A program made the position numbers and the translations under genes. A stretch of DNA of 33,372 nt from Methanocellales archaeon (GTDB lineage: Archaea > Halobacteriota > JAWCLZ01): NCBI GenBank assembly GCA_038850285.1, contig JAWCMA010000008.1, forward strand, positions 1 through 33,372, written 5' to 3'. The notes under the pieces were generated by a model, which saw only the letters and a program-made list of their open reading frames with translations, did no database searches and was not told where the DNA came from. Position 1 is the stretch's first letter. Every line of letters starts with the position of its first letter. Below, one piece after another: positions 1 through 33,372 of the stretch.

Positions 1-40
1 ATTACGAATCAGCCGCTTTACCGTGCTAAGCCACGGCGGC
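1..40 (-). tRNA. tRNA-Thr (anticodon CGT), 5' half only; truncated by window edge
   Basis: Reverse complement reads GCCGCCG TG GCTT AGCACGGTA AAGC G GCTGA TT-CGT-AA T..., giving acceptor strand, D-arm and anticodon arm. Confidence 0.9.
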
Positions 41-140
41 GCTATTATATATTCTTCATATTAAACTTAACAATTGCTGTGAAGCTAGCTTTTATTAAGA
101 AATGTTCGGCGAGAATGCATTGTGGCTAGAAGGCAAGAGC

Positions 141-150
141 AAGTTTAAAG
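141..150 (+). promoter_or_regulatory. TATA box of tRNA-Arg
   Basis: TTTAAA at 144-149, about 25 nt upstream of the tRNA 5' end at 174. Confidence 0.6.
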
Positions 151-173
151 TATCCTCAAATTCATATTTTATC

Positions 174-262
174 GGGCGTGTGGCCTAGCCAGGACAGGGC
201 GGCATCTATAAGCCGTATGCCTCCTAAGCTGTAGATCAGGGGTTCAAATCCCCTCACGCCCG
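174..262 (+). tRNA. tRNA-Arg (anticodon CCT, 223-225) with 14-nt intron 205-218 at position 29/30
   Basis: Acceptor GGGCGTG/CACGCCC, D-arm, T-arm AGGGG-TTCAAAT-CCCCT. Removing TCTATAAGCCGTAT restores the anticodon arm GCAGC-CTCCTAA-GCTGT. The junctions form a bulge-helix-bulge. CCA is not encoded. Confidence 0.93.
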
Positions 263-285
263 TTTAAAGGCGGGATATTATTGCA

Positions 286-310
286 CGCAATTTATGCAAT
301 TTATGCAATA
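286..310. repeat. Short tandem repeat (GCAATTTAT)x2 plus partial copy
   Basis: gcaatttat gcaatttat gcaatac directly visible downstream of tRNA-Arg. Confidence 0.7.
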
Positions 311-491
311 CTTTTATTACACAATCCACGCTGCAGTATAGCAGTAGCATTATGTTCATGCTGATAAGTAATGCTTATAGCTCTTCTCTTATACCCAGGC
401 ACGGCTTCATCATAGTTTTCGAGGGTGAAGCATGAGGCATAAACAGAAAGAATTAATAAGCAAATATTATCAAAAAGAGGAGGCTAATTTG

Positions 492-1196
492 ATGAATCTT
501 ACCAGAAGAAAGTTTTTAAAGCTAGCTATAGCTTGTGCTGCTATTAATTTTTCAGGATGCCTTGGTCCTGAGGTAAAAGTAACAGAGCCTAATATAGAGG
601 TGGGAAGCGTGATAAAACTCCCCAACCCGAGATATGATGGTGAAATATCCATAGAAGCAGGATTGCTGAGGAGGAGATCTATAAGGGCTTACTCAGGCGG
701 AGATTTAAAGCTGGAGGAGATATCGCAATTACTATGGGCTGCCCAAGGGATAACCTCTCCATTAGGTTTTAGAACTGCTCCTTCTGCAGGTGCGCTGTAT
801 CCACTTGAGCTTTATCTAGCAGCAGGAGATGTCGAGGATATAGATAAAGGTGTTTATAAATATATTTCAAAAGAGCATGCGTTGATAAAAATTCTAGATG
901 GAGATGTAAGAGAAGAACTTGCAAGTGCTGCAGTTAACCAAAGATATGTATCGGAGGCAGCTGTTGATATAGTATTTTCAGCAGTTTATGAGAGAACCAT
1001 GATAAAATATGGGGAGAGAGGCAGGAGATATGTTCACATGGAAGCGGGGCACGCAGCGCAAAATGTTTATCTACAAGCAATTTCATTAAACTTGGGAACT
1101 GTGGTTATAGGTGGATTCTTAGATGAAAAGGTGAAAATGATTTTAAACATGCAAGAGGAGCCTCTTTATATCATGCCTGTGGGGAGAAAGGCTTAA
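492..1196 (+). CDS. SagB/ThcOx-family FMN-dependent dehydrogenase (nitroreductase fold) with Tat/lipoprotein signal
   Basis: RRRSIR, RTAPSAGALYP and EAGHAAQN motifs. N-terminal TRRKFLK...FSGC. Start moved from 432 to ATG 492, which follows GAGGAGG. Confidence 0.88.
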   Translation: MNLTRRKFLKLAIACAAINFSGCLGPEVKVTEPNIEVGSVIKLPNPRYDGEISIEAGLLRRRSIRAYSGGDLKLEEISQLLWAAQGITSPLGFRTAPSAGALYPLELYLAAGDVEDIDKGVYKYISKEHALIKILDGDVREELASAAVNQRYVSEAAVDIVFSAVYERTMIKYGERGRRYVHMEAGHAAQNVYLQAISLNLGTVVIGGFLDEKVKMILNMQEEPLYIMPVGRKA

Positions 1197-1224
1197 TTCT
1201 TTCCACGCCATCATTAAAGTTAAA

Positions 1225-1461
1225 ATGCAGTTGAAGAAGAAAATTCAAAATCCCCAGAAGTGCTTAAGCGCAGCTCTTGGGAAAAGTATTACTGTTGCAC
1301 TTAAAAATGGAAAAGAATATAGAGGAGAACTCAAAGGCTTTGATGAACATATGAATTTAGTGCTTGAAAATGCAGAGCTGCTAAATGCAGGGAGGAAATT
1401 AGATATAGCTGTTATAAGAGGGGATACAATTTTCTATATAATACTGGAGAACCATGGTTAG
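1225..1461 (+). CDS. Sm-like archaeal protein (SmAP/LSm)
   Basis: Sm1 motif (V-L-K-N-G..Y-R-G-L-GFDEHMNLVL) and Sm2 motif (IRGD). Confidence 0.92.
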   Translation: MQLKKKIQNPQKCLSAALGKSITVALKNGKEYRGELKGFDEHMNLVLENAELLNAGRKLDIAVIRGDTIFYIILENHG

Positions 1462-2062
1462 AGAAATCCTCTCCAAAATACCTTCCTATTCAGATGAACT
1501 TGGCTTAGACTTATGTAAGCCTGAGGATAGATTTAAATGGTTTTTAGCCTCGATGCTTTATGCAAAAAGGATCTCAAGCGAGGTCGCTAAGAAAACTTTC
1601 CAAAAGCTAATGGAAAAAAGTTTAACATCTCCAGATAAATTACTAGATGCAGGCTGGGATAAAATAGTTGAGACTCTGGATTCAGGGGGCTATGTGAGAT
1701 ATGATTTTTCAACGGCTACAAATCTCCTTGAAGCAGTTAAACTTTTGAAGAAACGCTACAGCGGAAGTTTAGAAGAGCTTCACAAGCAAGCTAAAGACCC
1801 GGAGGATTTAGAGAAAAAACTGCTGGAGTTCAAGGGCGTTGGAGAGGTTGCAGTCAACATATTCCTAAGAGAACTTAGGGGTATATGGGCTAAAGCAAAG
1901 CCTGAATTCTCCCCCAAAGCTTTAAATGTGGCTAAAAAACTTGGAATTGATGAAAAAGAATTAGAGACCTATGAATCCAAGCTTGTGAGAATAAATTTGC
2001 AATACTGCAGAAGGCAGAAGTGCCTAAAATGCTTGCTCAAGAATTACTGCAAATTTTTTTAA
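1454..2062 (+). CDS. HhH-GPD superfamily / endonuclease III-like protein with C-terminal Cys cluster
   Basis: HhH motif LLEFKGVGEVAVNIFLREL, GGYVRYD, and C-terminal CRRQKCLKCLLKNYC (4Fe-4S-like). Overlaps the Sm gene by 8 nt. Confidence 0.75.
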   Translation: MVREILSKIPSYSDELGLDLCKPEDRFKWFLASMLYAKRISSEVAKKTFQKLMEKSLTSPDKLLDAGWDKIVETLDSGGYVRYDFSTATNLLEAVKLLKKRYSGSLEELHKQAKDPEDLEKKLLEFKGVGEVAVNIFLRELRGIWAKAKPEFSPKALNVAKKLGIDEKELETYESKLVRINLQYCRRQKCLKCLLKNYCKFF

Positions 2063-2069
2063 AAAAAAA
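2054..2069. terminator. Possible bidirectional oligo-T terminator
   Basis: T7 followed by A9 between convergent genes. Confidence 0.45.
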
Positions 2070-2127
2070 TTCAATGGGTTGCAAATTAAATAGCTATTCT
2101 GGGGAGAGTATAATTATTGCAAAGAAG

Positions 2128-3513
2128 CTAGCAGGTTTTCTCCACAGTTCCCAGCTGCTCGCCAATCTTTTTATCTAGTATCCTCAGAAACTCCTCTTCA
2201 GAGTTAAAGGGAATAGTAGCTCCAGCTGCAATATCGTGGCCTCCTCCAACCCCTCCAACGCAGGAGGCTGCTTCACTTAATGCCGCTGCAAGATTCAATC
2301 CCCGCTGCACTAAATTTTGACTGCCTCTTGCTGATACTTTCACCCCATCCTCCGCTTGTGCAAATGCAATTATAGGCAAGCTGCGTGTGCTATTCGTACT
2401 CATCCCCGCTACTATACCCACGATGGTCTCTCTTATGCTGCTTCCACCGTGGAAGTACTGCAAATTCTTAAGAGTAACAATTCCTTTTTCCTTCACGAAC
2501 TTCAATCCCTCAGCTAAGTTTTTGCGATGCTGGTGAAGTAGATTTCTAGCATAAGCGAAGGCAAGGCCTCGATCTCCTAGGCAAACCGCTAGGCCGACTT
2601 CAGCGAAGTCATAGCGAGCTGTGGCATTGAGCAAAGTGGCAAATTCCGAGGCATCTCTAACCTCGGTGCCTGCTGGCTCTTTTAAAAAAGTATATACCTC
2701 GCCTATTAAGCGCTGTACATTGCGCGGGGAAATTCCATTTTCAAGGCAAAGCTGAAGTAATTTAGAAACTATTAATTGCTTCTCTTGCTTGGATAAATCA
2801 ATCCAACGCCTCCACTCCTCATTCTTTAAGGTAATGCCTATGCGAAGGAGGAAAGCAAGACATGTTTCTTCATTTCCACTTAAACTCGGGATATAGGGAT
2901 CTGAAGAGTATTCCAATAGTTTGTGCAGCGGTCTAGTTTGCCTACCGAAGAGCTTTAGATCCCTTTCAAATGCCACAATGCCAAGTTTGCTGCCTTCTTC
3001 TAATATACGGCGATTAATACCTATGAGCTTGTTTTCTTTATTATCCTGAAGATCTCCCACTGCACCTACAATTGCAAGTGGAATTAAGTCATCGCTGCTG
3101 GAGATATTTTTAGCGACGAGATAGCTTGCTCCAGCACCGCTTAATTCTATTGAGCCATTGAAGCCGAAGAGATGGGGATTTAAATGGTGCTCAATTCCCC
3201 TACCCGCGGGCTGGTGGTGATCGATCACTATGGCTTGCAATTTAAACTCAGAGATCTTAGCTGAAACACCGCTGCCTAGATCTGTGAAGATAACTAGCTC
3301 TGGATTTTGGTCCGCTATTTCCCTCAAGGTTTTATCATCGAGTTTTTTAACGATTTTATGAGAAAAATCGATACCCGCGCGCTCAAGCGCTCTGCATATG
3401 ATAGCAGCACTTGCTAGGCCATCTGCATCTATATGGGAAACTATTAATGCACTGCTGTATCTCTTTATCTCTAAAGCGCAATCCTTAGCAGCTTTTAATA
3501 ACCTCTGCATCAA
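2128..3513 (-). CDS. RecJ/Cdc45-like DHH-DHHA1 phosphoesterase (archaeal RecJ homolog)
   Basis: SHIDADG, DLGSG, IDHH and GAVGD motifs; C-terminal GGGHDIAAGA. Start is TTG 3513 or ATG 3510. Confidence 0.9.
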   Translation of the reverse strand: MMQRLLKAAKDCALEIKRYSSALIVSHIDADGLASAAIICRALERAGIDFSHKIVKKLDDKTLREIADQNPELVIFTDLGSGVSAKISEFKLQAIVIDHHQPAGRGIEHHLNPHLFGFNGSIELSGAGASYLVAKNISSSDDLIPLAIVGAVGDLQDNKENKLIGINRRILEEGSKLGIVAFERDLKLFGRQTRPLHKLLEYSSDPYIPSLSGNEETCLAFLLRIGITLKNEEWRRWIDLSKQEKQLIVSKLLQLCLENGISPRNVQRLIGEVYTFLKEPAGTEVRDASEFATLLNATARYDFAEVGLAVCLGDRGLAFAYARNLLHQHRKNLAEGLKFVKEKGIVTLKNLQYFHGGSSIRETIVGIVAGMSTNSTRSLPIIAFAQAEDGVKVSARGSQNLVQRGLNLAAALSEAASCVGGVGGGHDIAAGATIPFNSEEEFLRILDKKIGEQLGTVEKTC

Positions 3514-3548
3514 AGGCTATACAGCAAAGAGATATGAAAAGGTTTTGG

Positions 3549-4532
3549 TTAGCAAGGTGAAAATGAGTTTTCTAACGCGCTTCTAAGGTTTAGGCAGTCT
3601 CCAGCTATCACTTGCTTTATCGATCCATCCTCGAGTTCTACAAGCAAGCTTCCATTCGATGCGATATCTCTTGCAATGCCAGTGAAATTCTCATTTTGGG
3701 TTTTAATTTGAACTTTTTCACCCAGAATGCTGGATAGCGCTCGCCATCGATTCAAAATCAAACTGGGATCTCGCTTGAAGAGGAAGTATTTCTCTTCAAG
3801 TTCAAGCAGTAGCTCTTGAACAAACTTTGCCCGCTCAATTACATTGCCAAGTTCTTTTTTAAGCGTTGTAGCGATTTTCTGTATCTCCATAGGCAAGTCA
3901 TTGTTGGCATTTATACCTATTCCCAGTATTGCATAGTCCACTGCTTCAACCTCAGCAGCCAATTCGAGTAAGATGCCGCAGACTTTTTTATCGCGAATCA
4001 TAACATCGTTAGGCCATTTAAGTTTAGCGTGCAGGCCAAGTTTATTAATAGCATTCGCAGCACCAACCCCTGCTGCTATAGCTAGTAAATGTGCATTACT
4101 CGGCAAGATCTCGGGACGGAGGATTACTGAGAGCCAGATTCCGCCTGGGGGAGAGGCCCAAGTTCTCCCAAGTCTGCCTCTTCCCATCGACTGGCTTTCA
4201 GCAAGTACAACCAGTCCCTCTGAAGCGCCTTTTTCTGCTAGCTCCTTTGCCACATCATTGGTTGAACTTACGCTTTGGAAATAGCTAAGTTCTCTGCCTA
4301 TGATCGCAGTTTTCAATCCAATTTTTATTTCCTCAGGTGTAATTAAATCCGGGCTTTTAAGGAGTCTATAGCCCTTTTTGGGCTTGGCTTCTATTTCATA
4401 TCCCATTTTTTTCAGGGATTTAATTTGTTTCCAGATTGCTGTTCTCGATACTTTTAAAGCGCGAGCTAGTTTTCCCCCGGAAACATATTTTCCCTGGCTT
4501 TGCTTTAACTCTTGAAGTATTTTTTCCTTCAT
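3549..4532 (-). CDS. birA: Bifunctional biotin-protein ligase/repressor (HTH + BPL + SH3-like)
   Basis: N-terminal HTH (SGGKLARALKVSRTAIWKQI); STN, Q..GRGRLGRTW, KWPND, KVCGIL, GIGIN and AGD motifs all intact. Confidence 0.95.
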   Translation of the reverse strand: MKEKILQELKQSQGKYVSGGKLARALKVSRTAIWKQIKSLKKMGYEIEAKPKKGYRLLKSPDLITPEEIKIGLKTAIIGRELSYFQSVSSTNDVAKELAEKGASEGLVVLAESQSMGRGRLGRTWASPPGGIWLSVILRPEILPSNAHLLAIAAGVGAANAINKLGLHAKLKWPNDVMIRDKKVCGILLELAAEVEAVDYAILGIGINANNDLPMEIQKIATTLKKELGNVIERAKFVQELLLELEEKYFLFKRDPSLILNRWRALSSILGEKVQIKTQNENFTGIARDIASNGSLLVELEDGSIKQVIAGDCLNLRSALENSFSPC

Positions 4533-6667
4533 TTCTTTCTCACGCTTAATATCTTACCTGCAATAATTTTTCTCTCAGTTTGATCCTGCAGCTTAAGTAC
4601 AAGACTGCCATTAGGATCGAGATCTATTGCTTCACCCTCTAAAATTTCCACTGGGGTTGATATCTTAGTTATTTTTCCATGTAGATAAGAAAGATGAATC
4701 CACTCGTGCAATATGGAATTGAAGCCTTCTTTTTGAACAGTTATATACTTCGCTTCAAGTTCCTCGAGCATTTTTCTAATCAATTCCTTTCTCGAGACTT
4801 GCTCTCCAAGTTCTTTTTTAAGTGAAGTTGCAGTTCGGCGCAGCCAGAGAGGAAATGAGGCTACATCGACATTTGCATTTATTCCAATACCAAGTATGAG
4901 GTATTTCAATTCATTTCGCTCGCTAACTGATTCAGCGAATATGCCTGCTATTTTCTTATCCTTGATCATTATATCGCTAGGCCATTTTATCTTCGCATCT
5001 AAGCCATAGAGTTTTTTAATAGTATTAGCCACAGCAACGCTGGCGAGGAGGTTGAACTTTGCTGCTTCTGCTGGAGGCAATTTCGGCGTCAAAATCACGC
5101 TCAGCCAGATTCCGCCAAATGGCGAGAGCCATACTTCGCCCATTTTAGCTCTAGCTTTATACTGTGTTTCAGCAATAACAGCTGTGCCTTCTCTCGCACC
5201 TTTTTCAATTAGTTCTCTAGCTAAAAGATTTGTGGATAAAACATCCTCAGTATAATATATCTCTCTGCCTATGAATTTTGTATTAAGATCGCTTTTGATC
5301 TCATTAGGATTGATTTTGGGCACATTTAAAATTCTCCTTTGAATGAAATTGGTATCAACCTCGCCTTTCATAAAAGCTGGATCGTGAATGATTGTTTTGT
5401 GTAGCGGGAGAGTTGTATGTATGCCTTCTATGATGAATTCATCGAGGGCTCTTTTCATTCGTTCAATTGCTTCATTTCGATCTTGGCCCCATACTATTAA
5501 TTTCGCGAGGAGTGAATCATAGTAATGTGGAATGGTATAGCCCGCATAGGCGCTACCCCTATCTACTCTAACCCAGGGTCCTCCTGGGAGTACATATTCA
5601 GTTATAGTGCCAAATGAAGGAGCGAAGTCTTTACTTGGGTCTTCAGCATTTATTCTGCATTCAATGGCGTGGCCTTGAAGATGTATATCTTCTTGATCGA
5701 AATCTAATGATTCTCCATAGGCAATTTTAATCTGCTGCTTCACTAAGTCTATTCCAGTGATCATCTCGGTTACAGGGTGCTCCACCTGTATTCTTGTATT
5801 CATTTCAATGAAGTAAGCATTCCCATGGTGATCCATCAAAAATTCCACGGTGCCTGCGCTTCTATATCCAGCTTCTTTAACTCCCTGAACCGCGATTTTA
5901 CCAAGCCTCTCTCCAAGCTCAGGCGTTATAGCTAAACTTGGTGCTTCTTCCAACAGTTTTTGATGTCTCCTTTGAATGGAGCACTCCCTTTCGCCTAGGT
6001 GAATTGTTTTGCCTTTATTATCCGCTAATATTTGAATTTCAATATGCCTTGGACTATCGAGGTATTTCTCAATGTATACGCTTCCATCGCCAAATGCTTT
6101 CTCAGCTGTTCTTTGAGCAGATTCAAAAGCTGGTTTAAATTCTGGCTCGCATTTCACGATACGCATGCCTATGCCGCCGCCACCTGCAGCTGCTTTTATT
6201 ATCACGGGATAGCCAATTGAATTAGCTATATCTAGAGCTCTATCAGGGTCTTTAATGCTATTCATGGTTCCAGGCAGCAAATTTGCACCTGCCTTTACCA
6301 TTAACCTCCTAGCCTCAAGTTTGTTGCCTAGTCTTCGAATGTTTTCCGGAGTAGGCCCTATGAAAACCAAGCCATTCTTCCAGCACATTTCAGCGAAATC
6401 TGCATTTTCCGCTAGAAATCCATATCCAGGATGAATTGCTTCTGCGTTTACCCTCAAAGCTGTGTCTATAAGTACTTGCATATTTAGATAGCTTTCCCTC
6501 GCGGGAGGTGCTCCAATGCAGTAAGCTTCATCTGCATAGGTAACGTGAAGCGACTCTCTATCTGCCTCTGAATAAACCCCGATGGTTTCAATTTCAAGCT
6601 CTTTGCAAGCTCGAATTACTCTAATTGCTACCTCGCCTCGATTGGCAATTAAGATTTTGTTGAACAT
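4529..6667 (-). CDS. accC: Biotin carboxylase (aa ~1-447) fused to a C-terminal biotin-protein-ligase-like domain (aa ~452-712)
   Basis: IANRGE, HPGYGFLAEN, GGGGIGM, ERECSIQRRHQK, EMNTRIQVEH and YDSLLAKL, then STN, GGIWLS, KWPSD, KIAGI and GIGINAN in one continuous frame. Confidence 0.92.
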   Translation of the reverse strand: MFNKILIANRGEVAIRVIRACKELEIETIGVYSEADRESLHVTYADEAYCIGAPPARESYLNMQVLIDTALRVNAEAIHPGYGFLAENADFAEMCWKNGLVFIGPTPENIRRLGNKLEARRLMVKAGANLLPGTMNSIKDPDRALDIANSIGYPVIIKAAAGGGGIGMRIVKCEPEFKPAFESAQRTAEKAFGDGSVYIEKYLDSPRHIEIQILADNKGKTIHLGERECSIQRRHQKLLEEAPSLAITPELGERLGKIAVQGVKEAGYRSAGTVEFLMDHHGNAYFIEMNTRIQVEHPVTEMITGIDLVKQQIKIAYGESLDFDQEDIHLQGHAIECRINAEDPSKDFAPSFGTITEYVLPGGPWVRVDRGSAYAGYTIPHYYDSLLAKLIVWGQDRNEAIERMKRALDEFIIEGIHTTLPLHKTIIHDPAFMKGEVDTNFIQRRILNVPKINPNEIKSDLNTKFIGREIYYTEDVLSTNLLARELIEKGAREGTAVIAETQYKARAKMGEVWLSPFGGIWLSVILTPKLPPAEAAKFNLLASVAVANTIKKLYGLDAKIKWPSDIMIKDKKIAGIFAESVSERNELKYLILGIGINANVDVASFPLWLRRTATSLKKELGEQVSRKELIRKMLEELEAKYITVQKEGFNSILHEWIHLSYLHGKITKISTPVEILEGEAIDLDPNGSLVLKLQDQTERKIIAGKILSVRKK

Positions 6668-6735
6668 TACTTTGGATAGTCATGCGCGAATAACCTAAAA
6701 ATATTTTTGGATAGAGATAGTCGATAAAATTACTC

Positions 6736-7167
6736 TTACTCTATAACTGCAAGTAAAGTATTGGGACTAACTGTTTGACCAACGGTTACGTGCACAGCTT
6801 TAACAACTCCAGCTCTATGGGAGCGAACATCGTTCTCCATCTTCATTGCTTCAATTATTGCAATAACATCTCCTTTTTTCACAACATCCCCAGCTTTAAC
6901 CCTTACCTGCACCACTGTACCCTGCATTGGGCTGAGAATTCCACCGTCCACTGGAGCTGTGCTTTCTTCAGCCTTTGGAGTTAGTTTTGCTTCTATCTTG
7001 GGAGGCTCTATTTTAGGAGGCTCCAGTTTGAGTGATTCAACTGGCTTTGGTGCTCCTACCTTTGGCGCACTCACTGCAGCTGATGGAGAGGGTGATATGC
7101 CCTCTTTGATCTCCTCAACTTTAACTTCATAGACCTTCCCGTTGACCTCGATCTTATATCTCTTCAT
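6736..7167 (-). CDS. Biotin carboxyl carrier protein (stand-alone)
   Basis: EAMKM biotinylation motif, SPMQG, Pro/Ala-rich linker, N-terminal YKIEVNGKVYEVKVEE hairpin. Confidence 0.95.
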   Translation of the reverse strand: MKRYKIEVNGKVYEVKVEEIKEGISPSPSAAVSAPKVGAPKPVESLKLEPPKIEPPKIEAKLTPKAEESTAPVDGGILSPMQGTVVQVRVKAGDVVKKGDVIAIIEAMKMENDVRSHRAGVVKAVHVTVGQTVSPNTLLAVIE

Positions 7168-7447
7168 CTGAAATCCCCCTCATAGCCTCTTGCCTCCCCG
7201 ATAAGCTCCAGCTTGAAACTGCTTTTGCAAGCATTTTTCTATCCCTTCTCAGGGGGGTCATTAAATTGCGTCTCCCAGCTAAACTCCATTTCCTTATAAT
7301 CAAAGGAGAGGGGATTGCCTCCTCGCTCTCTAGGTATGCTGAAATTGCTGCTGCAATGACTGCGATTTGCACTTCTACTTCTTCCTTAATTTCTTCTATC
7401 TTGACTTCGTGAATTTTTCCATCTATTTCTACTTTGAATCTCCTCAT
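7154..7447 (-). CDS. Small acyl-CoA carboxylase accessory subunit (epsilon/PccX-like), 97 aa
   Basis: AVIAAAISAYL helix and two W-S-L-x-GR motifs; lies between the carboxyltransferase and BCCP genes. Start moved to ATG 7447 just after the upstream stop. Confidence 0.7.
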   Translation of the reverse strand: MRRFKVEIDGKIHEVKIEEIKEEVEVQIAVIAAAISAYLESEEAIPSPLIIRKWSLAGRRNLMTPLRRDRKMLAKAVSSWSLSGRQEAMRGISDEEI

Positions 7448-7454
7448 TTTAACC

Positions 7455-9017
7455 CTATTGAGGCATATTGCTGTGTTTCTTCCTAGGTCTATCCTCTCGC
7501 TTTGTTGCAAGTATCCTCAGGGCACTTATCAGCACAGGTCTAGTATCCTGAGGCTCGATAACTCCATCGATGTAGAGCTTGGAAGCAGCATCATATGGGT
7601 TTGCGAATTTCTTTTTATAGTCCTCGATGAGTTTTTCTCTTAATGCCTCTGGATCTTTAGCTGCAGCTATTTCCTTTGCAAAAACAACATCAACAGCTCC
7701 ATCTGGTCCCATGACTGCGATCTCAGCGGTTGGATATGCAAATACGAAGTCCGCGCCTAGGTCTTTGCTGCACATAGCGAGGTAGCTGCCGCCATAGGCC
7801 TTTCTCAATACTAATGTAATTTTCGGCACAGTGGCCTCTGAATATGCGAAGAGCATTTTCGCTCCATGTCTAATTATACCAAGATATTCCTGCTGCACCC
7901 CTGGGAGATAGCCTGGTACGTCTACGAATTGAATTAGCGGTATATTGAAGCAGTCGCAGAATCTAATGAATCTCGAGCCTTTATCAGAGGAATCTACATC
8001 TAAGGAGCCGGCTAAAACCTTGGGCTGATTTGCAACGATGCCTATGGATCTGCCGTCTAAGCGGGCAAAGCCCACAACTATATTCCTCGCAAAGTTCTCT
8101 TTGATTTCAAAGAAATATCCATCGTCCACTACTCTCTTTATAACATCTCTGACATCATAGGATTTCTTGGGGTTAACAGGCACCATTTCATTCAAACTTG
8201 GATCGCGTCTATCCCAGGGATCACTTGTGGGCTTAATTGGCGGGTCTTCGAGGTTATTTGAAGGTAAAAAACTCAATAGTTCTTTGATCAATTGAAGGCA
8301 ATGCTCATCGTTGACTGCCACTAAATCGCAGAGTCCACTTTTAGTAGCGTGTACAGTTGCACCCCCAAGTGTTTCTGAGGTAACCTCCTCGCCAGTAACT
8401 GCTTTGATAACCTTTGGACCTGTGATATGGGCGTAGCTGAATTTATCAACCATGATGGTGAAATCCTGCAAAGCTGGGGAGTAAACCGCTCCTCCTGCAC
8501 AGGGTCCCATAAGTGCCGCGATCTGGGGTGTAACTCCAGAATAAATTGAGTTTCTATAGAAAATCTGACCATAACCAGCGAGTGCATCAACTCCCTCTTG
8601 AACTCTCGCACCCGCTGAATCGCATAATCCAATGACAGGCGCTCCTATTTTAGCGGCTAGGTCCATTACATCGCAGATTTTCTTAGCATGCGCAAGTCCA
8701 AGTGAGCCTCCTATCACCGTGAAATCTTGAGCAAATACGCAAACCACGCGGCCGTCTATGGTGCCATAGCCAGTTATAACTGCATCCGCTGGTGCTTCTC
8801 TCTTTTCCATGCCAAAATCGAAGCAGCGATGCCTTACTAGAGCCTCGAGCTCCACAAAGCTACCTGGGTCTAAAAGCTTTTGGATTCTCTCCCTCGCTGT
8901 GAGCCTTCCCCCTTTCTTCTGTTTCTCAATTTTCTCAGGACCACCCGCAGCCTTTACAGCCTCGAGTTTCTTTTTAAGATCAAGTATCAATGTTTGCATT
9001 TCCTCAGCGTTAGTCAT
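7455..9017 (-). CDS. pccB: Acyl-CoA (propionyl/acetyl-CoA) carboxylase carboxyltransferase subunit (PccB/MmdA family)
   Basis: TARERI..LLDPGSF, QDFTVIGGS, DSAGARVQEG, GPCAGGAVYSPA, VDVPGYLPG, RKAYGG and KKHSNMP. Substrate not determined. Confidence 0.9.
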   Translation of the reverse strand: MTNAEEMQTLILDLKKKLEAVKAAGGPEKIEKQKKGGRLTARERIQKLLDPGSFVELEALVRHRCFDFGMEKREAPADAVITGYGTIDGRVVCVFAQDFTVIGGSLGLAHAKKICDVMDLAAKIGAPVIGLCDSAGARVQEGVDALAGYGQIFYRNSIYSGVTPQIAALMGPCAGGAVYSPALQDFTIMVDKFSYAHITGPKVIKAVTGEEVTSETLGGATVHATKSGLCDLVAVNDEHCLQLIKELLSFLPSNNLEDPPIKPTSDPWDRRDPSLNEMVPVNPKKSYDVRDVIKRVVDDGYFFEIKENFARNIVVGFARLDGRSIGIVANQPKVLAGSLDVDSSDKGSRFIRFCDCFNIPLIQFVDVPGYLPGVQQEYLGIIRHGAKMLFAYSEATVPKITLVLRKAYGGSYLAMCSKDLGADFVFAYPTAEIAVMGPDGAVDVVFAKEIAAAKDPEALREKLIEDYKKKFANPYDAASKLYIDGVIEPQDTRPVLISALRILATKREDRPRKKHSNMPQ

Positions 9018-9122
9018 CCTTCACCACGACCTTCTCTTTTTCCTTTCTATTATATAATTATATCAATTTTGTTTAATGATATTCGATATCAATCCTCAGC
9101 ACTGGAAATGCTAAAGATAGAG

Positions 9123-9755
9123 CTATAGCTTTCTCAGCCATTGCTTGAAAAGCAAACTTAGAGGAATTTTTTTACTTGCAATCTTAGTTTTCCCCGCCTT
9201 TATAGCTTGAAGCACGCTTTCCTGATTCAACTCGCAATCTATCTCTGTAACTGCATAGCCAATGAGCTCCGCGCAGTGAGCATCGCTACCTGCAATTACA
9301 GGTAAAGAATATTTTCTGGCAATTTGTTTAGCAAACTTTGTATTTGCAAATGGTTTTGGGTTAAAAATTTCAATGGCATCTATATCAAGGCCGTCTATCT
9401 CTCTCAAGCTATTTCGAAATAGAGCACGTGGATGGGGGGCAACAATCAAGCCTTTCATTTCCCGTGCAATTCTTATTGTTTCATTCACCGGGAGCATTCG
9501 AGGTATATCTTCTACAATGCCAAGCACAATTAAATGTCCCTCTCTAGTTGAAACCTCTATTCCTGGGATTATAAGAATGGATAGATCTTGCTTCTCCACT
9601 ATTTCCATTGCCTCCATTGCACCACTTAAGGTATCGTGATCAGTGATTGCAATTCCATGAAGCCCGAGGCTTACTGCTTGCTTTAAAATTTTTTCAACCG
9701 AGTCAATGCCATCCCTAGAGTGATTCGAATGCACGTGGAATTCAAATTTAAACAT
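9123..9755 (-). CDS. PHP-domain metal-dependent phosphoesterase
   Basis: HVHS..S.DG, AITDHD, GIEVST, APHP and GSDAH. Confidence 0.9.
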   Translation of the reverse strand: MFKFEFHVHSNHSRDGIDSVEKILKQAVSLGLHGIAITDHDTLSGAMEAMEIVEKQDLSILIIPGIEVSTREGHLIVLGIVEDIPRMLPVNETIRIAREMKGLIVAPHPRALFRNSLREIDGLDIDAIEIFNPKPFANTKFAKQIARKYSLPVIAGSDAHCAELIGYAVTEIDCELNQESVLQAIKAGKTKIASKKIPLSLLFKQWLRKL

Positions 9756-9761
9756 TATATT

Positions 9762-9974
9762 TTAATCCACCACTTCCATTTCATCTTTTATGCTTATAAG
9801 AGGCTGAAACTTTCTCTTCCTAAACTTTATTTTATACTCCCCGCGCAGATAGCTTTCGCAAAACTCTCTATCGATATTGCATTTCTCGCAAGAGAAGTCT
9901 TGTTTTAAATTAGAGCCGCTTGCTTCAAACAGTGCCTTGAAAAAGCAGCCTTCTCTCACACGCCACTCAGCCAA
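9762..9974 (-). CDS. Small hypothetical protein with four Cys (CEKC)
   Basis: TTG start preceded by GAGGGG; fills the gap and ends 6 nt before the PHP start. Confidence 0.6.
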   Translation of the reverse strand: MAEWRVREGCFFKALFEASGSNLKQDFSCEKCNIDREFCESYLRGEYKIKFRKRKFQPLISIKDEMEVVD

Positions 9975-10029
9975 TTCATTCCCCTCTTATTAATAATGAT
10001 TATATTATTCCCTTAGCATAATCTTAACT

Positions 10030-11514
10030 ATGAATGTTTTAATAGTAACTGGTCGCAAAGCCTTAAATGTAGTTAGAAAAGCTATTGAGGGATTAAAAGA
10101 TGTAAATGTAGCTGTAGAGATTGAAGTTTTAGATTTAGATATAGCGGCTTTCACAACACCAAAACTTTTGAGAAATGCACTTCTAAATCTAAAGCAAAAA
10201 TTCGACCTCGTATTGGTTTCAGGTTTATGCGGTGCAGATTTTTCAAAGCTGGAGAGAGAATTCAACCTTAAAATAAGACTCGGGCCTAAGCATGCTTCAG
10301 ACCTCGAATTGATTTTGAAATATGCAGATAAAATTGAGTTTTCCAGCAAAATTCCAGCTTGCGTGCTCTTAGCTGAGTTAATTAGAAAAGATGCAATTCA
10401 AAAGGTTCAAGCACTTGAAGAGAAAGCAGAGTATGAGTTTTTGATTAAAAATATAAAGATAGGCAGCAGCTCGAGAATGAAGGTGCTCGCTGAAATCGTG
10501 GATGCCACGCGCTTAAAGAGAGAAGCCCTGCTTAAGAGAGCAAAATATTATGTCAAGGAAGGCGCGGATATCATCGATTTAGGGGTGCATTTAGAGGCGG
10601 AAGTGGAAGATGTGGAAAGGATATTTCAAATATTGAAGCCATGTGATCTCACATTGAGTATAGATACTCTAGATGGAGAATTAATAAAAGCAGGTGTAGA
10701 GGCAGGGGCTGATTTGATATTGAGCTTGAACTCAGCTAATCTAGAAATAGCGGGTGAGGCAGTTGCAAATAGCGAGGCAGCTGCTGTGATAATTCCAGAT
10801 GGAGAAGACCTAAGCAGTCTCTTTAGAAACATTGAGAGAGCTAGAGCGATTGGAATAAAAAAGGCAATCGCGGATCCCATTCTTAATCCAGTTGGCCAGA
10901 GCTTTATGGAGAGCTTGATGCGGTATTATAAATTTAGAGAACTCGATCCCAAAACACCTCTCTTATTTGGAGCTGGCAATGTTGCTGAATTAATAGACGC
11001 TGATTCCCCCGGTGTTCACGCTATTCTAGCTGGACTTGCACTGGAGTTGAATGCAAATATCCTCTTTACTCCTGAACACAGCCAGAAAGCAAGGGGCAGC
11101 GTGAGAGAACTTAAAACTGCCAGTGAAATGATGCTCCTGGCAAGAGATAGGCAAACAGTCCCAAAAGACCTAGGGATAGATCTCCTCAGTATAAAGGAGA
11201 AGAGAGACCGCCCTAGTTTACTAGAATTAAGCGAGCTAAAGATAATAAATGCAGAGAAATCCAAGAGCTGGAGGCTTGATCCAAAGGGCTGCTTTAAAAT
11301 CGGTATCGTGGAGCTAGATGGTGAGGAAGTTATATTAGCGTTGCATGAAAATCTCGGGATAAAAGGTAAAACAGCTAAGGAGATCTTGGATACCATTTTA
11401 AGGCATGAGTTGATATCAAGTTTAGAGCACGCGGCTTACCTCGGGCGAGAACTTATGAAAGCAGAGCTTGCTCTGAAGTTCAAGAGGAGCTATGCACAAG
11501 ACGATGAATTTTAG
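10030..11514 (+). CDS. Dihydropteroate synthase-like protein (pterin-binding TIM barrel with C-terminal DUF4346-like domain)
   Basis: AEIVDA, GADIIDLG, SIDTLD, DPIL, GNVAELIDADSPG, DPKGCFKI and EHAAYLGRELMKAE...YAQD. Confidence 0.88.
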   Translation: MNVLIVTGRKALNVVRKAIEGLKDVNVAVEIEVLDLDIAAFTTPKLLRNALLNLKQKFDLVLVSGLCGADFSKLEREFNLKIRLGPKHASDLELILKYADKIEFSSKIPACVLLAELIRKDAIQKVQALEEKAEYEFLIKNIKIGSSSRMKVLAEIVDATRLKREALLKRAKYYVKEGADIIDLGVHLEAEVEDVERIFQILKPCDLTLSIDTLDGELIKAGVEAGADLILSLNSANLEIAGEAVANSEAAAVIIPDGEDLSSLFRNIERARAIGIKKAIADPILNPVGQSFMESLMRYYKFRELDPKTPLLFGAGNVAELIDADSPGVHAILAGLALELNANILFTPEHSQKARGSVRELKTASEMMLLARDRQTVPKDLGIDLLSIKEKRDRPSLLELSELKIINAEKSKSWRLDPKGCFKIGIVELDGEEVILALHENLGIKGKTAKEILDTILRHELISSLEHAAYLGRELMKAELALKFKRSYAQDDEF

Positions 11515-12316
11515 AATCATTTTTCTGTTTTCTGTTTTTCTGGAATACCATAATATATTCGTGCTTGAAAATATAGAAGCCTGCTTTAAATGCGCGATAT
11601 CTCCAGAGATTATTCGCTAAGCCCTTGCCTCTTTCATTGCCAACTATATTCTTCACGATTATGCTCTTAAGTTTGAATCCGAAGTTTAAAACTTCATTCA
11701 TAGTTAGAAATCCCAGTGGTACCCATTCACCTCTTTGATACTTATCACCTATAACCAAAACTAGAAAGCGCTTGGAATCAAGCAGTGGAGTGGTATTTTC
11801 AAGCACCTCGTTAAACATGTGGAGATATTCTTCAACGCTTGGAGCATTGGATAGATCTCTTTTATCGCTGCTAAATTTTATCACATCGTGATAGGGAGGA
11901 TGGAGGATTAGAAGCTGCACACCTTCAATCCCTGCTTTCTCTCTGATATTTATCTTCCTGCTATCTCCAATCAAGATCTTTATCTTTGCATTGCTCTTAG
12001 AGATTTTCTGCTGAGCCTCAATCTTTGCTTTTGCAATTCTAGCTATTTCTGCATTCAACTCAATGCCAATGCCATTTCTCCTGAGCCGAACGCATTCAAT
12101 TAAGGTTGTACCAAGCCCTAGGAATGCATCTAAAACAGTTTCACCTTCTCTGGTATAGCGAAGTAGCATTTGATTTGGAATCTGAGGTATGAAGTTCCCC
12201 CAGTATTCCCCTGAATGCGCATCGCTTGAATCCCTTTTGTTGATTATCCACAAACTATCAGTGAGGATATTTGAATACTGCTTCCAGTTTTTTAAATCAA
12301 GGTCGTTTATCCTCAT
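11480..12316 (-). CDS. SAM-dependent amino-methyltransferase (N4/N6 DNA methylase / Trm11-like), orphan
   Basis: Motif I VLDAFLGLGTT, GIELN, motif IV-like ILHPPY, and HEYIMVFQK. Confidence 0.8.
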   Translation of the reverse strand: MRINDLDLKNWKQYSNILTDSLWIINKRDSSDAHSGEYWGNFIPQIPNQMLLRYTREGETVLDAFLGLGTTLIECVRLRRNGIGIELNAEIARIAKAKIEAQQKISKSNAKIKILIGDSRKINIREKAGIEGVQLLILHPPYHDVIKFSSDKRDLSNAPSVEEYLHMFNEVLENTTPLLDSKRFLVLVIGDKYQRGEWVPLGFLTMNEVLNFGFKLKSIIVKNIVGNERGKGLANNLWRYRAFKAGFYIFKHEYIMVFQKNRKQKNDSKIHRLVHSSS

Positions 12317-12945
12317 TTCGATCTTTTACCAGAATCAACGCGATCAGCAAATGCAAGATTGCCTGAGAGCTTTTTAACTACAACTCTAACGGTCTCGCCT
12401 TTTTGAGCTCCAGGAACGAAAATAGTAATACCGCTAACTATGGCGATACCATCGCCTTTCTTGCCAACTGCGCTAATCTGAAGTTCATATTCCTTGCCTT
12501 CCTCAACAGTTTGAGGTGCTACCACTGGCTTCTTGAGCACTCTCCTCTGCACTGGTCTCCAAGCACCGCAAGCATCACATTTGAGCATGAGAATCCTATC
12601 CTGTTTAATAAGATGTGTATCTGGTCTACCGCATTCTTGACAGGTGACGAATTCCTCAACATATCTATTTATCTGCATCCAAATTGCATCAGCGGTGAAC
12701 TTGCCTTGGAAGATTGCCCTCGAGCCGTCGATCTTGCCAGCGGTACCCATTTCACGCACTAGGAATTTCATAACATGGTCGGGATCTCGATTGAGCACGC
12801 TAACTATGTCCTTAAAATTATCCAGAACCGTGGTTCTACCCTCTGAGAATACCCTTGGGGGTGGAATAATAAAGCGAGTATCACTTACCTTCACGGGCGG
12901 TGCTTTTTTCATTGCGCGATTGAGAATTGATTCATATTCATCCAG
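12313..12945 (-). CDS. eif2b: Translation initiation factor 2 beta subunit with C-terminal TRAM domain; probable CTG start
   Basis: EYESILNRA helix, LNRDPDHVMKFLVREMGTAG, zinc ribbon CQEC/CDAC, TRAM (GKKGDGIA...IFVPGA). The track's 13209 start overlaps the divergent gene. Confidence 0.9.
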   Translation of the reverse strand: MDEYESILNRAMKKAPPVKVSDTRFIIPPPRVFSEGRTTVLDNFKDIVSVLNRDPDHVMKFLVREMGTAGKIDGSRAIFQGKFTADAIWMQINRYVEEFVTCQECGRPDTHLIKQDRILMLKCDACGAWRPVQRRVLKKPVVAPQTVEEGKEYELQISAVGKKGDGIAIVSGITIFVPGAQKGETVRVVVKKLSGNLAFADRVDSGKRSK

Positions 12946-13038
12946 CGTGCTAACACTTCCTTTTACTTTTATTCTCTCATATCTATTCCAACTATTTAAG
13001 GATGCTTCTAAGCTTGCAAACTTTAGATTAAGAATTAA

Positions 13039-13078
13039 GATAAGATGATAAGATAATAAGATAGTAAAAGAGTAAAAA
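13039..13078. repeat. Degenerate 8-bp tandem repeat in divergent intergenic region
   Basis: GATAAGAT GATAAGAT AATAAGAT AGTAAAAG AGTAAAAA. Confidence 0.5.
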
Positions 13079-13087
13079 GTAAGCAAC

Positions 13088-13741
13088 ATGAAAATCCTAG
13101 CTCTTTCAGATCTCCATGGTAAATGCTCGAAACTGGATAAAATTCTATCTGCCTCAGGCGAGGTTGATTTAATCCTATTCGCTGGCGATATCACTGATTT
13201 GGGATTCATTGGCAGTGCTAAAGTGCTTATGAAGCTGTGGAGTAAAAAAGTGCTTGCAGTTCAAGGTAACTGCGATCTTCCTTGGGATAAAGCATTTTTT
13301 GATTTCTCAAGAGCAATTAATTTGCATGCCTCGAGTTTGCAGATAGACGATTTTTTGTTTATGGGCCTAGGCGGATCTAATATAACTCCATATAATACGC
13401 CTTATGAGCTGACTGAGTGCGAGATCCGTGAAATTTTAAAGCAATTCGAAGGTGCTGTAAGAAATCACGTAGGGAGAAAAATATTGGTTTCCCATGTGCC
13501 TCCATTTGAAATTTTAGACCTCACCAAAGATTATATAAATGCTGGAAGCTATGCCCTGCGGGAATTTCTTGAGAGCAATGAGCTTGACCTTGTTATCTGC
13601 GGGCACATTCACGAGGCATATGGTATAGATCGACTTGGTAAAACGCTAATTGTTAATACAGGTGCAGCTGAAGTTGGGCAAGCAGCTTTTATAGAAATCA
13701 ATGTTGGTATCGAGGTGCAGCTTTTAAAATTAGATGATTAA
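13088..13741 (+). CDS. Calcineurin-like metallophosphoesterase
   Basis: SDLHG, AGDIT, GNCD, SHVPP, CGHIHE and NTG motifs. Confidence 0.92.
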   Translation: MKILALSDLHGKCSKLDKILSASGEVDLILFAGDITDLGFIGSAKVLMKLWSKKVLAVQGNCDLPWDKAFFDFSRAINLHASSLQIDDFLFMGLGGSNITPYNTPYELTECEIREILKQFEGAVRNHVGRKILVSHVPPFEILDLTKDYINAGSYALREFLESNELDLVICGHIHEAYGIDRLGKTLIVNTGAAEVGQAAFIEINVGIEVQLLKLDD

Positions 13742-13751
13742 GCAGTAGGTA

Positions 13752-14288
13752 TTACTTTTTAGCTAGAAGTAGCTCGAGATATGATTGTCGAATTGAATTC
13801 CTCGGGTTTAAGCCTAGTTTTTGAAGTAAATCGAAAACTTGCTTACGCTTGGCCTTGAAGTTTTTCTCTGCTGCAGCTGCTTCAACTTCTATAAAGCTAC
13901 CAAGCTGCTCCACTTGATCTAGATAGATCTTAAGGCCTTGAGATCTATAAATTCTCCTTATTTTATTTACAACTGCTACCTCGCGATATCCAAGGCGAAG
14001 CAGTAAATTACGCATTTTTATAGCTGATTTGGCTTTGATTTCTATTTCAATTTCTCTCCGACTCTTGGTTTCCCCATTGAACTTTGCGCCTTTATATGTT
14101 AAAAAAAGCTTTCCATTTTCAATTCTAATTCTGAGTGCTTCATCGGTTTTTGCAAAATCTCTATCTGGCGCGTTGAAGTATATATCAAGCTGCTTTTTTT
14201 CACCAGCTGATTTCATTCCCATTTGCTTTACTTTATTCTCCAGTGCCACTAGGTCTTCAACTGCAAGTTTAACTTCAACTTCGATCAT
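13752..14288 (-). CDS. cyaB: CYTH-family class IV adenylate cyclase / triphosphate tunnel metalloenzyme
   Basis: IEVEVK, QLDIYF, DEALRIR, LTYKG, KSRREIE, GSFIEVE and SYLELL. Confidence 0.9.
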   Translation of the reverse strand: MIEVEVKLAVEDLVALENKVKQMGMKSAGEKKQLDIYFNAPDRDFAKTDEALRIRIENGKLFLTYKGAKFNGETKSRREIEIEIKAKSAIKMRNLLLRLGYREVAVVNKIRRIYRSQGLKIYLDQVEQLGSFIEVEAAAAEKNFKAKRKQVFDLLQKLGLNPRNSIRQSYLELLLAKK

Positions 14289-14371
14289 TAAAAGTTTCTA
14301 TAATGATTTTTGCTTATATTCTTTGCCTGCGTAATTTAAAAAAACCAAATATTTTTATAAAAAAATCGAAT

Positions 14372-14426
14372 TAAAAAATATATATACTGAAATCATCAAG
14401 TTAGCACTGTTTTAAATAAATGGAGA
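14372..14426 (+). promoter_or_regulatory. Putative fpo operon promoter and RBS
   Basis: AAAAAATATATATA (BRE/TATA-like) about 50 nt upstream of fpoA; GGAG before ATG 14434. Confidence 0.5.
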
Positions 14427-14433
14427 AATTGTT

Positions 14434-14802
14434 ATGGCTGTAGCAGATGCGTATATTTCAATTGGCATATTTATCATCGCAGCCTTAGTTCTGCCGATTG
14501 TAATGCTTATTATAGGCTGGCTATTTGAATTAAGGCCAAGCAATCCCACACCCACCAAATTACTTCCCTTCGAATGCGGCTCAATACCAATCGGCCCCAC
14601 TCCCTCTCGCTTCGGTATCTCTTACTATATGTATGGCCTCCTCCTAGTAATTTTTGATGTTGAAACAGTTTTCCTCTACCCATGGGCTATTTCATTTTTG
14701 AAGATAGGTTTGATGGCAATAATTGAAATGTTCATCTTCATTGGCGTTCTAGTAATAGGTTTAATATACGCTTGGAAAAAGGGGGCGCTGGAATGGGTGT
14801 GA
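14434..14802 (+). CDS. fpoA: Fpo/Nuo subunit A
   Basis: FECG, FDVETVFLYPWA, WKKGALEW; three TM helices. Confidence 0.93.
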   Translation: MAVADAYISIGIFIIAALVLPIVMLIIGWLFELRPSNPTPTKLLPFECGSIPIGPTPSRFGISYYMYGLLLVIFDVETVFLYPWAISFLKIGLMAIIEMFIFIGVLVIGLIYAWKKGALEWV

Positions 14803-15284
14803 TCTTCACAACCTTGAAAGATCTCCTCAACTGGGGCAGAAAGAACTCCCTATGGCCATTCATTCAACCAATGGGATGCTGTGGCATAGAAATTTTGAAT
14901 ATAGGTAACCCAGTTTTCGATACCGATAGATATGGAATCGTACCCAGAGATTCCCCTAGACAGTGCGATGTGATGGTAATAAGCGGTTGGATAACTTGGA
15001 AACTGCTCCCTAGAATACAGCGAGTTTGGGAGCAAATGCCGGAGCCAAAATATGTTATAGCAATGGGAGAATGTGCAATTAGCGGCGGGCCTCAATGGGA
15101 TTCCTATAATATAGTGGATAATATAGGCGATTACTTCCCAATCGATGTATACGTCCCAGGCTGCCCTCCTAGGCCGGATGCTCTATTTGAAGGATATCTA
15201 AAGCTTCAGGAGAAAATAGCGAAAGAAGGAGAACTCAATGGTTTGCCTAGGAAAGGAAAGCACGCGCGCAAGGTGGAGGTATGA
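14793..15284 (+). CDS. fpoB: Fpo/Nuo subunit B (N2 cluster)
   Basis: GCCGIE, SPRQCD, MGECAISGG and PGCPP. Start placed at ATG 14793. Confidence 0.93.
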   Translation: MGVIFTTLKDLLNWGRKNSLWPFIQPMGCCGIEILNIGNPVFDTDRYGIVPRDSPRQCDVMVISGWITWKLLPRIQRVWEQMPEPKYVIAMGECAISGGPQWDSYNIVDNIGDYFPIDVYVPGCPPRPDALFEGYLKLQEKIAKEGELNGLPRKGKHARKVEV

Positions 15285-15760
15285 TTACCTTGACCGAGCT
15301 AGAGAAGGAAAATCAAATTTTAGAGGCAATTAAAAATCAATTCCCCGAGGATATAATCGAAGCCAAGGTTCAAAGGAAAAATCGAGTGCTCCTTAAAATC
15401 AAAAAAGAAAAACTATTCGAGATCTGTAAGTTTGCTAGTGAAAAACTCGAACTTGAACACCTTTCAAGCATAGCTGGCGTTGACTATGGCAGTGAATTTG
15501 AAGTGGTACATCACATCGCAACTTACAAGCACCCTGTCATATTAATTTTAAAAACTCGCATACCTGCTCAAGAACCAAGGATTCCCTCAGTTGTATCCAT
15601 CTGGTGGAATGCCAACTGGTATGAGCGCGAGACCTACGACCTCCTCGGCATAGTCTTCGAAGGCCACCCAAGACTTGAGCGCTTGCTGCTTCCGCAGGAG
15701 TGGAAAGTGCATCCCTTGAGGAAAGAATGGAAATTACCTAAGAAGGCGGTGGAAAAATGA
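15281..15760 (+). CDS. fpoC: Fpo/Nuo subunit C
   Basis: ANWYERETYDLLGIVFEGHP and HPLRK. Confidence 0.93.
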   Translation: MITLTELEKENQILEAIKNQFPEDIIEAKVQRKNRVLLKIKKEKLFEICKFASEKLELEHLSSIAGVDYGSEFEVVHHIATYKHPVILILKTRIPAQEPRIPSVVSIWWNANWYERETYDLLGIVFEGHPRLERLLLPQEWKVHPLRKEWKLPKKAVEK

Positions 15761-16872
15761 AAGCAATAGATAAAAGCCCGAGGGAAACAATGGTACTGCA
15801 GCTAGGACCACATTATCCCTCTCAGCCAGGCCCATATTTACTCAAAGTCACTCTAGACCACGAAACCATATTAGATGCAGACCTTGAGTTTGGCTTCAAC
15901 CACCGGGGATTTGAAAAACTCGCTGAAAATAGAACCTATCTCCAATTTCTTCCAATAACAGATAGAATCTGCTACGTGGCAGCGCTTTCCCACAACGATG
16001 TATACTGCAGAGCTGTGGAAGAACTCATGAAGATCGAAGTACCTGAGAGAGCTAAATATATTAGAACTCTTGCCCTTGAACTTCAAAGAATTGCCTCACA
16101 CACAATTTGCTTCTCCGAAGGCTATACCCTCGAGCAGGGATTCCTCTCAATGATGATCTACATCCTTAGAGAGCGCGAGAAAATAATGAGCTTGATGGAG
16201 GAACTCTGCGGAAGCAGACTTAACATGACCTACTTCCGATTTGGAGGGGTTAGACTCGATCTCCCCAAGGGATTTAAAGAGAGAGCAATGCCCATTCTCG
16301 ATGAAGTGGATAGAAACATAGCTGAATATGATAGAATCCTGGAAACCGACTCGGTATTCCTCGCTAGAAATGAAAATGTAGGGGTGCTTAAAACCGAGGA
16401 TGCAATTAGATTTGGAGTAACCGGTCCTGTTCTACGAGGCTCAAATGTGAACTATGACCTGCGCAAAGCAGATCCCTATGATGCCTATGATAAAGTGGAT
16501 TTTGAAGTTTGCTATGAAAAAGGCTGCGACAATCTAGCTAGATTTAGGGTTAGAATTCGCGAGATACACGAGAGCATTAAAATCATAAAACAGTGCTTGA
16601 AAGACATGCCTCAGGGTTCAATTCAAGCCAAGCTACCCAAGGTAATAAGGCCACCCCCCGGCGAGGTATATGCGAGAATCGAGGACCCCAGAGGGGAAAT
16701 GAGCATGTATTTAGTAAGCGATGGCGGGCTCAATCCATATCGCCTTGCAATTAGAGGCCCTGCATTTAGAAATAGCCAAGCACTTCCACCTTTACTCCTA
16801 GGCTATAAATACGCGGACATAGTTGCCATAGCAGGCAGCACCGATGGATGCACCAGCGAGGTGGATAGATAA
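15757..16872 (+). CDS. fpoD: Fpo/Nuo subunit D
   Basis: HRGFEK, DRICY, GGVR, EDPRGE; C-terminal GSTDGCTSEVDR. No CxxC NiFe ligands. Confidence 0.93.
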   Translation: MKAIDKSPRETMVLQLGPHYPSQPGPYLLKVTLDHETILDADLEFGFNHRGFEKLAENRTYLQFLPITDRICYVAALSHNDVYCRAVEELMKIEVPERAKYIRTLALELQRIASHTICFSEGYTLEQGFLSMMIYILREREKIMSLMEELCGSRLNMTYFRFGGVRLDLPKGFKERAMPILDEVDRNIAEYDRILETDSVFLARNENVGVLKTEDAIRFGVTGPVLRGSNVNYDLRKADPYDAYDKVDFEVCYEKGCDNLARFRVRIREIHESIKIIKQCLKDMPQGSIQAKLPKVIRPPPGEVYARIEDPRGEMSMYLVSDGGLNPYRLAIRGPAFRNSQALPPLLLGYKYADIVAIAGSTDGCTSEVDR

Positions 16873-16883
16873 GGAGGAGTAAT

Positions 16884-17945
16884 ATGGAGATCAATGATTT
16901 AATTGCAACTTATTACTCAATTCAGCAAGCTATAGCAGGAAAAGATATCTTTGCACTGCTAACTTTAATCCAAGAAAATCCACTCCTTCGCGGCATAATT
17001 GGTTGCGCTATAGCAATTGCAATTGTAATGACCTTTGTAATTATAGGCATATGGATGGAGAGGAAGGTACTCGCAGACTTTCAAACTAGATATGGACCTT
17101 GTAGAGTTGGACCATATGGTATTCTCCAGCTAATTGCAGATATGATAAAGCTAATCACCAAAGAGGATATAATACCTGCCAAGGCAGACTTCTATGGATA
17201 CTGGCTTGGTCCAATGATGATGATGGGCGTGCCAATGGTTGCCTTCGCCGCAATACCAGCTGCTCGAGAATTAATTGTAGCAGACCTCGATATAGGCATA
17301 CTATATATAGAGGCAGTTTCATCCGTGGCAGTTATAGGAGCCTTCCTCACAGGCTGGGCGCCTAGGAATAAATTCAGCTTAATCGCTGCTCTCAGAGGAA
17401 TGGCGCAGATGATCAGCTATGAAATTCCCCTTGCGCTTTCAATAATAGCAGTTGTAATAATGGCCGGTTCAATGTCCACGGTGAGCATTGCTGAAGCTCA
17501 ATCTAAGGTTTGGTTCATTATACCTCAATTCTTGGGCTTCCTCGTATTCTACGCTTCATTTCTAGCAGAAGCCGGGAGAATACCATTTGACTTAAGAGAA
17601 GCTGAGCAGGAACTAGCAGGTGGCTGGGGAGTTGAGTACACTGGGATGAGATTTGGCTTAGGGATGGTTGGAGAGTATGCACATTTAACCCTTGGTTCAA
17701 TGCTCGTGGTCATACTCTTCTTCGGGGGATGGCAGGGTCCAGTGATAATTCACCCAATTCTCAGCGGTGCAGCTTGGTTCTTCCTCAAAACCATAATTGT
17801 AATCTGGGCTACAATGTGGGTAAGAGCAGCTTTACCGAGGTATAGAATAGATCAGCTTTTGAACATTGGCTGGAAAATTTTACTCCCCCTAGGCCTTGCA
17901 AATTTAGCATATACTACCCTCTTAGTATATATAATTGGGGTGTGA
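16884..17945 (+). CDS. fpoH: Fpo/Nuo subunit H
   Basis: ERKV...R.GP.RVGPYG, SYE, RIPFDLREAEQEL and PRYRIDQ. Confidence 0.94.
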   Translation: MEINDLIATYYSIQQAIAGKDIFALLTLIQENPLLRGIIGCAIAIAIVMTFVIIGIWMERKVLADFQTRYGPCRVGPYGILQLIADMIKLITKEDIIPAKADFYGYWLGPMMMMGVPMVAFAAIPAARELIVADLDIGILYIEAVSSVAVIGAFLTGWAPRNKFSLIAALRGMAQMISYEIPLALSIIAVVIMAGSMSTVSIAEAQSKVWFIIPQFLGFLVFYASFLAEAGRIPFDLREAEQELAGGWGVEYTGMRFGLGMVGEYAHLTLGSMLVVILFFGGWQGPVIIHPILSGAAWFFLKTIIVIWATMWVRAALPRYRIDQLLNIGWKILLPLGLANLAYTTLLVYIIGV

Positions 17946-17950
17946 ATGCA

Positions 17951-18367
17951 ATGGTATTGAAAAATTTGATTTATACCCTCAAGCAGTTCTTCACCCCTGA
18001 GGTAACTATAAACTATCCAGATGTGAAATATATTCCATATCCTAGATTTAGAGCTAGACATTATTTGAACCTAGATGAATGCGTGGGCTGCGGAGTTTGC
18101 GCTAAGGTATGCCCAAATAAATGCATAGAAATGGTGCAGTATAAAGAAAGAAAGCATCCCCAGATCGACCTCGGGAGGTGTATGTTCTGCGCTTTATGCA
18201 TAGATTCCTGCCCCACGAATGCGCTTTTAAACACAACTGACTATGAACTTGCAGAGTATACTAGAGAAGCATTAATTTACCCCCCTGAGAGATTGGGCAA
18301 GCCGCCTAAGAAGCCATTCTACATCGCTGATAAAGAAGGCAACATCGTTGAACCGGAGGAGGCATAG
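17951..18367 (+). CDS. fpoI: Fpo/Nuo subunit I (2x[4Fe-4S])
   Basis: CVGCGVCAKVCP and CMFCALCIDSCP. Start ATG 17951 (alternatively GTG 17942). Confidence 0.93.
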   Translation: MVLKNLIYTLKQFFTPEVTINYPDVKYIPYPRFRARHYLNLDECVGCGVCAKVCPNKCIEMVQYKERKHPQIDLGRCMFCALCIDSCPTNALLNTTDYELAEYTREALIYPPERLGKPPKKPFYIADKEGNIVEPEEA

Positions 18368-18369
18368 AA

Positions 18370-18618
18370 ATGCTTGACCTGCTGCTATTCCTAGCACTTG
18401 CCGCAATAATTGTACTTGCGGCAATAGGCGTGGTTTGGACTAGATTAGTTGTCCATAGCGCGATATACCTAGCTCTCACATTCATCTGCGTAGCTGGTCT
18501 ATATGTTTTATTAAATGCAGAACTCTTAGCAGCAATACAGGTATTGATATATGTAGGTGCAATCGTGGTTTTGATAATCTTTGGCATAATGCTCACAGGC
18601 GGAGGAGAGGAGGAATAA
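18370..18618 (+). CDS. fpoJ: Fpo subunit J, N-terminal part (J1)
   Basis: HSAIYL, LNAELLAAIQVLIYVGAIVVL. Confidence 0.9.
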   Translation: MLDLLLFLALAAIIVLAAIGVVWTRLVVHSAIYLALTFICVAGLYVLLNAELLAAIQVLIYVGAIVVLIIFGIMLTGGGEEE

Positions 18619-18620
18619 AA

Positions 18621-18869
18621 ATGGGATTCTGGACTACTTTCTTTAAATTCATTGTAGCAGTGATTTTCATCTCATTGCTCTCCATAACTCTAGCTAGCGC
18701 GCCCTGGAGCGATAAGCCAATGGAAGATGTGGAAAAAGTTACTTATTCCATTGGGGAGATGCTCTTCCAGTTTGGGAGATTCGTTGTTCCCTTTGAAATT
18801 ATTTCATTGGTTTTAATAGCCGCATTAATAGGTGCAATATTCATAGCCATTAAGGAGGCTGCAGTATGA
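18621..18869 (+). CDS. fpoJ: Fpo subunit J, C-terminal part (J2)
   Basis: IGEMLF...VPFEIISLVLIAALIGAI matches the NuoJ C-terminus. Confidence 0.88.
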   Translation: MGFWTTFFKFIVAVIFISLLSITLASAPWSDKPMEDVEKVTYSIGEMLFQFGRFVVPFEIISLVLIAALIGAIFIAIKEAAV

Positions 18870-19174
18870 TTCCCCTAGTTGCATATTTAATCCTCGCAGC
18901 AATAGTCTTTGGAATTGGAGCTTTTGGATTCATCACGAGTAAAAATGTGATAAGGATACTCATGAGCGTGGAACTCATGCTTAATTCAGCAAACATTAAC
19001 TTCGTAGCTTTTTCAAGCTATTCCATACCCTTCGATATCTCTGGACAGATCTTCGCTTTATTCACCATAGCACTAGCTGCGGCTGAATCTGCGGTGGGAA
19101 TAGCAATCTTAATACTGCTCTATAGAACGCATGGCACTGTTAAAATCCAAGACATTAATGTATTGAGGTGGTAA
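18866..19174 (+). CDS. fpoK: Fpo/Nuo subunit K
   Basis: LMSVELMLNSANIN, GQIFALF, AAAESAVG. Confidence 0.93.
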   Translation: MIPLVAYLILAAIVFGIGAFGFITSKNVIRILMSVELMLNSANINFVAFSSYSIPFDISGQIFALFTIALAAAESAVGIAILILLYRTHGTVKIQDINVLRW

Positions 19175-19176
19175 AA

Positions 19177-21090
19177 ATGACTGGCATAATTGAATATTCC
19201 TGGCTCATCCCAGTGCTGCCAATAATTGCATTTGCCATAATAGCCTTCTTCGGAAGGAAGATCTACGAGGGTGGAGCCCCAGTGGGTATACTTTTCACAG
19301 GTGCTTCCTTTGTAATCTCCCTAGGCACACTGCTAGAGGTACTCCATAGAACAGAGCCATATACGCGCTCAATGGAGTGGTTCATGGGTATAAAAGTAGG
19401 CATCCTCATAGACCCAGTGGGTGCAATAATGCTAGTTATCGTCTCCTTCATCTCACTGCTGGTGCAGATCTACTCCATGGGCTATATGCATGGCGACCCA
19501 GGTTTGCCGAGGTATTACGCGGAAATGAATCTATTCACCACCTCCATGCTTGGCTTCGCAATTTCCGATAGCATTCTCTTTGCATTCATAAACTGGGAAC
19601 TCGTGGGCCTTTGCTCCTATCTTTTAATTGGATTCTGGTATAGAAAGCACTCTGCAGCTGCCGCTGGAAAAAAGGCATTCTTAGTAACCCGAGTGGGAGA
19701 TGTATTCTTCTTCCTAGGCATATTAATCCTATTCACCAACCTCCATACCTTCACCTACCTAGAGCTATTTGAAAAAGCTGAGATGGGGGAAATAGCACCG
19801 CCACTTCTAACCCTTGCAATGCTGGGTATATTCGGTGGAGCAGTGGGCAAATCCGCTCAATTCCCACTTCACGTTTGGCTACCGGATGCAATGGAGGGCC
19901 CCACTACAGTTAGCTGCTTGATTCACGCTGCCACAATGGTTAAAGCCGGCGTTTTCCTAGTAGCTAGAACCTATCCCCTCTTCCACCTTGCACCCCAAGC
20001 ATTAATGGTGGTTGCCTATATCGGAGGCTTCACGGCTTTCCTAGCTGCATCACTTGCCGTGGTGGTAACGGATATAAAGCGCATCGTGGCATATTCAACA
20101 ATTTCCCAGCTTGGATACATGATGCTAGCCCTTGGAGCAGGGGGTTATATAGCTGGGATGTTCCATCTTATGAATCATTCCTTCTTTAAAGCACTGTTAT
20201 TCCTAGCCGCAGGCAGCGTGATTCACGCTGTGGGGACCAATGACATAAGGCAAATGGGTGGATTGCTGAAGTATATGAAGATCACCGCAGTAACCATGCT
20301 ATTCGGCGTGCTCTCAGTCTCAGGAATACCTCCTTTCTCAGGCTTCTTCAGCAAAGATGAAGTATTGCTCAGCGCTTATAACTACTACCACGCCACTAAC
20401 CATTTACTGCCCCTTTTATTCGGCCTTATAACTGCTTTCCTCACTGCATTCTACATGTTCAGAGCTTGGTTCCTAGCATTCACAGGTAAACATAGAGGGG
20501 GGCAGCTTGTGAAGCATTTGCCAGCTGAAGCGCATGCCACTGCTCACAATGGCGGGGAACCTGAGGAACCTAAGCATGCTATTCATGAGTCCCCTTGGGT
20601 TATGACAATACCATTGATAATCCTAGCAATCCTAGCTCTAACTTCAGGCTGGACTTGGGAGGGCTATAGACACGTGGTTACTCTTCCATTCCTCCATGAG
20701 GAAGAACCTGCGCCGGTGATAATGTATACCTCAGTTATCCTAGCTATTTTAGGAATTGCAGTAGCTGCCTTACTCTACTATAAATTCACAATTTCAAGCA
20801 CTAGGATAGTTAATGCTTTAAAACCCATTCATACTCTGCTTATGAACAAATACTATTTAGATCACCTCTACTATGGATTTGCTGAAAAAATAGTGTATGG
20901 AGTTGCTAGACTCGCGGAGTTCTTCGATCTCTATGGCATCGACGGCGTGGTCAATGCGATCACCGCAGTTATAGTGCGAGGAGCTACTAGACTGCGGAAA
21001 GTTCAAACCGGTAGAGTGCAGGGCTATGCAAGTGCAGTTATTATAGGGGTAATAATACTTTTAATAATTGCACTCTTAGGAGGGCGTTGA
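19177..21090 (+). CDS. fpoL: Fpo/Nuo subunit L (antiporter-like)
   Basis: WELVGLCSYLLIGFW, KSAQFPLHVWLPDAMEGPT, AYSTISQLG, HSFFKALLFL and QTGRVQ. ATG 19177 follows GAGGTG. Confidence 0.95.
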   Translation: MTGIIEYSWLIPVLPIIAFAIIAFFGRKIYEGGAPVGILFTGASFVISLGTLLEVLHRTEPYTRSMEWFMGIKVGILIDPVGAIMLVIVSFISLLVQIYSMGYMHGDPGLPRYYAEMNLFTTSMLGFAISDSILFAFINWELVGLCSYLLIGFWYRKHSAAAAGKKAFLVTRVGDVFFFLGILILFTNLHTFTYLELFEKAEMGEIAPPLLTLAMLGIFGGAVGKSAQFPLHVWLPDAMEGPTTVSCLIHAATMVKAGVFLVARTYPLFHLAPQALMVVAYIGGFTAFLAASLAVVVTDIKRIVAYSTISQLGYMMLALGAGGYIAGMFHLMNHSFFKALLFLAAGSVIHAVGTNDIRQMGGLLKYMKITAVTMLFGVLSVSGIPPFSGFFSKDEVLLSAYNYYHATNHLLPLLFGLITAFLTAFYMFRAWFLAFTGKHRGGQLVKHLPAEAHATAHNGGEPEEPKHAIHESPWVMTIPLIILAILALTSGWTWEGYRHVVTLPFLHEEEPAPVIMYTSVILAILGIAVAALLYYKFTISSTRIVNALKPIHTLLMNKYYLDHLYYGFAEKIVYGVARLAEFFDLYGIDGVVNAITAVIVRGATRLRKVQTGRVQGYASAVIIGVIILLIIALLGGR

Positions 21091-21091
21091 A

Positions 21092-22591
21092 ATGGCATTT
21101 CCCTATCTTTCAATTCTACTTGCAGTTCCATTGATCGGTGCAATCCTAGTATTCCTAGTCAAGAGCGAGAAGCTCATCAAGGGTATTTCAATAGCAGCTA
21201 GTTTCATAGACCTAGTAATTGCTTTAGCTGCCTATGCAAGTTTTGATTCAAGTTACACTGGCTATCAATTCCTAGAAGGCCCCTATACTTGGATCCGCGA
21301 GGCAGGCATAGCATATCTAGTTGGAGTAGATGGATTGAGCTTCCCGCTGGTTATACTTACCACCCTAATAGCATTCGTTGCTATTGTTTATTCCTGGGGC
21401 GAGAAACATAGAGTCAGGGAGTTCTTTGGCCTGCTATTACTTATGGAAGTGGGCCTGCTTGGAGTATTTCTATCTCTGGATTTCTTCATGTTCTACATCT
21501 TCTGGGAAGTAGTGCTAATTCCAATGTATTTCTTAATCGCAATCTGGGGCGGGCCAAGGAAGGACTATGCTTCCATTAAGTTCTTCATTTATACCCACGT
21601 AGCTGGAGTGGTAATGCTGCTGGGAATCTTAGCGATGTATTTCCACGCTGCAAGTGTGCGTGGGTATTACACCTTCAGCATGCTTGAGATCTCAACTGTT
21701 CAATTCCCCCTTGCGTTTCAATCAATCGTATTCCTAGCGCTCTTCTTTGGATTTGGCGTGAAAATGCCGGTCTTCCCATTCCACACTTGGCTACCAGATG
21801 CACATGTCGAAGCACCCACCCCTGGGAGTGTATATCTAGCTGCAGTTATGCTGAAAATGGGTGGCTATGGTTTAATACGCATCGCTGTAATGATGCTGCC
21901 CGAGGGAGCGAAGCAGTATACTTGGCTGCTCATAGCCATAGGCGTGCTTAGCATGGTATATGGAGCCATGATCGCCCTTGCAGCTGAGGATTTGAAGAGA
22001 ATGATCGCGCTTTCAAGCATTAGCCACATGGGCTATGTTACTCTGGGTATTGCCACTTTAAACCTCTATGGTTTAAGTGGAGCAATGTTCCAGATGTTTG
22101 CTCATGGAATCATATCTGGAGCCCTATTCATGATAGCTGGCTCGGTTCATCACATCGCAGGCACTAGGTTAATAAACTACTTAGGCGGCCTAGCAGGTAA
22201 ATTGCCACTGCTTGGCACAGTGACGATGGTTAGCTTCCTCGCATCGGTGGGTGTTCCAAGCATGGCTGGCTTCATAGCTGAGTTCTTGGTATTCACAGGT
22301 GCCTTTAAAGCCTTCGTAACTGAGTCAAGTACCTATGCACCTTGGATCTACTTCAGCTTGGTAACTATAGCCTTAACAGCGGCATATTATCTCTGGGCGA
22401 TGCAGCGGGCGATGTTTGGTCCATATAATGAAAAACTGGGAGCACATCCCCACGATCTACCCCTGCATGAATTCATTCCTCTCGCAATACTCGTGGCTTT
22501 GATGCTCGCCTTTGGAATATGGCCTGCACCGCTGATGAACATGATCAATACATATGCACATCAAATGATATTGCTTGCAGGAGGGATCTAA
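21092..22591 (+). CDS. fpoM: Fpo/Nuo subunit M (antiporter-like)
   Basis: FWEVVLIPMY, KMPVFPFHTWLPDAHVEAPT, LKMGGYG, SSISHMG. Confidence 0.95.
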   Translation: MAFPYLSILLAVPLIGAILVFLVKSEKLIKGISIAASFIDLVIALAAYASFDSSYTGYQFLEGPYTWIREAGIAYLVGVDGLSFPLVILTTLIAFVAIVYSWGEKHRVREFFGLLLLMEVGLLGVFLSLDFFMFYIFWEVVLIPMYFLIAIWGGPRKDYASIKFFIYTHVAGVVMLLGILAMYFHAASVRGYYTFSMLEISTVQFPLAFQSIVFLALFFGFGVKMPVFPFHTWLPDAHVEAPTPGSVYLAAVMLKMGGYGLIRIAVMMLPEGAKQYTWLLIAIGVLSMVYGAMIALAAEDLKRMIALSSISHMGYVTLGIATLNLYGLSGAMFQMFAHGIISGALFMIAGSVHHIAGTRLINYLGGLAGKLPLLGTVTMVSFLASVGVPSMAGFIAEFLVFTGAFKAFVTESSTYAPWIYFSLVTIALTAAYYLWAMQRAMFGPYNEKLGAHPHDLPLHEFIPLAILVALMLAFGIWPAPLMNMINTYAHQMILLAGGI

Positions 22592-22592
22592 A

Positions 22593-24071
22593 TTGGACTA
22601 TGCTATAGTGGCTCCTGAATTGTTACTTGTGATATTTGCATTGATAATACCCCTCATAGGTCTATTTGCAGTTAAAGATAATGCTAAAGTACTTGGTGGG
22701 CTGGGGTTAATAGCATTGCTAGCTGCATTTGCACTCACAATGCAGTTAATAGGCGTGGATCAAACTTTATTTGAAGTATACAAAGTTGACTATTACTCTC
22801 TATTCTTCAAAATGGTTTTTCTAACCGTTGGCATACTTGTAGCGATAGCTTCAATACTATATGTCGGGGAAGAGCCGCATCAAGCTGAGTATTATTCCCT
22901 GCTATTACTCGCAACAGTGGGAATGATGGTGGTGGCATCAGCGAGTGATTTAATCACCTTATTCGTGGGACTTGAACTCGCTAGTCTAAGTACTTATGCA
23001 CTTGCAGCTTTTGTCAAGCGCGATCCTCAGTGCAGTGAAGCTGCAATGAAATACTTCTTAATAGGGGCATTATCCTCGGCTTTAGCGCTTTATGGCATCT
23101 CACTGATATATGGAATCACAGGCACAACTAATTTAATCCTCGCGGCTAAGTCGCAAGCTATACTCGCTTTTGAGCCAGTTGGAGTTATTGCAGCGGTTTT
23201 CTTGATCGCTGGCTTTGGCTTTAAAATGGCAGCAGTGCCATTTCACATGTGGGCTCCAGATACCTATCACGGCGCGCCTACAACGGTCTCTGCATTTCTC
23301 GCTGCTGGGTCTAAAAAAATGGGCTTTGCAGCTGCATTTAAGATATTCATCATAGCCTTAATTGCAATTAAGGCAAACTGGACTTTGCTATTTGGAATAA
23401 TTGCGGCAATCACCATGACTCTAGGCAATGTGGTGGCAGTTGCCCAGACAAGCATAAAGCGCATGCTAGCTTATTCCAGCATTGGGCAAGCGGGCTATAT
23501 AATGGTTGGCCTAGCGGTGGCAACTCCCCTTGGAATTGCCTCTGGCTTGCTCCAGGCCTTTGCACACGGTATAATGAAAGCCGGAGCATTTATTGCAGCT
23601 GCAGCTGTAACTTATATGCTGGTGAGGGACTATGGATCGAAGTATAGAGCTCAAACAGATGGCGGGGAAATCTCAACTGATGATATTGAAGCATACGCTG
23701 GCTTGGGCAAGCGAGCGCCTATAACAGCTTTCTGCATGCTCATATTCCTGCTCTCGCTAGCCGGGGTGCCTCCTTTATTTGGCTTCGTCAGCAAGTTCTG
23801 GATAGTTATGGCAGCAATTCAAGCAGGCGGCTATGCCATATGGCTAGCGGTAATACTGGTATTGAACAGCGCGCTCTCGGTTTATTATTACGTGAGGGTA
23901 ATTAGATATATGTATGTAGTACCCGCTAGAGAAGCTGCGGTTAAGGGAGGGGAGCCAGCTGCGTTTACAGTGCCACTTGTAATCGCTACCATAGCACTCT
24001 TTGCCCTTGGGCTATTTCCTGATAGAATTGTTGATTTTGCAATGAATGCCGCTAGAGCAATAATTCCCTAG
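22593..24071 (+). CDS. fpoN: Fpo/Nuo subunit N (antiporter-like)
   Basis: EAAMKYF, FKMAAVPFHMWAPDTY, KRMLAYSSI, SLAGVPP. TTG 22593 follows GGAGGG. Confidence 0.95.
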   Translation: MDYAIVAPELLLVIFALIIPLIGLFAVKDNAKVLGGLGLIALLAAFALTMQLIGVDQTLFEVYKVDYYSLFFKMVFLTVGILVAIASILYVGEEPHQAEYYSLLLLATVGMMVVASASDLITLFVGLELASLSTYALAAFVKRDPQCSEAAMKYFLIGALSSALALYGISLIYGITGTTNLILAAKSQAILAFEPVGVIAAVFLIAGFGFKMAAVPFHMWAPDTYHGAPTTVSAFLAAGSKKMGFAAAFKIFIIALIAIKANWTLLFGIIAAITMTLGNVVAVAQTSIKRMLAYSSIGQAGYIMVGLAVATPLGIASGLLQAFAHGIMKAGAFIAAAAVTYMLVRDYGSKYRAQTDGGEISTDDIEAYAGLGKRAPITAFCMLIFLLSLAGVPPLFGFVSKFWIVMAAIQAGGYAIWLAVILVLNSALSVYYYVRVIRYMYVVPAREAAVKGGEPAAFTVPLVIATIALFALGLFPDRIVDFAMNAARAIIP

Positions 24072-24072
24072 T

Positions 24073-24087
24073 TCTTTTTTATTTTTC
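24073..24087 (+). terminator. Oligo-T terminator of fpo operon
   Basis: T-rich tract TTCTTTTTTATTTTTC immediately after the fpoN stop. Confidence 0.55.
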
Positions 24088-24204
24088 GAATCCAGTTAAA
24101 AATTAATTTAAATAAATTAATTTATTCAAAAAAAGCAAAAATATAATTAAAAATTTGCATGATCGCAAAAAGATTTATATACTTTAACTGCTTAATATAA
24201 ATTA

Positions 24205-24350
24205 GCCATAGAAGGCTCCCTATACTATGGCCCCCTATCTAGAGGGTTAGAGACTTGTTTTCTCCCTTCTCTAACCCTTAACCCCAATTTTCATTTTCCA
24301 TAATCATAAGCAAAAAGCTTATTATTAAATTCCTCATAAGAAAATTGGGG
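24205..24350 (+). ncRNA. Candidate structured sRNA / 5' leader (tandem hairpins with CUCCC loops)
   Basis: BRE/TATA (AAAAAG-A-TTTATATA, 24167-24181). Stems 24205-24211/24225-24231, 24243-24253/24268-24278 and 24282-24292/24340-24350. Confidence 0.45.
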
Positions 24351-24358
24351 CTATAAGA

Positions 24359-24772
24359 ATGGGAGAGGAAAAATTAATTATCGAGCCAAGTGCCCCTAGA
24401 AGGGGGGAAGGAGGCTATTTAGAGAAACTTGCAAAGGCAATATTCCCCCCTGTTACAAAGCCAGTTGGAATTACTCCGTCAAAAGCAGAGATGGAGAAAG
24501 TAGAATCATCTTTGAAATTAAAAAAACTTGAGAGCGAGCACCTCGCGAAGATTAGCATTTATACAAGGAAAATAAGCCGGTTAAATGAAGAACGTGGAAA
24601 ATTAAAGAACGCTTTGGAGATATTGAAGGAACTTAGCTTGGCCATTCCAGAGGAATACAATCTAAAACAGCGCAGTATGTTGGAAGAAGTAGAAGTTCTA
24701 GAAGCAGAAGTTGAGAGAGAGAAACTACTGCTGAACTATCTGCAGAGCAGAGTACTGCCACTAGTTAAATGA
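24359..24772 (+). CDS. Hypothetical coiled-coil protein
   Basis: 137-aa ORF, Glu/Lys/Leu-rich with heptad character; no recognised family. Confidence 0.75.
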   Translation: MGEEKLIIEPSAPRRGEGGYLEKLAKAIFPPVTKPVGITPSKAEMEKVESSLKLKKLESEHLAKISIYTRKISRLNEERGKLKNALEILKELSLAIPEEYNLKQRSMLEEVEVLEAEVEREKLLLNYLQSRVLPLVK

Positions 24773-24951
24773 TGTAAGAGAAAATGATATAAGAAATATT
24801 AGAGAATACCATTGGGAAAGTATTAATTAGTGGATGCGAAAAAAACTAGATTTCCAATATTTGAGGAGTGGCTTTCAATTTCGAGCAACTAACTCTGGAA
24901 CTATTTCAATAACCTGAAACATAAAATAAAAATTAAAAATTAATAAAAAAG

Positions 24952-25015
24952 TTTATTTACATCCCAAAATATACATATGTTTGCAAATATGTTCATAATG
25001 GCTTAACTATGAACA
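24952..25015 (+). promoter_or_regulatory. Promoter (TTTATTTA) and downstream inverted repeat TGTTCATA-N10-TATGAACA
   Basis: TATA-like 24952-24959; perfect 8-bp inverted repeat 24990-24997/25008-25015 just before the ATPase start. Confidence 0.5.
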
Positions 25016-25027
25016 AGGCAGATTTAT

Positions 25028-25882
25028 ATGTATCCAAGAAAGCGGCCTATTCACACCACTTTGAGTCCAGAGGCATATGCAATAATTCAGAAATATGAAA
25101 AAGAGCTTGGCAACATGAGCTCTGTGCTTGAAAAAGCTTTACGCGATCTAGATAAAACAAGATATAAAGCCAAGCTAGGGATAAAGGAGATCGACAAGAT
25201 TTTAAGAAGAAAGAAAACGGGTATAATTGGTTTCGACGACCTCATTGAAGGGGGAATACCTGAGAACTTCATCATAGTTGTTACAGGTATCCCCGGCTCA
25301 GGGAAGACCACTTTTGCCATGCAATTCCTCATAAATGGCGCGGAAAATGAAGAGCGCGGCTTGCTTTTTTCATTCGAAGAGAGTGCAGAGCAGCTTGCAA
25401 AGCACTGCCTGCGATTCGGCTGGGACGTAGGCAGGTATATCGAAAGAGGATTGCTTGAAATCTTTGGTTTATCCATGCTCACCATAGAGGAAATAACCGA
25501 TATCCTTGAAACCTATAAACCAAGCCGCGTGGTCTTTGATTCAATCAACGTGCTCTCCGACCTCGAGAACTTCAGGCGGACTCACGCTTGGCGAACTCTA
25601 TATAGAACGGTGAAGCAAAGGGGAATTACAAGCATTATAGTGACTGAGAAACAAAGCGGGTTGGATAATATTCACTTCGATGACTTCGACTTCATGGCGG
25701 ATGGATTGATATTTCTGGATAAAAAAATTGACCTTGAAAAGGAAGAATTTCTACTTGCAATTTTGAAGATGAGAGCAACGAATGTCAGAAGCATACCAGT
25801 GAACTTCAAGTTCACCAAAAATGGAATAGAGATCTATGGCGAGCCCTCGGTGAGTAGATTTTTAAAGCAGAATCTCGATTAA
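25028..25882 (+). CDS. Single-domain KaiC/RAD55-like ATPase with N-terminal RHH-like segment
   Basis: TGIIGFD.LIEGG, Walker A GIPGSGKT, FEES, Walker B VVFDS, KMRAT; N-terminal strand-helix-helix (PIHTTLSPEAY...MSSVLEKAL). Confidence 0.88.
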   Translation: MYPRKRPIHTTLSPEAYAIIQKYEKELGNMSSVLEKALRDLDKTRYKAKLGIKEIDKILRRKKTGIIGFDDLIEGGIPENFIIVVTGIPGSGKTTFAMQFLINGAENEERGLLFSFEESAEQLAKHCLRFGWDVGRYIERGLLEIFGLSMLTIEEITDILETYKPSRVVFDSINVLSDLENFRRTHAWRTLYRTVKQRGITSIIVTEKQSGLDNIHFDDFDFMADGLIFLDKKIDLEKEEFLLAILKMRATNVRSIPVNFKFTKNGIEIYGEPSVSRFLKQNLD

Positions 25883-25901
25883 TCTTCGAATCAGCCAAGG
25901 C

Positions 25902-26831
25902 CTAGCTTGCATTTTGAATCAATTCCATTAATCCCTCACTTAAATTCACCTTTAGTTTAAATCCAAGGGCTTTAGCTTTGCGTATATCTGCATAGCTCTG
26001 CTTGATATCCCCTTCTCTTGGTTTTGCATGCACTGGTTTTAGTTTCCTGCCAACTATTTCAATTATTTCAGCTGCTAGTGCTTTAATCATCGTGGGCTTG
26101 CCTGTGCCAACATTGTAGACCTCGCCAATTGCTCTCTGCTTCTTCATTGCCAGTAGAACGAATCTTACAACATCGTGAATACTTATGAAGTCCCTAGTTT
26201 GAGTGCCATCTCCCTCTATAACTGGAGGCTTTCCCTTTTTCACGCGATCAATGAACCTGCAGATAACACCTGAATATGGATTCTCCGCTCTCTGCCGAGG
26301 GCTATAGATGTTAAAGGGCCTCAGGCAAACCACTGGCAAGCCGTAGACGTGATTGAAAACATGGCAGTATTTCTCCCCAGCTAGCTTGCTCGCTCCATAT
26401 GGCGAGATTGGATTTAAAGGATGTTCTTCGTCGATGGGGAGATATCTAGGCATGCCGTAAACAGCCGCTGAGCTGAAGTATATAAATCTCGATATGTTTA
26501 ATTTTTTTGCAACATTGAGGAGATTCAGCGTGCCAGCTGCATTTACCTTGAAATCGTAAACTGGGTTCTGCAAAGATTTAGTTACACTGATCTGCGCGGC
26601 ACAGTGGATTATTATATCTAACTCTAAATCTAAAATATCTTTAAAAAGCTTAAGAATTTTTGGGTCTCTAACATCTCCCTTGATTATGGTAATCTCGTTT
26701 GGCAGCTTATTTATAGCATTTGAAGTGAAATTATCGAGCACTACAACTTCATATTCCCTGCTTAGCTCTTCGGCAATATAGGAGCCAACCTGTCCCATTC
26801 CCCCTGTGATTAAAACTCTCTGCATATCCAT
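25902..26831 (-). CDS. NAD-dependent nucleotide-sugar epimerase/dehydratase (GalE-like extended SDR)
   Basis: TGGMGQVG, HCAA, SSAAVYG, YGASK, GDGTQTRDF. Confidence 0.92.
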   Translation of the reverse strand: MDMQRVLITGGMGQVGSYIAEELSREYEVVVLDNFTSNAINKLPNEITIIKGDVRDPKILKLFKDILDLELDIIIHCAAQISVTKSLQNPVYDFKVNAAGTLNLLNVAKKLNISRFIYFSSAAVYGMPRYLPIDEEHPLNPISPYGASKLAGEKYCHVFNHVYGLPVVCLRPFNIYSPRQRAENPYSGVICRFIDRVKKGKPPVIEGDGTQTRDFISIHDVVRFVLLAMKKQRAIGEVYNVGTGKPTMIKALAAEIIEIVGRKLKPVHAKPREGDIKQSYADIRKAKALGFKLKVNLSEGLMELIQNAS

Positions 26832-27040
26832 AAAATATACCTCCAGAGATATAAAATTAAATGTGAGCTACTTGCGCTCTTTTAAATATGAACATTTGTT
26901 ACTAGTATGTGTTCAAAATAAATTCTTCTATAAATATGGTCTTAGATATTGCTTCCATGCTCATTGCCCTAGGAATTCTATATTTAATCGGTAAATTAAT
27001 CGATCGCCTTGAGGCAAAGGTTCGATAGTCGAAACTAAAT

Positions 27041-27544
27041 TCATAGCTTAGTTTGAGCTTCAGCTTGAATGTCAGCTCTGAAGTGATATGTCTTAAGAAT
27101 TCTAGCTGTGAAACCCAAGCTACTTGATAGTATTGCTAGGGCTATTAAAATCCAGTTTGGCAGACCTGCAATTGTTTCCATCATCATATAATTGAAATTA
27201 GAATTTCCTATTTGAGCTACAGTGCTCAAGCTCAAGTCTACCTCTCCCCCGCCGCTTCGTACATCTATGACTCTAGTTACAGCTATATTACCTACTATAA
27301 TCTGAACTTCATCCCCGTCGCGGTAGTTATCAAGCGTTACGCTATATCTCCCGAGTTCATCAGTCACATCCAACTTAGTTTGACCAGTCACTACTTCTTT
27401 AACTATTACCGTTATTCCTGCAGCGGGTTTTCCATCGGAGTCTTTAATATATCCATATATGGGATAGGGAATTTGAATAGCTATTGCACTCGTGGCTGAG
27501 ATTAAAATAGTTAACCAAAGTAATCCAAATAATTTCTTTATCAA
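27041..27544 (-). CDS. Secreted/membrane-anchored protein with carboxypeptidase-regulatory-like beta domain
   Basis: Signal peptide; IYGYIKDSDGKPAAG...TDELGRYSV domain; C-terminal hydrophobic helix. TTG start with AGGTG RBS. Confidence 0.75.
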   Translation of the reverse strand: MIKKLFGLLWLTILISATSAIAIQIPYPIYGYIKDSDGKPAAGITVIVKEVVTGQTKLDVTDELGRYSVTLDNYRDGDEVQIIVGNIAVTRVIDVRSGGGEVDLSLSTVAQIGNSNFNYMMMETIAGLPNWILIALAILSSSLGFTARILKTYHFRADIQAEAQTKL

Positions 27545-27591
27545 TGTTTACACCTTTGCGTAAAAAATTTATTTGAGCATATTTAAGCTGC

Positions 27592-29067
27592 TTATGAGCA
27601 TAACTGAAGCTCAGCAGCGCTTTCAAGATATACCCAGTATCCAGATCCAGGCTCCAAAGCAAAGTTTTCTTTGCTGAAATTAGCGATATATGTTTCATGA
27701 GTGCCATTGGAAGCGTCGAATCTCACTAGATATCTAGCTTTCCCGTTGAAGGCTTTCATAAAATCGCTAGCACTGCAGTTTGAAGCTATGGGAATACCAA
27801 TTAAATTCCATCCCTTAAAAAACCTTAAATTCATATTATTCCCCCATTGACTCCATTGAACTTCACTTCCTTCAAATATCACGCTTGTGCTGCCATCCAC
27901 ATAAACATATAATCCCTGTCCGGGTTTTACTTCGAAGTCTTCCTCATCGCGGCTGAAGTTAGCTATATATGTGCGATATTCTCCGATTCCTGAGTCATAA
28001 ATCGATATATGCTTTATTTTATCATTTACTAAATATTTTGCAGTCTGGACTAGAGGTATTGAAATGAGGTTCCAGCCTTGAGTTAGATTCAAGATAATCT
28101 TCTGCTGAACTCCGGTATCTAATTCAGCAACTATTGCAAATGGAGAGAAACCGTGGGTATTTGAGGAATAATATATGTGGGTGGAACTTTGAGATATCAT
28201 AGTTGTGTTAAGTTTGTGCCAGCTGCTATTGCTATATCTATATAGTGCTATTTGATGCGGCTTCACATTTTTATTATCCAGCCAGTTTTTCTCTATTTTG
28301 AATTTAATTATGGCATTCTCCAGATATCTCTGGCTGGGAATGCTTACCCAGATATTAACGTGCTCATAAACGATTCCAGGCGGGTCGAGGTTTACAAATG
28401 CAGATCTGCCTCTCAATTTTTCCACCATAATTACTATTTCCCCTAGACTTGTTTGATAGGTAAAACTTAACTCAACTATACCGTGCTCCTCAGCTTCCAT
28501 TTTCCTAGCAATATTCACTCCCGGACTTATATTCCATATATAACCAACTTCTTTAGCAGCAATATTTTCATAAGGTTCGCCAGCAGCAGCTCCTCCTCCA
28601 CCTGATGAACTGCTACCAATGGAAGCACTTGGAGGTGACGCCGAGGGAATTGAAGTTGGAGATGGTGAGGGGGTTGGTGTAGGTGTTAGGGTGGCTGTGG
28701 GCTTTACAGTCGGCGTGGGAGAAGGTGTCGGTGGTGGAGCTGGAAGTTGGATTGTAATGTCAATTCTAATGCCTCCATTGCTTGTATTAACTTCTCCTGT
28801 TGCAATTGAGCCTGAGGCATTTACCTTAATTTGTTCTCTATTTTGATAGCTATCTAAAACCACGCTATATTTTCCAAGGCTATCGGTTATACAGCTCTTA
28901 GTTTGATTCAATGTGCTCACATAGACTAAAACCTGAGATGCGGGAGTGTTATCGCTATATTTAACATATCCATAAACTACAAATGGGTCTTGGATTTCTA
29001 ATGCTATCACCGAGGCTGCAACTGCAAGCAGGATTAAACCTGCAAATGAAAATCTCTTGATCACCAT
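27592..29067 (-). CDS. Modular cell-surface protein: beta domain, Pro/Thr linker, PGF-pre-PGF domain, two GWNL repeats
   Basis: Signal peptide; PTPSPTPT linker; SSSSGGGG; VYEHVNIWV...GFSPFAI; repeats GWNLISIP..KPGQGLYVYV and GWNLIGIP..EPGSGYWVYL. Confidence 0.85.
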   Translation of the reverse strand: MVIKRFSFAGLILLAVAASVIALEIQDPFVVYGYVKYSDNTPASQVLVYVSTLNQTKSCITDSLGKYSVVLDSYQNREQIKVNASGSIATGEVNTSNGGIRIDITIQLPAPPPTPSPTPTVKPTATLTPTPTPSPSPTSIPSASPPSASIGSSSSGGGGAAAGEPYENIAAKEVGYIWNISPGVNIARKMEAEEHGIVELSFTYQTSLGEIVIMVEKLRGRSAFVNLDPPGIVYEHVNIWVSIPSQRYLENAIIKFKIEKNWLDNKNVKPHQIALYRYSNSSWHKLNTTMISQSSTHIYYSSNTHGFSPFAIVAELDTGVQQKIILNLTQGWNLISIPLVQTAKYLVNDKIKHISIYDSGIGEYRTYIANFSRDEEDFEVKPGQGLYVYVDGSTSVIFEGSEVQWSQWGNNMNLRFFKGWNLIGIPIASNCSASDFMKAFNGKARYLVRFDASNGTHETYIANFSKENFALEPGSGYWVYLESAAELQLCS

Positions 29068-29217
29068 TTGCCTCCGTTACAAAATCGAATTTAAAATGTG
29101 CATATATTAACCAAGTATGAACATATTTTAAGCTGCGCAAGTTCAAAGTCAGCAGCCAGGCAAATAGATAGATATATATCAATCAATAGTTTAATTGGCT
29201 TTGCTGGTGAGGTATGC

Positions 29218-29922
29218 ATGGGAGAAGAATTCAAAGAAGAAATGTTGCCCTGGCCACCTTGGCCGCCTGAGGTAATCCAACAAGAAATTGAGGCCTTGAA
29301 AGAGCAAATTAGAATGTGGAAGGAAAGCTATATTCAGCAGGGAATTTTGGATGAGGAAACCATAACCTGTTTCGATTTGGAAATCGAGGAACTAGTTTAT
29401 CCATATGTGCGCAGGCTGCAAGAGCTATGCATTGTAACTTCAGAGCAGGCTCAGCAAATCCTTGCTTTTGCCGAGAGGGAGTTGGATGATCTACGGAGAA
29501 TTGCGACTGAGAGACAATTGATAGGTATTGGTAAGATAGAATTCTACTACAGTACAAATGTTGCGCCAAAGAAGAAGTTCAAGACAAATATTGAGAAATG
29601 CTTTGAACTTCTCAAATGGCTTGAAGCAAAGAAGGTAATAGTTGAGACTTGTGATACCTATGCACTTTCACGCAGAGAAATAGCTGAAAAAATTCAGCGC
29701 GCAATGAATGAAGCAATAGAAAAACATGGCATTATAGGAACAAAGGAGGCAAAGCTAGAGTGGTTTGGTGCAGAGCTACCGATGCTCTTGGTATATGAAA
29801 AGGAAACAGATACTATTCCCAAGGAAGTATACCCAAGAAGGGAGAAAAAAAAGCTTATAGGCTGTGAAGAGGCAATTCAAACCATAATCAACAAATTTGA
29901 ATCAATTTATAAAAATGAATGA
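29218..29922 (+). CDS. Hypothetical protein, apparently two-domain
   Basis: ATG 29218 follows GGTGAGG. Helical acidic N-half (WPPWPP...YPYVRRL) and alpha/beta C-half (FGAELPMLLVYE...VYP). Confidence 0.75.
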   Translation: MGEEFKEEMLPWPPWPPEVIQQEIEALKEQIRMWKESYIQQGILDEETITCFDLEIEELVYPYVRRLQELCIVTSEQAQQILAFAERELDDLRRIATERQLIGIGKIEFYYSTNVAPKKKFKTNIEKCFELLKWLEAKKVIVETCDTYALSRREIAEKIQRAMNEAIEKHGIIGTKEAKLEWFGAELPMLLVYEKETDTIPKEVYPRREKKKLIGCEEAIQTIINKFESIYKNE

Positions 29923-30262
29923 AAGAATATTAAAGAAGCTAGAGAAAAAATGGGGTAAAATTCCAACCCCAATTAAGGTATTGAATGCTGGAAATCCAAA
30001 AACAGTATCACTCTATCTAGCTTTTAGAAAAGAACTGCTGAAAGGTGGAGTGCTTCCTCCAAAGATCAAGAGACTGGTTTTAATTGCTTGCGCTGCAACC
30101 GTGAAATGTAAATACTGCTTAGAAATGCACATCCGCGAGGCACTAATCGAAGGAATAAGCGAGCAAGAAATATTAGAAGCAATTTCCCTAGCTTATTTGA
30201 TTGGAGGAGGCCCAGCGATGGCCACTGGCACAAGAGCGCTGGATATATTTGAGTCCACTTAG
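29915..30262 (+). CDS. Carboxymuconolactone decarboxylase / AhpD-like protein with CxxC
   Basis: LPPKIKRLVLIACAATVKCKYCLEMH...GISEQEILEAI; overlaps the upstream stop. Confidence 0.88.
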   Translation: MNERILKKLEKKWGKIPTPIKVLNAGNPKTVSLYLAFRKELLKGGVLPPKIKRLVLIACAATVKCKYCLEMHIREALIEGISEQEILEAISLAYLIGGGPAMATGTRALDIFEST

Positions 30263-30264
30263 GA

Positions 30265-30400
30265 TTTCTCTATCTCTACTCTTTCCCACTCAGCAGTTGC
30301 TAAAAGCGCTGGTTATCTGGTCCCTAATGCTGCTCTTGCTCTACATTTACCGAGAGCAAATTTTGAACAGCAGAAGCGGGAAGCGAGAAAGAATTGGGAA
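30265..30400 (-). ncRNA. Candidate ~135-nt structured ncRNA (or MITE-like inverted-repeat element)
   Basis: Nested stems that pair better on the minus strand (G-U instead of A-C). Minus-strand BRE/TATA AAAAAGG-TATTATAA at 30438-30424. Confidence 0.45.
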
Positions 30401-30462
30401 TAAAATGAAAACTTTCAGCGTGCTTATAATACCTTTTTATATGCAGCAATTTCTAAAGTTTT

Positions 30463-32610
30463 ATGATGGAGCGGGAGTGCTTAAATTATTTCCCTAAATC
30501 AGCTTTTTATCCAAATCAAGCCGATGCAATTGAGCGCGTATACCTCGCTCTTTCCAAGCAGAAAATTGTGCTGCTTGAAGGTGCTTGCGGTACAGGAAAA
30601 ACACTAGCAGCACTTGTACCCTCGCTTGCTATTGCAAATCAGAAGAATAAGAAGGTGATAATTGCCACAAATGTGCATCAGCAAATGATTCAATTCATCT
30701 CAGAGGCTAGAGAGATCAAGAAGAAGAGCGATATAAAGGCAATTGCACTTAAAGGGAAGGTGCATATGTGCCCCCTTGGCATTGGCTATGAAGAGTGCAA
30801 TGTGCTTCGAGAAAATACATTTGAGTTAATGGAGCTTGAGAAAGAAAGAAAATACCTCCTAGATAGCGCTAAAAGTCTTGAAATTCGTTTTAAGCATGAC
30901 CCTACTCTTGAGAGTGCTAGAGGAAATATAGAGGCTAATTTAAATGAAGTTGAAAATCGCTTGAATATATTGAAAAAGCGCTTTTGCCCCTATCTCAAAA
31001 GAGTTTTTGAAAGTGGAAATGGCGATTTCCAAAGCTGGCTTTTTGAAGATGTACGCACTCCCGAGGAAGTCATTGAAAAAGCGGGTAAAGCAAATAAATG
31101 CGGCTATGAGCTATTGAAGCGGAATTTGAAATCTGCTGATTTATTGATATGCAATTATCATCATATCTTGAATAGTGAGATATTTGAGAGGGTTCTAGCT
31201 TGGATGGATGCAAGTATGCAGAGCATTATTTTAATCTTTGACGAAGCCCATAATTTAGAAAGCGCAGCTAGGGTTCATTCTTCAATTACTCTAAGCGAGG
31301 CAGTTATTGAAAGAGCAATTCGAGAATGCGAAGGGGAAGGAGATAAAAATGTATCTCGATTTCTAATGCTATTGAATGATACCATTAAGGAAACTTATGA
31401 AGCAAAATTTTCATTTGGAGAGCGAGAGAGAATCGGCGAAGATTGGTATGAGCTTATCATTAAAGAACCTGAGGATGGAGAAGATGAACTTTTTCAGAGA
31501 TTCATGGGGAAAATTGAGAGGGAAAAGTTAAATGTAATAGAAATACTCAGTGCAATGGAGGAATTGGGCAAAAAGGTGGATGAATACTACAAGGAGCAAT
31601 ATAAACTTGGGCTAGCTGAAGTTAGAAAAACTTCCATGCTTTTATATGCAGCGAGCTTCCTTTCGAAATATGTGGAGCATGCGAATGATCCAGAGTATTA
31701 CCAAGTTTTAAATGTGAAGAAAAATCAAAACGATGAAATAAAAGGAAGAATTGAACTTTTCTCCTGCATTCCAAAGCATATAACTAAGCCAATTTTTGAA
31801 GCTATATATGCTGGCGTGCTAATGTCAGCCACTCTCCGTCCATTTCAAATGGTTAAAACTGTCCTAGGTATAAATAGAGAATGCGAAGAGCTTTGCTATG
31901 GTTCAAGTTTTCCGAGAGCAAATCGCTGCACCATTGCAGTTGCAGCACCACCTTTATTTGCAAAAAATCGAGATGATGAAGAAATAGTGCTTCAGATATC
32001 CTCGATATTGAATGATATAATTGAGCAGAGTAATGGAAATGTTTTGATTTTTTTCCCCAGCTCCAGCGAGATTTTGAAATATAAAAATTTGCTAAAGGGA
32101 GACTTATTCATCGATGAAGCAGGGGTTTCTTCAACTGAAGTTAGAGAGGAGTTTTTCAAGATGGGTGAAAGCGGTAAAAAAGCTGTACTTCTTTCCTATC
32201 TATGGGGCACTCTCGCCGAAGGCATTGATTATAAAGACGAGCGGCTTAGATGCGTGGTGATAGTAGGCGTGGGCTATCCATTGCTGAATGAAAGAATGAG
32301 AGCGATTCAGAACGCCTATGAATATGTCTTTGGCCACGGCTGGGAATATGCTATTCAAAATCCAACTATAAGGAGGATTAGGCAAGCAATGGGTAGAGTG
32401 ATAAGATCCCCTTCGGACTATGGCGCTAGAGTACTTATAGACCTTCGATATACCAGTTTCTCTAGAAAAATAATCGGTAAATACTCAATCCACCATGCCT
32501 TTCCACAAGAAGAAAGGGAGGAGTTTATAGATGTGGAGGTGGAGAAAGTGAAGTACTCTCTTTTGAATTTCTTCAACGACATTAAAATAAATAAAATTAA
32601 TAATGCATAA
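30463..32610 (+). CDS. xpd: XPD/Rad3/DinG-family Fe-S DNA helicase
   Basis: Q motif YPNQ, Walker A GACGTGKT, Fe-S Cys, CNYHH, DEAH, SATL, FFPS, EGID, QAMGRVIRS. TATA about 20 nt upstream suggests a leaderless mRNA. Confidence 0.9.
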   Translation: MMERECLNYFPKSAFYPNQADAIERVYLALSKQKIVLLEGACGTGKTLAALVPSLAIANQKNKKVIIATNVHQQMIQFISEAREIKKKSDIKAIALKGKVHMCPLGIGYEECNVLRENTFELMELEKERKYLLDSAKSLEIRFKHDPTLESARGNIEANLNEVENRLNILKKRFCPYLKRVFESGNGDFQSWLFEDVRTPEEVIEKAGKANKCGYELLKRNLKSADLLICNYHHILNSEIFERVLAWMDASMQSIILIFDEAHNLESAARVHSSITLSEAVIERAIRECEGEGDKNVSRFLMLLNDTIKETYEAKFSFGERERIGEDWYELIIKEPEDGEDELFQRFMGKIEREKLNVIEILSAMEELGKKVDEYYKEQYKLGLAEVRKTSMLLYAASFLSKYVEHANDPEYYQVLNVKKNQNDEIKGRIELFSCIPKHITKPIFEAIYAGVLMSATLRPFQMVKTVLGINRECEELCYGSSFPRANRCTIAVAAPPLFAKNRDDEEIVLQISSILNDIIEQSNGNVLIFFPSSSEILKYKNLLKGDLFIDEAGVSSTEVREEFFKMGESGKKAVLLSYLWGTLAEGIDYKDERLRCVVIVGVGYPLLNERMRAIQNAYEYVFGHGWEYAIQNPTIRRIRQAMGRVIRSPSDYGARVLIDLRYTSFSRKIIGKYSIHHAFPQEEREEFIDVEVEKVKYSLLNFFNDIKINKINNA

Positions 32611-32638
32611 ATTAATAAAAATAATAATCTAAATCGGC

Positions 32639-32939
32639 TTATGCTCTTTCCTTGCTTAGCTTCGAGAGAATTTTCTCCCTCCAAGTCTCTACGTCTTCAA
32701 ATAGCTTGCAGGCATTCTTCAAATCAATTTGCTCATCCTCCCTATCCTTATAGCTCTGGCTTAGCCGCTCTATCCAAGAGGCACAGTGCTTGCCTATTTC
32801 TGCATTAATCTCTTTAAGCTCAGGCTTTTACACCCTTCAGCCCTGTGATTATAAATTTCACTTTAGCTCTATTCTGGAGCAAGGTATTAAGCCTTATATA
32901 TTCCAGATATTCGCCAAGTATCAATATCTCACGAAGCAC
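32639..32939 (-). pseudogene. Frameshifted hypothetical gene (~99 aa if one A is removed from the A4 run at 32829-32826)
   Basis: GTG 32939 after GGGGGA gives MLREILILGEYLEYIRLNTLLQNRAKVKFIITGLKGVKA*. The shifted frame continues KPELKEINAEIGKHCASWIERL...LSKERA* to 32639. Confidence 0.55.
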
Positions 32940-32940
32940 T

Positions 32941-33372
32941 TCATTCCCCCTTCATTGCTACTTCAGCAGCTATTTTAAACACCCTCCACAGTCTTGGGAT
33001 TTTATTTGAGAACAAAAGCTTTTTGAAAAGGACCGATGGCCTATCTATATCGCCATATTCAGTTATAATCTGTAGTATCTTGCTATCCCCCATTATTTCT
33101 ATGAACTCCTCAATTTGCTCATCACTCAGCTTCGCAAAGCACTCATGGAGCATTAACCCAATGGAAAGCTCTCTGCCCACCTTGGAGCGCCATTTTTTTT
33201 CATACTCCATTAATCTCTCCTCAGCTGTATCTCCCTCAAGTGCTGCTTTAGCTGCCACCTCCCCCGCTATCTTGGCGCAAACAGCCCCCATATAAACACC
33301 TCCACCGGAGGTTGGCTTCACCTGCCCAGCTGCATCTCCAACTACTATTAAACCATGTGCAACTGCTTTCTT
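32941..33372 (-). CDS. Geranylgeranyl reductase family flavoprotein (DGGGPL reductase-like), 3' part; runs off the window
   Basis: GLIVVGDAAGQVKPTSGGGVYMG...YEKKW in frame to the window edge. Confidence 0.85.
   Translation of the reverse strand, partial: KKAVAHGLIVVGDAAGQVKPTSGGGVYMGAVCAKIAGEVAAKAALEGDTAEERLMEYEKKWRSKVGRELSIGLMLHECFAKLSDEQIEEFIEIMGDSKILQIITEYGDIDRPSVLFKKLLFSNKIPRLWRVFKIAAEVAMKGE

Follow-up and report, generated by a model that had tools for sequence, protein, structure and literature searches.

A biotin carboxylase fused to a biotin protein ligase module without the helix-turn-helix domain, in carboxylase gene clusters of two archaeal lineages

To our knowledge, all biotin-dependent carboxylases need a separate ligase for the loading of their cofactor. 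Methanosarcina barkeri reportedly possesses a two-subunit pyruvate carboxylase, composed of PycA and PycB, and bpl/birA is said to lie next to pycA in methanogens. In the bacterial two-subunit pyruvate carboxylases, a hydrophobic Ala-rich helix at the C-terminus of the alpha subunit forms the core of a BT-like domain, anchors both subunits and is essential for assembly, and the archaeal two-subunit enzymes are stated to differ from them (PMC5059739). Among the ligases, the biotin protein ligase (BPL) of Pyrococcus horikoshii (PDB 1wnl, 2dxu, 2ejg) lacks a helix-turn-helix (HTH) domain, and in Francisella BplA is described as the main ligase and BirA as the regulator (PMC4462617). The closest record of the architecture reported here is a 2024 catalogue of archaeal fusions, which mentions a Methanocella PycA fused to a biotin ligase, lists PycA-BirA in four Methanocellales assemblies and, in the supplement, places pycA and birA as neighbours in many archaea (PMC11237513). 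There, the PycA-BirA/Bpl composite is a catalogue entry, free of residue, partner or function analysis. According to the earlier note on this DNA, the architecture was not known to be characterised; the literature searched yielded neither a functional study of the fusion nor a studied enzyme that carries its own biotin loader, while the architecture itself was already on record in that catalogue. A self-loading carboxylase, if true, would be a new way of organising cofactor attachment.

The window, meaning the whole stretch of DNA analysed, comprises 33,372 nucleotides of contig JAWCMA010000008.1 from a Methanocellales archaeon (GCA_038850285.1). The features of the cluster are as follows.

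3549-4532, minus strand: canonical group II BirA (HTH, BPL and C-terminal domain by Pfam), 327 aa.
4529-6667, minus strand: fusion gene, biotin carboxylase (BC) plus HTH-less BPL, 712 aa, a called open reading frame.
4529-5257, minus strand: BPL catalytic and SH3-like C-terminal domain of the fusion, residues 471-712 and stop (TIGR00121, 194 bits; AF2; Foldseek; dN/dS).
4952-4954, minus strand: Lys572, equivalent of P. horikoshii BPL K111, retained.
5135-5155, minus strand: altered biotin/adenylate loop, A505-R-A-K-M-G-E511, in place of GRGRxGR by alignment columns.
5258-5332, minus strand: fusion junction, residues 446-470 (alignments A1 and A3; contig bridging).
5333-6667, minus strand: BC part of the fusion, PycA-type, residues 1-445 (three BC Pfam domains; TIGR00514 above cut-off).
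6736-7167, minus strand: free biotin carboxyl carrier protein (BCCP), 143 aa, Biotin_lipoyl 73.9 bits.
7154-7447, minus strand: small subunit, 97 aa; the open frame runs 7154-7510, with the ATG at 7447 as the better start.
7455-9017, minus strand: carboxyltransferase (CT) of the propionyl-CoA-carboxylase-beta/12S type, 520 aa, Pfam Carboxyl_trans 661 bits.
9077-9091, no strand: perfect palindrome TGATATCGAATATCA, 5' of the operon, candidate BirA operator.

Read along the minus strand, the called frames follow the order given in the earlier note, from carboxyltransferase through the small open frame, the BCCP and the 712-aa frame to HTH-BirA, and the stop of the fusion overlaps the birA start as ATGA in the sequence, also as it had described. 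The 712-aa protein matches Biotin_carb_N (residues 1-110), CPSase_L_D2 (116-322) and Biotin_carb_C (336-443), all three families (PF00289, PF02786, PF02785) scoring far above their cut-offs, which makes it a biotin carboxylase of the AccC/PycA kind; accC (TIGR00514) reaches 666.1 bits on residues 1-444 against a cut-off of 626.5. It continues into BPL_LplA_LipB (485-597; 59.7 bits, cut-off 21) and BPL_C (663-706; 23.2 bits, cut-off 21), while birA_ligase (TIGR00121) gives 194 bits on residues 470-707 against 83.1, so that both the catalytic fold and the SH3-like C-terminal domain of a BPL are present. A winged HTH had no Pfam match in the fused ligase domain, which lacks this feature of a group II BirA. 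The AF2 model of residues 452-712 has a pLDDT of 96.3 and a pTM of 0.93, and Foldseek aligned the fused domain with P. horikoshii BPL at TM-scores of 0.82-0.94, with an rmsd of 1.7-2.3 A and 31-33% identity. The full-length AF2 model, built from 8 sequences, is uninformative on domain packing (pLDDT 65.9, pTM 0.49, linker 411-467 below 50). The claim of a full BPL catalytic and SH3-like unit holds for the fold and both domains, with the exception of the biotin loop, which is non-canonical (ARAKMGE).

The junction lies just past the place where the HTH sits in a free BirA (alignment A3), and the BC passes there directly into the segment that follows the HTH of free BirA, I.P.EIK..L.T (alignments A1 and A3), a segment with 50% identity between the two fused lineages. 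A stop or frameshift at this point was named in the earlier note as a possible refutation, but contigs from two studies cross it without indels: a contig of run X4 spans 5189-5623 with 0 differences, and an 11.6-kb contig of run X5, from the other study, spans 4929-5700 with 40 substitutions and no gaps. Across four runs, no indels or joints were reported; no RNA run was listed as holding the stretch. A PycA-type BC and a BPL module lacking the HTH are genuinely fused in the 712-aa gene, and the fusion is old.

All four genomes of the window's class carry the fusion, as do 12 of the 15 genomes of the Methanocella-type class; the other three of the latter gave no match to a PycA-type BC. The ligase domain is accordingly retained in all 16 genomes with this BC type over two classes, one copy (G050) being split. 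Both fused lineages share the same junction, and the BC tree of 24 domains unites the nine fused ones in a single clade (UFBoot 81, SH-aLRT 86), with the window's BC sister to the Methanocella-type fused BCs (81/86), which argues for one old fusion and against a recent local event. The fusion most likely arose once, judging from these sequences, from an adjacent pycA-birA pair of related methanogen-type archaea, and an in-frame loss would have taken away the C-terminal tail of PycA and the HTH of BirA; the pycA-birA adjacency said to occur in methanogens is the likely precursor. By junction and BC tree, the composite of the 2024 catalogue is the same architecture and the same event (PMC11237513). 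The local duplication of the ligase domain suggested in the earlier note was not borne out, since the fused and free domains of the window's lineage do not group in the BPL tree, whose deep nodes are unresolved, and the AU test rejects neither the fused domain with the neighbouring BirA as one clade (p 0.54) nor all fused domains as one clade (p 0.63).

Separate, adjacent and often abutting BC and BirA genes are found in distant archaea (Methanoperedens, Methanimicrococcus and family f2), so that the two-gene arrangement, which had been named as a possible refutation, exists among more distant archaea and not among close relatives. Apparent fusions in f2, with open frames of 848-865 aa carrying BC and BPL, were set aside because the frames are separate (BC 493-507 aa, BirA 322-325 aa). 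In an architecture survey, 1 of the top 150 representatives was fused, and a search for longer proteins recovered BC-BPL only in these two lineages (6/13 matches), a search that is not exhaustive, since it missed the known 722-723-aa proteins of loci L007-L009.

The partners of the fused BC differ between the two lineages. In the Methanocella-type family f9, the gene upstream of the fusion is PycB, with an HMGL-type CT and a C-terminal BCCP, consistent with the PycA-like character of the fused BC and with the two-subunit pyruvate carboxylase. In contrast, a PycB orthologue was found in none of the four genomes of the window's family, where the HMGL-type matches of G000-G003 are only 23-26% identical, against 100% for the self-match of G011. 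The CT of the window scores 844 bits against TIGR01117, under the cut-off of 998.8, and its closest solved chains are the propionyl-CoA carboxylase (PCC) beta chain 1vrg (705 bits) and the transcarboxylase 12S chain 1on3; of the 41 genomes searched, all four from the window's family have it, but none of the three from f9 and none of the four from f2. With a PF01039 CT, a BC and a BCCP in one operon, the set of a PCC-type acyl-CoA carboxylase is complete and its CT is of the same type as in PCC and related enzymes (1vrg, 3n6r, 1on3). Unlike in PCC, the BC and BCCP of the window are separate and of PycA/PycB ancestry, and the BC is without a BT domain. The BCCP is the single PF00364 match in a 93%-complete genome, and shares 58% identity in its biotinyl domain with the PycB C-terminus of f9.

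The small subunit, conserved in G001-G003 at 52-81% identity and present in only 4 of the 41 genomes searched, matched nothing in Pfam, NCBIfam or PDB, and the Atlas gave no usable lead. It is a real gene, for which the epsilon-like label of the earlier note is at most putative, given that it falls into no Pfam or NCBIfam family. Its N-terminal hairpin motif recurs at the N-terminus of the BCCP; behind it come an Ala-rich helix (QIAVIAAAISAYLE) and two repeats of the form W..[AS]GR..[LA]M. By its sequence it may be the provider of the helix and may perform the anchoring. Free archaeal PycA ends in a C-terminal tail with an Ala-rich helix (KKVAAITAAVHAY-like), which the fused proteins lack (alignment A3), unlike the alpha subunit of the two-subunit pyruvate carboxylases; the match of the fusion to NF006406 takes in only positions 1-443 of 499, and its 713.5 falls short of the cut-off of 739. 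Compared with the Methanocellales composite, the window's lineage keeps BirA immediately downstream, and has exchanged PycB for a PCC-type CT, a free BCCP and a new 97-aa helix subunit. New here is also the cost of the fusion, namely the HTH for BirA and the Ala-rich C-terminal helix for PycA, along with the selection, the kept catalytic Lys and the loop change in the fused domain and the PycB partner swap. Since the lost helix is essential in the bacterial enzymes, the fusion could show how archaeal carboxylases hold together and how a BC changes partners.

The fused ligase domain and that of the neighbouring BirA are 46% identical (120/259, E 3e-71), and the shared motifs listed in the earlier note are present in both. 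Compared by alignment with 149 representative BPLs, the loop that reads GRGRLGR in the adjacent BirA is ARAKMGE in 5/5 fused sequences of the window's lineage, which thus lack GRGRxGR. Each of its two Gly columns, now Ala, is G in 147/149 representatives, the column changed from R to K is R in 135/149, and the E at the last Arg column is seen in 0/149. With respect to P. horikoshii BPL, of which the fused domain has the fold and keeps the equivalents of K111, D104, STN and Q, the residues G45, G47, R48, R51 and N103 are replaced by A, A, K, E and S, and the domain is joined to a BC. In f9, the loop of the fused domains is longer by one inserted residue, and N or S stands at the KWPND lysine (0/149 representatives). 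Taking the KWPND lysine as catalytic would make the Methanocella-type domain a dead ligase; this was ruled out by indexing the position against the P. horikoshii K111A/K111G variants in the PDB, which places the catalytic Lys just before [IV][AC]GI. Because that Lys (Lys572 in the window) is invariant in 8 aligned fused proteins, 149/149 representatives and the 99 sequences of alignment A6, the dead ligase was dropped.

Among 33 columns at least 90% conserved in the 149 representatives, the fused domain retains 28 in the window's lineage and 30 in f9, including the S and T of STN, the Q, the K111-equivalent Lys and GxGxNxN; the biotin-contacting S, T and Q and Lys572 are therefore all kept. 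PDB titles record P. horikoshii BPL R48A and R51A crystallised with biotinyl-5'-AMP, R48A also with BCCP, so that the Arg changes need not be fatal. In E. coli BirA, G115S and R118G lower the affinity for biotinyl-AMP, according to PMC9120650, citing Kwon and Beckett 2000. Purifying selection acts on the fused ligase domain, with dN/dS of 0.08-0.15 in the window's genus and 0.08-0.16 in f9, against 0.12-0.16 and 0.09-0.21 for the ligase part of free BirA.

The BirA beside the fusion is intact, as had been claimed, with HTH_11 at 70.7 bits, BPL at 78.8 bits and BPL_C at 43.3 bits; it carries GRGRLGR and KWPND and deviates at 0 of the 33 conserved columns, with TIGR00122 at 61.5, below its cut-off of 70. 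A free BirA match was found in every fusion genome (4/4 in the window's class, 12/12 in the Methanocella-type class). Throughout the window's class (4/4 genomes) it adjoins the fusion, and in f9 it lies elsewhere in the genome, beside a putative BioY-type gene, labelled by sequence reading and not by family search. The palindrome at 9077-9091 is the sole exact copy in the genome and recurs upstream of the same operon in L023 (conserved) and L024 (one mismatch); as a candidate operator unique to this operon, it suggests that BirA may autoregulate its own operon.

With these observations, the preferred reading, held tentatively at slightly under an even chance, is that the fused module is a carboxylase-resident element that would bind BCCP and probably biotinylate it. 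Placed on the BC subunit, the module would catch the carrier protein of its own complex by the biotinyl domain and biotinylate it on the spot, while the separate HTH-BirA would keep the role of biotin-sensing repressor and act as a general or back-up ligase. The data themselves show the architecture and where it occurs, what was lost at the junction, the conserved residues, the purifying selection and the fold, while BCCP binding, ligase activity and the split of labour with BirA are inferred; the division of labour proposed in the earlier note remains a reasonable reading, given purifying selection on both domains and the constant retention of BirA. The two ligases of Francisella novicida may serve as a precedent, as this species likewise combines an HTH-less ligase with an HTH-BirA and one biotinylated protein, and the window's genome has one biotinyl domain. 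BplA is a free protein of demonstrated high activity, whereas the window's HTH-less copy is known from its sequence, fused to its client enzyme and with an odd loop (PMC4462617). On the face of it, ligase activity of the fused domain is not needed, since an intact BirA is always present, and tight binding would be costly, because a BCCP held in the ligase pocket is unable to move back and forth from the BC site to the CT site. In the window's hot-spring lineage the loop that holds biotinyl-AMP is changed, so that the ligase there is probably leaky or less active, and docking may be its dominant role.

The main rival, plausible though less likely, is a non-catalytic tether, in which the BPL fold would replace the lost PycA helix and, through its natural BPL-BCCP or BPL-BPL surfaces, hold BC to the BCCP-bearing part or dimerise BC, leaving all biotinylation to BirA. 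In its favour, the fused proteins are without the Ala-rich helix, BirA is always kept, and family-invariant positions are altered more often in the fused domains (5 and 3 of 33 columns) than in the free BirAs of those genomes (0 and 2). A pure scaffold, however, would have no need of the STN, Q, Lys572 and GxGxNxN that are preserved across two classes; moreover, the 97-aa protein of the window's lineage already has an Ala-rich helix and may anchor, and PMC5059739 itself sets the archaeal two-subunit enzymes apart from the bacterial ones. More speculative, and rather doubtful, is an exaptation in which the BPL fold became an assembly element linking BC and carrier after the helix was lost, allowing BC to switch from PycB to an unrelated PCC-type CT; the module would then be a pseudo-ligase dock, or a leaky ligase freeing biotinyl-AMP near its own BCCP in a BioID-like manner.

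An improbable reading makes the domain a regulatory module, either a sensor of biotin or biotinyl-AMP or a partner of BirA at the BPL dimer surface, which would couple the amount of carboxylase to BirA repression or to BC activity. The translational coupling of birA to the fusion by ATGA in the window's lineage, the unique palindrome 5' of the operon and the conserved biotin-pocket residues speak for it, but BirA lies away from the fusion in f9, so tight co-expression is not general. Very improbable is a redundant second ligase, a neutral accident of neighbouring genes, kept alive by the need for the attached BC. With pycA beside birA in many archaea, fusions are easily made, and the altered loop suggests relaxed catalytic constraint; yet the dN/dS of the fused domain, 0.08-0.16, is as low as that of the free BirA domain or lower, and 260 residues that served no purpose should have decayed or vanished rather than be retained in 16/16 genomes over two classes. 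An assembly or frameshift artefact joining two genes deserves practically no credence, being already refuted by the bridging contigs of two studies and by the recurrence of this open frame in named MAGs and independent genomes. The fusion is also present in a public MAG named Methanocella sp., and because there are Methanocella species in culture, the question is directly testable.

The carboxylase operon is encoded by five close-packed genes on the minus strand of 3549-9017, as read from the open reading frames of the window:

7455-9017, minus strand, carboxyltransferase (CT), 520 aa
7154-7510, minus strand, small open reading frame, 97 aa when read from its conserved start, the ATG at 7447
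6736-7167, minus strand, biotin carboxyl carrier protein (BCCP), 143 aa
4529-6667, minus strand, fusion, 712 aa
3549-4532, minus strand, HTH-BirA, 327 aa

The fusion carries three biotin carboxylase (BC) domains in residues 1-443, followed by BPL_LplA_LipB (485-597) and BPL_C (663-706), all above their Pfam cut-offs, and it exceeds two NCBIfam cut-offs, those of accC TIGR00514 (666 bits vs 626.5) and birA_ligase TIGR00121 (194 bits vs 83.1). Its stop overlaps the BirA start in ATGA. These data confirm the earlier note's reading of a BC fused to a biotin protein ligase (BPL) beside a second, intact BirA; the two ligase domains, which it had described as aligning closely, are 46% identical. The genome contains only one biotinyl domain and two BPL domains.

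To describe the state of the fused ligase domain, it was aligned with 149 representative BPLs, in which 33 columns are at least 90% conserved. The fused domains of the window's family (f1) depart at five of these columns and those of a second, Methanocella-type family (f9) at three, while the free BirAs depart at none (f1) and two (f9). The f1 loop reads A-R-A-K-M-G-E in place of GRGRxGR: each glycine column that is Ala here is G in 147/149 representatives, the column with the R-to-K change is R in 135/149, and the last Arg column, here E, is E in 0/149. In Pyrococcus horikoshii BPL numbering, the changes are G45A, G47A, R48K, R51E, and N103S, with the equivalents of D104 and K111 retained. 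In f9, GRxGR is retained with one extra residue inserted, and the KWPND lysine is replaced by N or S, a state found in 0/149 representatives. E. coli G115S and R118G are described as binding biotinyl-AMP more loosely (PMC9120650), while P. horikoshii R48A and R51A were, by their PDB entry titles, crystallised with biotinyl-AMP; the f1 loop changes therefore point to an enzyme that is weakened or leaky but need not be dead. Modelled alone (99 sequences), the domain reached a pLDDT of 96.3 and matched solved BPLs with TM-scores of 0.82-0.94; a model of the full-length fusion was of low quality (pLDDT 65.9, pTM 0.49). Because the pocket residues and the lysine are kept across two classes, the sequences argue for continued binding of biotin, biotinyl-AMP, or the biotinyl-lysine hairpin of BCCP. 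The best reading, held tentatively, is that of a carboxylase-resident module that would capture and biotinylate its own BCCP, leaving BirA as the predicted repressor and general ligase. This division is likened to that of Francisella BplA and BirA, between which ligase and repressor roles are described as split (PMC4462617).

The fusion lacks both the BirA HTH and the PycA C-terminal tail of the two-subunit pyruvate carboxylase (PycA/PycB); free archaeal PycAs have about 50 additional residues, including a short Ala-rich helix. In bacterial two-subunit pyruvate carboxylases such a helix anchors the subunits to each other (PMC5059739). The main rival is a non-catalytic tether compensating for the lost helix, which we consider less likely than the best reading. 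Additionally, the 97-aa protein (7154-7447, minus strand, between CT and BCCP) may supply in trans the helix missing from the fused BC. Its first ~25 residues repeat the N-terminal hairpin motif of BCCP, followed by an Ala-rich helix resembling the end of free archaeal PycA and two W..[AS]GR..[LA]M repeats; it matches no known family and is specific to f1 (4/41 genomes searched). The partners have also been replaced. PycB is the gene upstream of the fusion in f9, and no PycB orthologue was found in the 4/4 f1 genomes, where the operon carboxyltransferase is of the PCC-beta/12S type, a type found in 0/3 f9 genomes and 0/4 genomes of a more distant family (f2) among the relatives searched. The biotinyl domain of the free f1 BCCP is 58% identical to the f9 PycB C-terminus. 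CT (7455-9017) is 97-98% identical within the genus vs 89-91% for the BC domain of the fusion (4529-6667), so that CT is either much more conserved than its BC partner or recently exchanged. The passages of PMC5059739 on archaeal enzymes describe them as differing from bacterial ones, with the architecture not established.

A regulatory link of the fused domain to BirA is improbable. A perfect palindrome, TGATATCGAATATCA, lies at 9077-9091, just upstream of the TATA-like box preceding the operon, with an additional TGATAT half-site 3' of it. The genome holds no other exact copy, and two related MAG contigs conserve the palindrome, which is a candidate BirA operator; if so, the carboxylase operon, including birA itself, would be biotin-regulated. 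In the window's genome (1.28 Mb, 93% complete), BioY had no match and BioB none above cut-off. In f9, BirA adjoins a gene that reads as a putative BioY type.

Mere redundancy of the fused ligase domain is more improbable still. Within the window's genus its dN/dS is 0.08-0.15 (free BirA ligase domain, 0.12-0.16), and within f9 it is 0.08-0.16 (free BirA ligase domain, 0.09-0.21); BC gives 0.06-0.10. Pairs with G003, one of the f1 genomes, were saturated for the fusion. The domain is under purifying selection.

An artefact has a negligible probability, since contigs from two studies cross the junction without indels and the same uninterrupted frame is found repeatedly in independent genomes; the fusion is no artefact. 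Contigs of four public runs from these studies were compared over 4300-5700, and no indels or joints were reported in them. One contig from run X4 shows 0 differences over 5189-5623, and an 11.6-kb contig from run X5, of the other study, 40 substitutions and 0 gaps over 4929-5700. Further contigs bridge the overlap of fusion and birA.

The fusion followed by BirA was identified in 4/4 genomes of the window's class, which comprises four genomes only, and two matching contigs are titled "Methanocellales archaeon" at NCBI. Junction-spanning matches occur in 12/15 genomes of the class of f9; the other three (70%, 72%, and 99% complete) have no match to the fusion and none to a PycA-type BC. G050, one of the 12 matching genomes of this Methanocella-type class, has the gene split into two pieces that overlap at about residue 632-633 (G050:C12:664646-666804), through either a frameshift or a sequencing error in the SH3-like domain. 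The locus from the MAG Methanocella sp. PtaU1.Bin125 (L086) is nested among f9 proteins. Full-length matches were found in 7/41 sampled relatives, BC being a separate gene in the remaining BC-bearing genomes; in Methanoperedens, Methanimicrococcus, and f2, BC and BirA are distinct genes, adjacent or abutting. Among the best 150 representatives from 1.84 billion proteins, one was fused, and a search for longer BPL-containing proteins gave 13 matches, six of them BC-BPL and all six from the f1/f9 lineages. The architecture was not found outside these lineages in either set, both searches being non-exhaustive, as the latter missed known f9 proteins of loci L007-L009. Its other matches were different fusions (radical SAM, NadC, HAD, CoaX, and others).

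The junction is homologous between f1 and f9: BC ends at about residue 445 and leads directly into the post-HTH segment of free BirA, with identities of 60-62% (BC), 50% (junction), and 39-42% (BPL). A BC tree built from 24 proteins places all nine fused proteins in a single clade, at a support (81/86) that is short of decisive. The deep nodes of the BPL-domain tree are not resolved. AU tests accept one clade of all fused domains (p 0.63, with a likelihood better than the free tree). The local duplication proposed in the earlier note is compatible with the BPL tree, a clade of f1 fused domains and the neighbouring BirA being accepted too (p 0.54), but is not shown by it. The favoured origin is a single, old fusion event between adjacent pycA and birA genes.

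The architecture itself is already on record: PMC11237513 mentions Methanocella PycA fused to biotin ligase, which it ascribes to the genes being often neighbours, and records the composite for four Methanocellales assemblies in a supplement. A full-text search of literature outside subscription papers found no paper with a functional test or analysis of the fusion. New here are the helix loss, altered loop, selection data, partner swap, and small subunit in the f1 lineage.

Further BPL fusions were seen in the metagenomic proteins P0157, P0158, P0159, P0006, and P0162, with a B12-binding radical SAM domain, PF02677, NadC, HAD phosphatase, and CoaX as partners; the radical SAM fusion (697 aa) has a canonical-looking loop. 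Elsewhere in the window, where the family matches include no NADH-input-module family, a complex-I-like (Fpo/Nuo-type) gene row occupies 14434-24071 on the plus strand, comprising chain 3, 20-kDa, 30-kDa, and 49-kDa subunits, NADHdh, 2x[4Fe-4S], 4L, and three antiporter-like subunits.
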